Below, piece after piece: positions 1 through 64,000 of a stretch of DNA of 64,000 nucleotides. A model generated the notes under the pieces. The model saw only the letters and a list, made by a program, of their open reading frames with translations. It was not told the origin of the DNA and did not search any database. Numbering within the stretch: the first letter of the stretch is position 1; every line of letters starts with the position of its first letter. A program made the position numbers and the translations under genes. Source of the stretch: Escherichia coli (lineage in GTDB: Bacteria; Pseudomonadota; Gammaproteobacteria; Enterobacterales; Enterobacteriaceae); assembly GCF_001677475.2 (NCBI RefSeq), contig NZ_CP015229.1, one strand, 5' to 3'.

Positions 1-456
1 CCGGCGCTGGTAGCTCATGCGGGCGTGCTGTTATTTGCCGCCGGGATCGTGGTCTCCAGCGTCAGCCGTCAGGAGATCAGCCTGAATTTACAGCCGGGTC
101 AGCAGGTGACGCTGGCAGGATACACCTTCCGTTTTGAGCGCCTCGATCTACAAGCCAAAGGTAATTACACCAGCGAAAAAGCGATAGTGGCGTTATTTGA
201 CCATCAGCAACGCATTGGTGAACTGACACCGGAGCGGCGTTTTTACGAAGCACGTCGTCAGCAAATGATGGAGCCGTCAATTCGCTGGAACGGCATCCAT
301 GACTGGTATGCGGTCATGGGTGAAAAAACCGGAGCGGATCGTTACGCTTTTCGTTTGTATGTACAAAGCGGTGTGCGCTGGATCTGGGGGGGAGGATTGT
401 TGATGATTGCGGGCGCATTGTTAAGCGGATGGCGGGGGAGGAAGCGCGATGAATAA
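1..456 (+). CDS. nrfE: Cytochrome c-type biogenesis protein NrfE (CcmF-like), C-terminal part; 5' end lies upstream of the window
   Basis: Open frame runs from the window edge to a TAA at 454-456; hydrophobic C-terminus; position immediately upstream of nrfF/nrfG as in the E. coli nrf operon. Confidence 0.8.
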   Translation, partial: PALVAHAGVLLFAAGIVVSSVSRQEISLNLQPGQQVTLAGYTFRFERLDLQAKGNYTSEKAIVALFDHQQRIGELTPERRFYEARRQQMMEPSIRWNGIHDWYAVMGEKTGADRYAFRLYVQSGVRWIWGGGLLMIAGALLSGWRGRKRDE

Positions 457-832
457 AGGACTTCTCACGCTACTGCTGTTATTTACCTGTTTTGCGCGCG
501 CTCAGGTTGTAGACACCTGGCAATTCGCCAATCCGCAACAACAGCAACAGGCGTTAAATATTGCCAGCCAGTTACGTTGTCCGCAGTGCCAAAATCAGAA
601 CTTACTGGAATCCAACGCGCCGGTGGCAGTCAGTATGCGCCATCAGGTTTACAGCATGGTGGCGGAGGGGAAGAACGAAGTCGAAATCATTGGCTGGATG
701 ACCGAACGCTACGGAGATTTTGTTCGCTATAACCCACCGTTAACGGGTCAGACGCTGGTGTTGTGGGCGCTGCCTGTGGTGTTGTTACTGCTGATGGCAC
801 TGATCCTCTGGCGAGTGAGGGCGAAGCGATGA
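449..832 (+). CDS. nrfF: Formate-dependent nitrite reductase complex subunit NrfF (CcmH-like)
   Basis: 127-aa ORF with signal peptide and the CPQC motif (LRCPQCQNQ); ATG at 449 overlaps the nrfE stop. Confidence 0.9.
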
Positions 833-1425
833 AACAGCCCAAAATACCGGTGAAAAAGCTGACAATACTCACGATTTTGATGGTATTTCTCTGTGTCGGC
901 AGTTATCTGTTAAGCCCAAAATGGCAGGCGGTACGTGCGGAGTATCAGCGTCAGCGCGATCCGCTACATCAGTTTGCCAGCCAGCAAACCCCGGAAGCGC
1001 AGCTTCAGGTATTGCAGGATAAAATCCGCGCTAATCCACAAAACAGCGAACAATGGGCGTTACTGGGCGAGTACTATCTGTGGCAAAACGATTACAGCAA
1101 TTCGCTGCTGGCGTACCGTCAGGCGTTGCAACTACGTGGTGAGAACGCTGAACTGTATGCGGCGCTGGCGACGGTGCTTTATTACCAGGCCAGCCAGCAT
1201 ATGACCGCCCAGACTCGCGCAATGATCGACAAAGCCCTCGCGCTGGACTCTAACGAAATCACTGCTCTGATGCTGCTGGCTTCCGATGCGTTTATGCAGG
1301 CGAATTACGCGCAAGCCATCGAACTATGGCAAAAAGTGATGGATCTCAACTCACCCCGGATCAACCGGACACAGCTGGTCGAGTCGATTAATATGGCGAA
1401 ACTGTTGCAGCGGAGATCGGATTAA
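829..1425 (+). CDS. nrfG: Formate-dependent nitrite reductase complex subunit NrfG (TPR protein)
   Basis: ATG at 829 overlaps the nrfF stop (ATGA); translation [14 protein letters not shown]... matches NrfG. The ORF-track start at 763 is an upstream in-frame extension. Confidence 0.88.
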
Positions 1426-1769
1426 TCATCTGGTGATGAAGATTATGTTATTGAGCTGCATAAAAAATAATCGAATGAACATATGCCAAAAATAATCACC
1501 AATCAGTATTATTGCAGATTAAACAAATAAAAATCTTTCCATAACAAATGGTTATTCATTAATCCTGCCATAAACTCGCGTTATTATGCATTAATGCAGC
1601 GAAAAGCTCTGTTGTTAAAGGGTTGCGCAACATACCGCGCAAATGATACTGATCATAAGCGTTAAAAAAATCTACAAACCAACGCAACACAATTCATGCC
1701 CTGGCAGTAGTATGTCACGTTCTCGCGTTTCTGAACGGGGAACGGCGCTCCATTGAGGAAGTCATTCAT

Positions 1770-3083
1770 ATGAAAAATATAAAATTCAGCCTGGCCTGGC
1801 AGATTCTGTTTGCTATGGTGCTGGGCATTCTCCTGGGAAGCTACCTGCACTACCATAGCGACAGCCGCGACTGGCTGGTCGTCAATTTGCTCTCTCCGGC
1901 GGGTGATATCTTCATCCATCTGATCAAAATGATTGTTGTGCCGATTGTGATCTCCACGCTGGTGGTGGGTATCGCGGGTGTGGGTGATGCCAAACAGCTC
2001 GGGCGTATTGGCGCGAAAACCATTATCTACTTCGAGGTGATCACCACCGTCGCCATCATTTTGGGGATCACTCTGGCGAACGTCTTCCAGCCCGGTGCCG
2101 GGGTGGATATGTCGCAGCTGGCGACCGTCGATATCTCGAAATATCAGAGCACTACGGAAGCGGTACAAAGCAGTTCCCACGGCATTATGGGCACGATTTT
2201 GTCGCTGGTGCCGACGAACATTGTGGCGTCGATGGCGAAAGGCGAAATGCTGCCGATCATCTTCTTCTCGGTGCTGTTTGGCCTGGGGCTTTCCTCCCTG
2301 CCCGCGACGCATCGTGAACCGCTGGTGACCGTGTTCCGCTCCATTTCTGAAACCATGTTTAAAGTGACTCACATGGTGATGCGTTATGCACCGGTGGGTG
2401 TGTTTGCGCTGATTGCGGTGACGGTGGCTAACTTTGGTTTCTCTTCTCTGTGGCCACTGGCGAAACTGGTGCTGCTGGTGCATTTCGCCATTCTGTTCTT
2501 CGCGCTGGTAGTGCTGGGAATTGTGGCGCGCCTGTGCGGGTTAAGCGTCTGGATCCTGATTCGTATTCTGAAAGATGAGCTGATTCTGGCGTACTCCACT
2601 GCCAGCTCTGAAAGCGTGTTGCCGCGAATTATTGAGAAGATGGAAGCCTACGGAGCACCGGCGTCGATCACCAGTTTCGTGGTGCCGACCGGTTACTCTT
2701 TTAACCTTGATGGTTCGACGCTGTATCAAAGTATTGCCGCTATTTTCATCGCGCAGTTGTATGGCATTGACTTGTCCATCTGGCAGGAAATCATTCTGGT
2801 GCTGACGCTGATGGTGACCTCGAAAGGGATTGCTGGCGTGCCGGGCGTGTCGTTTGTGGTGTTGCTGGCAACGCTGGGCAGCGTAGGGATCCCGCTGGAA
2901 GGTCTGGCGTTTATTGCCGGTGTTGACCGTATCCTCGATATGGCGCGTACTGCGCTGAACGTGGTGGGTAATGCGCTGGCGGTGCTGGTGATTGCCAAGT
3001 GGGAACACAAATTTGACCGTAAGAAAGCGCTGGCTTATGAGCGCGAAGTGCTGGGCAAATTTGATAAAACTGCGGATCAATAA
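1770..3083 (+). CDS. gltP: Glutamate/aspartate:proton symporter
   Basis: 437-aa polytopic membrane protein, MKNIKFSLAWQILFAMVLG..., recognisable as GltP (DAACS family). Confidence 0.93.
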   Translation: MKNIKFSLAWQILFAMVLGILLGSYLHYHSDSRDWLVVNLLSPAGDIFIHLIKMIVVPIVISTLVVGIAGVGDAKQLGRIGAKTIIYFEVITTVAIILGITLANVFQPGAGVDMSQLATVDISKYQSTTEAVQSSSHGIMGTILSLVPTNIVASMAKGEMLPIIFFSVLFGLGLSSLPATHREPLVTVFRSISETMFKVTHMVMRYAPVGVFALIAVTVANFGFSSLWPLAKLVLLVHFAILFFALVVLGIVARLCGLSVWILIRILKDELILAYSTASSESVLPRIIEKMEAYGAPASITSFVVPTGYSFNLDGSTLYQSIAAIFIAQLYGIDLSIWQEIILVLTLMVTSKGIAGVPGVSFVVLLATLGSVGIPLEGLAFIAGVDRILDMARTALNVVGNALAVLVIAKWEHKFDRKKALAYEREVLGKFDKTADQ

Positions 3084-3123
3084 TTGAAGATTGCCGGGGA
3101 TATCCACCCGGCAATGTGTGGAT

Positions 3124-3160
3124 GCCTGATGCGACGCTTAACGCGTCTTATCAGGCCTAC
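3124..3160. repeat. REP (repetitive extragenic palindrome) unit
   Basis: gcctgatgcgacgcttaacgcgtcttatcaggcctac, a canonical E. coli REP palindrome between convergent gltP and yjcO. Confidence 0.8.
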
Positions 3161-3161
3161 C

Positions 3162-3851
3162 TTAACCGTTAGTTAATTTTTCAAACTCTTCACACCCGGT
3201 ATCAAACCCTTCCATACAGCTCAGATTTAACCAGTGCAGCGCCTTTTGTTTGTTCTTCTCGATAAAACCTTCTTCACCGTTTAAGAACATCATTCCCGCC
3301 CAGTACTCGGAATAACCGGTTCGGGAAATTGCAGAGCTGCGTTTGAAATACCAGGTTGCCTTGTCATCGTCGGCCTTAATGCCCACGCCGTTGGCGTAAA
3401 TCAAACCAAGCAGCATTTGGGCATCGACGGCAGAGTCGTTCTCCAGATCTTCCGAGGCGTTTTCTAACAGCGAAATCGCCTTTGGATAATCCGGTTTACC
3501 CGCTTGAGTATTTACCAGAATATGCGCCAGCGTTACTTCACCTTCTTTACTGCCCGCTTGCGCCGCTTTCTCTGCAAGAACTTTTGCTTGTGGATAGTCC
3601 AGACTGACCGGATTGGTGATTTTGATCTGCGCCAACAGCGCGCAGGCATCAGCATCACCGCTGTCGGCGGCTTTCTGTGCCCAATATTCGGCTTTGCTCA
3701 AATCGCCGGAGCTAAACCAGCTGTCGGCAAGAAAATATTGTGCGCGTCGGTCCCCGGCCTCTGCTGCCTTTAAATACTGGCTGCCAGGCTCGGAGTCGTT
3801 CGCGTGGGCAAAGAATGTCAAAAACAACATCAATGCGATAATTTTTTTCAT
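3162..3851 (-). CDS. yjcO: Sel1-repeat (TPR-like) exported protein YjcO
   Basis: 229-aa ORF with N-terminal signal peptide and repeated Sel1-like A-x-Y/W-x-x-A-A-x-x-G motifs. Confidence 0.85.
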   Translation of the reverse strand: MKKIIALMLFLTFFAHANDSEPGSQYLKAAEAGDRRAQYFLADSWFSSGDLSKAEYWAQKAADSGDADACALLAQIKITNPVSLDYPQAKVLAEKAAQAGSKEGEVTLAHILVNTQAGKPDYPKAISLLENASEDLENDSAVDAQMLLGLIYANGVGIKADDDKATWYFKRSSAISRTGYSEYWAGMMFLNGEEGFIEKNKQKALHWLNLSCMEGFDTGCEEFEKLTNG

Positions 3852-3902
3852 TTTGATAATACGATTGGGTAGGGAGTAACCAGTATAAAGAGTTCGAATG
3901 GA

Positions 3903-3930
3903 TAAAAAAACAGCCTCCGAAAGGAGGCTG
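3903..3930 (-). terminator. Rho-independent terminator downstream of fdhF
   Basis: Stem cagcctcc/ggaggctg with GAAA loop (3911-3930), followed on the minus strand by a 7-T run (plus-strand A-run 3904-3910). Confidence 0.8.
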
Positions 3931-3944
3931 TAGAAAGGACTGTA

Positions 3945-6092
3945 TTACGCCAGTGCCGCTTCGCGCAGGCGAGTTTTCAACTTGTTGTACTCGTCAATCA
4001 CGTACTGCTCGGCGGCGCGCTGATCGGCGATCGGCTCGACGCGCACGGCGCAGTATTTGTATTCCGGCGTTTTCGTAATCGGGCTTAAGTTTTCGGTAAC
4101 CAGCTCGTTACAGGCACCAATCCACCACTGGTAGGTCATATAAATCGCCCCTTTGTTCGGACGATCGCTGACCTGCGCACGGGTGATAATTTTGCCTTTA
4201 CGCGAGTGCACCCAAACCAATGCCTCATCTTCAATACCCAGACGTTTGGCGTCTTCGGTATTGATTTGTGCGTAGCCAGGTTCATCAGCCAGCGCCGCCA
4301 GTGCCGCACAGTTACCGGTCATCGAACGGCAAGAGTAGTGACCAACTTCACGCACCGTTGACAGTACCATCGGATACTCGTCGGTGAGTTTGTCGATTGG
4401 CGCTACCCAGTCGCAGGTGAAGAACTGCGCCAGACCGTTCGGGGTATCAAACTTCTCTTTAAACAGATAAGAAGTCCCCTGATCGGCATCTGAAGTATCG
4501 CGGCAAGGCCACTGAATGAAGCCCAGTTCGCCCATTTTCTCGTAAGTCGCACCGTAGAAATCCGGGCACAGATGACGCAACTCATCCCAGATCTCCTGGG
4601 TGTTGTTGTAGTGCATCGGATAACCCATACGGGTGGCGATTTCACTGATGATTTGCCAGTCCGTTTTCAGATCCCATTTCGGTTCAACCGCTTTGAAGAA
4701 ACGCTGGAAGCCACGGTCAGCCGCAGTAAACACGCCTTCATGCTCGCCCCACGACGTTGACGGTAAAATAACATCCGCCGCCGACGCGGTTTTGGTCATA
4801 AAGATGTCCTGAACGATGACCAGTTCCAGATCTTCAAAGGCTTTACGTACTGCCGACAGCTCCGCGTCAGTTTGAAGCGGATCTTCGCCCATAATGTACG
4901 CGGCACGCACTTCACCATGCGCTGCGCGGTGCGGCAGCTCGCTGATGCGATAACCGGTATGAGCAGGCAGGCTTTCCACGCCCCAGGCTTTGGCGAATTT
5001 CTCGCGGTTAGCCGGATCTTTCACGTACTGGTATCCCGGATACGTATCCGGCAGCGCGCCCATATCGCAGGCACCCTGCACGTTGTTCTGACCACGAACC
5101 GGGTTTACACCCGCATGCGGCTTACCGAGGTTACCGGTCAGCATCGCGAGGCTGGTCAGAGAACGCACGGTTTCCACGCCCTGGTAGAACTGGGTTACAC
5201 CCATGCCCCACAGGATGGCGGCGCTTTTCGCCTGGGCATACATCCGTGCCGCCTGACGAATCTCACTGGCGCTGACGCCGGTGATATCTTCAACCGACTC
5301 CGGCGTGTAGCCTTCAACGATTTTACGATACTCTTCAAAGCCTTCTGTACGGGAAGCGACGAAAGCTTTGTCGTACAGGTTTTCTTCAATAATGACATGA
5401 CCCATCGCATTCAACAGCGCGATGTTCGAGCCGTTTTTCAGTGCAATGTGCATGTCAGCAATGCGCGCGGTTTCAATTTTGCGCGGATCGCAGACGATAA
5501 TTTTCGCCCCGTTACGTTTAGCGTTAATTACGTGGTTCGCCACGATTGGGTGGGAATCCGCCGGGTTGTACCCGAAAACGAACACTAAATCGGTATTATC
5601 AATTTCGTTAATAGCATTGCTCATTGCGCCATTACCGACCGATTGGTGCAGACCTGCAACCGATGGGCCGTGTCAGACACGAGCGCAGCAGTCAACGTTA
5701 TTGGTACCAATAACGGCGCGCGCAAATTTTTGCATTACATAGTTGGTTTCGTTACCCGTACCACGCGAGGAGCCGGTCGTCTGGATGGCATCCGGACCGT
5801 ACTTCTCTTTGATGGCGCTCAGGCGCTCGGCAACGTAATTCAGTGCCTCATCCCAGGAAACAGGTTCGAGTTTGCCGCCACGCTGGCGACGGATCATGGG
5901 GGTTTTCAGGCGCGGGGTCAGGATCTGGGTATCGTTAATGAAGTCCCAGCCATAATAACCCTTCAGACACAGGGTACCCTGGTTGGTTTTCCCCTGCGCT
6001 GCCTCCGCCCGGACGATTTTGCCGTTATCGACGACCAGGTTGATTTTGCAACCTGATGCGCAATAGGGGCAAACCGTGACGACTTTTTTCAT
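3945..6092 (-). CDS. fdhF: Formate dehydrogenase H, selenocysteine-containing molybdoenzyme (715 aa); in-frame UGA at 5673-5675 decoded as Sec
   Basis: ORF-track pieces 5673..6092 and 3945..5624 are in the same frame, separated only by TGA; read-through gives ...CCARV-U-HGPSVAGLHQSVGNGAMSNAINEIDNTDLVFVFGYNPADSHP..., the known FdhF sequence around Sec140. Confidence 0.95.
5630..5675 (-). other. Selenocysteine recoding site: UGA plus downstream SECIS hairpin in fdhF mRNA
   Basis: mRNA reads UGA-CACGGCCCAUCGGUUGCAGGUCUGCACCAAUCGGUCGGUAAUGGCG immediately 3' of the UGA, the classic fdhF SelB-binding stem-loop. Confidence 0.85.
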
Positions 6093-6142
6093 CGGTCTCG
6101 CTCCAGTTAATCAAATCACGCATACGCGCTCTCGACTACAGT

Positions 6143-6160
6143 ATGCATCTTTTATGCCAC
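6143..6160 (-). promoter_or_regulatory. Sigma-54 (-24/-12) promoter of fdhF
   Basis: Minus-strand TGGCATAAAAGATGCA fits the GG-N10-GC spacing of the TGGCAC-N5-TTGCA consensus; about 50 bp upstream of the fdhF ATG. Confidence 0.7.
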
Positions 6161-6224
6161 ATTTTATTTGGGGTCATTCCCTGATATTACGGGCACTATT
6201 TATTCAAAACTCTGACGAAAAACA

Positions 6225-6265
6225 GGCTGTCGTCAGTTTTGACGTGACGAAACGAAATACCGCGT
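6225..6265 (-). promoter_or_regulatory. Candidate FhlA upstream activating sequence for fdhF
   Basis: Palindromic cgtcagttttgacgtgacga block about 80-110 bp upstream of the sigma-54 promoter, where the fdhF UAS is known to lie; exact site boundaries not verified. Confidence 0.4.
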
Positions 6266-6289
6266 GACAGCCATCACGCGGCAGACATT

Positions 6290-7756
6290 TTATTTTTTCT
6301 CGACGACGGGACTTGCCTGATACCCGCCGCCCAGCGATTTCATCAACTGAATGCTTTGGATCACCCGGCGGCTGTCCAGCATCAGTAATGACATCTCCTC
6401 GGCAAGCACTGGCAACCGGGCTTCGGTGGCCTGTAAGCGGCTGGTTAAGCCGCGTTGATAGGCGGCCTCGGCAGCGCGCTGGGTGAAGCGCGTTGCTTCC
6501 ACGCGTTCAGCCTGCATCTCTCGCTCGTCGTTGAGCGTTTGCAGACGCGTGCCGTTGACGGCAACGTCGCGCACCGCATTCAGCACTGACTGGTTGTAAC
6601 GTTCAATCATCATGTTGCTGGCGGCGCGAGTGCCTTCGAGATTGGCATTCAACCGTCCACCGTCAAACAGCGGCAATTTCAGACCTGGGATAAAGTTGAA
6701 CTGGCGACTGGTTTTTTTGAATAAGGTATCCAGGTGGATAGAATCCAGGCCGAAAAACGCTTTGATATCAAAGCTCGGATAGAACAGCGCCCGCGCGGAA
6801 TCCACCTGATCTAATGACGCCTGAACATACCAGCGCATAGCTTGCAGATCCGGGCGTCTGGCGAGCAACTCATAAGAGAGTGTCGCCGGAATACCGGTCT
6901 GGACTTGCGGTAATGCCACCGGTTTGATCTCCGGCATATCGCTGGCTCCCGCGCCAATCAATGCACGCAGAGATTCTCGCGTTTCGGTGATTTGCCCTTT
7001 AACGGCAGCAATTTGTTTATCGACCGCCAGAATCTGTGCCCGCGCGCCGTGGAAAGGCACTTGCGCTTCCAGACCGTGCGCCACTTTACTCTGGTGCGCT
7101 TTCACCGCGTAATCAATCACATCGCGTGTTTGTTCTAACAGATCGAGCATCTGATAGCTGGCCTGCATACTGTAATAAAGCTGCGCTACGCCCGTGGTCA
7201 GCGATAGTTCTACTGCTGCGGTTTCTGCCAGCGCTGCATTATGCGCGCCAATGGCGGCGGCAACCGCTGAGCGATGCACACCCCACAAATCAAGATCCAG
7301 TCCGGCAAACAAACCGACTGTGGCTTCCGTATAGTACGGCCCGTCCATCCCCAGTGCGGGCGCATCCATCGCATAAGGGCTTAAAAAGCCGTTCGCCGAG
7401 ACACGTTGGCGGTTGAGCATCCCTAACGCTGCGACCTGTAATTGTGAACCGGCATCTAACAAATCGGCCTGCGACTGCGCTTTTTCTTCCCGCAGTTTCG
7501 CTTCGGCGAGGGTGTGTGAACCACTTAGCGTCCGTTGGATCAGTGCATCCAACTGCGGGTCATTGAGTTGTTTCCACCACTGCGCCTGCGGCCAGCCGGA
7601 GCTGGCAAGATGAATATCATCGGCCAGTTTGATTTGTTCCGGTTTGAGCTGTTGATGAGGCGCAGAATCCTTACGTACCAGGGCACAGCCGGAAATCAGC
7701 GTCGTGCTGCCGAGAATGCTGCACAACAGCAGGCGTGAAAGTTGACGATTGATCAT
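6290..7756 (-). CDS. mdtP: Outer-membrane efflux channel (TolC-like lipoprotein) MdtP
   Basis: 488-aa ORF with lipoprotein signal (LISGC), OMF-family features; overlaps mdtO by 4 bp. Confidence 0.88.
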   Translation of the reverse strand: MINRQLSRLLLCSILGSTTLISGCALVRKDSAPHQQLKPEQIKLADDIHLASSGWPQAQWWKQLNDPQLDALIQRTLSGSHTLAEAKLREEKAQSQADLLDAGSQLQVAALGMLNRQRVSANGFLSPYAMDAPALGMDGPYYTEATVGLFAGLDLDLWGVHRSAVAAAIGAHNAALAETAAVELSLTTGVAQLYYSMQASYQMLDLLEQTRDVIDYAVKAHQSKVAHGLEAQVPFHGARAQILAVDKQIAAVKGQITETRESLRALIGAGASDMPEIKPVALPQVQTGIPATLSYELLARRPDLQAMRWYVQASLDQVDSARALFYPSFDIKAFFGLDSIHLDTLFKKTSRQFNFIPGLKLPLFDGGRLNANLEGTRAASNMMIERYNQSVLNAVRDVAVNGTRLQTLNDEREMQAERVEATRFTQRAAEAAYQRGLTSRLQATEARLPVLAEEMSLLMLDSRRVIQSIQLMKSLGGGYQASPVVEKK

Positions 7757-9804
7757 TGCGTGGCTCCTTGTACCTGTTCCGTGGCGGGCGTTAATACCGG
7801 GGCTGTCCAGTCTGGCAAGCGGGCGAAAAGCTGGCAGACGTGTTGCTCCTGTTTTAATAAGGTCGGCAGGATGGCCTGCGAGGCGGGTGTTTCTTCAAGC
7901 GTTATTTGAGGAGAACGGCTGAGTGCGGTTGCCAGACCGGCGGCGTATTTCTCCAGTGCGTCGGCAAACTGACCTGCTCTGTCCGGCTGGAGCGCGTTAT
8001 CCAGCGCCTGCGCCGAGTTCCAGGTTGCATCCCAGGCGTGAAGAATATCGCGGCCCTGACGAATAACCGTTTGCGAACGTTCAATCAGTAAAGCGCGTTC
8101 TTCGCTGTCCAGTTGACGCTCCAGCGCCACGCGTTGGCACATCTCTTCACAGGCATTAAACGCCGCATGCAGACCTATACGAATTTGCAGATAAGTGCGC
8201 AGAGCCGTGACTTCCTGTTGGCGCGGGATACGCATCAGTTTGCTTAACATACCCAGCGCGCCAGCCAGTTTTTGCGGCAGTGCACGCGCTTCGCTTTCAG
8301 GCCAGACAAAGGTGTAAATCACCGCCGATACTGCCGTACCGATAAGAATGCCGATGGCACGATCGCGTATTTCCACCAGGTCGTAAAACGGACCAAAGAC
8401 GTTTTCGAGCGTGGCGAGAGCAAAGGTCACCACCATCTGCGTGCCGATATAAGAAGAACGCTCAGAGCTGGTGGCGAACCACGCACCTGCCAGGAAAATC
8501 GGTGCCAGTACGAGCAGCAATTCGACAATGTTGTCCAGCCATGGCATGACCAGTAGCGTAAACAGCAACGCCAGAATTGCACCACAAAAAGCTCCGCCAA
8601 AACGTAGCGCCATCTTCTGGTACGAAGAACCGATATTAGGGTTAGCGACGATCACGCAGGTCAGCATACAGGTGTGAATGCCTTCCCAGTCCACGCCGCT
8701 GTAGAAGGTGTAACAGATCAAACAGGCCAGCAGCGTTTTTACTGCGTAACGCATATAGTCCGGATTAGTAAAGGCATCGGCGACCATTGACGGCGGTTTG
8801 GCGGCGGGCGTTGGCGGTGTGTGCGGATCCATCTGACCAAGCTGTAACAGTGTCTGGCAGATATTCTCCAGGTTACATTCCCGTGCCGCCATCGCTTCAT
8901 CTTCACTAAGCCGCCAGTCGCTTTGCCAGCACTGCCCTTTGGCAATAGCATGTTGCAGCTTGGTGATTTCAATGGCTAATTTTTGCCGAAACTCAATGAT
9001 TACCTGCGAATCAGCAAAAGAGGTGGGATCGTAGCGATTCAGCGTCGAGTAAATGTAGGTTACCGTTGCCACGCAGCTTTGCCACCATGCGCTCTGGGCT
9101 CGCCAGTTGGCATCATCCGCGAGGCAAAAGACATTGAGTTTTTGCAGCGCCAGCGTCTCTCTTTCAATCCGCGTTTCGGGTAGCGGTGCGAGGCTGTCCG
9201 TCAGGTGGCTAATGGCATCATCAAGCCGATCATTAATCGCCTGATGCATCTGCGTAATGGCACGACTGGGAAACCACAGCACGCCGATTAACGTCATCAG
9301 CAAGGTTGGATAGAGGCCAACAACGATACACCACAGGGTTAAGCGCACGACCACTTCCGGATAGTCGAGCATGGCGGGGAAGGTTTGCCCGTAAATAGCG
9401 ACAATGGCGACGGCGAAAAAGACCAGCCCCAACCGATGGGTGCGCATCAAAAACATACAGCCCATCAGGATAGGACCTGCGATGATCAATCGGATCAACG
9501 GTTCGCCATATGACCATTTGTAGATCAAAAACAGGCTGGCGATCTCCAGCACCGTGGCGACCACAAACAAGATCGCCACAAATTTGGTGTAAAACGCGTT
9601 CGACTGAATACCGTAAAACAGCACTGCCAGTGATAACGCCACAAAAGGGATCTCAAAAGTCATCGAGATCAGAATCACCAGTAGGCAGCCTACCCAGAGT
9701 TGCACGGTCTGCGGCACACGACCTGGCCGCCGCTCGCTTAACTCTTCATGAAAGAACGCCAGCAGCCTGACCACCGGTAATGGCAGGGAGTTGAGCGCGC
9801 TCAT
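7753..9804 (-). CDS. mdtO: Efflux pump inner-membrane component MdtO (aromatic acid exporter family)
   Basis: 683-aa polytopic membrane ORF; operon context mdtN-mdtO-mdtP. Confidence 0.85.
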   Translation of the reverse strand: MSALNSLPLPVVRLLAFFHEELSERRPGRVPQTVQLWVGCLLVILISMTFEIPFVALSLAVLFYGIQSNAFYTKFVAILFVVATVLEIASLFLIYKWSYGEPLIRLIIAGPILMGCMFLMRTHRLGLVFFAVAIVAIYGQTFPAMLDYPEVVVRLTLWCIVVGLYPTLLMTLIGVLWFPSRAITQMHQAINDRLDDAISHLTDSLAPLPETRIERETLALQKLNVFCLADDANWRAQSAWWQSCVATVTYIYSTLNRYDPTSFADSQVIIEFRQKLAIEITKLQHAIAKGQCWQSDWRLSEDEAMAARECNLENICQTLLQLGQMDPHTPPTPAAKPPSMVADAFTNPDYMRYAVKTLLACLICYTFYSGVDWEGIHTCMLTCVIVANPNIGSSYQKMALRFGGAFCGAILALLFTLLVMPWLDNIVELLLVLAPIFLAGAWFATSSERSSYIGTQMVVTFALATLENVFGPFYDLVEIRDRAIGILIGTAVSAVIYTFVWPESEARALPQKLAGALGMLSKLMRIPRQQEVTALRTYLQIRIGLHAAFNACEEMCQRVALERQLDSEERALLIERSQTVIRQGRDILHAWDATWNSAQALDNALQPDRAGQFADALEKYAAGLATALSRSPQITLEETPASQAILPTLLKQEQHVCQLFARLPDWTAPVLTPATEQVQGATQ

Positions 9805-10835
9805 TATTGCGGCTCAAGATTAGCGACTGCCGACGCGCCAATACGGAACATTTCCGGGTCAGGTTTATCGACCATGATTTTGACCGGAAAACGCTGGGCA
9901 ACGCGGACCCAGTTAATAGAACGAGAAACTTTCGGCAGGCCGCCCAGCACCAGGCCGCCGTCATCCGGTAGCACGCCGTAGCCAATCGAATCCACTTTAC
10001 CTTCGAAGGTTTTGCCGCTGTCGCTCATCAGGCGAATCGTTGCGGGTGTACCTGAGCGAATATTTTTCAGATCGGTTTCGCGGAAGTTGGCGATCACGTA
10101 CCAGTGACGAGTGTCGATTAGGGTAAAAATAGGGCGCATGGCAGAAGCAAATTGCCCGACGGAGGTTTTGAGAGAAATGACCCGGCCATCAAACGGCGCG
10201 CGAACGGTCGCCATTTCCAGATGCAGTTTGGTCAGGGCAATATCCGCTTCGACCGCCGCACGTTGCGCCACCAGCGCATCGACGCCGCTGACGGCGCTGG
10301 CGGCTGACTGCGCCTGTAACAATACGGCATTAAGATCCGCTTCTGCGGCGCGCTGCGCCGTTCTTGCACGGTCAACGTCTTCCGCTGAGACAAAACCTTC
10401 TTTCAATAATGGCTCGGTGCGGCGTAATGTATCTGTGGCCTGTTTCGCGGCGGCACGGGCTTTTTCTACCGTGGCATTAACCGAGTCGGCACCAAACTGT
10501 TGCGCGTCAACGCTACGCTGGGTGAGCATAATTTGCTTATCCAGCGCCGCGAGGGAGGCTTCGGCTTTCGCCAGATTGGCTTCGTACGGGCGCGGGTCGA
10601 TGCGGAACAGTAAATCGCCCTGTTTCACTGCCTGGTTGTCGGTGACCGCCAGTTCTACAATGCGACCGCTGACTTCCGGCACCACATCAATGGTATCTGC
10701 TGACGCGTAAGCGTCATTAGTTGATGGCGCACTGTCTACGCGCCAGATAACGAAAACAAGGGCAACCAGCGCCAACGCAACCACTAACAGAGCAGGGAAT
10801 TTACTGCGAGGAGCTTTTTTCGGCGTACTTTCCAT
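9804..10835 (-). CDS. mdtN: Membrane fusion protein (HlyD family) MdtN
   Basis: 343-aa ORF, single N-terminal TM segment followed by coiled-coil and beta-barrel MFP regions. Confidence 0.88.
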   Translation of the reverse strand: MESTPKKAPRSKFPALLVVALALVALVFVIWRVDSAPSTNDAYASADTIDVVPEVSGRIVELAVTDNQAVKQGDLLFRIDPRPYEANLAKAEASLAALDKQIMLTQRSVDAQQFGADSVNATVEKARAAAKQATDTLRRTEPLLKEGFVSAEDVDRARTAQRAAEADLNAVLLQAQSAASAVSGVDALVAQRAAVEADIALTKLHLEMATVRAPFDGRVISLKTSVGQFASAMRPIFTLIDTRHWYVIANFRETDLKNIRSGTPATIRLMSDSGKTFEGKVDSIGYGVLPDDGGLVLGGLPKVSRSINWVRVAQRFPVKIMVDKPDPEMFRIGASAVANLEPQ

Positions 10836-10853
10836 GAGCGCGTCTCAAATAGA

Positions 10854-11129
10854 TTAGAAAAATGCCAGCCAGAGCAGCATGGCGTAGAGAGCAAAAAGGG
10901 CGGTATAAATAATTCCGACAAATGCCAGATTGATATTTGCCCGCTGAATAATTCGCCTCGCGATGAGCGTCAAAATAAGGCTGGCAATAGCGCAGAAAAA
11001 CCAGCTGGGATAATAAGCGCCGATCACCGGGATTGCCGGAGATAATGAGCATCCCGAAACCATGAAGACGGGAATTATCCAGGCTGTTTTTTTGAGTTGC
11101 ATCGCCATGCGAGAGAGAACTGTTGGCAT
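10854..11129 (-). CDS. ytcA: Small lipoprotein/membrane protein YtcA (91 aa)
   Basis: ATG at 11129-11127 gives MPTVLSRMAMQLKKTAWIIPVFMVSGCSLSP... with lipobox; first gene of the ytcA-mdtNOP cluster. Confidence 0.75.
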   Translation of the reverse strand: MPTVLSRMAMQLKKTAWIIPVFMVSGCSLSPAIPVIGAYYPSWFFCAIASLILTLIARRIIQRANINLAFVGIIYTALFALYAMLLWLAFF

Positions 11130-11300
11130 ATTAAATACATCCTGTCTGCTGCGAACAATATCTGTAGTGAATATCAATATCCATTGAAGGCGTCAGTATG
11201 GCTATTTTCTTGATGAATAAAAATAGCTTTATTCAGCCACCGCATTCATAACTTATATATTTTATGTATTAATTGCCTGTATGTATTTTTATAATAAATA

Positions 11301-11328
11301 CTTTTGGGGGCTTAAGCGCCCCCAAAAG
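11301..11328 (-). terminator. Rho-independent terminator downstream of yjcS
   Basis: cttttgggggc-ttaa-gcgcccccaaaag hairpin followed on the minus strand by a T/A-rich tract. Confidence 0.65.
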
Positions 11329-11337
11329 TGAGTGGCA

Positions 11338-13323
11338 TTAATTTGGGGTTACGATATTCACCCACAAATCGAAATTATCCAGACAGGCAATAATTTCTTC
11401 CAGTTTCGCGCCATTGCCAATAATTTTGGCTTTCTTCGCTTTTACCAGATCCGCCATTTTGGCTTGTCCGGTCAGCACGGCGTGCAGATCTTCACGGCTA
11501 ATGTAGAAGGACGCATTGGCTTGCGGTTGCAGCGTTTTACGGTAGTTAAGCACGCTATCGTTCAGGGTCAGGTTGAGGTTATCGCCGTTACTCATATTGA
11601 AGTTCAGGCTGATGTTCTTCCCGGCGGCTTTTTCGCTATCGAGGCGAACAGCCATAAAGTCGAACAGCATTTCGACCGACATCCCGCGAATGGTATCCGG
11701 GGAACCGGTGGTGCCGTGGCTGAACTTATGTACCCCTTCGCGCAGCTCTTTCGCGCCAGTCAGGTAGAAACCGCGCCAGGTGGCTGACTCCGCCTGATAA
11801 CCAAGCTGTTCAAAGTTATTGGCTTGCAGATTCTTCGCCACCTGGTCGCCCGGATTGGCGGCAATCACCTGTTTCAGTAACTCTGCCGACCAGCGATAAT
11901 CTCCCTGCTTGTTTGCTTCTTGCGCCAGGCTGATGACGCGTGCGGAACCGCCCAACGCCTGTACATAACGTTTACCCATCTCCACCTGACCATACGGATG
12001 CAGGTTTGCCGGGTTACCGTCGTAATAGCCGAGGTAGAAGTTATATACCGCACGGGCGTTGTGGCTGACAGAACCGTAATAGCCACGGCTGGCCCAGTTA
12101 TTGGCAAGCGCAGGCGGCAGCTTAATCATGTCGCCGATTTCATTCATGGTGTAGCCCTGGTTTGCCAGGTGCAGGGTCTGGTCGTGAATGTACTTGATAG
12201 TATCGCGATATTTACCAATATAATCATTGATATGCTTATTGCCCCATACCGGCCAGGTGTGCGGCATAAACAGGACTTCCGCTTCGTTACCCCACATATC
12301 CAGCGTTTCGTTCAGGTACTCGGTCCACTTGTTGGTATCGCGGGTTTTCGCGCCGCGCAGAGTGTAGAAGTTGTGCAGGGTATGCGTGGCGTTCTCGGCG
12401 GTACACAGGGCTTTCAGGGCCGGAATATAGAAGTGCATTTCCGCTGGCGCTTCGCTGCCTGGGGTCATCAGGAAGTCAAACTCCAGGCCGTCGATAATCA
12501 TCTTCTCGCCAGTTCTGACGATCGTTTTGGTTGGCGCAATAATGCTTGGGTCACCGGTTGCCAGCGTCACGCCAAGGCCATTACCCACGTTACCCTGCGC
12601 GTTGTGCGGCAGTAACAGGCCGTAAGAGTAGAGCGCACGGCGGCTCATAATGTTACCCGCCAGTACGTTTTCACTGATGGCTTCGTCCATAAATCCAGCA
12701 GGGGCAATCACCTGCACTTTGCCCGATTTAACATCGGCTTCAGAGATAATACCTTTCACGCCACCATAGTGGTCAGTGTGGCTGTGGGTGTAGATAACCG
12801 CAACAATCGGTTTTTGCGGACGATGCTGGAAGTAAAGGTCAAGGGCGGCTTTTGCGGCAGGCGGCGTTACCAGCGGGTCGATAACAATAATGCCTTTCTC
12901 GCCTTCCACGAACGTAATGTTGGAGATGTCCTGACCACGCACCTGATACATTTTATCGGTGACTTTGAACAGGCCAGAAATACCGTTGATCTGTGACTGA
13001 CGCCACAGGCTGGGGTTTACGGTTTCCGGCGCAGCGGCATTAATATCAAATTTGTAATCGTCTGCGCGGTAGTAAACTTTACCGTTCGCATCACGCAGAA
13101 TACCTTCGTTCAGCAGCGGAGCGATAAATCCACGCTGGGCATCGTCAAAATCCTGACGATCGCTAAACGGTAATGATTTGGCGTAATTCTGATTAACCTG
13201 TTGCGTATATTGGGAGGCGGCTTTCGCTTCCTCTTTCGCGTAAGCGGTATTTACCATCATGCCGCTGGCGGCGGTTAACGCAATAACAATCCTGCTCAAA
13301 CGGAATAACCGAGAGTTATTCAT
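11338..13323 (-). CDS. yjcS: Alkyl/aryl-sulfatase YjcS (metallo-beta-lactamase fold with SCP2-like C-terminal domain)
   Basis: 661-aa reading from the ATG at 13323 (GGAG Shine-Dalgarno 8 nt upstream); signal peptide; HSHTDHYGG metallo-beta-lactamase motif. Confidence 0.88.
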
Positions 13324-13575
13324 ATAAATCTCCATTTATCATTTGTGTCGTAAATATGTAATCCATGCAAAATACGTCATTTAAAGCTGGCGATATCATA
13401 ATTGGGAAATTGCGACTTTAATAAGTAGAAGTGTGAGCTGAACGCGCCATTTTATTAGGCATTTGTGCTGAAGAGGGAAAAGTACGCAAATTTATTATCT
13501 CTGTAAATAATATGAGGTGTTTTATATATTTATTATATATATTGTACTTCGGCAAATACTGAGCACAATTAATCA

Positions 13576-13893
13576 ATGCAACCGGTGTTTTTTATTAAAA
13601 AACGTACCGGAGCAATGGGCGGTCATGTCGCTGGCACCGCAGGATTCTGTGTTGCTGTGCCAGCCTTTTATTCATGGTCAATGAGTGAGGGGATTGATAA
13701 AGAAACCAGGTCGTCAGAGCGCACTGATTATCCGCATTACGCCAGTGAAGTTGCACTGGCTTTTGGTTCACGAGTGGTTGGCCTCGAACTGGCAAAAATG
13801 ATTGTGGATGCGTGGCTGGGCGCGCAGTACGAAGGCGGTCGTCATCAACAACGCGTGGAGGCGATTACGGCAATAGAGCAGCGGAGAAATTGA
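13576..13893 (+). pseudogene. rpiB: Decayed remnant of ribose-5-phosphate isomerase B / allose-6-phosphate isomerase (rpiB)
   Basis: C-terminal ...SSERTDYPHYASEVALA-FGSRVVGLELAKMIVDAWLGAQYEGGRHQQRVEAITAIEQRRN matches RpiB, but the central catalytic segment (ICGTGVG region, about 50 residues) is missing and the N-terminus is unrelated. Confidence 0.6.
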
Positions 13894-13961
13894 GATTCAT
13901 CCACTACTTGCATGGATGAGTAATGACTAATGTGGATAGAGTTTCTTTTTGAGGTTGGCTA

Positions 13962-14291
13962 ATGAAACGCTTTCCGCTATTTCTTTTATTCACCCTGCTC
14001 ACGCTGTCCACCGTTCCGGCCCAGGCCGATATTATCGACGACACCATTGGCAATATTCAGCAGGCGATTAACGACGCTTATAACCCTGACCGTGGGCGAG
14101 ACTATGAAGATTCGCACGACGACGGCTGGCAGCGTGAAGTGAGCGACGATCGGCGCAGACAATATGACGACCGCCGCCGCCAGTTTGAAGATCGCCGCAG
14201 GCAGCTGGACGATCGCCAGCGCCAGCTTGATCAGGAGCGTCGGCAACTGGAGGATGAAGAGCGGAGAATGGAAGATGAGTATGGGCGATGA
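13962..14291 (+). CDS. yjdP: Secreted low-complexity protein YjdP
   Basis: 109-aa ORF, signal peptide MKRFPLFLLFTLLTLSTVPAQA, then repeated DDRRRQ-type charged repeats. Confidence 0.8.
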   Translation: MKRFPLFLLFTLLTLSTVPAQADIIDDTIGNIQQAINDAYNPDRGRDYEDSHDDGWQREVSDDRRRQYDDRRRQFEDRRRQLDDRQRQLDQERRQLEDEERRMEDEYGR

Positions 14292-14332
14292 GGTAGGCTC
14301 GGGTGAGGGGGCCAGCGAGCACATTCTCCCCA

Positions 14333-15091
14333 TCACGCCACCCCAATCTCCATCCCATCAAACCCCGCCTCAAACCCCGACGGCAGTGCGTTTTCCATCA
14401 GCCACGCATCAAACTGGTGGCTGATATGGGTCAGAATCACCCGTGGCGAGCGGATAACCTGATTCAGCGCAAGCACGGTATTTAAATCACAGTGATTACG
14501 CGGTGCATCCTCGCGCGGCGGGTGGCTGCAATCAATCACCATTACCTGCGGCTGATTATTGCGTAAAAATTTCAGCGTTTTTTCCGGCAAGCCAGCGGTG
14601 TCAGACAGCCACGCCACCCGGCTGTGTGCCGTTTCCAGCAGATAACCGAAGGTCAGTTTTGAGTGGTTGAGCGGCAGCGGCGTGACCTGTAATCCCTGCA
14701 AATCAAACATCACAAATGGCTCCACCGTGTGGCTGAAATCAAGCAGGCCCGGATGTTTAAACAGATCGTCGCAGCCCTGTTCATCCGGCGGGCCGTAGAT
14801 CGGGATCGAATCGCCCACGCCCCAGCGCAGCGGAAACAGCCCCTGCACGTGATCCATATGGTAGTGCGTCAGCAAAAACTGCTGGAACGATCCGGGCGAC
14901 CAGCGATCGGCGAGATCGTGCAGCCCGGCGTCGATCAGGGTGATCGCGTCGTTAAACTTCACGACGCCGCTGCATGGCTGGCGGCGATACTGCGGTGAGC
15001 GCCGCGCTCTGGCGCAGGCCGCGCACTCACAGCCCCATGCGGGAACGCCCTGTGCGCCGCCAGTGCCAGTAAGTGTGAGGGTCAGGCTCAT
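14333..15091 (-). CDS. phnP: Phosphoribosyl 1,2-cyclic phosphate phosphodiesterase PhnP (metallo-beta-lactamase fold)
   Basis: 252-aa ORF with HYHMDH motif; last gene of the phn operon. Confidence 0.9.
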
Positions 15092-15092
15092 G

Positions 15093-15527
15093 TTACAGCG
15101 CCTTGGTGAAGCGGAAGTGGCTCTGCTCGTAGCCTTCGCGCAGATAGAAACGGTGCGCGTCGTGGCGCTTGACGTTGGTGGAAAGCTCGGTCATTTCGGC
15201 CCCGGCCTGGCGGGCTTCTTCTTCTGCCCATGCCAGTAATTTACTGCCGACATTCAGACCGCGCGCCTGCGGCATCACCACCAGTTCCTGAATTTCGCCG
15301 ATCCAGTTGACATGATGCAGATGAAACTGCAAATGCAGGCCGATCATGCCGACAACTTCGCCATCCAGCAGCGCCAGATGGTAGCGCATGTTCGGGTCGC
15401 GCAGGTTGGCGTTAAAGCCCACGCGAAACGCGTGGTGGTCAAACTCCGCCTGTTTTAGCTCACAAATCAGCGCGTAAACTGCGTCGGTATCGTACTGCGT
15501 GGCCGGGCGAAGCTCACAAGCAGGCAT
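15093..15527 (-). CDS. phnO: Aminoalkylphosphonate N-acetyltransferase PhnO (GNAT)
   Basis: 144-aa GNAT-family ORF in phn operon order. Confidence 0.88.
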
Positions 15528-16071
15528 GGTGTTTCTCCTTCTGATGAATCAGCGTCAGCAGCGTGTCGACCGACTGGCGCAGGCTGCCGTCATTATTGAG
15601 CGTATGGCAATCCTGAGGAGTATAGCGGGCGGCGCGCGCCAGCCGGGCGTTAATTTCACTGGCGTTTTCACGGCCACGGTTTTCCAGGCGCTGGCGCAGG
15701 ATCTCCGGCGAAACCTGTAAGCAAATGGGCAGCAGCGCCGATTGATAGCGCGCCCGCGCCTGCGGCAAATGTGCGCGTGAGCCGTTGACCACCACGTCAA
15801 ATCCAGCGTGCAGCCAGAGGTCAATCTCGACGCCGATGCCATAATACAGGCCGTTGGCGTGCCAGCTTAAGGCCAGAAGGTTCTGCCCCGCGCGGGTAAA
15901 AAACTCCTGCTCGCTCAGGGCGATATGGTTTTCACTTCCGGCGCTGGCGGCGCGCGTGATGTAGCGATGCGCTACCAGTAGCTGAGTTTGTTCCCGCTGG
16001 CGAAGTTCCGTCAACAGACTGTCTTTTCCGGAGCCAGAGGCCCCCATTAACCAAATCAGTTTTCCCGTCAT
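15514..16071 (-). CDS. phnN: Ribose 1,5-bisphosphate phosphokinase PhnN
   Basis: 185-aa ORF with P-loop GASGSGKDS; overlaps phnO by 14 bp. Confidence 0.9.
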
Positions 16072-17207
16072 CAGAACACCCTTTTCCCCTGACGCCAGAC
16101 GTGGTCGATGTGAATGTGATTGCCCTTGCGATGCGCCAGCACCAGGTCGGCGCGTTTACCCTCGCCAATCACCCCGCGATCCTGAAGATTCAGCGCCTGG
16201 GCCGGGTTTTTGGTCACCAGCTTCACCGCCTGCGGCAGCGTAAAGCGGTTGCTCTGGTCATCGGCGACGCGGAACGCCGCATCCAGCAGGCTGGCGGGGT
16301 AGTAGTCGGAAGAGAGGATATCCAGCAGGCCAAGCTGTGCCAGCTCACTTGCCGCCACGTTACCGGAGTGCGAACCGCCGCGCACGATATTCGGCGCGCC
16401 CATCAGCACGTTCATACCATGCTTGCGTGAGGCTTCTGCGGCTTCGAACGTGGTAGGAAATTCGGCGATCACGCTACCAAGCTGGTGGGATTCGGCAACG
16501 TGGGCGTGCGTGGCGTCATCGTGGCTGGCGAGCGCAATGTGTCGCGCGCGGCACATTGCGGCGATGGTTTCGCGATTTGGCTGCGACCAGCGTGCGGCGA
16601 GCGCCAATTGCTCTTCTTCGTACTGCTGCATCTGCGCATCGGTGAGGGAATATTTGCCCTGATAATATTCGCGATACTTCTCGCGATTGGCGAACTGGCG
16701 CTGGCCTGGCGAGTGGTCCATCAGCGATACCAGCGTCACCGGTTCGCGCTGCACCAGTTTTTCAAACAGCGGCAGCGTGGTGTGATGCGGCAGTTCGCAG
16801 CGCAGGTGCAGGCGGTGCTCGGCGCGGTTGACGCCGCGTTTCTGCGTCTCTTCGATGGCGTTGATCATCTTCTCCAGATTCTCCAGCCGATCGCCGCCGT
16901 CGCGCACATCACCAATCGCCACGGCGTCCAGTACGGTGGTGATGCCGCTTGCCACCATCAGCGCGTCGTGGCTGCTCATCGCCGAATGGGCGGGCCAGTC
17001 GACTTTCGGGCGCGGGGTGAAGAATTTATCGAGGTTGTCGGTATGCAGCTCAATCAGGCCGGGTAGTAGCCAGCCACCTTCGCCGTCCATCGCTTCCGGC
17101 TGGCGGCTCTGGCTTTCGGCAAAGGCGCGAATTTCGCCATCCTGTACTTCCAGTGAACCGTGCACCACTTCGTTTTCCAGCACCAGTTTGACGTTATTGA
17201 TAATCAT
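16071..17207 (-). CDS. phnM: C-P lyase pathway triphosphate diphosphohydrolase PhnM (amidohydrolase fold)
   Basis: 378-aa ORF; operon position and metal-dependent hydrolase motifs. Confidence 0.9.
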
Positions 17208-17884
17208 GAAGAGGCTCCCATCGGGTGCAGGCGGTCGGCGACGTCATTGCGTACGGCTTCGTCATGGAAGATACCGACGATGGCTGCGCCACGGGCTTTA
17301 GCTTCGAGAATCAGTTCCACCACCGCGGCGCTGTTTTTGGCGTCCAGCGAGGCGGTAGGTTCGTCGAGCAGCAGAATGGGGTAGTCGACGATAAAGCCAC
17401 GGGCGATGTTGACGCGCTGCTGTTCGCCGCCGGAGAAGGTCGATGGTGCAAGGTGCCACAGGCGTTCAGGCACGTTCAGGCGCGTCAGTAATCGGGCGGC
17501 TTTAGCGGCGCAGGCTTCACGCGGTACGCCGGTATCGAGCAGAGGCTGCATCACCACTTCCAGTGCCGAAATACGCGGGATGACGCGCAGAAACTGGCTC
17601 ACCCAGCCGATGGTGGTTTTGCGGATCTCCACCACTTTGCGCGCTGGCGCGGTGACCAGGTCTACCCATTCCTCACCGTGTTTGATCTGGATTTGCCCTT
17701 CGTCGGGCAGATAGTTGGCGTACAGCGAGCGCAGCAGGGTTGATTTTCCGCTGCCGGAGTGGCCGTGAAGCACCACGCATTCGCCTGCGTTGACGGTGAG
17801 CGAGGCACGTTGTAAGACGTGCAGGCGCACGCCGTTTTGCTGGTGCAGGATGAAGGTTTTACTGACGTTTTGTACGTTAATCAT
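17204..17884 (-). CDS. phnL: C-P lyase system ATP-binding protein PhnL
   Basis: ATG at 17884-17882 gives [11 protein letters not shown]...; Walker [10 protein letters not shown]; ORF-track start at 17998 is an extension through the upstream REP. Confidence 0.9.
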
Positions 17885-17905
17885 TTTTCGCCTCGTGGTT
17901 CGGGT

Positions 17906-17990
17906 GTCGGATGTGACGCTGACGCGTCTTATCCGACCTACGGGGAGCGCATTTGTCGGCCGGATAAGGCGTTTACGCCGTATCCGGTAC
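17906..17990. repeat. BIME: two inverted REP units between phnK and phnL
   Basis: gtcggatgtgacgctgacgcgtcttatccgacctac and gtcggccggataaggcgtttacgccgtatccggtac, an inverted REP pair inside the operon. Confidence 0.8.
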
Positions 17991-17994
17991 TGGC

Positions 17995-18753
17995 TCAATT
18001 CTGCAAAACCGATGACACCAGCAACTGGGTGTACGGGTGGTGCGGGTCGTCGAGCACGCGGTCGGTTAACCCACTCTCCACCACTTGCCCCTGTTTCATC
18101 ACCAGCAAACGGTCCGCCAGCAGGCGGGCGACGCCCAGATCGTGGGTGACAATCACCACCGCCAGATTCAGCTCCACCACCAGACCGCGCAGCAGATCGA
18201 GCAGGCGCGCCTGTACCGATACATCCAGCCCGCCGGTCGGTTCATCCATAAACACCAGCTTCGGATGCGTCACCAGGTTACGGGCAATCTGCAAACGTTG
18301 CTGCATGCCGCCGGAAAAGGTGGTCGGCAGGTCGTCGATCCGGTTGGCGGGAATCTCCACCTCTTCCAGCCACTTCTGCGCGGTGGCGCGGATGTCGCCG
18401 TAATGACGCGCCCCGGTTGCCATCAAGCGTTCGCCGATGTTGCCGCCCGCCGATACCTGACGGCGCAGGCCGTCGAGCGGATGCTGATGCACCACGCCCC
18501 ATTCGGTGCGCAGCAGGCGACGGCGGTCGGCCTCGCTCATGCCATAGAGGGAACGGTTTTCATAGTGAATCTCCCCCTGCTGCGGCGTCAGGCGCGCGGA
18601 GATTGATTTCAGCAGCGTGGTCTTCCCGGAGCCGGATTCCCCGACAATGCCTAGCACTTCCCCCGGCCATAAATCAAAAGAGACATCGCTAAAGCCTTTG
18701 CCCGGCGCGTAAAGGTGGGTCAGGTTATTGATCGAAAGTAACGGTTGATTCAT
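17995..18753 (-). CDS. phnK: C-P lyase system ATP-binding protein PhnK
   Basis: ATG at 18753 gives [15 protein letters not shown]...; Walker [10 protein letters not shown]. Confidence 0.9.
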
Positions 18754-19595
18754 TGGTTTTTTGCCTCGCTCTGTTGGCGGCAATAATCGGTATCGGAGCA
18801 GACAAACATGCGGTTTCCGGCGTCATCCAGCACCACTTCATCAAGATAGCTGTGGGTCGATCCGCAGATGGCGCACGGCTCATCCCACTGCTGGACGGTG
18901 AACGGGTGATCGTCGAAATCGAGGCTTTCCACGCGGGTAAACGGCGGCACCGCATAGATGCGCTTCTCACGCCCTGCGCCGAACAGTTGCAGGGCGGGCA
19001 TCATGTCCATTTTCGGGTTATCGAATTTCGGGATCGGCGACGGGTCCATCACGTAGCGCCCGTTCACCTTCACCGGATAGGCGTAGGTGGTGGCGATATG
19101 ACCGAAGCGGGCGATATCTTCATACAGCTTCACCTGCATCACGCCATACTCCTCCAGCGCGTGCATGGTGCGGGTCTCCGTTTCTCGCGGCTCGATAAAG
19201 CGCAGCGGTTCCGGGATCGGCACCTGGAAGATAACTATCTGATCTTCGGTCAGCGGCGTTTCGGGGATACGGTGGCGCGTCTGGATAAGCGTCGCATCAT
19301 CCGTGCGTTCGGTGGTGTTCACCCCGGTCACGCGCTTAAAGAAGTTGCGAATCGACACGGCGTTGGTGGTGTCATCCGCGCCCTGGTCAATCACCTTCAA
19401 CACGTCGCTTTCGCCAATCACGCTGGCGGTGAGCTGTATGCCGCCGGTTCCCCAGCCGTACGGCATCGGCATCTCGCGCCCGCCAAACGGCACCTGATAA
19501 CCGGGGATCGCTACCGCTTTTAAGATGGCGCGGCGGATCATGCGTTTGGTCTGCTCGTCGAGGTACGCAAAGTTGTAGCCGCTCAGATTAGCCAT
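18750..19595 (-). CDS. phnJ: C-P lyase catalytic subunit PhnJ (alpha-D-ribose 1-methylphosphonate 5-phosphate C-P lyase)
   Basis: ATG at 19595 gives MANLSGYNFAYLDEQTKRMIRRAILKAVAIPGYQVPFGG...; C-terminal CxxCxxxxxC cluster. Confidence 0.92.
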   Translation of the reverse strand: MANLSGYNFAYLDEQTKRMIRRAILKAVAIPGYQVPFGGREMPMPYGWGTGGIQLTASVIGESDVLKVIDQGADDTTNAVSIRNFFKRVTGVNTTERTDDATLIQTRHRIPETPLTEDQIVIFQVPIPEPLRFIEPRETETRTMHALEEYGVMQVKLYEDIARFGHIATTYAYPVKVNGRYVMDPSPIPKFDNPKMDMMPALQLFGAGREKRIYAVPPFTRVESLDFDDHPFTVQQWDEPCAICGSTHSYLDEVVLDDAGNRMFVCSDTDYCRQQSEAKNQ

Positions 19596-20652
19596 GGTTC
19601 TGCTCCTGTTGCAGACGTTTGAGTAGCTCCAGTTCAGCCTGGAAATCGACGTAGTGCGGGAGTTTGAGGTGCGAGACAAAGCCTGCAGCTTCGACGTTGT
19701 CGGCATGCGCCAGCACGAACTCTTCATCCTGCGCCGGGCCTGTCGCGTGCTCGCCGTACTCCGGGGCTTGTAGAGCGCGGTCAACCAGCGCCATCGCCAT
19801 CGCTTTGCGCTCGCTCATGCCGAACACCAGCCCGTAGCCGCGCGTGAAGTGCGGCGGCTCATCCGGCGGGTCGATAAAACCGTTGACCATTTCACATTCG
19901 GTCATCAGCAGTTCGCCGACGTTCACCGCAAATCCCAGCTCTTCCGGCACAATCGACACGTCGATATAGCCGCTGCGGATTTCGCCTGCGAACGGATGAT
20001 TGCGTCCGTAACCACGCTGGGTGGAGTAGGCTAGCGCCAGCAAATAGCCTTCGTCGCCGCGCATTAATTGTTGCAGGCGGGAGGAGCGTGAGCAGGGGTA
20101 AACCGGCGGCGTGCGGGTGATGTCGTCCGGCTGTGCGCCGCTATCTTCTTCAAACTTCGCCAGCCCCTGACGCGCCAGCAGGCTGAAAACGTGCGGCGAC
20201 GGCTGTTGTTCGCTGTCGGCTGTGGTCAGCGTCGGCGCTTCGCCGTTTGCCAGCAGGGTGAAATCGAGCAGGCGATGGGTGTAGTCGTAGGTTGGGCCAA
20301 GCAGCTGGCCGCCGGGAATATCTTTATAAACCGCTGAAATACGCCGTTCGAGACGCATCTCCGTGGTGTCGAGCGGCTCGCTTACCGCGAGCTTCGCCAG
20401 CGTGGTGCGGTAGGCGCGTAGCAGGAAAATCGCTTCAACGTTATCGCCGCTGGCCTGTTTCAGCGCCAGCGCAGCCAGTTCGCGGTCGGCAATGCCGCCT
20501 TCGGTCATCACGCGATCTACCGCGAGGTTAAGCTGCTGTTCAATCTGGGCGACGCTCAGTTCAGGCAAATCGGTATCGCCCCGGCGTCGGCTCTCTTGCA
20601 GGGCGTGGGCGGCGTCGATCGCCTTCTCGCCCCCTTTCACGGCAACGTACAT
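19588..20652 (-). CDS. phnI: C-P lyase core component PhnI
   Basis: ATG at 20652 gives [16 protein letters not shown]... (354 aa); overlaps the phnH stop by 1 nt. Confidence 0.9.
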   Translation of the reverse strand: MYVAVKGGEKAIDAAHALQESRRRGDTDLPELSVAQIEQQLNLAVDRVMTEGGIADRELAALALKQASGDNVEAIFLLRAYRTTLAKLAVSEPLDTTEMRLERRISAVYKDIPGGQLLGPTYDYTHRLLDFTLLANGEAPTLTTADSEQQPSPHVFSLLARQGLAKFEEDSGAQPDDITRTPPVYPCSRSSRLQQLMRGDEGYLLALAYSTQRGYGRNHPFAGEIRSGYIDVSIVPEELGFAVNVGELLMTECEMVNGFIDPPDEPPHFTRGYGLVFGMSERKAMAMALVDRALQAPEYGEHATGPAQDEEFVLAHADNVEAAGFVSHLKLPHYVDFQAELELLKRLQQEQNHG

Positions 20653-21236
20653 CAGCACACCTCCACATGAGTGGTTCGCGGGATAGCCAGCAGGCGCTCG
20701 CCGCAGGTCAGGATCAGGTCGATGCCGAGCGGGAACGGGTGCGGGCGCTCGGTGAGTTCGTGCAGAATGCACTCTGGCAGCTGCGGAGCGATCATTCGTT
20801 CTTCGGCAATACCCGCGCCAGTAAGGCGCAGCATGCGCCCGCCGCTCAGGCTGACGACCTGTAAAATCAGCGTCGCGCCCGCTTCCGGCGCAACAGCGGT
20901 GCCGCTGGAAAGAGCGTTGAGCTGTTCGCTGGAAATCGCCTCATCCGTTACCGCGAAGGTCGCCAGTTCCGGTTGATTGACCAGAGGCGCGTTGGTATGA
21001 AAACGCAGGCTCTGGCTGACGATATCGTTACTTAATGGCGCGGAAAGCCACACCGGCGTGTCGTTATCGGCCAGCGTCAGCAGCACGCTGGTGGTGGCGA
21101 TATTCAGCGGCTGCCAGCCGCGTTTGAGCTGATGCAGGGCGACAATCACGCCCGGCTCGCTCATGGCCTTTAACAGGCGACGAAAACTGTGCTGGGCATC
21201 CTGCACGGGAAGCATAAAAGCGGTTTCCAGGGTCAT
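20652..21236 (-). CDS. phnH: C-P lyase core component PhnH
   Basis: 194-aa ORF in operon order, coupled to phnG and phnI. Confidence 0.9.
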
Positions 21237-21685
21237 GCGTTGTCTCCGCGAACCATCGTAAAGAAGTCGACCCGGCTGGCGTTCACTTCGGCCTGGCGTG
21301 CGGCAATGCGTGCCATACGGTCAGCATCCAGCGGGGCAATAAGGGTTTCTGATAAGTTTTGAAAGTGGCGAGATTGCTGCATCAGCGCGTCAATCAGCGC
21401 GCAGCGTTCGGCATGCTGTTTATCACGCCCCAGCACCCAGCTGTAGCCGAGCGTGCCGTCAGTCAGGCGCACGGCGGCGCGGGTCAGCGTGGCGTCGCCG
21501 GCAAAAAAGCGTTCGCCGGTGCCGCCCATCCGCGCCTGAATCTGCACCAGGCCAGTTTCGGCGGCGCGGATTACTTCATAGTCGGCGGTGATGTTCAGCG
21601 CGTTCAGGCGGGCTGCCAGTTCAGCCGGTTGGCTGTGCGCCAGTACGGACATCCAGTGCTGGCGGGTCGCGGTATCTGCGTGCAT
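21233..21685 (-). CDS. phnG: C-P lyase core component PhnG
   Basis: 150-aa ORF in operon order. Confidence 0.9.
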
Positions 21686-22411
21686 TCAGTGCTCCATAGT
21701 GAATTCAATCATGTCGGCGCGCGTCAGGCTGACGGAGTACTCCGCCGGGCTGCTTTCACCGTCACGGTGGTTAAGGGTGCGCACGCACAGCAGCGGCGAC
21801 ATATTCGGGATTTCAAGACGCTGGCACTCTTTGGCCTGGGCGCGGCGGGCGCTGATCCGCGTCTGGCTGCGGCGCAGCGCAATCCCCGTTTGCTCGCGCA
21901 GAAAATCGTGCAGCGAGCCGCTGTCGAAGCGTTGCAGCGTCGGCCAGAGAGTAAGGTCCGCGAAGTAGTGGTCGATTAAACAGAGCGCGACGCCGTTGAC
22001 CCGACGCAGGGTGCGCAGGTGGATGACGTTCTCGCCCTCGGTTATCCCCAGCGCGTCAGCGACGTGACCGGAGGCGGGGCGCAGCACCGACAGCAGTTTT
22101 TCGCTGGTGGGATGGCTGCCCTGGTCCAGCAGGTTCTGGCTAAAACGCGCCTGGGCGTTGAGCGGGTAATCGAACGGGCGCATCAGCACCAGCACGCCGA
22201 CGCCCTGACGGCGTTGTACCCAGCCTTTTTCCACCAGTTGGTCGATGGCGCGGCGCAGGGTGTGGCGATTCACCTCAAAGCGCGCCGCCAGTTGCTGCTC
22301 GGCGGGAAGATAGTCGCCGCAGCGATAGTGTTGACGAAGCTCCTGCTCAAGTTTTGCGGCTATCTCCTGATAGCGTGTTGGGTAGCTGGTCGGATGTGTA
22401 GACAAGTGCAT
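21686..22411 (-). CDS. phnF: GntR-family transcriptional repressor PhnF
   Basis: 241 aa from the ATG at 22411; N-terminal winged-helix HTH and UTRA-like C-terminal domain. Confidence 0.88.
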   Translation of the reverse strand: MHLSTHPTSYPTRYQEIAAKLEQELRQHYRCGDYLPAEQQLAARFEVNRHTLRRAIDQLVEKGWVQRRQGVGVLVLMRPFDYPLNAQARFSQNLLDQGSHPTSEKLLSVLRPASGHVADALGITEGENVIHLRTLRRVNGVALCLIDHYFADLTLWPTLQRFDSGSLHDFLREQTGIALRRSQTRISARRAQAKECQRLEIPNMSPLLCVRTLNHRDGESSPAEYSVSLTRADMIEFTMEH

Positions 22412-22431
22412 AGCTATCAATGCCTCGCTTA

Positions 22432-23211
22432 TCAGATAAAGTGCTTACGCAACCGTTGAGAGAGGAAATCCAGCAGGCTGACCGTGACGATAATCAGCAC
22501 CATCAGGGCGCAGGTTTGCTGGAACTGGAAACCGCGAATCGCTTCCCACAGCGTGACGCCAATTCCGCCTGCGCCGACCATGCCTACGACGGTCGCCGAA
22601 CGGACGTTGGATTCGAAGCGATAGAGAGAATAGGAAATCAGCAGCGGCATCACTTGCGGCAGCACGCCGTAGAGGATCTCTTCGAGCTTGTTGGCACCAG
22701 TGGCGCGAATACCTTCCACCGGGCCGGGTTCAATTGCTTCTACCGCTTCGGAAAGCAGCTTGGAGAGCACGCCGGTGGTGTGGATAAACAGCGCCAGCAC
22801 GCCAGCGAACGGGCCAAGGCCGACGGCGACCACGAACAGCATGGCGAAGACCATTTCGTTAATGGCGCGGCAGGCGTCCATCAGGCGGCGTACGGGCTGG
22901 TAAACCCACCACGGCACCAGGTTTTCGGCGCTCATCAGGCCAAAGGGGATGGAGAGAACCACCGCCAGCGCGGTGCCCCAGACGGCGATTTGCAGCGTGA
23001 CGGCCATTTCGGTGAGGTAATCCTGCCACTGGCTGAAATCGGGCGGGAAGAAGTCGGCGGCGAACGTCGCCATGTTGCCGCCGTCTTTAATCAGCGTGAG
23101 CGGGGCCATTTCCGCGCCCTGCCACGAGACGACCAGCACGGCGAGAACAATGGCCCAGCTCAGAAGCGAGAACCAGCTGCGCTTGGGTGGGGCGATGGTG
23201 ATGGTTTGCAT
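22432..23211 (-). CDS. phnE: Phosphonate ABC transporter permease PhnE; uninterrupted 259-aa frame
   Basis: Single continuous [22 protein letters not shown]... with no frameshift. Confidence 0.9.
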
Positions 23212-23235
23212 ATATTGCTCCGTTTAATGTTTTCT

Positions 23236-23321
23236 CCCTCTCCCTGTGGGAGAGGGCCGGGGTGAGGGCATCAGCGTGCGCATTTCCCCCTCACCCTAAC
23301 CCTCTCCCTCAAGGGAGAGGG
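23236..23321. repeat. GC-rich intergenic repeat: three tandem/nested palindromes (BoxC-like)
   Basis: ccctctccc-tgt-gggagaggg (23236-23256), gggtgaggg...ccctcaccc (23260-23296) and ccctctccc-tcaa-gggagaggg (23300-23321), between phnD and phnE. Confidence 0.6.
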
Positions 23322-23336
23322 GACCGATCGAGCACA

Positions 23337-24353
23337 TTACTGCACCGCTTTACTCACCGAACTCATCGCGCTTAACGCGTTGTTCAGGCGGTCCAGGTCA
23401 TCCAGTTGCGCCTGAATCTCGGTGGTTTTCGCCAGTTTGTCCTGCTCATTCAGCCCTTTATTGCCTTTCACACCCTGCATCTCTTTAAACAGCGCGAGCT
23501 GGCGAATCGGCACCAGTTGCAGGTCGCTGGAGGCGCGGAACGGGGCCCAGCCCAGGCGCTCCAGCACCGCTTTCTCTTCCGGCGTTTTGCCGTAGTTCAT
23601 AAAGAAGTCGTAGATCTTGTCTTTGGTGGTTTCGGAAAGATTTTTGCGCCAGACGATCGGATCGCCTGGGATCAGCGGCGATTTCCAGATCACCTTCAGT
23701 TCTTTGAGCTTCTCCGGTGCGGAGGTTTTCAGCTTGTCGAGGTTTTCGGTGTTGTTGGTCGCCACATCCACTTGTTTGTTGGCGACGGCCAGCGCGTTGG
23801 TTTCATGCCCGGCGTTGACGGTGCGCTTGAAGTCGCTGGCGGAAATATTGTTTTTGGCGAAGACGTAGTAGCCGGGGACGAGGAAGCCAGAGGTGGAGTT
23901 AGGATCGCCATTGCCAAAGGTGAGATCTTTACGCTTCGCCAGCAGATCGTTCAGGTTGTTGATCGGACTGTCTTTGTTGACGATCAACACGCTCCAGTAA
24001 CCCGGCGATCCATCCGCCGCGACCGTCTGGGCGAAGACCTGACCGTTGGCGCGATCCACCGCTTCCATCGCCGACAGATTGCCGTACCAGGCGATATCCA
24101 CTTTGTTGAAGCGCATTCCCTGGATAATGCCCGCGTAGTCCGGGGCAAAGAAGGCGTTGACCTTTACGCCCAGCTTCTTCTCCATATCCTGTAAGAACGG
24201 CGTCCATTGCGGTTTCAGGTTTTGCTGTGATTCCGTTGAAATAATGCCGAAATTCAGCGCCTTTTCCTGCTCTTCGGCGTGCGCCGGGCTTAACAGGGTG
24301 CTGAGGCTGAACATGCTGGTGAAGGCCAGCGAGGCAATTATCTTAGCGTTCAT
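23337..24353 (-). CDS. phnD: Phosphonate ABC transporter periplasmic binding protein PhnD
   Basis: 338-aa ORF with signal peptide ending AHA. Confidence 0.92.
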   Translation of the reverse strand: MNAKIIASLAFTSMFSLSTLLSPAHAEEQEKALNFGIISTESQQNLKPQWTPFLQDMEKKLGVKVNAFFAPDYAGIIQGMRFNKVDIAWYGNLSAMEAVDRANGQVFAQTVAADGSPGYWSVLIVNKDSPINNLNDLLAKRKDLTFGNGDPNSTSGFLVPGYYVFAKNNISASDFKRTVNAGHETNALAVANKQVDVATNNTENLDKLKTSAPEKLKELKVIWKSPLIPGDPIVWRKNLSETTKDKIYDFFMNYGKTPEEKAVLERLGWAPFRASSDLQLVPIRQLALFKEMQGVKGNKGLNEQDKLAKTTEIQAQLDDLDRLNNALSAMSSVSKAVQ

Positions 24354-24377
24354 TCGTTTTCCTCAATGATGGGGATG

Positions 24378-25166
24378 TCAGGCAGCTTTCGCGTTTTCTT
24401 CGACGCGGTTGATGCTGCGGTAGAGATGGTCAAAACGTTCGTTATCAAACTGTTGGCTGCTGCCGTCGTAGAAGACGTGCCCCTGGCGCAGGGCGACGAT
24501 GCGTTCGCAGTAGCGCAGGGCGTAATCCACCTGATGCAGCGTGACGACCACGGTAATGCCGTCGTTCTGGTTAATGTCGCGCAGGGTGTCCATCACGATG
24601 CGCGCCGATTCCGGGTCCAGCGAGGCGATGGGTTCATCGGCCAGAATTACCTTCGCCTGCTGCATCAGCGCGCGGGCAATCGCCACACGCTGCTGTTGCC
24701 CGCCGGAGAGGGTGGAAACGCGCTGATGGGCAAAATGCACCATGCCAACGCGGGTCAGCGCCTGTAACGCGCGCTGTTTCTGCTCGCGGGTGAACCAGCT
24801 AAAACAGGTGCGCCAGAATGGCGTGCTGCCGAGCGCGCCAATCAGCACGTTCTCCAGTACGCTCAGGCGATTCACCAGGTTGAATTGTTGGAAGATGTAG
24901 CCGGTGTTGGCGCGGCTTTTGCGGATATCGCGGGCCAGGCGGCCTTCGCGCTGGACTGTGCGGCCCAGCAGCTCGATATGGCTACCGGCAGATTTATCGC
25001 CGGTAATCAAACCGCTTAAGTGACGTAAAAGGGTGGATTTGCCGGAACCCGACGGCCCAAGCAGAGCCACCATTTCACCGTGATGAATGTTCAGATCAAC
25101 CGCGTGCAGCGCCTGATGCTGATTGAAGGTTTTGGCGAGCTTCTCGACACGGATAATCGTTTGCAT
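24378..25166 (-). CDS. phnC: Phosphonate ABC transporter ATP-binding protein PhnC
   Basis: 262-aa ORF, Walker [13 protein letters not shown] signature LSGGQQQR; good GGGAGG ribosome-binding site. Confidence 0.93.
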
Positions 25167-25210
25167 GATGCAGCCTCCCTAAAAAAGTGGCTCCATCGTG
25201 GCGGATTATT

Positions 25211-25245
25211 GTGACGATTTTGTTAACTAAAAGTGACTAACGGAT
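25211..25245 (-). promoter_or_regulatory. Pho box (PhoB-binding site) of the phnC promoter
   Basis: Minus-strand ccgTTAGTCACttttAGTTAACaaaaTCGTCAC: repeated TGTCAT-like 7-mers at about 11-bp phase, 45-80 bp upstream of the phnC ATG. Confidence 0.6.
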
Positions 25246-25298
25246 GAAGAGTTAACGAGATTTCGATGACAGTGCGGGAGGGCGGCCCTCCCGGCGGG

Positions 25299-25742
25299 TT
25301 AGTGCGTTGGTTGTTGTTTGACGACATTAATCATCCACGGTACGCCAAATTTATCGGTGACTTTGCCGAAGCCATGCGCCCAGAAAGTTTCCTGCCAGGC
25401 CATTTCGATTTTTCCGTTAGCGGCAAGGTTGTCAAACCAGCGTTTTCCTTCTTCGACCTGTTGCGAATCGAGCACCAGCGTAAAGCCGGAGTAGCTGGCT
25501 TTTCCTGACGGTATAGCATCGCTCATCATGATATCGCTTCCGGCAATGCGCACATTGGCGTGGGCGATGGCGGTATCGGGAAATTGCATTCCGGAAGGGC
25601 AGTTCTCGGCGCTGTCCTGCGCTGATTTTGGCATTTCGCCGAAGCTGATTTTATAGAGCAGTTCAGCGCCCAACGTACGTTGATAATAAGCAATTGCGTC
25701 GGCACAGTTACCGGCAAAAGAGAGGTAGGGACTTAACGGCAT
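25299..25742 (-). CDS. yjdN: Glyoxalase/bleomycin-resistance-fold protein YjdN (PhnB)
   Basis: 147-aa ORF MPLSPYLSFAGNCADAIAYYQ... Confidence 0.85.
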   Translation of the reverse strand: MPLSPYLSFAGNCADAIAYYQRTLGAELLYKISFGEMPKSAQDSAENCPSGMQFPDTAIAHANVRIAGSDIMMSDAIPSGKASYSGFTLVLDSQQVEEGKRWFDNLAANGKIEMAWQETFWAHGFGKVTDKFGVPWMINVVKQQPTH

Positions 25743-25807
25743 GATGGTGACCTCAGTTAAGAGAAGCCAGTTAAGTGTAGTTCGAAATTTATACAGATGA
25801 GAGGGAA

Positions 25808-25883
25808 GCCTGATAAGACGCGGTCAGCGTCGCATCAGGCTGTCGGCATCGTTGCCGGATGCGGCGCGAGCGCCTTATCCGGC
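25808..25883. repeat. BIME: two inverted REP units between yjdN and yjdM
   Basis: gcctgataagacgcggtcagcgtcgcatcaggc and gccggatgcggcgcgagcgccttatccggc. Confidence 0.8.
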
Positions 25884-25901
25884 TTACCGATCACAATACA
25901 A

Positions 25902-26237
25902 TCAGTTCTTTTTCACAAACTCAGATTTCAGTTTCATCGGACCAAAACCGTCGATTTTGCAATCGATGTTATGGTCGCCTTCAACCAGGCGGATGTTTTT
26001 CACTTTGGTGCCAATTTTCAGCATCGAAGAGCTACCTTTCACCTTCAGATCTTTAATGATGGTAACGCTGTCGCCGTCAGCCAGCAGATTGCCATTAGCA
26101 TCTTTAACGATCAGCTCGTCGCTTTCCTGTGCAGGTTCTGCGTCGTTCCATTCGTAGGCACATTCCGGGCAGATGTACATGCCGTTATCTTCGTAGGTGT
26201 ATTCGGAGTTGCATTTTGGGCAGTGTGGTAATGACAT
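25902..26237 (-). CDS. yjdM: Zinc-ribbon protein YjdM (PhnA)
   Basis: ATG at 26237 gives [30 protein letters not shown]... (111 aa, two CxxC pairs); ORF-track start at 26384 is an extension. Confidence 0.88.
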
Positions 26238-26636
26238 GTGGATTTCCTCAAAAGTCAGCAGGGCAAAAGCGCCAAAAAACGGCAGATTGCCGAAAAAGGC
26301 CGCAATTATACACAAAATCCCTGAGTTTGTCGGGGGTACTGCTGATTTTAGACGACGATCGTTTTCATTTGAAAGGAAACGCAAAAAGAAAATAATCTTT
26401 TTGCCTCCATTTATTATTTAAGATAAGGTTAATGCTCTACTTGTTCTTTTTTTAATTCAAATGATATTTTTATCTTTCTGACGTTTTAAACGTATCGGAA
26501 GATGTTATTTATTTTAATAAAAAAACACTCTAAATATAAAATTATTTCTTGCAGTAATTATAAAAGCCGAAAACAGAACTCAAAAACAATCTGGCTAAAT
26601 AAAAGTAACAAAATTTGCTTTAAGGAAGAATTTTCT

Positions 26637-28865
26637 ATGTACACACAGACCCTGTATGAGTTAAGTCAGGAGGCTGAACGGCTGTTACAGCTTTCTCGCC
26701 AACAGTTGCAGTTACTGGAAAAAATGCCTCTCTCTGTACCCGGAGACGATGCGCCACAACTGGCTTTACCCTGGAGTCAGCCTAATATCGCCGAACGTCA
26801 CGCGATGCTGAATAATGAGTTGCGTAAAATTTCCCGACTGGAAATGGTGCTGGCGATTGTCGGTACCATGAAAGCAGGGAAATCAACCACCATTAATGCC
26901 ATTGTTGGTACGGAGGTTCTGCCTAATCGTAATCGCCCAATGACTGCGCTGCCGACGCTTATTCGCCATACGCCCGGGCAAAAGGAACCGGTACTGCATT
27001 TTTCACATGTCGCGCCAATCGATTGTTTAATTCAAAAATTACAACAGCGCCTGCGTGATTGCGATATTAAGCATCTGACCGATGTGCTGGAAATAGATAA
27101 AGATATGCGTGCGCTTATGCAGCGGATCGAAAATGGCGTCGCTTTCGAAAAATATTATCTGGGTGCCCAGCCTATTTTTCATTGTCTGAAAAGTTTGAAT
27201 GATTTGGTGCGACTGGCGAAGGCGCTGGACGTCGATTTTCCTTTTTCTGCTTACGCCGCCATTGAGCATATTCCCGTGATTGAAGTGGAGTTTGTCCATC
27301 TGGCGGGGCTGGAGAGTTATCCCGGTCAGTTGACGTTACTGGATACCCCCGGGCCAAATGAAGCCGGGCAACCGCATCTGCAAAAAATGCTTAACCAGCA
27401 GCTGGCTCGCGCCTCGGCGGTATTGGCGGTGCTGGATTATACGCAACTGAAATCGATCTCCGATGAAGAGGTCCGTGAGGCGATTTTGGCGGTGGGGCAA
27501 TCGGTGCCGCTGTATGTGCTGGTCAATAAGTTCGATCAACAGGATCGTAACAGTGACGACGCCGACCAGGTGCGGGCACTGATTTCCGGGACGCTGATGA
27601 AAGGCTGTATTACGCCACAGCAGATATTTCCGGTGTCGTCGATGTGGGGCTACCTGGCGAATCGGGCGCGCCATGAGTTAGCCAACAACGGTAAGTTACC
27701 ACCGCCAGAGCAACAACGCTGGGTGGAAGATTTTGCCCATGCCGCGCTCGGCAGGCGCTGGCGTCATGCCGATCTGGCTGACCTCGAACATATTCGTCAT
27801 GCTGCCGATCAGTTGTGGGAAGATTCGCTGTTCGCCCAGCCAATTCAGGCGTTGCTTCATGCCGCTTACGCTAACGCCTCGTTGTATGCTCTGCGATCTG
27901 CCGCGCATAAACTGTTGAATTACGCGCAGCAGGCGCGGGAATACCTGGATTTCCGTGCGCACGGGTTAAACGTCGCTTGTGAACAATTGCGGCAAAATAT
28001 TCATCAGATCGAAGAAAGTTTGCAGCTATTGCAACTCAATCAGGCGCAGGTGAGCGGCGAGATTAAACATGAAATCGAGCTGGCCCTGACCTCCGCCAAC
28101 CACTTTCTGCGTCAACAGCAAGATGCGCTGAATGCGCAGTTTGCCGCCTTGTTTCAGGATGATTCGGAGCCGTTAAGCGAGATTCGTACCCGCTGTGAGA
28201 CACTGTTACAGACGGCGCAGAACACCATTAGTCGCGACTTTACGCTGCGTTTTGCCGAGCTGGAATCCACCCTTTGCCGGGTGTTAACCGATGTTATTCG
28301 CCCCATTGAGCAACAAATCAAAATGGAATTGAGCGAGTCAGGGTTTCGTCCTGGGTTTCATTTTCCTGTTTTTCACGGCGCAGTTCCCCACTTCAACACT
28401 CGCCAGCTGTTCAGTGAAGTCATTTCGCGCCAGGAAGCAACGGACGAGCAGAGCACGCGTTTAGGCGTTGTGCGTGAGACTTTTTCGCGCTGGTTGAATC
28501 AGCCCGACTGGGGACGGGGAAATGAGAAATCCCCGACAGAGACGGTTGATTACAGTGTGTTGCAACGAGCATTAAGCGCAGAAGTCGATCTTTATTGCCA
28601 ACAAATGGCTAAAGTTCTGGCAGAGCAGGTCGATGAATCTGTTACGGCAGGCATGAATACTTTTTTCGCTGAGTTCGCTTCATGTTTGACGGAATTACAG
28701 ACGCGTTTACGCGAAAGTCTGGCTCTGCGTGAACAAAATGAATCGGTGGTCAGGCTGATGCAGCAGCAATTGCAGCAGACTGTGATGACTCACGGCTGGA
28801 TTTACACCGACGCCCAGCTGTTACGCGATGATATTCAAACACTTTTCACGGCAGAACGATATTGA
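26637..28865 (+). CDS. crfC: Dynamin-like large GTPase CrfC (YjdA)
   Basis: ATG at 26637 gives MYTQTLYELSQEAERLL...; GTPase G1 motif GTMKAGKST; 742 aa. Confidence 0.88.
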   Translation: MYTQTLYELSQEAERLLQLSRQQLQLLEKMPLSVPGDDAPQLALPWSQPNIAERHAMLNNELRKISRLEMVLAIVGTMKAGKSTTINAIVGTEVLPNRNRPMTALPTLIRHTPGQKEPVLHFSHVAPIDCLIQKLQQRLRDCDIKHLTDVLEIDKDMRALMQRIENGVAFEKYYLGAQPIFHCLKSLNDLVRLAKALDVDFPFSAYAAIEHIPVIEVEFVHLAGLESYPGQLTLLDTPGPNEAGQPHLQKMLNQQLARASAVLAVLDYTQLKSISDEEVREAILAVGQSVPLYVLVNKFDQQDRNSDDADQVRALISGTLMKGCITPQQIFPVSSMWGYLANRARHELANNGKLPPPEQQRWVEDFAHAALGRRWRHADLADLEHIRHAADQLWEDSLFAQPIQALLHAAYANASLYALRSAAHKLLNYAQQAREYLDFRAHGLNVACEQLRQNIHQIEESLQLLQLNQAQVSGEIKHEIELALTSANHFLRQQQDALNAQFAALFQDDSEPLSEIRTRCETLLQTAQNTISRDFTLRFAELESTLCRVLTDVIRPIEQQIKMELSESGFRPGFHFPVFHGAVPHFNTRQLFSEVISRQEATDEQSTRLGVVRETFSRWLNQPDWGRGNEKSPTETVDYSVLQRALSAEVDLYCQQMAKVLAEQVDESVTAGMNTFFAEFASCLTELQTRLRESLALREQNESVVRLMQQQLQQTVMTHGWIYTDAQLLRDDIQTLFTAERY

Positions 28866-29740
28866 CCAAGACGTTACTTGACGGCCCCGGTCGCGTGCTG
28901 GAGTCGGTTTATCCCCGCTTTTTAGTGGATCTGGCGCAGGGCGATGATGCCCGCCTTCCACAAGCCCATCAGCAGCAGTTTCGTGAACGACTGATGCAGG
29001 AACTTCTTGCGCGCGTGCAGCTTCAGACATGGACGAACGGCGGCATGTTAAATGCGCCGCTTAGCCTGCGTCTGACATTGGTGGAAAAACTGGCGTCGAT
29101 GCTGGATCCCGGTCATCTGGCGCTGACGCAGATCGCGCAGCATCTGGCGCTGCTGCAAAAAATGGATCACCGCCAGCACTCTGCTTTCCCAGAGCTCCCC
29201 CAGCAAATTGCCGCCTTGTATGAGTGGTTTTCAGCCCGTTGTCGCTGGAAGGAAAAGGCGTTAACGCAACGAGGCCTCCTGGTGCAGGCAGGTGATCAGA
29301 GCGAGCAAATTTTTACCCGCTGGCGTGCTGGGGCGTATAACGCCTGGTCGTTGCCTGGGCGCTGTTTTATCGTTCTGGAGGAGTTGCGCTGGGGGGCATT
29401 TGGCGATGCCTGCCGTCTGGGAAGCCCGCAAGCGGTGGCGTTGTTGCTGGGTGATTTGCGCGAGAAAGCGACACAACATCTGGCAGAGAGTATCAATGCG
29501 GCACCGACCACGCGTCACTATTACCATCAGTGGTTTGCCTCTTCGACCGTTCCGACGGGAGGGGATCATGCTGATTTTTTAAGTTGGCTGGGAAAGTGGA
29601 CCACGGCAGATAAACAGCCCGTTTGCTGGTCAGTGACCCAACGCTGGCAAACAGTCGCGCTGGGGATGCCACGACTCTGTTCAGCGCAGCGTTTGGTGGG
29701 GGCAATGGTCGAGGAAATCTTCTCTGTAAATTTGGTGTAA
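28862..29740 (+). CDS. yjcZ: CrfC-partner protein YjcZ
   Basis: 292-aa ORF whose TTG start overlaps the crfC TGA stop (TTGA). Confidence 0.8.
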   Translation: MTKTLLDGPGRVLESVYPRFLVDLAQGDDARLPQAHQQQFRERLMQELLARVQLQTWTNGGMLNAPLSLRLTLVEKLASMLDPGHLALTQIAQHLALLQKMDHRQHSAFPELPQQIAALYEWFSARCRWKEKALTQRGLLVQAGDQSEQIFTRWRAGAYNAWSLPGRCFIVLEELRWGAFGDACRLGSPQAVALLLGDLREKATQHLAESINAAPTTRHYYHQWFASSTVPTGGDHADFLSWLGKWTTADKQPVCWSVTQRWQTVALGMPRLCSAQRLVGAMVEEIFSVNLV

Positions 29741-30003
29741 ATAATCAGTTACATCAATGAGTCTTAAACGAAATTCATGTGTGAAGTTGATCGCAAATTT
29801 AAACACTGGTAGGGTAAAAAGGTCATTAACTGCCCAATTCAGGCGTCAACTGGTTTGATTGTACATTCCTTAACCGGAGGGTGTAAGCAAACCCGCTACG
29901 CTTGTTACAGAGATTGCATCCTGCAATTCCCGCTCCCCTTTTGCGGCCGTCGCGCTGATTTTTCTGGCGTTTGCGGAAATGGGCCAACTCTGCGAGGAAA
30001 GCT

Positions 30004-31506
30004 ATGCTGAAAAGGAAAAAAGTAAAACCAATTACCCTTCGTGATGTCACCATTATTGATGACGGTAAACTGCGTAAAGCCATTACCGCAGCATCACTGG
30101 GTAATGCAATGGAATGGTTTGATTTTGGTGTTTATGGTTTTGTTGCTTACGCATTAGGTAAAGTTTTTTTCCCGGGGGCTGACCCCAGCGTGCAGATGGT
30201 TGCTGCACTTGCCACTTTCTCCGTTCCCTTTCTGATTCGACCGCTTGGCGGACTCTTCTTTGGTATGTTGGGCGATAAATATGGTCGCCAGAAGATCCTC
30301 GCTATCACTATTGTGATTATGTCGATCAGTACGTTCTGTATTGGCTTAATACCGTCCTACGACACGATTGGTATTTGGGCACCGATTCTGCTGTTGATCT
30401 GTAAGATGGCACAAGGTTTCTCGGTCGGCGGTGAATATACCGGGGCGTCGATATTTGTTGCGGAATACTCCCCTGACCGTAAACGTGGCTTTATGGGCAG
30501 CTGGCTGGACTTCGGTTCTATTGCCGGGTTTGTGCTGGGTGCGGGCGTGGTGGTGTTAATTTCGACCATTGTCGGCGAAGAGAACTTCCTCGACTGGGGT
30601 TGGCGTATTCCGTTCTTTATTGCTCTGCCGTTAGGGATTATCGGGCTTTACCTGCGCCATGCGCTGGAAGAGACTCCGGCGTTCCAGCAGCATGTCGATA
30701 AACTGGAACAGGGCGACCGCGAAGGTTTGCAGGATGGCCCGAAAGTCTCGTTTAAAGAGATTGCCACCAAACACTGGCGCAGCCTGTTGACATGTATTGG
30801 TCTGGTAATTGCCACCAACGTGACTTACTACATGTTGCTGACCTATATGCCGAGTTATTTGTCGCATAACCTGCATTACTCCGAAGACCACGGGGTGCTG
30901 ATTATTATCGCCATTATGATCGGTATGCTGTTTGTTCAACCGGTGATGGGCTTGCTGAGTGACCGTTTTGGTCGTCGTCCGTTTGTGCTACTTGGTAGTG
31001 TTGCCCTGTTTGTGTTGGCGATCCCGGCGTTTATTCTGATTAACAGTAACGTCATCGGCCTGATTTTTGCCGGGTTACTGATGCTGGCGGTGATCCTTAA
31101 CTGCTTTACGGGCGTTATGGCTTCTACCTTGCCAGCGATGTTCCCGACGCATATCCGTTACAGCGCGCTGGCGGCGGCATTTAATATTTCGGTGCTGGTT
31201 GCCGGTCTGACGCCAACGCTGGCGGCCTGGCTGGTCGAAAGCTCGCAGAATCTGATGATGCCTGCCTATTACCTGATGGTAGTGGCGGTGATTGGTTTAA
31301 TCACCGGCGTAACCATGAAAGAGACGGCGAATCGTCCGTTGAAAGGTGCGACACCGGCGGCGTCAGATATACAGGAAGCGAAGGAAATTCTCGTCGAGCA
31401 TTACGATAATATTGAGCAGAAAATCGATGATATTGACCACGAAATTGCCGATTTGCAGGCGAAACGTACCCGCCTGGTGCAGCAACATCCGCGAATTGAT
31501 GAATAA
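30004..31506 (+). CDS. proP: Proline/glycine betaine:proton symporter (osmosensing MFS transporter)
   Basis: ATG at 30004 gives MLKRKKVKPITLRDVTIIDDGKLRKAITAASLGNAMEWFDFGVYGF...; C-terminal coiled coil (...IDDIDHEIADLQAKRTRLVQQ). Confidence 0.93.
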   Translation: MLKRKKVKPITLRDVTIIDDGKLRKAITAASLGNAMEWFDFGVYGFVAYALGKVFFPGADPSVQMVAALATFSVPFLIRPLGGLFFGMLGDKYGRQKILAITIVIMSISTFCIGLIPSYDTIGIWAPILLLICKMAQGFSVGGEYTGASIFVAEYSPDRKRGFMGSWLDFGSIAGFVLGAGVVVLISTIVGEENFLDWGWRIPFFIALPLGIIGLYLRHALEETPAFQQHVDKLEQGDREGLQDGPKVSFKEIATKHWRSLLTCIGLVIATNVTYYMLLTYMPSYLSHNLHYSEDHGVLIIIAIMIGMLFVQPVMGLLSDRFGRRPFVLLGSVALFVLAIPAFILINSNVIGLIFAGLLMLAVILNCFTGVMASTLPAMFPTHIRYSALAAAFNISVLVAGLTPTLAAWLVESSQNLMMPAYYLMVVAVIGLITGVTMKETANRPLKGATPAASDIQEAKEILVEHYDNIEQKIDDIDHEIADLQAKRTRLVQQHPRIDE

Positions 31507-31518
31507 GCTGAAACGGAT

Positions 31519-31547
31519 GGCCTGATGTGACGCTGTCTTATCAGGCC
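31519..31547. repeat. REP-like palindrome / proP terminator
   Basis: ggcctgatgtgacgctgtcttatcaggcc immediately downstream of the proP stop. Confidence 0.7.
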
Positions 31548-31559
31548 AACAATTGAACT

Positions 31560-31576
31560 CTTAAGGTTCACTTAAT
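31560..31576 (+). promoter_or_regulatory. PmrA (BasR) box upstream of pmrR
   Basis: CTTAAG-gttca-CTTAAT, an exact YTTAAK-N5-YTTAAK direct repeat 45-60 bp upstream of the pmrR ATG. Confidence 0.65.
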
Positions 31577-31620
31577 CTCTGACGCGCATACTCTCCTCCA
31601 GGTTAACGGAGGAGAGTGCA

Positions 31621-31710
31621 ATGAAAAACCGTGTTTATGAAAGTTTAACTACCGTGTTCAGCGTGCTGGTGGTCAGCAGCTTTCTTTATATCTGGTTTGC
31701 CACGTTCTGA
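31621..31710 (+). CDS. pmrR: Small membrane protein PmrR (29 aa); below the ORF-track cutoff
   Basis: atg aaa aac cgt ... ttc tga translates to MKNRVYESLTTVFSVLVVSSFLYIWFATF, a single TM helix; GGAGG Shine-Dalgarno; 3' end overlaps the convergent basS by 25 bp. Confidence 0.75.
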   Translation: MKNRVYESLTTVFSVLVVSSFLYIWFATF

Positions 31711-32786
31711 TCTTTCTTCAGCCGTACCCAGGCCCGCGTGCCGGAAGTCTCTTGCCGGTTCTGCAGGAAAAACTGCCCGTGATGCAACTGTGTAATGCGG
31801 CTGACAATACTTAACCCCAGACCAATCCCGCCATAACGGCTGTCCATACGTACAAACGCTTTACTCAACTCCCCGCATTTACTCTCATCAATACCCGGTC
31901 CTTCATCTTCAACGGCCATTACCGCTCCGCCATCTTCTTGCAGCTTAATCATAATGTTGCTGCCTTGCGGGCTGTAACGATGGGCGTTTTCTACCAGGTT
32001 TCGCAATAACATCCGCAGCAGGGTTGCGTCACCCTGAACGGTGATGTCGGCGGCGCTCTCTGGCAATAGCAGGGTTTGCTGGCGCTGGTCGAGCATGGTA
32101 CTGAGTTCGTCATACGAGGGGAGAATGACCTCTTCCAGCAGTTTTACATGTTGATAATTACCGGAAGAAAATGACTGTCCGGCGCGCGCCAGTTGTAACA
32201 GCTGGGAGACGCTCTCCATCATCTGATCAAGCCGTGCCACTAACGGTGCTACATCAATGTGATGCGTTTTCGCCAGCAGTTCCAGATGCAAACGCACCCC
32301 CGCCAGTGGCGTTCGCAGTTCGTGCGCGACGTCAGCGGTAAACAACCTTTCGTTATCCAGCGTGTTGGTCAGGCGACTGACCAGATCGTTTAACGCCGAA
32401 ACCACCGCTTCGATTTCGAGGGTGGCGCTGTGAATGGCAATGGGCGTTAAGTTGTCGGCGGTGCGCGCTTCCAGCTCTTTTTGCAGCTCCGCCAGCGGGC
32501 GGGTGATGCGATGCACCGCCTGATAGCAGATAAATAGCGTCAGGCTGACCATAAAGACGCCGGGGACAATCAGGCTGGCGACCGCCTCGCGGATCTCGCG
32601 CATAATGTGGCGATCGTTGTTGCGATTGTCGCGTAGCGCCTGCTCAAACAGCTGAATCTGCTCGGTACTTTCATGCCATAGCCAGAAGACGCTGATCAAC
32701 TCAAACACCAACAAAATGGCCCCGATGGTCAATATCAGCCGTTGGCGCAGCGATATTGGTCGGCGCAGAAAACGCATCAAATTCAA
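31686..32786 (-). CDS. basS: Two-component sensor histidine kinase BasS (PmrB)
   Basis: 366-aa ORF with two TM segments, HAMP, H-box (ADVAHELRTPL) and ATPase domain; exact start codon uncertain. Confidence 0.88.
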   Translation of the reverse strand: MNLMRFLRRPISLRQRLILTIGAILLVFELISVFWLWHESTEQIQLFEQALRDNRNNDRHIMREIREAVASLIVPGVFMVSLTLFICYQAVHRITRPLAELQKELEARTADNLTPIAIHSATLEIEAVVSALNDLVSRLTNTLDNERLFTADVAHELRTPLAGVRLHLELLAKTHHIDVAPLVARLDQMMESVSQLLQLARAGQSFSSGNYQHVKLLEEVILPSYDELSTMLDQRQQTLLLPESAADITVQGDATLLRMLLRNLVENAHRYSPQGSNIMIKLQEDGGAVMAVEDEGPGIDESKCGELSKAFVRMDSRYGGIGLGLSIVSRITQLHHGQFFLQNRQETSGTRAWVRLKKDQNVANQI

Positions 32787-33455
32787 TTAGTTTTCCTCTT
32801 TTGCGACCAGCATATAGCCAAAGCCGCGCACGGTGCGGATACGGGCTTTGCCCACTTTGTCGCGCAGATTGTGGATATGCACTTCCAGGGTGTTAGTCGA
32901 GGGTTCATTGTCCCAGTTATAGATGTCGTTGTAGAGAATTTCCCGATGCACCGGACTGCCTGCTTTGAGCATTAACCGTGACAGCAGAGCATATTCTTTG
33001 GGCGTCAGAATCAACTCTTCACCGCCCATCCATACCTGACGGCGACCCATATTCAGCGTCAGATTGCCAACAATCAGCTCACTTTCGCCCTGATTATTAT
33101 GGCGTCGTAGCAGGGCGCGGATACGGGCGTGCAACTCTTCCAGCGCGAACGGTTTTACCAGATAGTCGTCAGCCCCGACATCCAGCCCGGCGATTTTGTC
33201 TGTAAGGGTATCGCGGGCGGTGAGAATTAACACCGGCAGAGTGTATTTTTTCTGCCGGATACGGGCAAGAAAATGCAGCCCATCTTCATCGGGTAAGCCT
33301 AAATCCAGTACCACCAGGCTGTAATGACCGGCCTCAAGGCTTTGTTCCGCCATCCGCGCGGTTGTCACGCCATCGCACGCGTAGCCTTCGGTTTGCGCCG
33401 CCAGAATCAATCCCTGCAATAACAGCGTATCGTCTTCAACAATCAGAATTTTCAT
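32787..33455 (-). CDS. basR: Two-component response regulator BasR (PmrA), OmpR family
   Basis: 222-aa [19 protein letters not shown]...; receiver plus winged-helix domains. Confidence 0.92.
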
Positions 33456-35095
33456 TCACTCACTCTCCTGCAAGTTTGCAGAATATCATCCGCAGCCTGG
33501 TAATACTTCGTCTCAACGCCAGTTAATCCCAATAGCGTGGAGAATAAATTGTCTTGTGAATAGTGTTGCGTTTGCGCCTGTTTTTGCAGGCAGTTCTGGT
33601 CAACCTGATACCGTTTTTGATAATCCTCCGACAGCCACAGCAGCATTGGCACCTGTTTTTGGCTATCCGGGGCGATGGCATAAGGCAGACCGTGCAGATA
33701 GATGCCATTTTCACCTAACGATTCACCGTGGTCAGAAAGATAAACCAGGCTGGTGGTAAATTTATCCTGATGTTCTTTCAGCAGATTAATCGCTTTATCA
33801 ACAATATAGTCGACGTAAACCAGCGTGTTGTCGTAAGTGTTCACCAGTTGCTCTTTGGTACAGGTCTGGATCTCATTGGTGTCGCAGGTTGGGGTAAATT
33901 TCCTGAACTGCGGCGGATAGCGGTTGTAATAGGTCGGACCGTGGCTGCCGATGGTGTGTAAGACAATCACGCCATCACCCTGCAGGTTATTGATGTACTC
34001 TTCCAGCCCGTGGAACAGCACTTCGTCATAGCATTCGCCGTTGATGCACTGACCAGGCAGATTCAGCGCGGTGACGTTCTGGTGAGGCACGCGGTCGCAG
34101 GCACCTTTACAGCCACCATCGTTGTCATTCCACAGCACGTTGATGCCCGCTCGCTGAATGATATCCAGCACGCCTTCCTGGTGCTGTGCCAGCTCTTCTT
34201 TGTAATGCTCACGCGGCATATCCGAGAACATACACGGTACTGAAACTGCCGTTGCCGTGCCGCAAGATGCGGTATTAGGGAAATAGACCACGTTATCTTT
34301 CGCCAATCGCGGGTTAGTTTCACGCGGGTAGCCGTTGAGGGAGAAGTTCTCCGCCCGCGAGGTTTCGCCGACAATCAGGATGGTCAAATTTTTACGTTTT
34401 TCGTTCTGCATTAACGGGTTGCGGTGCGCGTCTTCACCAATTCGCACCAGCGGCAGATTTGCCAGTCGCTGATGGGAGTACCATGACCAGCTGGCAACAA
34501 TGCTGTTAGAGGGGCTTAAGGACTTCACCAGCTCTTTGTTGTTGCGGAACAACGAGGCGTAGTCTTTATAAAACAGTGCGGCGACCAGCAAAATCAGCAG
34601 TACAGAAACCAGAATATTGGCTCCACGGAAAAGAACACTGCGCAGACGCGAGGTGGCAGGTTTGATTTTTATCCAGCAGGCAATCAGCGCAGCAAGCACG
34701 CCGCTGAATCCCAGCGTTAATAACATTTGCGGTGTCATCAGCGCATAACTTTCTGCCGGAGTGGTATCAATAATATTGGCAATCATCGAGCGGTCGATGA
34801 CGATGCCGTAAGTCATTATGAAATATTGTGCAGCCGCGCCAACCAGAATAAACAGGCAGGCCAGCGGTCGATTAAGCCATAAGAAAGAGCTTAGTGTCAG
34901 GACAATATTAATCACGCTGAAGGCGACGACCGGCATCGACAAGAAAACCAGTACGTTATGCAGCGAGTCCAGCGGCAGCGCCTGCAACACCTGTTTAAAA
35001 AAGGCAATATTCAGGCAGATAGAGATATAAAAAGCGGCCAACAATAGCCAGGCGAGTAAATTCAAAGAGGGTCTTTTTAGTAGGCGCTTCAACAT
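33452..35095 (-). CDS. eptA: Lipid A phosphoethanolamine transferase EptA (PmrC)
   Basis: 547 aa from the ATG at 35095 ([18 protein letters not shown]...); N-terminal TM helices plus sulfatase-like domain; overlaps basR by 4 bp. Confidence 0.9.
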
Positions 35096-35145
35096 CACGG
35101 TGTTTCCATCGAACAAAGTGCGCATATGCTCGCAAAGCAAAATTA

Positions 35146-35174
35146 AGCCAACCTTAAGTTCTTAAGGTTGGCTT
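35146..35174 (-). terminator. Palindromic terminator downstream of adiC
   Basis: aagccaaccttaag-ttc-ttaaggttggctt, a 13-bp perfect stem flanked by T-runs on both strands. Confidence 0.6.
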
Positions 35175-35198
35175 TTATGTGTGCTGGATTAAGGGGAA

Positions 35199-36536
35199 TT
35201 AATCTTTGCTTATTGGTGCATCTAAGGGATACGGGTTTTTATGCAGCCTGTTGTAATTCAGCGCATACATGGCGGTGATGACCATCAGGGTGACAAATGA
35301 CCACATAACCTCTTTCGCCCCGGACCCCACAACGGCCCAAATGCAGTAGAGGAAGGCAATGGTAGTAACAGCCAGATATGCCGGGCGTGCTTTACCAAAG
35401 TGACCGTGGCCGAGCAGCAGTAACGCCGCACAGGTGTAAAGATATGGCACCAGTGTAAAGATGACCGAGACGGAAGAAACCAGACCGAACTCTTTGGTCG
35501 CGTTTGGTGAAATGCTGCTGAGCTGGAAGATGGTCATCAAAATACCGACGATAATCAGCCCCGCCACTGGCGTACCCGCTTTATTTACACGGGCAAAAAT
35601 CGGTGGGAACAGTCCGTCATCGGCAGCGGCTTTCGCCGTTTGACCCGCCAGCAATGTCCAGCCGCCCAGTGAACCTAAGCAACCCGCAGCTGCGCAGAAG
35701 GAAACAATGGCCCCGGCGGTGTCACCCAACGCCATCCGTGCGGCATCACCGAATGGCGAGGCAGAAACGCGCAGTGCGGCATTAGGGATCATCCCCATAA
35801 TCGCGGTGGTGGAGAGTACATAGCAAACGGCGGCAATCAATACCCCACCAATGGTGGCGATAGGGACATTGCGTTTCGGGTTTTTCACCACACCTGCGGC
35901 AACGGAGGCACTTTCCACACCGATGAACGACCACAGCGTAACGTTAAGGGTACTTTGAATTGCACCGAAGGTGCCCAGGCCGCTGACGTTCCATGCCGCC
36001 ATATAGGTTTCACCACGGAACCAGAACCAGCCAAATACGGCAATCCCGACGATGGGGATCAGCGCCAGCACGGTGGCAACGGCCTGCACGCGGGTGATCA
36101 TTTTCGGACCGACAATGTTCAGCAGGACGAAGATCCACAGCACCACGACGCAGGTGATGGTTAATACCAGTGGATCTTTCAGAATCGGGAAGAAGTAACT
36201 TAAATATCCTACGCCAATGACCACCATGGCGATATTGCCGATCCAGCAGGCCAGCCAGTAGAGGACGTTGGTTTGATAACCGAGAAACGGGCCAAAGCAG
36301 CGGCGGGCGTAAGCGTAAGAACCACCAGGACTTGGGTCGAGGAACGACATTTTGGCGTATACCATCGAGAGCCCCAGCGCACCGATAATCGTCACCAACC
36401 ATCCATAAATGGCAATCCCGCCAGTGGAGGCCAGGTTTGCAGGTAACAGAAAAACACCTGACCCCATAATATTCCCCGACACCATCAGGGTGACGGGGAT
36501 TAAGCCCACTTTGTGAGCATCAGCATCCGAAGACAT
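35199..36536 (-). CDS. adiC: Arginine:agmatine antiporter (APC family)
   Basis: 445-aa 12-[34 protein letters not shown]... Confidence 0.93.
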
Positions 36537-36672
36537 AATTAAACTCCTGCGAAGGCGAGCTTCGTGACAATAAATTACGTCATATCATACGCCTGCATTC
36601 GATAGTTGAATTATTATCGACCGGGTTATCGCTGATGCCGTTATTAATATAGCTCTTCGTTAAGGTTAAAAA

Positions 36673-37434
36673 TCAGGCGACAGTGCGTTCTCTGTGCTGA
36701 CTAACATAATGCAGCGGCGTCATACCGTAGAAGTCTTTAAAGACAGAAATAAAGTACGACGTACTGTTGTAGCCGCAGGACTGTGATACCTGAGAGATAT
36801 TTTTACCGTCCATCATTAATTCATTTACGGCATAACGCATGCGGCAGGTGGTGATTATTTGGCTATAACTGGTGTTTTCGCTTTTCAGCTTTTTCTTTAA
36901 CAGACTCGGGCTAAGACATAAACAACTGGCTACCATACTAAGATTCCAGTCTTTGTGGATATCGCTTTCAATAATTTGATAAACGCTGTCACTTACACAA
37001 TTACGTAACATATACATCATTAATGAAAGGAATTTTTTACTGTCGAGAAAACGGGATAGCACAGTGAATAATAATGCGCGTGTTCGTTCCTTTTCTGACT
37101 CAGTTTCAGCGGGCATCATGCTGTGTTGCGCGGCAACGCGAAAGACGTCTGGCGTCAGGCATGGCAGGGTGAGGATGGGCGTAGCACTACGTTGCCATAC
37201 TGGTATTTGCGAGAGATCTTTATTCAGAAACCGGAGGTAATCTTTGATGATGTCGTGACTAATATGAGCAACCAAAGTGTTATTAAGAGAGGAGACGTCG
37301 ATAATATTATTTTCACAATTTAATAACGCCATATGGTTAGCTTTAAGGCTAATAGGTTCTTTCCCATTCACCCTTATCCAGACATCTTTTTCAGTCAATA
37401 AAACAATACAAGGTTGGTCGCTGCAAATCCTCAT
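36673..37434 (-). CDS. adiY: AraC-family transcriptional activator AdiY
   Basis: 253-aa ORF with C-terminal AraC-type HTH. Confidence 0.88.
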   Translation of the reverse strand: MRICSDQPCIVLLTEKDVWIRVNGKEPISLKANHMALLNCENNIIDVSSLNNTLVAHISHDIIKDYLRFLNKDLSQIPVWQRSATPILTLPCLTPDVFRVAAQHSMMPAETESEKERTRALLFTVLSRFLDSKKFLSLMMYMLRNCVSDSVYQIIESDIHKDWNLSMVASCLCLSPSLLKKKLKSENTSYSQIITTCRMRYAVNELMMDGKNISQVSQSCGYNSTSYFISVFKDFYGMTPLHYVSQHRERTVA

Positions 37435-37758
37435 ACATGTACTCCTGAGTGCGAATAAAAGACCAGTTCTCGCTAAAGCAAAGCGATACCGGGAAATGGT
37501 TATATAATTGTATGATGAATATAAACATGCATAAAAATAACGAGTTTTACTAATATTACAAATTTTTATAGTAATTTCTCATGTACATATTTTTTTACAG
37601 GGTAAATAACAGGCAAAAAAAAGCGCGGGGTGGGGCCGCGCAAAAAGTATGACATTTTTGTTTGCAGCAATTTTTATGAAAACGTTGCCATACTCAAAAG
37701 GCCTAAGGCCAGGCGGCGTAATGTTATTTAAACAATTACGCCTTCAGCGGAATAGTGG

Positions 37759-40026
37759 TTACGCTTTCACACACATAACGTGGTAAATACCGTCAATAAT
37801 TTCAGTCCCTTCAGTTTCGTGTTCAAATCCAGGGAAATGATGATCCCAGGATTGCAGCGAGCGTAAATAACTTACTTGCGGACTGTTTTTATCGCCGAAG
37901 TTTTCACCAGACAGCAGCATCGGGATTCCTGGCGGATACGGGATAACTGAGTTTGCCGCAATGCGTCCTGGCAGATTTTCAATGGATACCAGTTCGACAT
38001 TGTTGTCGACAATTGCGTTGTACGCTTCTCGCGGGGTGATTTCCGCCACCGGCAGGCCGGAATAGGCTTCGTTCAACCGTGCGCCAGGGTTGTTTTCTTT
38101 CAGCCAGGCAAACATGGTGTCACCCAGATCGTGAATCCCCATGTTCGCGTAAGTGTCAGGATATTGTTCAACAAGTTCCGGCATCACCTGCGCCAGCGGT
38201 GTGTTGGCGTCATAGTGGCGTTTGAAGGAGCAAAGGGTGTTAACCAGAGTCCCCCATTTCCCACGGGTTACGCCCATAGAGAACAGGAACATAATTTGGA
38301 AGTCAGTGGTGCGGGTAGGCACAATGCCGTGGCGACCAAGCCAGGCAGTGACCAGCGCCGCCGGAACACCGGTTTCTTCCAGTTCACCATCTTCACCCAT
38401 TCCCGGAGCAAGGATGCTGACTTTAATTGGGTCGAGCATACTCCAGTTATCCGGAATATCTTTGAAGCCGTGCCAGCTTTCGCCCGGATGCATTACCCAG
38501 CAGTCCTGAACGGTGGTCAGCAGTTTGGTTGGTGCGTCAGCAAAGTCATAGGTTTTGCCGGTTTGTGGGTCGGTGACGACTTCTTTGTTCCACGGTTTGA
38601 AGAACCAGCTACCGTCAGCGGTGAACTCTTTATACAGCCGCGCCATCGCCTGACGGAAATCAACCGCTTCGTCGATCACTTCCTGCGTCAGTGACAGGCC
38701 GCTGTTGCCGTCCATCATCGACACCGCCACGTCGTTGGATGCGCAGATGGCATACAGCGGGGAGGTGGTGGCATGCATCATGTAGGCCTGGTTGAAGCGG
38801 GAGAAGTTAATCGCCCCACGACCTTCACGTACATGAATATAAGAAGCCTGTGAAAGCGCATTCAGCAGTTTGTGGGTGGAATGGGTGGCGAAAACAGTAG
38901 GACCGTTGTGATCGCCAGGTTCGCCGCGCATGGCATAGTGATCGGCATAGATCGGGTTGAAACGTGCATAGCCGTACCAGGCTTCGTCAAAGTGCAGACG
39001 ATCGGAGGTTTTTTCCAGCAGATCCTGCGCTTCTTTAGCGTTATAACACACGCCGTCATAGGTGCAGTTGGTCACCACGCAGTAAGACGGTTTTTGCCCG
39101 GCTTTGTCTTTGGTCAGCGGGCTTTCACTGATTTTCTTCTGCAAGGTTTCAGGTTGCATTTCTTGCGGATAGATTGGCCCGATAATGCCGTAGCGGTTGC
39201 GGCTTGGCACCATGTAGACCGGTTTCGCGCCTGTCAGCATCAAGCCTTGTTCGATGGATTTATGGCAGTTACGGTCAACGACCACGACATCGTTATCGGT
39301 CATGCAAGCCTGCATGATGGTGCGGTTAGAGCCGGAAGTACCGACGACTACCGACCAGGAGCGATCGGCACCAAATACGCGTGCGGCATATTTTTCGCTT
39401 TCGCCAAATGCGCCAGTATGGTCAAGCAAAGAACCGAGGGAAGTTCGTTCGATGCCCATGTCGGTGCGGAACAGGTTTTCACCATAGTAGTCATGGTAGA
39501 AACGTCCGGCGGGTGTTTTGGTAAAACCAACGCCACCCTGGTGGCCTGGCGCTGCCCAGGAATATTCATGGATGTCGCTATATTTCATCAGCGCGCTGAA
39601 CAGTGGCGGCAACAGTTGCTGGCGGTAGCGGGTCATCGCGGCAACGGCGCGTCCGGCGATAAAGTCGGCGGTATCTTCCAGAATCCAGGCGAATTCATCG
39701 ACAAGCTCCAGCAGATCCCGGTCCATTGCGGCGAGGGCTTTTTCCCGATCGCCCAACAGGAAGACCGGCACGTTTTGTTGGCGCTCATGAAGCTTACCGA
39801 TCAATTGTCTGACGTTTTGATGTTCGTCCGGATGTTCCATTTGATAGCTGAACATCAGGCAGTCAATGGCTTCGTTTGAAGAGAGAATGGCAAAACCATC
39901 ATCAAAGGAGGTGGATTTAATCACGGTAACATTTTGCTGGCTTAAAGCATCTGCCAGACGCTCAACGGCGTTACCGACCCAGGTGTCTTGATGGAGAAAC
40001 TCGCTTTCAACAATTAATACTTTCAT
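37759..40026 (-). CDS. adiA: Biodegradative (acid-inducible) arginine decarboxylase
   Basis: 755 aa from the ATG at 40026 (MKVLIVESEFLHQDTW...); PLP-lysine motif FATHSTHKLL. Confidence 0.93.
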   Translation of the reverse strand: MKVLIVESEFLHQDTWVGNAVERLADALSQQNVTVIKSTSFDDGFAILSSNEAIDCLMFSYQMEHPDEHQNVRQLIGKLHERQQNVPVFLLGDREKALAAMDRDLLELVDEFAWILEDTADFIAGRAVAAMTRYRQQLLPPLFSALMKYSDIHEYSWAAPGHQGGVGFTKTPAGRFYHDYYGENLFRTDMGIERTSLGSLLDHTGAFGESEKYAARVFGADRSWSVVVGTSGSNRTIMQACMTDNDVVVVDRNCHKSIEQGLMLTGAKPVYMVPSRNRYGIIGPIYPQEMQPETLQKKISESPLTKDKAGQKPSYCVVTNCTYDGVCYNAKEAQDLLEKTSDRLHFDEAWYGYARFNPIYADHYAMRGEPGDHNGPTVFATHSTHKLLNALSQASYIHVREGRGAINFSRFNQAYMMHATTSPLYAICASNDVAVSMMDGNSGLSLTQEVIDEAVDFRQAMARLYKEFTADGSWFFKPWNKEVVTDPQTGKTYDFADAPTKLLTTVQDCWVMHPGESWHGFKDIPDNWSMLDPIKVSILAPGMGEDGELEETGVPAALVTAWLGRHGIVPTRTTDFQIMFLFSMGVTRGKWGTLVNTLCSFKRHYDANTPLAQVMPELVEQYPDTYANMGIHDLGDTMFAWLKENNPGARLNEAYSGLPVAEITPREAYNAIVDNNVELVSIENLPGRIAANSVIPYPPGIPMLLSGENFGDKNSPQVSYLRSLQSWDHHFPGFEHETEGTEIIDGIYHVMCVKA

Positions 40027-40224
40027 CATTGCTTACCCGGTTATGAAGGAATCTTCGTTGCGGGCAAGTATCTTCCGGCCTTTTCGGGCTGTAAAGCGCG
40101 TGAAAAATAAACATTTTTGAAATATTTGTTTTTATAAACAATATGTTATGTGATTATTTTAAATTATTTTCACTGCTTATTATCGACGGCTAAACTATTT
40201 TTTTGGCTGATACTGATATCGTCT

Positions 40225-41133
40225 TTAGCCGGGAAACGTCTGGCGGCGCTGTTGGCTAAGTTTGCGGTATTGTTGCGGTGACATGCCGACATATTTGCCG
40301 AACGTGCTGTAAAAACGGCTACTCGAACGAAAGCCTGCCGTCAGGGCAATATCGAGAATACTTTTATCGGTATCGCTCAGTAACGCGCGAACGTGGTTGA
40401 TGCGCATCGCGGTTATGTACTGTTTCATCGTCAATTGCATGACCCGCTGGAATATCCCCATTGCATAGTTGGCGTTAAGTTTGACGTGCTCAGCCACATC
40501 GTTGATGGTCAGCGCCTGATCATAGTTTTCGGCAATAAAGCCCAGCATCTGGCTAACATAAAATTGCGCATGGCGCGAGACGCTGTTTTTATGTGTGCGC
40601 GAGGTTTTATTGACCAGAATCGGTTCCCAGCCAGAGAGGCTAAATCGCTTGAGCATCAGGCCAATTTCATCAATGGCGAGCTGGCGAATTTGCTCGTTCG
40701 GACTGTTCAATTCCTGCTGCCAGCGGCGCACTTCAAACGGACTAAGTTGCTGTGTCGCCAGTGATTTGATCACCATACCGTGAGTGACGTGGTTAATCAG
40801 GTCTTTATCCAGCGGCCAGGAGAGAAACAGATGCATCGGCAGATTAAAAATCGCCATGCTCTGACAGGTTCCGGTATCTGTTAGTTGGTGCGGTGTACAG
40901 GCCCAGAACAGCGTGATATGACCCTGATTGATATTCACTTTTTCATTGTTGATCAGATATTCCACATCGCCATCGAAAGGCACATTCACTTCGACCTGAC
41001 CATGCCAGTGGCTGGTGGGCATGATATGCGGTGCGCGAAACTCAATCTCCATCCGCTGGTATTCCGAATACAGCGACAGCGGGCTGCGGGTCTGTTTTTC
41101 GTCACTGCTGCACATAAACGTATCTGTATTCAT
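40225..41133 (-). CDS. melR: AraC-family melibiose operon activator MelR
   Basis: 302-aa ORF; divergent from melA. Confidence 0.9.
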   Translation of the reverse strand: MNTDTFMCSSDEKQTRSPLSLYSEYQRMEIEFRAPHIMPTSHWHGQVEVNVPFDGDVEYLINNEKVNINQGHITLFWACTPHQLTDTGTCQSMAIFNLPMHLFLSWPLDKDLINHVTHGMVIKSLATQQLSPFEVRRWQQELNSPNEQIRQLAIDEIGLMLKRFSLSGWEPILVNKTSRTHKNSVSRHAQFYVSQMLGFIAENYDQALTINDVAEHVKLNANYAMGIFQRVMQLTMKQYITAMRINHVRALLSDTDKSILDIALTAGFRSSSRFYSTFGKYVGMSPQQYRKLSQQRRQTFPG

Positions 41134-41415
41134 GGAGGACTCTCTTTCCTAGAATATCAGAATTATGGCAGGAGTGAGGGAGGATGACTGCGAGTGGGAG
41201 CACGGTTTTCACCCTCTTTTCAGAGAGGCGAGGGGACTGTCCGAGCATCATGAGGCCGAAAACTCTGCTTTTCAGGTAATTTATTCCCATAAACTCAGAT
41301 TTACTGCTGCTTCACGCAGGATCTGAGTTTATGGGAATGCTCAACCTGGAAGCCGGAGGTTTTCTGCAGATTCGCCTGCCATGATGAAGTTATTCAAGCA
41401 AGCCAGGAGATCTGC
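41134..41415. promoter_or_regulatory. melR/melAB divergent promoter region
   Basis: 282-bp spacer between divergent melR and melA; known to carry MelR and CRP sites. Individual sites not resolved here. Confidence 0.5.
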
Positions 41416-42771
41416 ATGATGTCTGCACCCAAAATTACATTTATCGGCGCTGGTTCGACGATTTTCGTTAAAAATATTCTTGGTGATGTGTTCCATCGCG
41501 AGGCGCTGAAAACGGCGCATATTGCCCTGATGGACATTGACCCCACCCGCCTGGAAGAGTCGCATATTGTGGTGCGTAAGCTGATGGATTCAGCAGGGGC
41601 CAGCGGCAAAATCACCTGCCACACCCAACAGAAAGAAGCCTTACAGGATGCCGATTTTGTCGTGGTGGCATTTCAGATTGGCGGTTATGAACCTTGCACG
41701 GTGACTGATTTCGAGGTCTGTAAGCGGCATGGTCTGGAACAAACCATTGCCGATACGTTGGGGCCGGGCGGTATTATGCGCGCGCTACGTACCATTCCGC
41801 ATCTGTGGCAAATTTGCGAGGACATGACGGAAGTCTGCCCCGATGCCACCATGCTCAACTACGTTAACCCAATGGCGATGAATACCTGGGCGATGTATGC
41901 CCGCTATCCGCATATCAAACAGGTCGGGCTGTGCCATTCGGTGCAGGGAACGGCGGAAGAGCTGGCGCGTGATCTCAATATCGACCCGGCTACGCTGCGT
42001 TACCGTTGCGCAGGTATCAACCATATGGCGTTTTACCTGGAACTGGAGCGTAAAACCGCCGACGGCAGTTACGTGAATCTCTACCCGGAACTGCTGGCGG
42101 CTTATGAAGCAGGGCAGGCACCGAAGCCGAATATTCATGGCAATACTCGCTGCCAGAATATTGTGCGCTACGAAATGTTCAAAAAGCTGGGCTACTTCGT
42201 CACGGAATCGTCAGAACATTTTGCTGAGTACACGCCGTGGTTTATTAAGCCAGGTCGTGAGGATTTGATTGAGCGTTATAAAGTACCGCTGGATGAGTAC
42301 CCGAAACGCTGCGTCGAGCAGCTGGCGAACTGGCATAAAGAGCTGGAGGAGTATAAGAACGCCTCCCGGATTGATATTAAACCGTCACGGGAATATGCCA
42401 GCACAATCATGAACGCTATCTGGACTGGCGAGCCGAGTGTGATTTACGGCAACGTCCGTAACGATGGTTTGATTGATAACCTGCCACAAGGATGTTGCGT
42501 GGAAGTAGCCTGTCTGGTTGATGCTAATGGCATTCAGCCGACCAAAGTCGGTACGCTACCTTCGCATCTGGCCGCTCTGATGCAAACCAACATCAACGTA
42601 CAGACGCTGCTGACCGAAGCCATTCTTACGGAAAATCGCGACCGTGTTTACCACGCCGCAATGATGGACCCGCATACTGCCGCCGTGCTGGGCATTGACG
42701 AAATATATGCTCTTGTTGACGACCTGATTGCCGCCCACGGCGACTGGCTGCCAGGCTGGTTGCACCGTTAA
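41416..42771 (+). CDS. melA: Alpha-galactosidase (NAD/Mn-dependent, GH4)
   Basis: 451-aa ORF MMSAPKITFIGAGSTIF... with Rossmann GxGS motif. Confidence 0.93.
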   Translation: MMSAPKITFIGAGSTIFVKNILGDVFHREALKTAHIALMDIDPTRLEESHIVVRKLMDSAGASGKITCHTQQKEALQDADFVVVAFQIGGYEPCTVTDFEVCKRHGLEQTIADTLGPGGIMRALRTIPHLWQICEDMTEVCPDATMLNYVNPMAMNTWAMYARYPHIKQVGLCHSVQGTAEELARDLNIDPATLRYRCAGINHMAFYLELERKTADGSYVNLYPELLAAYEAGQAPKPNIHGNTRCQNIVRYEMFKKLGYFVTESSEHFAEYTPWFIKPGREDLIERYKVPLDEYPKRCVEQLANWHKELEEYKNASRIDIKPSREYASTIMNAIWTGEPSVIYGNVRNDGLIDNLPQGCCVEVACLVDANGIQPTKVGTLPSHLAALMQTNINVQTLLTEAILTENRDRVYHAAMMDPHTAAVLGIDEIYALVDDLIAAHGDWLPGWLHR

Positions 42772-42873
42772 AACGCGACTAAACGCTACTGCGCCGGGGG
42801 ATTTATTCCGGCGCACACCTCTGACGATACCAATAACAGAAGGCGGGCGTTGGTAACAACGACCCGATACCCT

Positions 42874-44295
42874 ATGAGCATTTCAATGACTACAAAACTC
42901 AGTTATGGATTTGGAGCGTTCGGGAAGGATTTTGCGATCGGCATTGTGTATATGTACCTCATGTATTACTACACCGATGTCGTCGGGCTGTCTGTGGGTT
43001 TGGTCGGTACTTTGTTTCTGGTGGCGAGGATCTGGGATGCTATTAACGATCCGATTATGGGATGGATTGTAAATGCTACGCGATCGCGATGGGGCAAGTT
43101 CAAACCCTGGATCCTGATCGGTACGTTGGCAAACTCTGTAATCTTATTTCTCCTCTTTAGTGCGCATCTGTTTGAAGGTACTACTCAGATTGTCTTTGTT
43201 TGCGTGACCTACATCCTCTGGGGCATGACTTACACCATTATGGATATTCCCTTCTGGTCGCTGGTTCCAACCATAACGCTCGATAAACGTGAGCGCGAAC
43301 AACTGGTTCCTTATCCGCGTTTTTTTGCCAGTCTGGCAGGCTTTGTTACGGCAGGTGTGACGCTACCATTTGTTAATTATGTCGGCGGTGGCGATCGGGG
43401 ATTTGGCTTTCAGATGTTCACTCTGGTACTGATCGCCTTTTTTATTGTTTCAACCATCATCACTCTGCGCAATGTGCATGAAGTCTTTTCGTCAGACAAT
43501 CAACCGTCTGCTGAAGGAAGCCATCTGACACTTAAAGCCATCGTTGCGCTTATTTATAAAAACGATCAGCTTTCATGCCTCTTGGGTATGGCTCTTGCTT
43601 ATAATGTAGCCAGCAATATTATTACCGGCTTTGCTATCTATTATTTCTCATATGTTATCGGTGATGCGGATTTGTTCCCCTATTATCTGTCGTATGCGGG
43701 AGCTGCTAACCTGGTGACGTTAGTATTCTTCCCACGCTTAGTTAAATCATTATCCCGACGCATTTTATGGGCCGGAGCATCTATTCTTCCGGTGTTAAGC
43801 TGTGGTGTTCTCCTGTTAATGGCATTAATGAGCTATCACAACGTCGTCCTCATTGTGATTGCGGGTATCTTGCTGAATGTGGGAACGGCGCTTTTCTGGG
43901 TATTACAGGTCATCATGGTGGCAGATACCGTTGATTACGGTGAATATAAACTGCACGTACGCTGTGAAAGCATCGCTTACTCCGTGCAGACTATGGTGGT
44001 GAAGGGCGGTTCAGCCTTTGCGGCTTTTTTCATTGCGGTTGTGTTAGGGATGATTGGCTATGTACCGAATGTTGAACAGTCTACGCAAGCCCTATTAGGT
44101 ATGCAGTTTATTATGATTGCTCTACCGACTCTGTTTTTCATGATAACGCTGATTCTCTACTTCCGTTTCTATCGCCTCAATGGTGACACGCTGCGCAGGA
44201 TCCAGATCCATCTGCTGGATAAATATCGCAAAGTACCGCCCGAGCCTGTTCATGCTGATATTCCGGTCGGTGCAGTGAGTGATGTGAAAGCCTGA
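42874..44295 (+). CDS. melB: Melibiose:cation symporter
   Basis: ATG at 42874 gives [38 protein letters not shown]...; 12-TM GPH-family transporter. Confidence 0.92.
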
Positions 44296-44318
44296 CGTGG
44301 ACAATAGCTAACGAAAAT

Positions 44319-44416
44319 GGCCTGATGCGATATGTTTATCAGGCCACGTTTTAATACAATGCTTTGGATTTGCAAATTTTGTAGACCGGATAAGGAATTC
44401 ACGCCGCATCCGGCAT
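44319..44416. repeat. BIME: two REP units downstream of melB
   Basis: ggcctgatgcgatatgtttatcaggcc and gaccggataaggaattcacgccgcatccggc. Confidence 0.75.
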
Positions 44417-44433
44417 CAACAAAACGCACGTTG

Positions 44434-45063
44434 TTATCCGGTTATCAAGCCAAAGCGCCGTAGCTGGCGGCAATGAAAGCGAGCGAGGAATATCACCGTC
44501 GTTAATGCGCCAAGCAGCGCGCAGAACATATCGGATTGCGTGTCCCACTGGTCGCCCTGGGTGCCGAGAAAATCATCCGCTCCCTGGCCCATTGCCAGCG
44601 CCGCCCACCACTCGATTAATTCATACATCGCGCTTATCGCCAGCGCCACGCAGCAGACCAGAAACGCCACCATCTTATGTCCGCGAACGTACATCCCGCG
44701 CACAAGGATCTCTCGTGCCACCAGTGCAGGCACCAGCCCCTGGAAAAAATGCCCCAGTTTGTCATACGGATTACGGCTCAACCCCAGCCATTCCTGCACC
44801 TCAAAACCAACGGGGACTTTCGCGTAGGTGTATTGTCCGCCGACCATCAGGATGATGGCGTGAAAGAAAATGAGCGTATAGAGCAGCGGCGTTAACGGAT
44901 AACGTCTGGCGGTGGCAAGCAGTAGCGGCACGACAATAATCACCGGTGTCACTTCCATCAGCCAGGTGAGTTTGTCATGGGCCGAAATGCCGGTATAAAT
45001 CAGGATTAACGTTAGCGTCAGTGCGCCGGTGTTAAGAATTAACGGCTTGAGTGTGCGGGTCAT
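44434..45063 (-). CDS. yjdF: Inner-membrane protein YjdF
   Basis: 209-aa multi-TM ORF. Confidence 0.8.
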   Translation of the reverse strand: MTRTLKPLILNTGALTLTLILIYTGISAHDKLTWLMEVTPVIIVVPLLLATARRYPLTPLLYTLIFFHAIILMVGGQYTYAKVPVGFEVQEWLGLSRNPYDKLGHFFQGLVPALVAREILVRGMYVRGHKMVAFLVCCVALAISAMYELIEWWAALAMGQGADDFLGTQGDQWDTQSDMFCALLGALTTVIFLARFHCRQLRRFGLITG

Positions 45064-45185
45064 GGTGAGTTCGCAAGTCAGGGAAAATACTGACTATTCA
45101 CCAGCAAGCGTGAAATTACAATCGCAAAAGAGGTGGCCCAGGGGGATCACCTGGCAGCATGCTGCCAGGCGCTGGGCCGAAGAGG

Positions 45186-46832
45186 TTACTTAGTGCAGTT
45201 CGCGCACTGTTTGTTGACGATTTGCTGGAAGAAGTCGTTACCTTTGTCATCGACCAGGATAAACGCCGGGAAATCTTCTACTTCGATTTTCCAGATAGCT
45301 TCCATACCCAGCTCCGGATAAGCGACGCATTCAAGATGCTTGATGCTCTGCTGCGCCAGTACCGCCGCCGGACCGCCGATACTACCGAGGTAGAAGCCGC
45401 CGTGTTTATGACACGCGTCGGTAACCTGCTGACTGCGGTTACCTTTCGCCAGCATGATCATGCTGCCGCCGTGGGATTGCAGCAGATCCACGTAGGAGTC
45501 CATACGACCTGCGGTGGTTGGGCCAAGTGAACCTGATGGATAACCGGCAGGGGTTTTCGCCGGACCCGCGTAGTAGATCGGGTGATCTTTGATGTACTGC
45601 GGCAGTTCTTTACCGGCGTCAATCAGCTCTTTCAGCTTGGCGTGTGCAATATCTCGACCCACGATAATGGTGCCGGTGAGCGACAAGCGGGTGGATACCG
45701 GGTATTGCGAAAGCTGGGCGAGGATCTCTTTCATCGGGCGGTTAAGGTCGACTTTCACCGCTTCGCCTTCACCGGCCTGACGCAGTTCTTGTGGAATGTA
45801 CTGGCCTGGATTGTGTTCCAGTTTTTCGATCCAGATACCTTCGCGGTTGATTTTCGCTTTAATGTTACGGTCAGCGGAGCAGGAGACGCCCATGCCTACC
45901 GGGCAGGATGCACCGTGACGCGGCAGACGGATAACGCGAATGTCGTGCGCGAAGTATTTACCACCAAACTGCGCGCCAAGACCGAGTTTCTGGGCCTCTT
46001 CCAGCAGTTCCTGTTCCAGCTGGACATCGCGGAACGCCTGACCATGTTCGTTCCCTTCCGTCGGCAGTTCATCATAATAGTGAGTGCTTGCTAACTTGAC
46101 GGTTTTCAGGTTGGTTTCCGCAGACGTACCGCCAATCACAAACGCGATATGGTACGGCGGGCAGGCTGCAGTACCGAGGGTACGCATTTTCTCGACGAGG
46201 AAGTTTTTCAGTTTGCCGGGCGTCAGCAGGGCTTTGGTTTCCTGGTAGAGATACGTTTTGTTGGCAGAGCCGCCGCCTTTAGCGACACAGAGGAATTTGT
46301 ACTCATCGCCATCTACCGCGTACAGGTCGATTTGCGCAGGCAGGTTCGTGCCGGTGTTGACCTCTTTATACATGTCCAGCGGCGCGTTCTGTGAATAGCG
46401 CAGGTTATCTTCGATATAGGTGTTATAGACGCCTTTCGACAGCGCTTCTTCATCACCGCCACCGGTCCACACGCGCTGACCTTTTTTACCGACGATGATT
46501 GCGGTGCCGGTATCCTGGCAGGTCGGCAGCACGCCTTTGGCGGCGATTTCGGAGTTTCTTAAGAATTGCAGCGCCACGTACTTGTCGTTTTCGCTGGCTT
46601 CTGGATCGTGAAGAATAGCCGCGACCTGTTTCTGGTGGGCCGGGCGGAGCATGAAAGAAGCGTCGTGAAAGGCTTGCTGCGCCAGCAGGGTCAGGGCTTC
46701 TGGTTCCACTTTCAGAATGGTTTCGCCGTCGAAGTCGGCAACGCTAACGTAATCGGAAGTGAGTAGATAGTATTCGGTATTGTCTTTCCCCATCGGGAAA
46801 GGTGCCTGGTAGATAAAGGGTTTGTTTGACAT
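45186..46832 (-). CDS. fumB: Class I (Fe-S) fumarate hydratase, anaerobic isozyme
   Basis: 548-aa [40 protein letters not shown]... Confidence 0.93.
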
Positions 46833-46872
46833 AGCTTCCAGCCTGTAACTCTGTATTTGTTATTCGAAAATG

Positions 46873-46900
46873 GCGTGCCGCGTAGTCACGGGCGGCACGC
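46873..46900 (-). terminator. Terminator hairpin downstream of dcuB
   Basis: gcgtgccgc-(10 nt loop)-gcggcacgc stem followed on the minus strand by cattttcg. Confidence 0.55.
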
Positions 46901-46909
46901 AAAGTGCAT

Positions 46910-48250
46910 TTATAAGAACCCGTACATCGCGGCGAAGATCCAGCCGAAGACGCACGATACGCTCACACCAATCAACCCCGGCAGAATAAAGCTGTGGTTG
47001 ATGACGAAGCGACCGATGTGGGTGGTGCCGGAACGGTCAAACTGAATCGCTGCCAGATCGCTCGGATAAGTCGGCAGGATGTAATAACCGTAGCAAGCCG
47101 GTGCTGAAGCCACGATGTATGCCGGATCAACGCCGATAGCCAGCGCGACCGGAACAATCGCCGCCAGCGCCGCAGCCTGAGAGTTTACAAACTTGGAAAC
47201 CAGCAGCAGAACAATGGCATAGGCCCACGGATACTCTTTCACCATTTCACCCAGTACGCCCTGAATTTCAGACATATGGGCACCGAACATGGTTTCTGCC
47301 ATCCATGCGATACCGTACACCGCCACGATGGCGATCATACCGGAACGGAAGACTTCGTTTTTTGAGATAGACGCGGGATTGGTTTTGGTCAGGATAATAA
47401 TCAGCGCCCCGGTCAGCAGCATAAACATCTGAATAACCAGTACCATCGACAGCGGTTTGCCGCCGAAGGATGGACGCAGGTCCGAATCAGCACCAAGAAG
47501 TGCGACTACAGCGATTGCCCCGAGGAAGATCCACATTGCAAGCCAGTTGCTTTTCGGCAGTTTTTTATCCAGCAGCGTCGCGGTATCACCGTAAACATAC
47601 TCACGGTTTTCCGGTACGGAGATGAATTTCTGGAACTCTTCGTCTTTATCCAGATCTTTACCGCGGAACCAGCTGAAGATACCGATCGCCAGGATACCGA
47701 TTAACGTCGATGGAATGGTGATTGCCAGCAGGTCGAGGAACTCAAGATGGCGACCATCAAAGGTGACATTACCCAGCATTGCAACCAGAGACACGACCGC
47801 AACCGACACCGGACTGGCGATAATCCCCATCTGTGCACCGATAGAACTTGCCGCCATCGGGCGTTCCGGACGGATGTTGTTCTTAATGGCGACGTCGTAG
47901 ATGATCGGCAAAATGGTGTAAACCACATGACCCGTACCGCAAAGAATGGTCAGCGTACAGGTCACAAACGGCGCGACAATTGAGACATATTTCGGGTTGC
48001 GGCGCAGCAGCTTCTCGGCAATTTGCAGCATGACATCAAGACCGCCCGAAGCTTGCAAGGTCGCCGATGCCGCCACCACCGCAATGATAACCAGCATGAC
48101 ATCAACCGGTGGTTTACCTGGCTGAAGGTGGAAGACGAAGACCAGAATGACCAGACCGATACCGCCTAATAAACCCAGCGCGATACCACCCTTTCTGGCA
48201 CCATAAAACAGACATATCAGTATTATGATAAGTTGGATAGTAAATAACAT
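46910..48250 (-). CDS. dcuB: Anaerobic C4-dicarboxylate antiporter
   Basis: 446-aa polytopic [25 protein letters not shown]... Confidence 0.92.
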
Positions 48251-48819
48251 GTGTGAACCCTCGCGATAATCCTATTTAAATTTTTGCTGAATAGATCACA
48301 GTCACGTTCTGTTTTGTATGAACTGTTTTCAGAGCCTGACTAAATATCCGTTTGGTCGTTACCGGCTTTAGCAAATACCTCACAGTGAATATTGGCTGAT
48401 TAAAGCAGCGGCAAATTTATGCACTGTGATAAGCGGCTTTTTCAGAGAGAATGACTCTCTGGCGATGGGTTTATAGTTTGTACTGCGCAGATGTTAATGT
48501 TTTGTTTGCTTCTATCTTATTGATATTTATTGGTCTATTTTTTTTCTCAGGGCAGATGTCATTAGGTTTATAGATTAATCTGATCTACCCATTTGTGGGT
48601 AAAAATACACATAATGCGGGTGACATAATAGTTAATTAACTTTTGTTAGCGTTTTGAAATTAAAAACACCGTTCATCTGAAGAGATATTAATTTTTAACG
48701 ATGATAGAGGGATAATTATATTTGATCTGGCACAAGTTTTATTGATTAACGATGTAACTTGTGCCAGGGGTATTTTGCATTACGGTAATAATTATTACTT
48801 ACAGATAACCAGCGATCCG
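48251..48819 (-). promoter_or_regulatory. Long AT-rich dcuB upstream regulatory region
   Basis: 569-bp AT-rich untranslated spacer upstream of dcuB; known in E. coli to integrate DcuR, FNR, NarL and CRP control. Individual sites not resolved. Confidence 0.45.
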
Positions 48820-49539
48820 TTATTGGCAATATTGTTTCAGTAGTGAGTAGTGTTCTGCCTGAATACGGTAACGGTAAACCGGACGCCCCGTGACGCCATA
48901 ATGGATACTGGTGAACAAGATGTGGCAGTTGACCAGCCAGATAAGGTATTTACGGCAGGAAACACGCGAGATGTTAACCTCGTTAGCCAGCTCGTCGGTT
49001 GAAAACTCATAGTCCTGATGCGCGTCAATCCACTGGCACAGCGTGCGTAACGTCTGCGGCGTTAAGCCTTTTGGCAAGCGACGAGGATCCTGCTCGTTGG
49101 AGCTGCTGCCGTGGATTAGCTGATCAAGCTCGGCCTGGTCATAATACTGATGTTTTTCCAGCGCCATTTTCTTTTGCCGCCAGCCGGTGAGCGCCTCTTC
49201 AAAGCGGGAAGCCTGGAAGGGTTTGATCAGGTAATCCACGACACCGTAATGCAGCGAATCTTTAATGGTTGCCGCATCGGCTGCGGAGGAGATGACAATC
49301 ACATCACTTTTGCAACGCGCGTTATGCAGGACAGGCAGTAAATCGAGCCCGTTCTCTTTTTGCATATAGATATCGAGCAATATCAGGTCGATAGGCGTAT
49401 CGCTATTGAAGATAATCTCTTTGGCTTTCTCCAGCGTCGAGGCTGTTCCACAGCATTGAAAGCCTGGGATTTGTGCTACGTATCGGCGATTCAGCTCCGC
49501 GACCATTGCGTCGTCATCGATAATTAATACATTGATCAT
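48820..49539 (-). CDS. dcuR: Two-component response regulator DcuR (CitB family)
   Basis: 239-aa ORF MINVLIIDDDAMVAELNRRY...; overlaps dcuS by 4 bp. Confidence 0.92.
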   Translation of the reverse strand: MINVLIIDDDAMVAELNRRYVAQIPGFQCCGTASTLEKAKEIIFNSDTPIDLILLDIYMQKENGLDLLPVLHNARCKSDVIVISSAADAATIKDSLHYGVVDYLIKPFQASRFEEALTGWRQKKMALEKHQYYDQAELDQLIHGSSSNEQDPRRLPKGLTPQTLRTLCQWIDAHQDYEFSTDELANEVNISRVSCRKYLIWLVNCHILFTSIHYGVTGRPVYRYRIQAEHYSLLKQYCQ

Positions 49540-51167
49540 CTGTTCGACCTCTCCCCGTCCCAGGGTATCTGGACAAAAAATTGTGTGAAAATCCCGGGTT
49601 CCGATTCCACGGCGATGCTGCCGCCGAGATTTTCTACCTGTTGTTTGACAAGTGCTAAACCGACGCCTCGCTCGCTTCCTTTTGTCGAGACACCTTTGTC
49701 AAAAATGTGATCGATTTTGTCGGGTGCGATCCCCGGTCCATCATCGTTAACTTCACAGTGCAGCCAGCCGTGACGGTAGTGCAATGTTACGCTAATTTCG
49801 CCACCGGGTTCCGGCCCTAATGCTTCCAGCGCGTTTTCTATCAGATTTCCCAACGTGGTAATCAGCGTCGCGACCTGGTCCTCACTGCCGCTGTCTGGCA
49901 ACTGGCTTTCACTGTTTAAAATCAGCGTATGGCCTAAATCGGTCGCGCGGTTAATCTTGCTGATTAAAAAACCAGCGATAACCGGAGATTTGATCTTACC
50001 CAGCAGAGAGCCAATCTCTTCCTGATAGTTATTGGCTGTTTTGAGAATGTAATCTTCCAACTGCTTATAACTCTTCAGATGCAATAATCCGAGAATCACG
50101 TGCAATTTATTCATAAATTCGTGGGATCGTTCACGAAGTGCGTCAGCATAGTTGACCAGACCGTCGAGTCGCTGCATCAGTTTACGTACTTCAGTTTTGT
50201 CCCTGAAGGTTGAAATGGCACCGATGATAACGCCATTACTGCGCACCGGAACGGTGTTGATCAGTAATAGCCGGTCTTTAATCGTAATCTCTTCGTCGCG
50301 GCGCGGCGTACCGTCGCGTAACACTTCCGAGACATCTACTACCTGTGACCACGAGTGGCTTAGCGTCGACAGTTTCTCATCGTCCTGCGACTTACGGTAA
50401 TTCAGCAATTCTTGTGCGGCATCGTTGATCAGCGTGACTTCACCGCGATCGTCCACGGCAACGACGCCTTCTTTGATAGACTGCAACATGGCCTGGCGCT
50501 GCTCAAACAGCGTGGAGATTTCGTAGGGTTCCAGGCCAAAAAGAATTTTTTTCAGTACTTTAACCAGAATGCAGGTGCCAATCAGTCCGACCAGCATGCC
50601 AAATAATACCGACCAGATAATGCTCCAGCGACTGTCATTGATCTGTTGGGTCACGCGGCTTAACTCAAGGCCGATCGCCACCACGCCAATTTGTTTATGA
50701 TTTTCATCGTAGATGGGGGTAAATACGCGTAAAGCCTGCGCCAGAAAACCGCGATTGATAGCGACATTTTCTTCGCCATTCAGCGCTTTAAGGATGTCAT
50801 CACCTTTAAATGGCTGACCAATACGCTGGGCTTCAGGATGCGAGTAGCGAAGACTTTGCATATCGGTAACGACAATAAATAGCAGATCGTTGCGTTTGCG
50901 CACGGCTTCCGCGATGGCCTGGATGCCGCTCTCCTGCGGTTTTTTCTGCAAGCCCTGACGGATTTCCGGCGAGTCGGCGAGGGTTCGCGCCACTGCCAGT
51001 GCCTTGTTGGCTAGCCCGTCTCGCGTCATATCACTGATTTGCGAGAAGTAAATCAGATGCACCACCAATAGTACCGAGAACAGTACCGCGCTGACCATTA
51101 AGATCACAGTGGTACTCAATTTCATCGGACGTTTGCGTAACATGCGGTAGGGCAATGAATGTCTCAT
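49536..51167 (-). CDS. dcuS: C4-dicarboxylate sensor histidine kinase DcuS
   Basis: 543-aa ORF with two TM segments, periplasmic and cytoplasmic PAS domains, kinase core. Confidence 0.92.
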   Translation of the reverse strand: MRHSLPYRMLRKRPMKLSTTVILMVSAVLFSVLLVVHLIYFSQISDMTRDGLANKALAVARTLADSPEIRQGLQKKPQESGIQAIAEAVRKRNDLLFIVVTDMQSLRYSHPEAQRIGQPFKGDDILKALNGEENVAINRGFLAQALRVFTPIYDENHKQIGVVAIGLELSRVTQQINDSRWSIIWSVLFGMLVGLIGTCILVKVLKKILFGLEPYEISTLFEQRQAMLQSIKEGVVAVDDRGEVTLINDAAQELLNYRKSQDDEKLSTLSHSWSQVVDVSEVLRDGTPRRDEEITIKDRLLLINTVPVRSNGVIIGAISTFRDKTEVRKLMQRLDGLVNYADALRERSHEFMNKLHVILGLLHLKSYKQLEDYILKTANNYQEEIGSLLGKIKSPVIAGFLISKINRATDLGHTLILNSESQLPDSGSEDQVATLITTLGNLIENALEALGPEPGGEISVTLHYRHGWLHCEVNDDGPGIAPDKIDHIFDKGVSTKGSERGVGLALVKQQVENLGGSIAVESEPGIFTQFFVQIPWDGERSNR

Positions 51168-51347
51168 CAGCTTCCTTGTGTGACAAATTTCTTAAGCATT
51201 ATCTCTGATGAGGCGGGTAATTCAAAGGGAGTAAGAATGATTGGCTATATAGGGGAAGAGATTCTGGCAACGGAAACTGCCAGTGCTGAATGAAGGTTCC
51301 GGGGCTATGCTTATAGCGATAATCATACTGATGAGAGAGGGAAGGTC

Positions 51348-51578
51348 ATGGATCGGGCGCTACTGGACGGGGGTTATCGCTGTTATACCGGCGAAAAGAT
51401 CGATGTCTATTTCAATACTGCGATATGTCAGCATTCTGGCAATTGCGTACGTGGCAACGGCAAGTTATTTAATCTCAAACGAAAGCCGTGGATCATGCCG
51501 GATGAAGTCGACGTTGCCACTGTGGTTCAAGTGATTGATACGTGCCCGAGCGGCGCGCTGAAATACCGTCATAAATAA
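51348..51578 (+). CDS. yjdI: Small CDGSH-like Fe-binding protein YjdI
   Basis: 76-aa [40 protein letters not shown]... Confidence 0.8.
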
Positions 51579-51589
51579 GCGAGGGTAAA

Positions 51590-51862
51590 ATGGAAATACG
51601 CGAAGGCCACAATAAATTTTACATAAATGACGAACAAGGCAAGCAAATCGCTGAAATTGTCTTTGTGCCGACCGGAGAGAATTTAGCGATTATCGAACAT
51701 ACCGATGTCGATGAAAGCCTGAAAGGGCAAGGGATTGGTAAACAGCTGGTTGCGAAAGTCGTGGAAAAAATGCGTCGGGAAAAACGAAAAATTATCCCAC
51801 TATGCCCATTTGCGAAACACGAATTTGATAAAACGCGGGAGTATGATGATATTCGCAGTTGA
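51590..51862 (+). CDS. yjdJ: GNAT-family acetyltransferase YjdJ
   Basis: 90-aa ORF with GNAT core motif QGIGKQLV. Confidence 0.8.
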
Positions 51863-52088
51863 TGGGAGAGTACAGATTCACGATATTTTTCATGCTCTCC
51901 GCGGTGTGATGCAGGAGAGCATCTGAAGGGTAGGGGGATGCACAAAGAATGGGCAGAGAGCGCGTTTTTTTGTCCCAAGTCATCCCCTTTACTGAGCAAA
52001 AAAAAGAATATCTCCTATATGAGAATCATCAATCGGGGTTAATAAGTTTTGCGTCCCCAGAGCGTTTAAAATTGATAGGAGTCATATT

Positions 52089-52385
52089 ATGGAAGGTAAA
52101 AACAAGTTCAATACTTATGTTGTTTCTTTTGATTATCCATCATCTTATTCCTCAGTGTTCTTAAGGTTAAGATCATTGATGTATGATATGAATTTCTCCT
52201 CTATCGTGGCTGATGAATATGGGATACCACGACAATTGAATGAAAATTCCTTCGCAATAACGACATCGTTAGCCGCAAGTGAAATCGAAGATTTAATCAG
52301 GCTTAAATGCTTAGACTTACCGGATATTGATTTTGACCTCAACATTATGACAGTTGATGACTATTTCCGTCAGTTTTACAAGTAG
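52089..52385 (+). CDS. ghoS: Type V antitoxin GhoS (sequence-specific endoribonuclease)
   Basis: 98-aa ORF MEGKNKFNTYVVSFDYPSSYSSVFLRLRSL..., directly upstream of ghoT. Confidence 0.85.
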   Translation: MEGKNKFNTYVVSFDYPSSYSSVFLRLRSLMYDMNFSSIVADEYGIPRQLNENSFAITTSLAASEIEDLIRLKCLDLPDIDFDLNIMTVDDYFRQFYK

Positions 52386-52412
52386 CCAGGAAGGATAAGA
52401 AGAACATAAAAA

Positions 52413-52586
52413 ATGGCACTATTCTCTAAAATATTAATTTTTTATGTGATTGGTGTGAACATATCCTTTGTCATTATCTGGTTTATCTCACATGAGAAAA
52501 CACATATTCGTTTACTTAGTGCATTCCTGGTCGGAATAACCTGGCCAATGAGTCTGCCTGTGGCATTACTTTTTTCTCTCTTTTAG
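52413..52586 (+). CDS. ghoT: Type V toxin GhoT (57-aa membrane-lytic peptide); absent from the ORF track
   Basis: Hand translation of atg gca cta ttc ... ttt tag gives MALFSKILIFYVIGVNISFVIIWFISHEKTHIRLLSAFLVGITWPMSLPVALLFSLF (two TM helices), 27 bp downstream of ghoS. Confidence 0.85.
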   Translation: MALFSKILIFYVIGVNISFVIIWFISHEKTHIRLLSAFLVGITWPMSLPVALLFSLF

Positions 52587-52704
52587 GAGCTGTAGTTGAG
52601 TGGACCCGCTGGTTATCTTGAAACGAAGCGTCTCTCCTCAAAACTGGATTTGCGGAACGACGAACGAAGCAGTCGCCTGACTGCTTCGTTCATTAAAGTG
52701 AAAT

Positions 52705-54222
52705 TTATTTCTGTGGGCGCATCGCCGGGAAGAGAATAACGTCGCGAATAGTATGACTGTTTGTAAACAGCATAATCATTCGGTCGATACCAATACCCAG
52801 ACCAGCGGTTGGCGGCAGACCATATTCCAGCGCAGTCACGTAATCTTCGTCATAGAACATGGCTTCGTCGTCACCTGCAGCTTTAGCGTTAACCTGTTCC
52901 TGGAAACGTTCAGCCTGATCTTCTGCATCGTTTAATTCGCTAAAACCATTACCGATTTCACGACCACCGATGAAGAATTCAAAACGGTCGGTGATTTCCG
53001 GGTTAACATCATTACGGCGCGCCAGCGGGGACACTTCTGCCGGATATTCCGTAATAAAGGTTGGCTGAATCAGATGTGCTTCTGCCACTTCATCAAAGAT
53101 CTCCGTAACAATACGTCCCAGACCCCAGCTTTTCTCTACCGTAATTCCGATAGATTCAGCTAATGCTTTAGCGGCATCAAAATTATCCAGGTCGGCCATA
53201 TCGGTTTCTGGACGATATTTTTTGATTGCTTCGCGCATGGTGAGTTTTTCAAACGGTTTGCCGAAATCAAACACATGCTCGCCATAAGTGACTTTAGTGG
53301 TACCCAGAACCTCTTGTGCCAGGGTGCGGAACAGTGACTCTGTCAGTTCAATCAAATCGTGGTAATCCGCATACGCCATGTAGAGTTCCATCATTGTGAA
53401 CTCAGGATTATGGCGAACAGAAATGCCTTCATTACGGAAGTTACGGTTGATTTCGAATACCCGTTCAAAACCGCCTACAACCAGACGTTTCAGATACAGC
53501 TCCGGCGCAATACGCAGGTACATATCTAAATCCAGAGCGTTATGATGGGTAATAAACGGGCGAGCAGATGCCCCACCTGGAATTACCTGCATCATCGGGG
53601 TTTCTACTTCCATAAAGCCGCGCGCGACCATGAACTGGCGGATAGCGGCCAGAATTTTTGAACGGACAACAAACGTTTGACGGGATTTATCGTTAGCGAT
53701 GAGGTCCAGATAACGTTGACGATAACGGACTTCCTGATCCTGCAGACCATGGAATTTATCTGGTAAAGGACGTAGTGCTTTTGTCAGCAGGCGCAACTCA
53801 GTACAGTGAATGGAAAGCTCACCCGTTTGCGTCTTAAACAGCGTACCGCGGGCACCGATAATGTCACCCAGATCCCATTTTTTAAACTGATCGTTATAAA
53901 CACCTTCTGGCAGGCTATCTCGTGCGACGTACAGTTGAATACGGCCACCGACATCCTGCAACGTTACAAAGGAGGCTTTCCCCATGATACGACGGGTCAT
54001 CATTCGGCCAGCAACCGAGACTTCAATGTTTAAGGATTCCAGTTCCTGGTTATCCTTCGCATCAAACTCTTCGTGCAACTGGTCAGAGGTATGGTCGCGG
54101 CGAAAATCATTGGGAAACGCCACACCTTGCTGACGTAGTGCCGCCAGCTTTTCGCGGCGATTTCTCAGTTCATCGTTAAAATCAATAGCCTCATTGGCTC
54201 CCCGTGTTTCTCGTTCAGACAT
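52705..54222 (-). CDS. lysU: Lysyl-tRNA synthetase, inducible isozyme
   Basis: ATG at 54222 gives MSE(R/Q)[30 protein letters not shown]... (505 aa); class II aaRS motifs. Confidence 0.92.
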
Positions 54223-54458
54223 TTTGGTTCCTCTAAATCCAGCTTTCAATTTAGCGTAGATAAAGAGACAGATCGGTACACTGTATTATCTGCCTCGACT
54301 ATTAATAACTCAGTTTATCTTATCGAAACTAACGCTTACCTCAAGTTGATATCACTAATAAATAACCATCAAAATGGTTTAAATGACTTATTAATCTCGA
54401 TTTATTAGTGTGATAAACTAAAAGTTAGTTTATTCATAACCAATTGTTTTTACGACAG

Positions 54459-55916
54459 TTAATCGTTGCTCTCCTGTATCATATTTGTCGGCGTGCTAAA
54501 CAGATAACGGGCAGCAAAGGCCAATACCACGATGATCGCGACACAAGCCAACGTCCACTCTCCCATCTGAGAAAAGAATCGCTGGTAAGCTGCAATTGCC
54601 ATTCCGCTAATTTGCGACTCTGTCGTCTGCTGTGCCACGACGCCTGCCAGCCAGTTGGCGACCGCGCCTGTTGCCAGCATATAAATACCGGTTAATACGC
54701 CAGACATTTTCAGACGCGTGATTTGCGCAATCGCCACCGGGTCAATAAAGAGTTCGGCAAAGCCCATTAGCGCCAGCCCGGATATCATCACGCCCATTGA
54801 CGCTTGACCGTCAGCCGCTGCATGTCGGGCATCAAATGCCAGCAACATAAAGCCACAAGCCATCAGCAATAAGCCAAAGGCAAACCTCAGCCAGACGCGC
54901 AATGTTGAGTTGCCGTGGCTTTCTGGCGACGCCAGCCAGGCCAGAACAACCCCAGCGAGCATCACCGCAATTGCGTTCACTGACTGGAATAGTGCAGTAG
55001 GTACTTCAATATTGAATGCCTGACGATTCACAAAGCGATCGATAAACAAACTGATGGTACTGCCGCCCTGTTGTGCCAGTACCCAGAACAACGTCCCGAC
55101 AAACATCAACAATACAATTTGCCAAAGAGCACGGCGGTGTTCGGGGAATTTGATCATCATGCGGGCAATGATTTGTGCGGCAATGAGGCAAACGATCGCC
55201 AGCAAATATCCCGACCAGTCGTTCTCCAGCAGCAGGGTAAAAAATACTGGGGCTAAACAGAGCATCACCACTAACCAGCTCCATACTGGTAAGGCAAATT
55301 TCACGCTAGTGAGCGCTTTCTTATCCATACTACGCGTGGACTGGAAATGACGATGACCGCTTAAGAAAATCAACAAACCGATAAACATGCCGCCACCCGC
55401 AAGGGCAAAGCCAACATGCCATCCATACCACTGAGCAGCCAGGCCGCAGGCGATGGGGGCGGCGATAGAACCGATATTGCCCGCAGCATACAGCAGCGAA
55501 AAACCGCCATCACGTCGATGATCGTTCTCGTCGTAGAGCTCGCCAAGCAAACAGCTGATGTTTGATTTGAATAAACCGTAGCCACAAATAATGATTGCCA
55601 GCGCCAGATACAGGCTAAAGGTTGAATTTGTATCAATGCCCAGCACTACATGGCCAAGGGTCATTAACAGCGCGCCGGCAATTACCGCAGTACGATTGCC
55701 GAGCAGGCGGTCGGCAAGCCAGCCGCCGAGAATAGGGGTAACGTAAACCAGAGATGCATATGCGCTGAACAGGCTGATGGCATGGTTATCATCAAAACCA
55801 AGCTGATGGGTGAGATAGAGAATGAGCAAGGCACGCATGCCGTAAAAACTGAAGTACTCCCAGATTTGGATCGCCACGATATAGTATATCGCGCGCGGCT
55901 GTGAGGGTGTTTTCAT
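54459..55916 (-). CDS. dtpC: Dipeptide/tripeptide:proton symporter DtpC (YjdL), POT family
   Basis: 485-aa 14-[41 protein letters not shown]... Confidence 0.92.
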
Positions 55917-55931
55917 GTGTTCTCCTTATGA

Positions 55932-55963
55932 GCAAAAAAGGGAAGTGGCAAGCCACTTCCCTT
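55932..55963 (-). terminator. Rho-independent terminator of the cadBA operon
   Basis: aagggaagtgg-caag-ccacttccctt stem followed on the minus strand by TTTTTTGC. Confidence 0.8.
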
Positions 55964-55974
55964 GTACGAGCTAA

Positions 55975-58122
55975 TTATTTTTTGCTTTCTTCTTTCAATA
56001 CTTTAACGGTATAGCGGCCATCAGCCTGACGGTATGCACCGTGAATATCGGTTTCAAAGCCCGGATAGTGAGCGCCGATTTCACACAGCATCTGCAGGAA
56101 CTCCAGAACCGGACGGCTTTCTTCGGTGATCATTTCTCCCGGCATTACCAGAGGAACTCCCGGCGGATACGGAAGGATCATATTGGCGTTAATACGACCG
56201 ACCATTTCGTCGAGGTAAACTTCTTCGGTCATACCGTGCAGCTCTTTCTGGAACGCAGCATACGGAGTCATTACCATCGTCGGCAGCACTTCAAATGCGC
56301 GATACATCAGATCCGGCAGATTGTGGTGAACAATCAGTTTGTGGATATTCTGAGCCAGTTCCTGAATACGCATGTTTTCATAGAATTCAGGATCTTCACG
56401 ATACAGAGACGGCAGCATGTTTTTCACACGCAGGTTCAGGTCGAACGCACGTTTGAAGTCAGTCAGAGCACGCAGCAGGCTCAGTGCTTTGGTCTTATCG
56501 ATACCGATGCTGAACAGGAACAGCAGGTTATACGGACCGGTTTTCTCAACAACGATGCCATGTTCGTCGAGGTATTTCGCCACGATGCTGGCCGGAATAC
56601 CAAAGTCGCTCATGGTGCCGTCTTTTTCCATCCCCGGAGTCAGCAGGGTGACTTTGATCGGGTCAAGATACATGTGCTCGTTATCGATGTTTTTGAAGCC
56701 GTGCCAGGTGCTGTCAGAACGCAGCGGCCAGCATTCAGTCGTATCGATATGATCCGGCTGCCAAACATCAAAGAACCAGCCATCAGATTCCGTTCTCAGA
56801 CGTTTGATCTCTTTACGGAATTTGATCGCACGTTCAATGGAACCGTTGATCAGACGCTTACCAGCATTACCTTTCATCATCGCCGCTGCGGTTTCAGTGG
56901 ACGCCACGATACCGTAGTGCGGAGAAGTGGTGGTGTGCATCATGTAGGCTTCGTTAAAGGTTTCTTCGTTTACGTCACCTTTAACGTGGATCATGGAAGC
57001 CTGAGAGAACGCCGCCAGCAGTTTGTGAGTAGACTGGGTTTCGTAAATCACTTTCCCTTCTACACGGCCACCGCTCATACCGCATTTACCTTCGTAAATC
57101 GGTGAGAAGTTGGTGTAAGGCACCCACGCGGAGTCAAAGTGGATGGATTTCACATCCAGTGTTTTCTTGATGAAGTCGGTGTTGTACAGCAGACCATCAT
57201 AGGTAGAGTTGGTAATTACAGCATGTACCGGCCAGGTTGCGTTTGGTGTTTCTTTCACGCGCTTAGCAATGGTAGCGTGCTGGAATTCACTCTGTGGGAT
57301 ACCACCAAGAATACCGTAAGCGTTACGGGTCGGGCGGAAATAGATTGGCGTAACATCGCTCATCATCATCAGGTGGGTCAGCGATTTGTGGCAGTTACGG
57401 TCAATCAGAATGGTGCTGCCTGCCGGAGCAGAGTACATACCAACAATTTTGTTCGCAGTGGAAGTACCGTTGGTCACCATGTAGCTGCGGTCTGCGTTAA
57501 AGACGCGAGCGATATACTGTTCTGCTTCTTTGTGTGGACCACTGTGATCCAGCAGAGAACCCAGTTCAGATACTGAAATGGAAATATCAGATTTCATGGT
57601 GTTCGGACCAAAGAAATCATAGAACAGGCTACCTACCGGGCTTTTCTGGAATGCAGTACCGCCCATGTGACCAGGAGTACAGAAAGTATATTTACCTTCA
57701 CGAACATATTTAAACAGTGCTTTGGTCAGCGGAGGCAGAATAGTGTTGATATATTCGTCAGTGGTCTGCTTGATCTTGTTAGCAATATCTTCAGCAGCAC
57801 CCAGCGCATATTCAAAGAAGCTAATCTGTAAACGCAGGTCATTCAGGCTTACATCGAGAGTGGAATACGTATTAGCGAACGCGTACAACGGCAGGTTCTC
57901 GTTCATTTTGCTAATTTCTTCGCACAGCTCGAGATTATATTTATCCCAGTCAAAAATAACGCCGCACAGACGCGCATTGTTTTCGATCAGTTTTAATAAG
58001 TCGTCACGGTCGTTCGGGTAAACAATCTGGAAGTTCAGACGTTCAAGCGCGCGATGAAGTTCACGGATGGGTTCTTCTTTAAAATAAACCCCCATGTGAT
58101 TCAATATTGCAATAACGTTCAT
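55975..58122 (-). CDS. cadA: Inducible lysine decarboxylase
   Basis: 715 aa from the ATG at 58122 (MNVIAILNHMGVYFKEEPIRELH...); PLP-lysine motif YETQSTHKLL; ORF-track start at 58161 is an extension. Confidence 0.95.
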   Translation of the reverse strand: MNVIAILNHMGVYFKEEPIRELHRALERLNFQIVYPNDRDDLLKLIENNARLCGVIFDWDKYNLELCEEISKMNENLPLYAFANTYSTLDVSLNDLRLQISFFEYALGAAEDIANKIKQTTDEYINTILPPLTKALFKYVREGKYTFCTPGHMGGTAFQKSPVGSLFYDFFGPNTMKSDISISVSELGSLLDHSGPHKEAEQYIARVFNADRSYMVTNGTSTANKIVGMYSAPAGSTILIDRNCHKSLTHLMMMSDVTPIYFRPTRNAYGILGGIPQSEFQHATIAKRVKETPNATWPVHAVITNSTYDGLLYNTDFIKKTLDVKSIHFDSAWVPYTNFSPIYEGKCGMSGGRVEGKVIYETQSTHKLLAAFSQASMIHVKGDVNEETFNEAYMMHTTTSPHYGIVASTETAAAMMKGNAGKRLINGSIERAIKFRKEIKRLRTESDGWFFDVWQPDHIDTTECWPLRSDSTWHGFKNIDNEHMYLDPIKVTLLTPGMEKDGTMSDFGIPASIVAKYLDEHGIVVEKTGPYNLLFLFSIGIDKTKALSLLRALTDFKRAFDLNLRVKNMLPSLYREDPEFYENMRIQELAQNIHKLIVHHNLPDLMYRAFEVLPTMVMTPYAAFQKELHGMTEEVYLDEMVGRINANMILPYPPGVPLVMPGEMITEESRPVLEFLQMLCEIGAHYPGFETDIHGAYRQADGRYTVKVLKEESKK

Positions 58123-58201
58123 AGTCATATCTCCAGGTAAAAAAGGCCCCTCCCAACACATGGGACAAAATGAAAGGAGGAGCCTCGGAAAATACTTTTA
58201 A

Positions 58202-59536
58202 TTAATGTGCGTTAGACGCTGTGTGGTTATCCATTGAGTGACTCTGGCGCTCGTGCATTTTGCGAGCGTAGAACATCAGGATAATCAGGCTGACGATGAA
58301 GGTACCTGCCAGCTCGAAGGAGCTTGCGCCCATTAGCGCGATGAAGCAGAACACGCAACCCAGTACAGAGCAGATCAGGCTGACAAAGTTGCGGATGTTA
58401 ACGCCTTCAAAACGAATCAGGTCAACGCAAGAGTAGAAGTACGGCAGCATAGTCAGCAGTACTGCGATACCGGTCAGTTCACCGAACAGGTCAGATGCTT
58501 TACCACCGGCAGAGTTCATCAGAGTGATGAGGATCATCAGGGCAGTCATTTTCACTGCAGCCAGCAGCAGACCTTTTTTCGGAATACCGTTGCTGTCGAC
58601 TTCACCATAAACTTTCGGGAAGTTACCGTCGTTAGCGGCACGTACACCTGCCTGGCCTACCAACATCATCCAGGAGCCCAGAGAAGTCAGGCACGCAAAG
58701 GCGGTGAATGCAGAAACCAGCGGCGCAGCCCAGTTACCGAGGATAGTTGAAGCACTGATTGCAAACGGAGCACCGGAAGCCGCCATTACAGAAGACGGAT
58801 ACATACCGGAAAGCACCTGAGTCGCAGCGATGTAAACAATACCTGCTAAACCAGTACCCAGCATGGTTGCCAGCGGAACGGTACGTTTCGGGTTTTTAAC
58901 CATACCAGTACTTACAGCTGCGGATTCAACACCCACGAAGGCCCACAGGCAGAGCAGAATACTTTTAATGATCGCATGACCATCGGTGGTATCCGCAGTA
59001 TTCCAGTTAGCAGCATAAGTCGCAGCATCAAACCAATGCCAGCCAACAATAGCTGTCATAACCACAGGAATAAGAACCAGCACCAGACCAATAGTGGTTA
59101 AACGGCTTACCCAGGTACCGCCGAGCATATTTACAAAGGTAAATACCCAGACGATAGCAATACAGGCGATACCCGCCGGAACAGGATCATTTAATACTGG
59201 GAAGAAGGTGGAAAGATAAGATACAGCGGTAATACCAATCGCCAGGTTACCAATCCAGTTAGCATGGTAATAAAGAACACCTGTCTGAAAACCAAATGCA
59301 GGAGAAATTTCTCCGGCATAAGCAATTGGGCCACCTTGTTGCGGGTTTTTTGTTGCCAGTCGGGCATATACATACGCCAGCGACATTGCACCAATAATAG
59401 AGATAATCCAACCCCAGATAGCAATACCACCGATACTTGCTAGGTTCGCAGGTAATAATGCAATACCGCTCCCCATCATATTACCGGCAACAACACCGGT
59501 ACAGGCAAATAGCCCGATCTTCTTGGCAGAACTCAT
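58202..59536 (-). CDS. cadB: Lysine:cadaverine antiporter (APC family)
   Basis: 444-aa ORF MSSAKKIGLFACTGVVAGNMMGSGIALLPANLA... Confidence 0.95.
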   Translation of the reverse strand: MSSAKKIGLFACTGVVAGNMMGSGIALLPANLASIGGIAIWGWIISIIGAMSLAYVYARLATKNPQQGGPIAYAGEISPAFGFQTGVLYYHANWIGNLAIGITAVSYLSTFFPVLNDPVPAGIACIAIVWVFTFVNMLGGTWVSRLTTIGLVLVLIPVVMTAIVGWHWFDAATYAANWNTADTTDGHAIIKSILLCLWAFVGVESAAVSTGMVKNPKRTVPLATMLGTGLAGIVYIAATQVLSGMYPSSVMAASGAPFAISASTILGNWAAPLVSAFTAFACLTSLGSWMMLVGQAGVRAANDGNFPKVYGEVDSNGIPKKGLLLAAVKMTALMILITLMNSAGGKASDLFGELTGIAVLLTMLPYFYSCVDLIRFEGVNIRNFVSLICSVLGCVFCFIALMGASSFELAGTFIVSLIILMFYARKMHERQSHSMDNHTASNAH

Positions 59537-59901
59537 GCTCTTCTCCTAATTTCATTTTTGAATTTGGAGTCCGGGTCATGATGTATAACTATTTCCTGAC
59601 CAGACCAAACTGGCGCTAAGATTACTCACGAAAAAAGGATTAATCCTAAAGATTAGGTGAAATAACACAAAAGTTTCTGTAAGTGAGAACTTGAGGTTTT
59701 TTATTAACACATCAGGATCGCAAGTTGATATCATGAAAAGATAAACATTCAATGTTTACAATAGATTGCGTGACGTCTTCTGGTTAAATTTATGTAATAA
59801 AAATTATGCGGCAAATAAATTGCCGCAACATATTATACCAATAAAAACATACAAAAACTCAACAACAAATATTCCCGGGCATGAATCAACCCGGGATTTG
59901 C
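59537..59901 (-). promoter_or_regulatory. Pcad promoter/operator region
   Basis: 365-bp AT-rich spacer between the cadC stop and cadB start; known to hold the CadC binding sites and H-NS-bound DNA. Site boundaries not resolved. Confidence 0.55.
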
Positions 59902-61440
59902 TTATTCTGAAGCGAGAAATTTGTCGAGATAAGGTACAACATAAGGAACAGAAGTCTGGAATATACCATTTTCAATCCAGTAAAGGGTGTTTGCCCCTGG
60001 GCGTAAATTAAAGGCGGTGAGATATGCATCAGCTGCTTCCCGGTTCATCCCCTTCATTTCATAAACCTTGCCAAGCAACACATAATTTAGCCAGGACATT
60101 TCAAGATCAATGCCAGTATTTATCGCCTGGTAAGACTCATCTGTTTTACCTTTTACCAGAGCACTGACCGCTTTTATTTGATATATAATGGACAGGTTAT
60201 TCAATTCCGGTAGTGTAACAATGTTATTTATTTCTGTGTTCAGTGCTGCTAATTGTTTTTCATCCAAAGGATGTTGAGAATGGCGCACGATATCAACTAA
60301 TGCTTTTTCTGCTCTCGCGTAGGTAAATTCTGGGGATGATTGAACAATCTCACCTAATAATTCACTGGCACGATTCAATGATTTATCATCGCCATGCAGT
60401 AAATAATCATGTGCCTGATAAAAATTAGTTAATAACGCACCACGATGAGGCAAAATTTGCTGGAGCATCTCCTGCATTCGTTGTGGCCACGGTTGGTTTA
60501 ACGCTTTTGATAAACTCTCCAGTAAATCATTTTGAATCGCCAGCTGATTACCGTTAGTGATGACATAACGTTTATCCAGCATGGTTGAACCATCTGCATT
60601 GTCTACCAATTTTACCGACATAAAGCATTGTTGAGCACGGTATTGGCGCTGATTAACAAACGCAATAGATAATGTTTTACCGGAACTGCTCGGTTCATCA
60701 ATGTTGTAGTTGATTTTGTCATGCACCATAAAGGTGGAGAAGGTGTTAAGTGATGTCGCCACCAAATCACCCACACCTATCGCGTAAGAGAGCTGATATG
60801 GGGAACTCCAGCTGTTACAACTCTTATTCACCATATTAATGTCAATATCGCGTGGATTGAGCAAAATACGCGATTTGCTCATCGGAAGACGTGTATCAAG
60901 ACTTGAAAACGCTACCAGTGCTACACAGATACCTAACGACAACAGGAAAAAAAACCATACCCAAAAGGTAGTGAATCGTTTGCTTTTAACTGGGGATTGT
61001 TCAGGTGGCGTTGCGGTGTTTTGAATGTTAAGACTGTGGGAGGGAGAATCTGTGGCAGGAACCGCCTCTGGTATAGGGGGAGGCGAAGATAGCATTATTT
61101 CCTCTCCCTCTTCTTCGCTGTACCAGATAACCGGCACCATTAATTTATAGCCGCGCTTTGGTACAGTAGCGATATAGACAGGACTATCTTCATCATTATC
61201 TTTTAATGACTTACGTAGTTCTGAGATACTCTGCGTCACAACGTGATTGGTGACAATACTTCTCTTCCAGACATTATCGATAAGTTCATCCCTGCTAAGT
61301 ACTTCGCCACTGTGTTGAGCAAAGAAAACCAGAAGATCGATTAATCTCGGCTCAAGGGTAAGTTGACGCCCATTGCGGCTAATTTGGTTTATGGACGGAG
61401 TAACAAGCCATTCGCCAACGCGAACTACAGGTTGTTGCAT
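59902..61440 (-). CDS. cadC: Membrane-integrated ToxR-like transcriptional activator CadC
   Basis: 512-aa ORF MQQPVVRVGEWLVTPSINQISRNGRQLTLEPRLIDLL...; winged-helix N-terminus, one TM helix, periplasmic sensor. Confidence 0.95.
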   Translation of the reverse strand: MQQPVVRVGEWLVTPSINQISRNGRQLTLEPRLIDLLVFFAQHSGEVLSRDELIDNVWKRSIVTNHVVTQSISELRKSLKDNDEDSPVYIATVPKRGYKLMVPVIWYSEEEGEEIMLSSPPPIPEAVPATDSPSHSLNIQNTATPPEQSPVKSKRFTTFWVWFFFLLSLGICVALVAFSSLDTRLPMSKSRILLNPRDIDINMVNKSCNSWSSPYQLSYAIGVGDLVATSLNTFSTFMVHDKINYNIDEPSSSGKTLSIAFVNQRQYRAQQCFMSVKLVDNADGSTMLDKRYVITNGNQLAIQNDLLESLSKALNQPWPQRMQEMLQQILPHRGALLTNFYQAHDYLLHGDDKSLNRASELLGEIVQSSPEFTYARAEKALVDIVRHSQHPLDEKQLAALNTEINNIVTLPELNNLSIIYQIKAVSALVKGKTDESYQAINTGIDLEMSWLNYVLLGKVYEMKGMNREAADAYLTAFNLRPGANTLYWIENGIFQTSVPYVVPYLDKFLASE

Positions 61441-62020
61441 AATAGAAACTCATTCGAAAAGGGAATGATGCAATGATAATTGCCACAACCTATTTTTACC
61501 ATCTATAGATGGGTTTATTTACATATTATTGGTGAATGCAAGACGTTATTTTTACCAGCGATAAACTTCTTGATTACATAGTATTACGAAAGGATTTTAC
61601 TGAGAACCAGAAGTAATATTCCTTACCATCAAAATTCATCATCTTTGCCAAAGAAAAATGTTCAGAAAATAATCCATGGAAAATTGTCCGGAGCGCTTAC
61701 TATTTTAATGGATTGTTAGTCTTTGCATGAGCAAGCGGACTGATAAATTTCTCTTTGTTCTCATTCAGAAAATCTCATCAGTCGCCGTTCAGACCGGTGT
61801 TGTGCTTTATGGATGCGTTACGCTCCTGATGACGTCATTTGACGTTCAACAGCATCACGGGGCCGCACGACATTTCACGTCAGTCAGTGCTATCGCTCAG
61901 GAACACATTTCCCCGAATTGGGATCTACCCGCAAAATGCTGGTGATGTGGGGAGAATCTGGTTGAGTTCGGTAGAATTGATTTGTAGGCAGAACGCTTAA
62001 ATCGTGGCGTCCTGAAACGA

Positions 62021-62048
62021 AAAACGGACCTCCGTGGAGGTCCGTTTA
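62021..62048 (-). terminator. Rho-independent terminator of pheU
   Basis: cggacctcc-gtgg-aggtccg hairpin directly 3' of the tRNA, followed by a T-run on the minus strand. Confidence 0.8.
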
Positions 62049-62056
62049 TATGAATT

Positions 62057-62132
62057 TGGTGCCCGGACTCGGAATCGAACCAAGGACACGGGGATTTTCA
62101 ATCCCCTGCTCTACCGACTGAGCTATCCGGGC
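62057..62132 (-). tRNA. pheU: tRNA-Phe (anticodon GAA)
   Basis: Reverse complement GCCCGGATAGCTCAGTCGGTAGAGCAGGGGATTGAAAATCCCCGTGTCCTTGGTTCGATTCCGAGTCCGGGCACCA: 76 nt, anticodon loop ATTGAAAAT, TPsiC GGTTCGATTCC, encoded CCA. Confidence 0.97.
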
Positions 62133-62238
62133 AACGGGGCGCATTAAACCGTAATCTGCACATCTCGTCAACCTAATTTCAGTAAAAGCGATTCAACTGC
62201 TTAAGATTGCGGCAAATCGCTACTTTTCTGTGTTTCTG

Positions 62239-62814
62239 TCAGGTCAGTGCGCCACCCTGGCGGCAGCGAGCGAAGCGCAGGATATCTTCTGCCAGCCGAT
62301 GTGCGGTGTCGACATCCGCCTGGCTACGATTCACCAGCATTCGGCTTAAACAGCCTTCCAGCACCAGTTCCATCTGCTTTGCTACCATCGCCGGATCGTC
62401 AACTTCCAGCGTGGTTAACAGTTCGTGGGTGAAATCGTAGGCCGCGCTTTTTTGCTGATCGGCCAGTTGATGAATAGGGTGGCCAGGATCGGGATAAAAC
62501 GTACAGGCAGCGATAAATAGACAGCCCGGATAGCGGTTGTTTTTAACGCACTCCGATAACGCCTGATAACGTGCCAGCAGCTTTTGTTCGGCGGTTTGCG
62601 TTTCGTCCAGCATCAGCTGACGACGCCAGACATCTATCTGTTGGCTAAGATAACGCAGCGCATCGTAGAGGATTGCCTCTTTGTCTGGCCAGAAGCGGCG
62701 CAGCTCGTCCAGTGGATAATCCACACGTTCAGCAACCATCTCCAGCGTGGTGTTGGCAATCCCTTGTAATTCTAATAATTTCAGGGCTTCTCCCAGTACA
62801 TCTTCACGTTGCAC
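62239..62814 (-). CDS. yjdC: TetR-family transcriptional regulator YjdC
   Basis: ORF 62239..62838 with N-terminal TetR HTH; likely GTG start giving 191 aa; start uncertain by 8 codons. Confidence 0.8.
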
Positions 62815-62850
62815 GCTATTTTCCTCCGTCTTTCCCACTGCAAGTGTCGT

Positions 62851-64000
62851 TCACGGTTGGCGATCGCGCAAATGTGCGCTGAAGGTTTCAGCATCCATAA
62901 AGCCCGTGACGCGTGCTTGTGGATGCTCCTGGCTTTGTCCGTCAAAAAAGAGAATTGTCGGTAGGCCAAGGACATTAAGATGCTTTAACAGCGCCACATC
63001 TTGTGCGTCGTTAGCAGTGACGTTGGCCTGAAGTAAGACCGTGTCTGCTAACGCTTTTTGCACCTGCGGGTCGCTGAAGGTGTATTTCTCAAACTCTTTA
63101 CAGGCGACGCACCAGTCGGCATAAAGATCTAACATCACCGGTTTGCCTTTGGCTTCAACGAGCGCCTGATTTAACTCATCTACCGTTTTGATTTGTGTAA
63201 AGTTGAGATGCGTCTGAGTTTGCGCGGTATGCGTCGCACCAAATGCCCAATCCTGAAGTGGGCGCACGCTAACCAATGCCGCTGCAAGCAGGATTATTTG
63301 CACCACGCGCATCCAGCCGCGTTTGGCCTGTAGGCTGGTGATAAAGGCCCAGCCAAAGAATGCGACACCCAGCGCCGACCACAAGCGTAATCCCCATATA
63401 TCACCAATCACTCGCTCCAGCAGGAAGACCGGCAGTGCGAGGATCACAAAACCAAACGCGGTTTTGACTTGTTCCATCCACGGGCCGCTTTTCGGCAGCA
63501 GGCGGTTACCAAAGACGGTTATTAGCATCAGCGGCAGGCCCATGCCCAACGCATAGAGATAAAGCGTGCCGCCCCCCAGCCACATGTTCCCGCTTTGGGC
63601 GATATACAACAGAATCGCGCTAAGCGGTGCGGTGGTGCATGGTGAACAGATCAGTCCGGCAATCGCTCCCATAACAAACACACCGCCAGGTGAGCCGCCC
63701 TGTTGGCGATTGCTCATCAGCGTGAGACGGGTTTGCAGCGAAGAGGGGAGTTGCAGAGTAAACAAGCCAAACATTGACATCGCCAGCAAGGTAAAGACGA
63801 TAGCGAGGCCAATGAGCACGTATGGGTGCTGTAGCGCCGCCTGGAACTGTAACCCTGCGGCGGCAACCACCAGACCCAGCGCCGTGTAAGTCAGCGCCAT
63901 CCCCTGCACATAAATAAAGGTCAGCAACAATGCTCTGGCAGTGGAAAGCCGCTGTTTACCGCCCAGCACGATGCCAGAAATCAGTGGGTACATTGGCAGC
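62851..64000 (-). CDS. dsbD: Thiol:disulfide interchange protein DsbD (DipZ), C-terminal part; 5' end beyond the window
   Basis: Frame open to the window edge; TM core and C-terminal thioredoxin-like domain with WCVAC motif. Confidence 0.9.

Follow-up and report, generated by a model that had tools for sequence, protein, structure and literature searches.

The dtpC-lysU spacer and its inverted repeat

Within the 64-kb stretch of Escherichia coli DNA that was analyzed (the window), cadA (55975-58161), dtpC, and lysU all lie on the minus strand, and the element described here occupies the spacer between the last two. The lysU product is 99.8% identical to its K-12 counterpart, which is sited between ghoT and dtpC (RefSeq/PGAP names the gene lysS). 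The GC content of the spacer is 30.5%, as against 51.6% for the whole window. The genes and the parts of the element are as follows.

52705-54222, minus strand: lysU, lysyl-tRNA synthetase, inducible form (505 aa)
54459-55916, minus strand: dtpC (yjdL), dipeptide/tripeptide permease
54223-54458, minus strand: dtpC-lysU spacer of 236 bp, the lysU regulatory region, with an Lrp SELEX peak and Lrp ChIP-seq signal
54353-54363: lysU-proximal arm of the repeat, CACTAATAAAT on the plus strand and ATTTATTAGTG on the gene strand, exact reverse complement of 54400-54410
54400-54410: distal arm of the repeat, ATTTATTAGTG on the plus strand and CACTAATAAAT on the gene strand, polymorphic
54364-54379: inner small palindrome AACCA-TCAAAA-TGGTT, confirmed by a sequence check
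54335-54428: extended imperfect inverted repeat with 29-nt arms (54335-54363 and 54400-54428) that are 76% complementary, found by a repeat search with mismatches

The initial annotation had reported a pair of inverted arms enclosing a smaller hairpin between dtpC and lysU, and its geometry proved accurate throughout. The outer arms are complementary at 11 of 11 positions and are separated by 36 nt; the inner hairpin (AACCA at 54364-54368, the loop TCAAAA, and TGGTT at 54375-54379) abuts the left arm; and the element as a whole lies 131 to 188 nt upstream of the lysU ATG and 49 to 106 nt past the dtpC stop codon. When the arms are extended to ~20 nt, the repeat search finds them 85% alike. Just distal to the element, at 54413-54433, there is a second perfect palindrome, ATAAACTAA-N3-TTAGTTTAT, which is imperfect in K-12, so that this AT-rich spacer contains more than one symmetry peculiar to some lineages.

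The spacer itself is missing from ~200 to 250 of 5,426 complete E. coli genomes. In one record, NZ_CP025842.1, just the part next to dtpC is left, so that the part next to lysU may have been deleted, and three copies of the spacer are found on plasmid-typed records.

How unusual the repeat is

Of 1,000 dinucleotide shuffles of the 236-bp spacer, only 4 (0.4%) contained a perfect inverted repeat of 11 bp or more whose arms were no more than 60 nt apart. Folded as single-stranded DNA, the element gave a z score of -4.25. Across the whole 64-kb window, nine perfect inverted repeats of such size were seen, compared with ~1 expected by chance. The remaining eight contain G+C, and most of them have loops of 4 to 6 nt and resemble terminators or known operators, so that the repeat upstream of lysU is the sole case among the nine that combines a nearly all-A/T sequence with a long spacer. 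The lysU repeat is thus locally unusual, yet one chance repeat is expected per window; once the reading of all 64 kb is taken into account, a chance origin is unlikely. We saw nothing to suggest a multicopy repeat (mobile-element ends, MITE, or REP), as the sequence occupies a single place per genome in ~5,170 E. coli genomes.

One of those eight, the 18-bp repeat ATTCCCATAAACTCAGAT in the melR-melA intergenic region (41283-41300 and 41321-41338, with a 20-nt spacer), exceeds every other perfect inverted repeat of the window in length and presumably corresponds to the known MelR operator sites. Another 11-bp perfect, A/T-rich inverted repeat, ACATAAAAAAT and ATTTTTTATGT at 52404-52414 and 52437-52447, lies across the ghoS-ghoT junction and the ghoT start codon (52413).

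The perfect repeat is a minority allele

We counted exact 58-nt alleles of the element in the same ~5,170 complete E. coli genomes. The allele of the window (AT), which makes the repeat perfect, is present in 148 of them (2.9%). The K-12 allele (AC), in which the arms are complementary at 10 of 11 positions, is found in 1,415 genomes, a GT allele is found in 1,755, and a GC allele, which also carries a loop change, is found in 608. The common alleles, including that of K-12, have one or two noncomplementary positions, and these fall in the distal arm, which reads CACTAACAAAT in K-12 and CACTAGTAAAT in another strain.

The same asymmetry was apparent in an alignment of 16 Escherichia sequences drawn from E. 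coli, E. albertii, three other Escherichia-labelled genomes, and ten metagenome contigs (a metagenome scan gave 10 loci, all of which were entered). At positions 6 and 7 of the distal arm on the gene strand, AT, AC, GT, and GC were all found, together with more divergent forms, and all four combinations coexist with an invariant proximal arm, which is unchanged in 15 of the 16 sequences. Considered as a dyad-symmetric operator, in which both arms are conserved and the symmetry is kept among relatives, the element failed, its distal arm being polymorphic.

As a neutral yardstick, we used the fourfold-degenerate sites of dtpC and lysU, at which identity ranges from 0.69 to 0.95 depending on the lineage. 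The identity of the distal arm to other Escherichia lineages (0.64 to 0.82) is near this rate, with E. albertii identical, and the distal arm taken together with the sequence beyond it (0.64 to 0.85, compared with 0.69 to 0.90 at fourfold sites) also diverges at about the fourfold-site rate. The 36-nt interior of the repeat is conserved equally to fourfold sites or slightly above them in several comparisons. In five of six lineage comparisons the proximal arm does not differ at all (100% identity), and both this arm and the sequence from there to lysU (54223-54352) show identities of 0.90 to 1.00 across Escherichia lineages. This unequal conservation across 54223-54410 places a boundary of constraint within the element. 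The initial annotation had made its proposal depend on conservation, which thus extends to the proximal arm and not to the distal one.

Within the interior, the inner stem AACCA/TGGTT is retained, with a variable loop, in most Escherichia sequences and is broken without compensation in the lineages L004 and L065/L066. E. albertii also has a perfect repeat, and in L004 a T-A-to-C-G change preserves pair 7 of the arms, accompanied by a new mismatch at pair 4. On the basis of the E. albertii repeat and the L004 change, some selection for the symmetry of the repeat may have operated.

Promoter candidates and a conserved box next to the proximal arm

A standard promoter and terminator scan of the lysU region returned a sole minus-strand promoter-like match, which overlaps the lysU ATG. 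A relaxed scan and a comparison with other genera brought out three sites in the spacer.

54285-54290, minus strand: GATAAT, the best candidate for the lysU -10 hexamer (relaxed promoter scan), invariant in all Escherichia compared
54317-54322, minus strand: TAAGAT, a -10-like hexamer with TTGAGG 16 nt upstream (8/12 match, relaxed scan)
54347-54356, minus strand: conserved box AGTGATATCA (AGTGAnATCA), which shares 4 nt with the proximal arm

From the GATAAT candidate we infer a lysU transcription start site (TSS) near 54278. Judged by its sequence, TAAGAT is a candidate upstream promoter of lysU, whose TSS would fall near 54310, and a similar hexamer ~100 nt upstream of the lysU ATG is common to Escherichia, Klebsiella, and Raoultella.

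The AGTGAnATCA box has one match in the whole 64-kb window. Its distance upstream from the lysU start codon is 134 to 135 nt in Escherichia and in a number of loci from Klebsiella and R. terrigena, and it ranges from 86 to 179 nt in the other loci of Klebsiella, Raoultella, and Buttiauxella. In L054, the box occupies 4674-4683. Its core has stayed invariant while the rest of the spacer diverged. A Klebsiella-type block, GGCTGA-GTGAnA-TCAGCC, aligns with TTAGTGATATCAAC of Escherichia, and the box is followed by TGA(A/G)GT(A/G)A and then by the TAAGAT -10-like hexamer. The conservation of the proximal arm is explained, not by the inverted repeat, but by its position at the edge of this conserved promoter-upstream block and by its overlap with the AGTGATATCA box. 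As to what the box might be, a doubtful but specific suggestion is that it is an ancestral lysU control element, either an operator centered near -41.5 of an upstream promoter or a leader motif in dtpC-lysU read-through RNA. Comparison by eye with sigma-54, sigma-32, CRP, FNR, and Cra sites gave no convincing match.

Lrp and H-NS at the spacer

That Lrp represses lysU from a long AT-rich stretch upstream of the gene is textbook E. coli regulation. Lin et al. in 1992 reportedly saw DNase I protection by Lrp, or altered sensitivity, ~60 to 160 nt upstream of the lysU TSS, Gazeau et al. are said to have dissected the Lrp-binding region of lysU in 1994, and Ito et al. reportedly described silencing of lysU by H-NS in the same year. 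Counted from the putative TSS near 54278, the Lrp footprint would presumably cover 54338-54438 and span the whole element, which, given that TSS, would run from about -75 to -132 and fall within the -60 to -160 that were reported.

The Lrp region of lysU (Lin 1992; Gazeau 1992, 1994) and the spacer of the window are the same locus, AT-rich, bound by Lrp, and repressed by it. The region in the literature is extended (>100 bp) and has multiple sites, whereas the feature considered here is an 11-bp dyad, and K-12, the strain of the lysU Lrp studies, lacks the perfect form of it.

Published genome-scale data bear directly on two points of the initial annotation, which had cited regulation of lysU by Lrp and had named ChIP data over the spacer as the way to check its proposal. 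By Northern blotting, lysU mRNA is barely detectable in wild-type cells and plentiful when lrp is mutated, and a genomic SELEX peak for Lrp is listed for the lysU/yjdL(dtpC) spacer (PMC5320599; the peak is in its Table S1). By ChIP-seq, Lrp occupies the lysU TSS, and leucine reduces this occupancy and does not abolish it (PMC10127797). Regulation by Lrp is therefore borne out by derepression in the mutant, by SELEX, and by ChIP-seq (PMC5320599, PMC10127797), and the occupancy data asked for exist, at the lysU TSS and in the spacer. The DNA bound by Lrp at lysU in these published SELEX and ChIP-seq data includes the element at the resolution of the whole spacer, not of 58 bp. Over the genome as a whole, AT content is the main predictor of where Lrp binds and motifs are a weak one, and cooperative spreading has been proposed (bioRxiv 10.1101/276808).

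We scanned the spacer with a 15-bp Lrp consensus, YAGHAWATTWTDCTR. The best match (three mismatches, 54406-54420, minus strand) overlaps the distal arm, and its mirror copy at 54343-54357 is centered 63 bp away, ~six helical turns; the extended arms AGTTGATATCACTA and AGTTTATCACACTA are weak matches to this consensus. Matches with at most four mismatches numbered 4 in the spacer, against 5.8 ± 2.5 in AT-matched shuffles, the motif being poorly predictive, and neither a scan of the window nor the mismatch profile of the spacer showed any excess of Lrp-consensus matches over AT-matched shuffles.

For H-NS, the scan of the spacer found no exact copy of the high-affinity motif TCGATAAATT. Three matches with two mismatches are present in these 236 bp, one of which (54397-54406) overlaps the distal arm; in DNA so rich in AT, such matches are weak evidence. 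The spacer shares with H-NS-silenced promoter regions, such as the neighboring cadBA promoter, its AT-richness (30.5% versus 51.6% GC) and its near-motifs and differs from them in having neither an exact high-affinity motif nor A-tract phasing. The helical periodicity of AA/TT (9.5 to 11.5 bp) was not above that of shuffles (P = 0.24 to 0.47), and a scan with the IHF consensus found no site inside the element. It had been proposed that the symmetric element might be a protein-binding or curvature site. What stands of this is an AT-rich, regulator-bound region upstream of lysU; the part that concerns the symmetric element itself is not supported by the alleles, the drift of the distal arm, or the motif and phasing data.

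Interpretation of the repeat

We consider it probable that the segment is an AT-rich platform for repression by Lrp and probably H-NS, that the proximal arm belongs to a conserved block, and that the perfect dyad is fortuitous and restricted to some lineages. Lrp, and probably H-NS too, would build up a long repressive nucleoprotein complex immediately upstream of the lysU core promoter, to which the element would contribute only as a generic AT-rich substrate. The proximal arm would be part of the conserved promoter-upstream block, and the distal arm, drifting at about the fourfold-site rate, would have become perfectly complementary to it by accident in the lineage of this strain. The best reading of the sequence comparisons is that the 11-bp perfect repeat is not a discrete functional unit. 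Since the repeat is a rare variant inside an AT-rich region already known to bind Lrp, it is most likely ordinary, and the feature upstream of lysU is already covered by the known regulation of the gene: the dyad adds nothing to it that the population data support.

An alternative that we regard as unlikely is that the two arms work together as protein-binding sites (e.g., for a pair of Lrp dimers on one face of the DNA, or as a looping operator) and that their symmetry aids the repressing complex. The local improbability of the repeat in spacer shuffles, the likeness of the ~20-nt extended arms, the six-turn distance between the best Lrp match on the distal arm and its mirror, the perfect repeat in E. 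albertii, and the one compensatory-looking change in L004 all speak for such a pair. Against it, the arm centers are 47 bp apart (~4.5 helical turns), which would put the arms on opposite faces; Lrp-consensus matches are no commoner in the spacer than in its AT-matched shuffles; the distal arm is found with every one of the four combinations, its divergence being close to that of fourfold sites; and the perfect allele is confined to 2.9% of E. coli genomes. This last figure also separates the lysU element from MelR-type dyad operators, which it resembles in being a perfect inverted repeat in an intergenic regulatory region.

It is more improbable still that the whole matter is pure coincidence, the segment distal to ~54364 being neutral spacer DNA used by no regulator. 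The fact that chance should give ~1 inverted repeat of 11 bp or more in 64 kb, the divergence of the distal arm and the sequence beyond it at about the fourfold-site rate, and the lack of helical phasing and of an IHF site within the element would all fit such an account, but SELEX and ChIP-seq place Lrp in the 236-bp spacer, and the 36-nt interior is in several comparisons somewhat more conserved than fourfold sites. The Lrp footprint, which reportedly reaches to ~-160, also stands against it.

For scans that start from sequence only, the case carries a caution, in that a perfect dyad in AT-rich promoter DNA may turn out to be an uncommon allele and not an operator. The four natural alleles of the distal arm also offer a ready-made test of the role of this segment in repression by Lrp and H-NS.

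The element as RNA

Because the element follows the dtpC stop codon on the transcribed strand, it was also considered as an RNA hairpin in the dtpC 3' untranslated region or in dtpC-lysU read-through RNA, where it would terminate or stabilize dtpC mRNA or modulate read-through. The two genes share a strand and the scan found no canonical terminator for dtpC, so read-through is possible, and on the minus strand the RNA is predicted to fold into nested hairpins at -21.9 kcal/mol. This fold has a z score of only -1.8, however, and 9 of 200 shuffles folded as well or better. The GT allele would preserve the pairing as a G-U wobble, but the K-12 and GC alleles would give a C-A mismatch, and the uncompensated breaks in the inner stem of L004 and L065/L066 also count against a hairpin. 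Overall, there was no covariation supporting the helices: the changes in the arms mostly break pairs, and one is compensatory looking. A search of 54000-54700 against Rfam at permissive E values matched no family and returned a single subthreshold snoRNA match (E = 1.5), and the Term-seq tables examined list no 3' end for dtpC or lysU.

An intrinsic terminator of dtpC was rejected, there being no terminator-like site in 54100-54600. Like intrinsic (Rho-independent) terminators, the element is a nested inverted repeat after a stop codon; unlike them, it has a nearly all-A/T stem, which is followed by ATATCAAC with no U-tract, and a 36-nt interior. Two short-loop, perfect, terminator-like hairpins do occur nearby, one right after the lysU stop codon (52662-52691) and one in the cadA-dtpC spacer (55938-55963), and these, which belong to the nine perfect repeats of the window, have 4-nt loops and stems that contain G+C; no comparable hairpin follows dtpC. 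On this evidence, a functional RNA hairpin is very improbable.

The dtpC-lysU spacer in other genera

With the repeat probably accounted for by the AT-rich repression platform, two things only might merit further work: the AGTGAnATCA box shared between genera, and the spacer of Klebsiella and Raoultella, which is GC-rich and structured. The spacer shifts in composition from 31% GC in Escherichia to ~55% in Klebsiella-type loci, which are the following.

L054:4476-4810, L050, L022, L021, L019, L008, L011, L013, L007, and L037: dtpC-lysU loci of Klebsiella, Raoultella, and Buttiauxella

In these three genera the spacer is 200 to 390 bp long, has a GC content of 41 to 57%, and contains hairpins and conserved blocks, among them invariant blocks such as AGGAGGAGGATATTCTG. 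Compensatory changes are few (CCAGG and CCTGG are swapped in Buttiauxella). Rfam searches with four Klebsiella, Raoultella, and Buttiauxella loci gave no match, and neither a sigma-70 promoter nor a terminator was found in the two loci scanned, those of K. pneumoniae (L054) and R. planticola (L011). Its sequence suggests that the Klebsiella-type spacer may be a structured leader or read-through region. A leader peptide was rejected, as reading frames in this spacer are not conserved.

A third arrangement is found in Pseudescherichia vulneris and its relatives (L028, L030, and L033; ~4470-4488), in which the gap between dtpC and lysU is just 17 bp and the regulatory spacer is absent, suggesting that the two genes are cotranscribed in these three loci.

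Follow-up and report, generated by a model that had tools for sequence, protein, structure and literature searches.

The gene for the Escherichia coli pH sensor CadC carries three successive proline codons in the linker that joins the DNA-binding domain to the membrane helix. The question is whether they set the amount of CadC by slowing the ribosome that translates it, or whether they belong to a spacer, a slippery site, a cis-acting arrest or an antisense gene. The locus was analysed in a stretch of 64,000 nucleotides from E. coli (GCF_001677475.2, NZ_CP015229.1), referred to as the window. In this stretch an earlier note had located a PPPIP motif in CadC and had proposed that the copy number of the protein, and with it the induction of cadBA, is coupled to the activity of elongation factor P (EF-P). 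The motif is very probably the translational brake, dependent on EF-P, that is already known from E. coli CadC.

The reading frame and its neighbourhood

The open reading frame at 59902..61440 is E. coli CadC, as identified by Pfam, NCBIfam, solved structures, cadBA synteny and 99% identity to the K-12 protein. The features of the gene and of its target operon are as follows.

59902..61440, minus strand: cadC coding sequence, 512 amino acids, a membrane-integrated ToxR-like pH sensor and cadBA activator (ORF, Pfam, NCBIfam NF007540)
61141..61371, minus strand: winged-helix DNA-binding domain, residues 24-100 (Pfam PF00486 Trans_reg_C, E 6.4e-19)
60967..61119, minus strand: cytoplasmic linker, residues 108-158, with both proline runs inside (gap between PDB matches; 9 prolines in 51 residues)
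60904..60966, minus strand: single predicted transmembrane helix, approximately residues 159-179 (Kyte-Doolittle hydropathy)
60469..60870, minus strand: periplasmic sensor domain CadC_C1, residues 191-324 (Pfam PF18500, E 6.2e-63)
58202..59536, minus strand: cadB, lysine:cadaverine antiporter, part of the CadC target operon
55975..58122, minus strand: cadA, lysine decarboxylase (true start MNVIAIL), part of the CadC target operon
56158..56166, minus strand: PPG motif in CadA, P653-P654-G655, the second reported EF-P-sensitive site of the cad module

The CadC equivalog model NF007540 matches with 755.9 bits (cutoff 400), and an identical CadC protein sequence is present in E. coli records. The solved DNA-binding domain of CadC (PDB 5JU7) matches residues 2-107 with an E value of 2.6e-65, and the solved periplasmic domain (PDB 3LY7) matches residues 188-512 with an E value of 3.4e-214. 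Linker residues 108-158 lie outside both of these, the solved structures matched, and the linker has been termed unstructured (PMC5936718). Kyte-Doolittle windows of 19 residues rise above 1.6 only at starts 155-165, with means of up to 2.46, and the helix that this hydropathy profile predicts is situated 37 codons downstream of the stall. The N-terminal winged helix, the single predicted transmembrane helix, the periplasmic domain, the equivalog score and the cadBA neighbourhood that mark the CadC class are all found here. On one flank, cadC lies directly upstream of cadB and cadA, in the order cadC-cadB-cadA-dtpC as in K-12; the other flank carries tRNA-Phe, dicD and dsbD, also as in E. coli K-12. 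The PPG of cadA is located upstream of a Rho-dependent terminator, and its effect was seen in an efp deletion strain (PMC5021804). A CadC-like paralogue with 84% identity (P0008) stands in a non-cad context without PPP, and it was set aside as irrelevant to the motif.

Position, frame and codons of the motif

Within the linker, the following elements are distinguished.

61069..61083, minus strand: PPPIP, residues 120-124, the unit changed to AAAIS in published work (PMC5936718)
61075..61083, minus strand: triproline P120-P121-P122, CCT CCC CCT, where the ribosome stalls (codons shared with the MG1655 motif of PMC8129111)
61084..61086, minus strand: Ser119 codon TCG, the -1 context of PPP (the TCG serine named in PMC8129111)
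61003..61008, minus strand: P145-P146 (TPPE), the second polyproline run of the linker (two CadC polyproline motifs per PMC5811046 and PMC5936718)

The minus strand of 61069..61083 reads CCT CCC CCT ATA CCA and encodes PPPIP at residues 120-124 of the 512-residue frame, so that the coordinates, codons and residue numbers given in the earlier note are exact. The frame is also the true one: the Trans_reg_C and CadC_C1 domains share it, one on either side of the motif, and the two remaining minus-strand frames at this point either hit a stop close by or contain no run of prolines. Codons 117-126 are CTA TCT TCG CCT CCC CCT ATA CCA GAG GCG in both the window and MG1655, with two serines, S118-S119 (TCT TCG), preceding PPPIP. 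Codons 120-122 thereby form an EF-P-type motif of at least three successive proline codons in a translated frame, and CCT CCC CCT consists of the slow or rare proline codons (CCU/CCC), with CCG avoided. Only two of the approximately 51 long open reading frames in the window contain PPP, namely cadC and an rdcA homologue.

Identity with K-12 MG1655

The window aligns collinearly with MG1655 4292715..4364494, at 95-99% identity and with the als operon missing, and the strain is not K-12. This collinearity holds as far as the window end. The window does not reach efp, epmA or epmB; the K-12 chromosome carries efp and epmB about 14 kb, and epmA about 21 kb, past the cadC-side end.

The motif is that of K-12 CadC, in the same gene, at the same residues 120-124, with the same codons (TCG CCT CCC CCT ATA CCA) and in the same context. 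Codons 1-185 of cadC and the 119 nt upstream of its start agree with MG1655 at every base, so the published K-12 experiments transfer directly. The two genes differ at 15 nucleotides, all at or after codon 186. Eleven of these changes are silent, and the other four give the substitutions I276V, T325M, K328Q and D405N, all in the periplasmic domain. EF-P dependence, copy numbers and regulation probably hold in this strain too, as this identity suggests.

Published evidence for an EF-P-dependent stall

Ude et al. 2013 (Science 339:82) already described the CadC triproline stall, one of the best-documented cases of its kind. In PMC5936718, Ude et al. 2013 are cited for the finding that the linker proline runs stall ribosomes, with relief by EF-P only, and that this stall limits CadC to 3-5 molecules per cell. 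The literature on the identical sequence thus bears out the proposal that PPP stalls ribosomes unless EF-P acts. Another count gives 1-3 CadC molecules per cell (PMC6320335). The CadC-PPPIP/AAAIS variant no longer depends on EF-P, and its copy number increases from 3-5 to 11-14 per cell, which upsets the CadC:LysP balance and leads to aberrant PcadBA activation (PMC5936718). These changes support the proposed tie of both CadC level and cadBA induction to EF-P. The CadABC response is affected by efp and efpL deletions (PMC11611912), and a low number of CadC copies results in heterogeneous Cad activation together with an effect on the Adi system (PMC8989999).

The experiments suggested in the earlier note are already published for this exact sequence, and their results agree with it. 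The coupling to EF-P stands with one addition and one restriction: a fixed brake gives a low copy number even in the presence of EF-P, and dynamic physiological modulation of CadC by EF-P goes beyond the published data.

The strength of the pause depends on its surroundings. XPPP reporters have been built in the CadC N-terminal context, and SPPP, placed in the NlpD context, proved to be one of the weaker XPPP sequences in vitro (PMC4176338). Since serine at -1 is such a weak in vitro context, the CadC pause is likely to be moderate rather than absolute.

Codon recoding and the question of slippage

The motif is described by Krafczyk et al. 2021 (PMC8129111) as CCU(P120)-CCC(P121)-CCU(P122) after a TCG serine, and the triproline is assigned the role of setting the CadC:LysP balance. 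Silent recoding to 3xCCG increases PcadBA activity threefold and deregulates the response, and recoding to 3xCCA, 3xCCC or 3xCCU causes little change from wild type (PMC8129111). The same work counts mRNA structure, along with slippage of the ribosome at CCC/U-CCN, among the co-contributors.

Loss of CadC mainly by +1 frameshifting on CCU-CCC-C, instead of pausing, would yield a truncated product without the membrane helix. The +1 frame past codon 121 is open for 47 codons until a stop, and the predicted product has 168 residues (121 in frame and 47 out of frame). Slippage further lowers the output of 3xCCC and 3xCCU (PMC8129111), and CCC-CCU pairs in CadC have been discussed in relation to frameshifting (PMC12856214). 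However, 3xCCA, which is not equally slippery, differs only subtly from wild type, and the fact that only 3xCCG raised output fits tRNA supply and decoding speed (PMC8129111). Stalling, in turn, explains the EF-P dependence and its loss in AAAIS (PMC5936718), and a truncated CadC product is not reported in the literature found. Frameshifting as the main route of loss is accordingly very improbable.

At the level of the mRNA, a 7-bp hairpin (UCGCCUC/GAGGCGG) brackets the proline codons. The 131-nt fold around the motif has a z of -2.09, with 9 of 200 shuffles folding as well, and mRNA structure was rejected as the cause of low CadC output because this is too weak. The +1 slippage and the weak local hairpin are possible minor contributors to the EF-P-dependent brake.

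Absence of a cis-acting arrest

SecM, TnaC and MifM also encode a programmed ribosome pause within an open reading frame, and in this they resemble CadC. These arrest peptides respond to a signal and, through mRNA structure or Rho, regulate in cis a gene located downstream. The CadC pause differs in having no known signal input and in acting in trans, via protein abundance.

It is extremely unlikely that the stall is a regulatory arrest of this kind, controlling a downstream gene on the same mRNA. The presence of a programmed pause in a regulator gene upstream of its target operon fits such an arrangement, but terminator-like hairpins (59896..59873 and 59827..59807) follow directly past the cadC stop codon, and cadBA has its own CadC-dependent promoter, PcadBA. 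The published effects, moreover, act in trans via CadC copy number, having been obtained with plasmid-borne cadC and a separate PcadBA reporter (PMC8129111). With hairpins after cadC and effects in trans, control of a downstream gene is not found, and a cis-regulatory arrest was rejected.

Linker composition and the spacer alternative

Sequence statistics alone give no evidence for selection on PPP. The composition of the whole protein predicts 0.08 PPP windows, and PPP appears in 17% of residue shuffles of the 51-residue linker with its 9 prolines. Across 84 distinct homologue linkers, the observed count is 19 for PPP (15.3 expected) and 59 for PP (64.1 expected). A statistical excess of polyproline was rejected, as linker shuffles show no enrichment of PPP or PP over composition. 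Since the statistics do not exceed chance, the significance of the motif rests on the published experiments with the identical sequence.

These figures are also what would be seen if the prolines were a by-product of a proline-rich disordered spacer, mattering, if at all, for the stiffness or length of the linker and not for translation. CadC homologue linkers contain 17% proline on average, their PPP and PP counts are close to composition, the positions of the proline runs are not conserved between genera, and the linker is without a solved structure. The recoding results weigh against this explanation: 3xCCG leaves the protein the same, yet PcadBA activity rises threefold (PMC8129111), and the AAAIS variant is functional but EF-P-independent and more abundant (PMC5936718). 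A spacer without consequence for translation is therefore very unlikely, and a translational brake remains the preferred explanation.

The antisense gene laoB

The motif is read on the opposite strand as well.

61025..61150, plus strand: laoB, a 41-residue antisense overlapping ORF in cadC (NCBIfam LaoB_over_CadC)

The model NF038068 (LaoB_over_CadC) matches with 103.1 bits (cutoff 45), the ORF of 41 codons is intact, and the encoded protein is identical to the PGAP-annotated WP_165759932.1. Reverse-complementing the proline codons of cadC gives the LaoB glycine codons GGG GGA GGC (61076..61084), with third positions coinciding. For EHEC Sakai, transcription, ribosome footprints and an arginine-specific knock-out phenotype of laoB have been reported (Hücker et al. 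2018, PMC5810103), and a sigma-32 promoter has been proposed (PMC5810103). A consensus scan found no sigma-70-like site near the expected laoB start site (~60736). The laoB/ECs5115 pair of that study corresponds to the window, with the same 41-residue LaoB ORF antisense in cadC; proline or glycine is never mentioned there (PMC5810103), and the GGG/PPP overlap is pointed out here. No literature linking laoB with polyproline or EF-P was found, a result that, at incomplete coverage, amounts to absence of evidence only.

According to the codon map, LaoB is unchanged by 3xCCG, 3xCCA and 3xCCT. In 3xCCC and in the natural codon-122 variant, one LaoB isoleucine becomes methionine, and the change of PPPIP to AAAIS converts LaoB SGIGGGE into S(D/L)IAAAE.

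The two reading frames are separable in nature. In the E. coli-labelled lineage SCPM-O-B-8794, PPPIP is kept and a stop is found at laoB codon 5; in E. albertii, the laoB ORF is kept and PPP is absent (PTS). A strict co-dependence or co-origin of PPP and laoB was rejected, as each occurs without the other. In most genera the antisense frame lacks a start codon and is nevertheless open, which indicates that its openness is largely compositional.

It could be argued that the sequence is held mainly by the antisense gene, as Gly-Gly-Gly, and that proline mutants act partly via LaoB or its transcript. The overlap, the alteration of LaoB that AAAIS would bring, the reported transcription, footprints and arginine phenotype, and the existence of a curated NCBI model all speak for this. 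The separation of PPP and laoB in SCPM-O-B-8794 and E. albertii, the largely compositional openness of the frame and, above all, the altered Cad output of 3xCCG with unchanged LaoB speak against it and leave it with very little probability. Because the silent mutants with unaltered LaoB still show their effect, this effect is attributable to cadC translation, and the 3xCCG result argues that the Cad phenotype stems from cadC translation and not from LaoB.

A separate, very unlikely idea is that the amount of full-length CadC is modulated by laoB being transcribed or translated across the stall site in response to arginine. Cad activation reportedly excludes that of the Adi system, and vice versa, and responds to CadC copy number (PMC8989999). 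If true, such modulation would directly link arginine status (the Adi system) to the Cad system. The bases shared by PPP and laoB have in any case to be taken into account when chromosomal PPP mutants are designed and interpreted.

Distribution of the triproline

Of 5,426 complete E. coli genomes, 5,233 contain a 33-nt stretch centred on the motif. The whole motif is present in an exact 28-nt word in 5,071 of these 5,233. Another 151 carry CCC in place of CCT at codon 122, the only common variant and silent in CadC, and five carry I123M (ATA -> ATG). The three codons remain proline in at least 5,227 of the 5,233 genomes, with at most 6 carrying some other variant. The site is lacking in 193 of the 5,426 genomes; in two examples, cadC is interrupted by IS1, near codons 126 and 198.

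Beyond E. coli the range is narrow. Among 117 CadC homologues, PPP at this alignment column is found only in E. coli-like sequences and in P0091, an unclassified Enterobacteriaceae CadC with PPPRP at the site; the positions of PP and PPP elsewhere in homologue linkers vary. A species-labelled scan finds PPPIP in E. coli, Escherichia sp. E1V33, Escherichia sp. MOD1-EC7003 and E. whittamii, and also in two more divergent lineages (CadC identity 90-92%). PPP is absent from this site in all 34 other species examined. The corresponding residues are PTSIP (CCA ACC TCT) in E. albertii and PPALP in E. fergusonii, where another PPP occurs further along the linker. The Escherichia lineages with PPP use the codons CCT or CCC only, never CCG.

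Judged from this distribution, the PPP brake would have arisen recently, in E. coli and its nearest clades, and is not general to CadC among the species sampled. Because PPP is absent at this site beyond these clades, the brake does not appear to be essential to Cad systems generally. Its confinement makes E. albertii, with PTS, a natural control.

Proposed mechanism and relation to known systems

In the stalled ribosome, peptidyl-Pro-Pro-tRNA occupies the P site and Pro-tRNA the A site. EF-P, beta-lysylated by EpmA and EpmB, acts on this state. Peptide bonds between the consecutive prolines 120-122 would be intrinsically slow to form, causing ribosomes to pause on the cadC mRNA, and EF-P would ease this pause only in part. 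According to the published K-12 work, the remaining pause, which the poorly translated and slippery CCU-CCC-CCU strengthens relative to CCG, caps CadC at a few molecules per cell. At this low number CadC balances its inhibitor LysP (lysine permease), such that induction of cadBA requires both low pH and lysine, and induction also varies from cell to cell. Too little CadC is made in the absence of EF-P. Removal of the prolines, or their encoding by fast CCG codons, conversely produces excess CadC, with lysine dependence lost.

CadC shares the relief of its stall by EF-P with other EF-P-dependent XPPX/PPP proteins, including NlpD (TPPP), EnvZ and CadA (PPG). In these proteins, stall strength is likewise tuned by upstream context and codon choice (PMC4176338, PMC5021804, PMC6023141). 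Unlike most PPP proteins, for which no regulatory purpose of a residual pause is known, CadC has a demonstrated one, the control of copy number. Polyproline translation by eIF5A in eukaryotes and archaea poses the same chemical problem and employs a homologous rescue factor (PMC8129111 ref 15; bioRxiv 10.1101/2023.09.18.558224). The factor itself is different, with hypusine in place of beta-lysine, and is not specific to the cadC locus.

To this known case, the present analysis adds a population count, with near-invariant proline codons, the narrow species range of the triproline, and the dual coding of PPP and laoB. The motif is of biological importance: it was on CadC, as later papers cite Ude et al. 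2013, that the function of EF-P at polyproline stretches was first understood. In conclusion, the motif explains how a membrane sensor is held at few copies per cell, and from this low number follow the lysine dependence and the cell-to-cell heterogeneity of acid resistance.

Proline motifs within the window

Besides cadC, the only long ORF in the window to carry a triproline lies on the plus strand. A shorter proline motif, YPPG, is common to CadA and AdiA (37759..40029, minus strand).

26502..28865, plus strand: triproline ORF (KLPPPEQ, ORF residues 400-402), corresponding by position to K-12 rdcA (yjdA)
56158..56166, minus strand: YPPG motif in CadA (P653-P654-G655), within cadA

A PPG in cadA is reported to precede a Rho-dependent terminator and to show an effect when efp is deleted (PMC5021804).

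Antisense and RNA features around the cadC proline codons

Opposite the stretch of cadC encoding PPPIP runs an ORF that matches laoB, a published overlapping gene, exactly. In the cadC mRNA, a short hairpin encloses the proline codons.

61025..61150, plus strand: laoB ORF, 41 aa, antisense to cadC
61062..61086, minus strand: 7-bp RNA hairpin (UCGCCUC ... GAGGCGG)

The reverse complement of the CadC PPP codons forms the laoB Gly-Gly-Gly codons at 61076..61084. PGAP annotates laoB only where IS1 breaks cadC. The 131-nt fold around the proline codons reaches a z of only -2.09. Rfam matches in the window comprise three elements:

5626..5680, minus strand: SECIS element of fdhF
25807..25884, minus strand: naRNA4 (REP-derived) element
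31552..31717, plus strand: sRNA STnc630

Disruption, probable loss and natural variants of cadC

In E. coli CD09 and FELIX_MS724, cadC is broken by IS1, with insertions at about codon 126, just past the prolines, and at about codon 198. The cadC motif region has zero matches in 193 of the 5,426 complete genomes of E. coli, which points to recurrent loss of cadC in this species. In a CadC variant of 507 aa (P0004), VLTFKTPQRHLNNPQLKANDSLPFG follows approximately residue 130 and equals the +1-frame reading of cadC; the source is a frameshift that is later compensated, or else an error in the assembly.

The motif itself varies among homologues. A CadC-like paralogue of 524 aa with 84% identity (P0008; E. 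coli CP028768.1) reads SLPSVP where CadC reads SPPPIP, its laoB frame is broken, and its neighbourhood is non-cad, consisting of SdiA-regulated and BOF-domain genes and an autotransporter. CadC of E. albertii carries PTSIP (CCA ACC TCT), with a single PP in the linker, and that of E. fergusonii carries PPALP, with a further PPP downstream; both are natural variants of the EF-P-dependent brake and could serve as controls.

Chromosomal setting and comparison with K-12

Upstream of cadC, the interval preceding tRNA-Phe is where related E. coli genomes have a frameshifted integrase fragment annotated beside pheU. This fragment, the yjdQ pseudogene in K-12, is the remnant of an integration event at a tRNA-Phe hotspot.

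61441..62056: cadC-to-tRNA-Phe interval (tRNA-Phe at 62057..62132)
13547..13756: replacement of als/rpiB relative to MG1655, about 200 bp

The window lacks the als operon and rpiB, which span about 6.8 kb in MG1655 (4306822..4313662). Outside this gap it follows the MG1655 gene order, collinear throughout, with 95-99% identity. In K-12, lysU lies just past dtpC, downstream of cadA. None of the three genes efp, epmB and epmA falls in the window; their K-12 positions (4374629..4383620) lie past its end. In K-12, a distance of about 14 kb separates cadC from efp and epmB, and one of about 21 kb separates it from epmA, so the EF-P system has its best-known client as a near-neighbour on the chromosome.

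Follow-up and report, generated by a model that had tools for sequence, protein, structure and literature searches.

The pheU island site has been defined as the interval between yjdC and cadC (PMC7686366; bioRxiv 10.1101/549998), and the islands at pheU and at pheV have one integrase type in common (PMC7686366; PMC11537424). The attB core of these islands is the last 23 nt of pheU. In occupied genomes this 23-nt 3' end recurs as attR. Besides the islands themselves, a relic is on record at this place: in K-12 MG1655 the pseudogene yjdQ (b4654) is annotated at 4362191-4362353, which corresponds to 61697-61859 of the DNA studied here, and PGAP labels part of the spacer as a frameshifted tyrosine recombinase pseudogene. 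A literature search on "yjdQ" returned no papers.

Here we report the analysis of the window, that is, a whole stretch of 64,000 nucleotides from an Escherichia coli genome (contig NZ_CP015229.1), whose right end is the E. coli cad-pheU region with all named genes on the minus strand: cadA (55975-58161), cadB (58202-59536), cadC (59902-61440), pheU (62057-62132), and then yjdC/dicD from 62239, followed by dsbD. The pheU gene, a tRNA-Phe(GAA) found by ARAGORN and by the Rfam tRNA model (68 bits), is complete, with its 3' end (attB) intact, and an Rfam scan of 61300-62300 at a permissive E-value recovered this tRNA alone. The spacer between pheU and cadC, 61441-62056, is exactly 616 bp long and has a G+C content of 40.3%, compared with 51.6% for the whole window, which bears out the short AT-rich gap described in an earlier note on this DNA.

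The spacer has the same locus and strand as in K-12 and is 98% identical to it, and the remnant inside it is already known as yjdQ and near-universal in E. coli. The K-12 annotation covers the C-terminal piece alone, whereas here the leader, the first 11 codons and a 131-bp arm are recognised too, so that the scar occupies about 360 bp between the tRNA and the end of the integrase stop codon. We hold it to be very nearly certain that an ancient P4-type (CP4-57-like) island, integrated at the 3' end of pheU, left the spacer as its scar. Directly observed on this point are the homology, the junction left by the deletion, its presence in several lineages and the frequencies in the population.

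An integrase relic beside pheU

The homology surfaced only when the spacer was aligned to one specific intact integrase, WP_001218795.1, a protein of 421 aa with the domains Arm-DNA-bind_3, Phage_int_M and Phage_integrase, encoded beside pheU in the APEC strain E14033 (locus L007). Directly 3' of the tRNA lies an island-derived arm (61926-62056, minus strand), which is identical at 122 of 131 positions (93%) to the stretch between tRNA and integrase of this intact pheU island, or 96% when the tRNA is included, and 90% identical to that of a second intact pheU island. The arm holds the intrinsic terminator of pheU, with a stem at 62047-62022 followed by a T-tract; in the terminator scan the hairpin has an 11-bp stem with 6 GC pairs and starts 10 nt past the tRNA, and the arm probably serves as the terminator of pheU. 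The same pheU-side arm is found beside the integrases of modern islands (loci L006 and L007) and also beside the scar, outside attR (locus L061); since an incoming island duplicates the core only, an arm present at both places has to be DNA of the element. In Salmonella, Kosakonia and Citrobacter pheU also follows yjdC, and the spacer DNA, arm included, is missing downstream of it, in agreement with such an origin.

Next to the arm, at 61861-61925 on the minus strand, come relics of the 5' leader of the integrase gene and of its codons 1-11; these codons (61893-61861) read IALTDVKCRAA, with the start codon changed from ATG to ATA. On the window alone this match is weak (tblastn E 0.13; blastn 20/23 nt around the start codon), and the assignment is secure because of the copies in sister lineages. 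At about 61860 codon 11 is fused directly to codon ~355, so that codons ~12-354 (~345 of 421, about 1.04 kb) are missing from the integrase gene. The rest, 61697-61860 on the minus strand, carries codons ~355-420 and the stop codons, corresponds to K-12 yjdQ (b4654), and was found by both tblastn and blastn. Within it the codons 359-391 (RDAVERQM...ERRLM) were located by tblastn at 61859-61776, and the codons 397-420, read in another frame as DFLNENKEKFISPLAHAKTNNPLK, at 61774-61703, followed by TAG TAA. This C-terminal part matches WP_001218795.1 with a summed tblastn E of 2e-10 and a blastn E of 5e-15, and is about 80% identical to the intact gene over aligned bases, or 66% counting gaps. 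In addition, one 43-nt match was found by blastn in a phage collection, inside a Salmonella integrase gene adjacent to leuX.

The position of the relic is that of the P4-type integrases (intP4 of GI-pheV/GI-pheU; CP4-57-like), which lie at the same place and in the same orientation 3' of tRNA-Phe; the arm of the relic is homologous to theirs and its terminal codons are collinear with theirs. The relic is on the same strand as the tRNA and roughly 200 bp off: its start codon at 61893 sits 164 bp from the tRNA 3' end, as against 198 bp in the intact island, and this shortfall is due to a leader deletion which is absent in "E. coli" SCPM-O-B-8794 (locus L017). All three homology segments are collinear, with the order, the strand and the spacing from the tRNA being correct. 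Unlike the P4-type integrases, the relic is without ~345 of 421 codons, its start codon and the catalytic Tyr, and its frame is broken. It is frameshifted and carries deletions of 16 nt and 14 nt, the former of which, common to E. coli and Escherichia sp. E1V33, removed the codons of GVRAAY including the catalytic Tyr, so the tyrosine of the RAAY motif is not retained; an open frame covering the three domains is absent as well. Such a relic is unable to act as a recombinase, and the scar as a whole is without recombinase function.

A course of events that fits these pieces may be proposed. A P4-type island would have entered the 3' end of pheU in an ancestor of the Escherichia lineages compared here, and what survives of it is the tRNA-proximal arm, the integrase leader with the first 11 codons, and the last ~65 codons. 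One internal deletion of ~1.04 kb took the arm-binding domain, the central domain and most of the catalytic domain. The inactivation was then finished by minor lesions, namely the change of ATG to ATA, frameshifts, and short deletions with which the catalytic Tyr codon was lost. The attB core of pheU is still intact, so newer islands of the same family can integrate there and push the scar outward.

The opposite reading, that the spacer is plain intergenic DNA whose attB was never occupied and whose similarity to an integrase arose by chance, has a few observations on its side, and we give it almost no credence. No direct repeat bounds the region, as the earlier note had said: the last 14-30 nt of the tRNA, searched on both strands of the 64-kb window, have no second copy there, and allowing 6 mismatches in 23 nt or 9 in 30 nt recovers none in the 64 kb. 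The far end of the old island therefore cannot be placed. Likewise the Pfam HMMs give no match in the six-frame translations of the spacer, and about 96% of E. coli genomes have the region. However, the Pfam HMMs miss the relic because it is too short and too frameshifted for them, and chance similarity does not account for three collinear segments in correct order, strand and spacing from the tRNA, for an arm that is common to modern islands and missing in other genera, or for the existence of a curated pseudogene annotation. Arm and integrase relics together fill 61697-62056, so element-derived DNA does lie beside the tRNA. The integrase homology, the alignment of SCPM-O-B-8794 described below and the K-12 annotation already refute a never-occupied site.

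The scar reading also settles what the earlier note had left as a choice, a site either unoccupied or holding a degraded remnant. The remnant half stands, on the integrase homology and yjdQ, and "unoccupied" holds in the functional sense only, that of an intact attB without a working island. A remnant had been expected to show both a direct repeat of the tRNA end and integrase homology, and only the latter is found; plain intergenic DNA had been expected to lack integrase similarity, which the tblastn and blastn matches contradict. The note was right that neither strand has a frame of integrase length, and missed the homology, which is short and frameshifted and was not visible to its reader.

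As to the 72-aa ORF listed in the earlier note, it exists at 61727-61945 on the plus strand, with an ATG start, and runs antisense across the integrase relic. That it encodes a real small protein appears extremely improbable to us. The frame is intact, with its ATG, in the window, in K-12 and in E1V33, yet it is antisense to a decaying pseudogene and is broken by stops or frameshifts in three sister lineages (E. whittamii, MOD1-EC7003 and SCPM-O-B-8794), which marks it as spurious. It finds no family match in Pfam and is annotated neither in K-12 nor by PGAP, and the one promoter-like match in its vicinity, on the plus strand, does not exceed what shuffling yields. It had rightly been called unsupported, and should not be annotated as a gene.

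Age of the scar and occupied pheU sites

The deletion junction is common to the window and to E1V33, E. whittamii, MOD1-EC7003 and SCPM-O-B-8794, i.e. to five Escherichia lineages. As four sister lineages have it, the internal deletion is older than their divergence from E. coli, and the scar is ancient. The four have each since acquired lesions of their own. All of them keep the ATG start, and the two that keep the 16-nt segment read D where Y is expected. As to the N-terminal part, the copy of SCPM-O-B-8794 keeps 23 extra nt of integrase leader; its alignment starts at the tRNA, runs without a break up to codon ~8 (E 1e-109, with 88% identity over 297 nt) and resumes at codon ~354.

Taking the fourfold-degenerate sites of cadC, with identities of 0.79-0.86, as a neutral yardstick, the integrase relic (identity 0.69-0.93 between the window and the sister lineages) drifts at a roughly neutral rate. 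The identity of the arm to the same lineages is 0.89-0.94, and the arm is under mild constraint, plausibly owing to the pheU terminator. Concerted evolution, in which recombination with incoming islands would keep the arm similar to theirs, was also considered and rejected: at 90-93% identity, the arms of modern islands are no closer to the scar arm than the scars of sister species are.

In the population as a whole, at least 80% of the spacer is found by megablast in 5218 of 5426 complete E. coli genomes (~96%), and scar, tRNA and yjdC are contiguous in 3736 of the 5426 (69%). The remaining ~31% are without the contiguous arrangement, and the cases sampled among them have a newer island at pheU. 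Break points were read from sampled rows of these non-contiguous genomes. With a break at 61926, pheU and the arm are followed by an intact or IS-split integrase (L006, L007); with a break at 62079, an island's distal genes and a 23-nt copy of the tRNA end come before the scar (L004, L061; MOD1-EC7003 is alike). In the genomes sampled, the scar has thus been displaced by newer islands of this family that integrated at attB. Compared with occupied pheU sites, in which a LEE or PAI island separates yjdC from cadC, the window has the same attB and a scar identical to the one lying just outside their 23-bp attR, and is without an intact integrase, identifiable cargo or attR. The complete tRNA 3' end in the window and the sampled islands at the same core both speak for a competent attB. 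The island at the occupied site of S19-141 exceeds 50 kb.

Several observations were made at such sites in passing. In E. coli 14EC047 (L004, 4001-4068), no more than 45 nt of the arm and a 22-nt repeat of the tRNA end survive, flanked on one side by a gene for a TcdA/TcdB-type glycosyltransferase toxin and on the other by the distal end of a further island; the remainder of the scar is missing at that place. In E. coli O145:H28 RM13514 (L006, 1403-3934) IS600 has split the integrase gene that a modern island carries beside pheU, an insertion that represents another route of inactivation for the integrases of pheU islands. Outside E. coli, Citrobacter sp. R56 (L060, 11805-15500) has a 45-nt repeat of the 3' part of tRNA-Phe 3.6 kb downstream of the tRNA-Phe past yjdC, which bounds a very small island with no similarity to the E. 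coli integrase.

The cadC side and the origin of the cad block

On the other side of the scar lies the near-universal cad block. The segment 61441-61509 (minus strand), presumably the cadC core promoter and 5' UTR, forms the left edge of the block cadC-cadB-cadA-dtpC-lysU. These 69 bp beside cadC have an identity of 0.96-0.97 across Escherichia lineages, showing strong constraint, and the ~70 bp nearest cadC are part of the cad gene block, outside the scar. The core promoter of cadC is likely to fall within the spacer. The promoter scan found no minus-strand match to the sigma-70 consensus for cadC, and its lone plus-strand match is within shuffle expectation, so the transcription start of cadC is left unassigned; the literature on the cadC promoter gave nothing usable about the start site.

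Between this segment and the integrase stop codon, an AT-rich spacer at 61510-61696 is present in E. coli and the four scar-bearing sister lineages, at one place per genome, with an identity of 0.80-0.91 to the sister lineages, i.e. near neutral. It shows no resemblance to what follows the gene of the intact integrase WP_001218795.1 downstream. At the boundary of the cad block and this Escherichia-specific spacer, a perfect palindrome, CCATCTATAGATGG, occurs at 61499-61512, followed by TAAAAAT; every Escherichia copy conserves it, and half of it is left at the E. albertii breakpoint. Furthermore, the heat-shock sigma section of a genomic-SELEX table lists a peak of a minor-sigma holoenzyme in the cadC-pheU spacer (PMC5493296); by our own conversion its K-12 position 4360430, in older coordinates, falls at about 61913 of the window, near the old integrase leader.

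The adjacency of scar and block raises the question of whether cadC-cadB-cadA-dtpC-lysU is itself the surviving cargo of the old pheU island, never lost and fixed by the gutting of the integrase. We consider this unlikely, at roughly one chance in a handful, and similarly doubtful is its corollary that the scar heads a domesticated island of 9 kb and is not the residue of a lost one. A scan of CadC relatives, with one genome per species (48 loci), finds cadC beside pheU in Escherichia only; about 40 other enterobacterial species have other cadC neighbours, with no tRNA-Phe within ~4 kb upstream. In a Klebsiella genome these five genes sit in another, unrelated chromosomal context, as a block of ~8.8 kb (L063, 6644-15574, against 52703-61478 of the window) with 78-79% nucleotide identity, and this homology stops sharply at 61478 and at 52703, i.e. 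~40 bp upstream of cadC and at the lysU stop codon. The tRNA, the integrase and the block follow one another as they would in an island, and the gap of 256 bp from the integrase stop to cadC is ordinary; cadC has a G+C content of about 40%; and retention of the cargo needs one deletion fewer than its loss.

Against the cargo reading, there is no distal repeat past lysU or elsewhere in the window, and cadB and cadA are of ordinary G+C content. Moreover, when the YjdC and DcuR neighbourhoods were compared in Salmonella, Kosakonia, Citrobacter and Trabulsiella, both sides of the region turned out to be synteny breakpoints, so ordinary rearrangement explains the adjacency of cadC and pheU equally well. 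Upstream of cadC, the DNA of Klebsiella, Raoultella and others stays homologous as far as 61478-61495 and that of E. albertii as far as 61509, beyond which E. albertii has other DNA; another island abuts the block at this point, which shows the junction to be prone to recombination. In E. albertii NBRC 107761 (L025, 192-4000) the element past 61509 encodes a 612-aa DUF927 protein, and its junction has no tRNA-Phe repeat, the contig ending before pheU. Two further observations concern the far side. Sharp dips in G+C content (35-38%) flank lysU at 51800-52800 and 54000-54600, the former just past the end of the Klebsiella-homologous block. In Citrobacter freundii (L064, 2223-8373) the synteny of adiA-dcuS with the window stops exactly at the dcuS start codon, making the dcuS side a rearrangement boundary as well, and upstream of dcuS are ~6 kb without called genes, with a tRNA-Glu inside, probably an rRNA operon.

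Implications for pheU and Escherichia

If the cad block did arrive as cargo, it would be a tidy case of an island domesticated into the core genome, in which a core acid-stress module of Escherichia came with a pheU island and was locked in by a 1-kb deletion. For the scar itself, what our analysis adds to the existing annotation is its full extent of ~360 bp and an internal deletion that is older than the split of E. coli from several sister Escherichia lineages. The practical value is small, and lies partly in a caution: integrase similarity or arm matches beside pheU are not in themselves a sign of an island. In this genome pheU is without an active island, and it is still a competent landing site.
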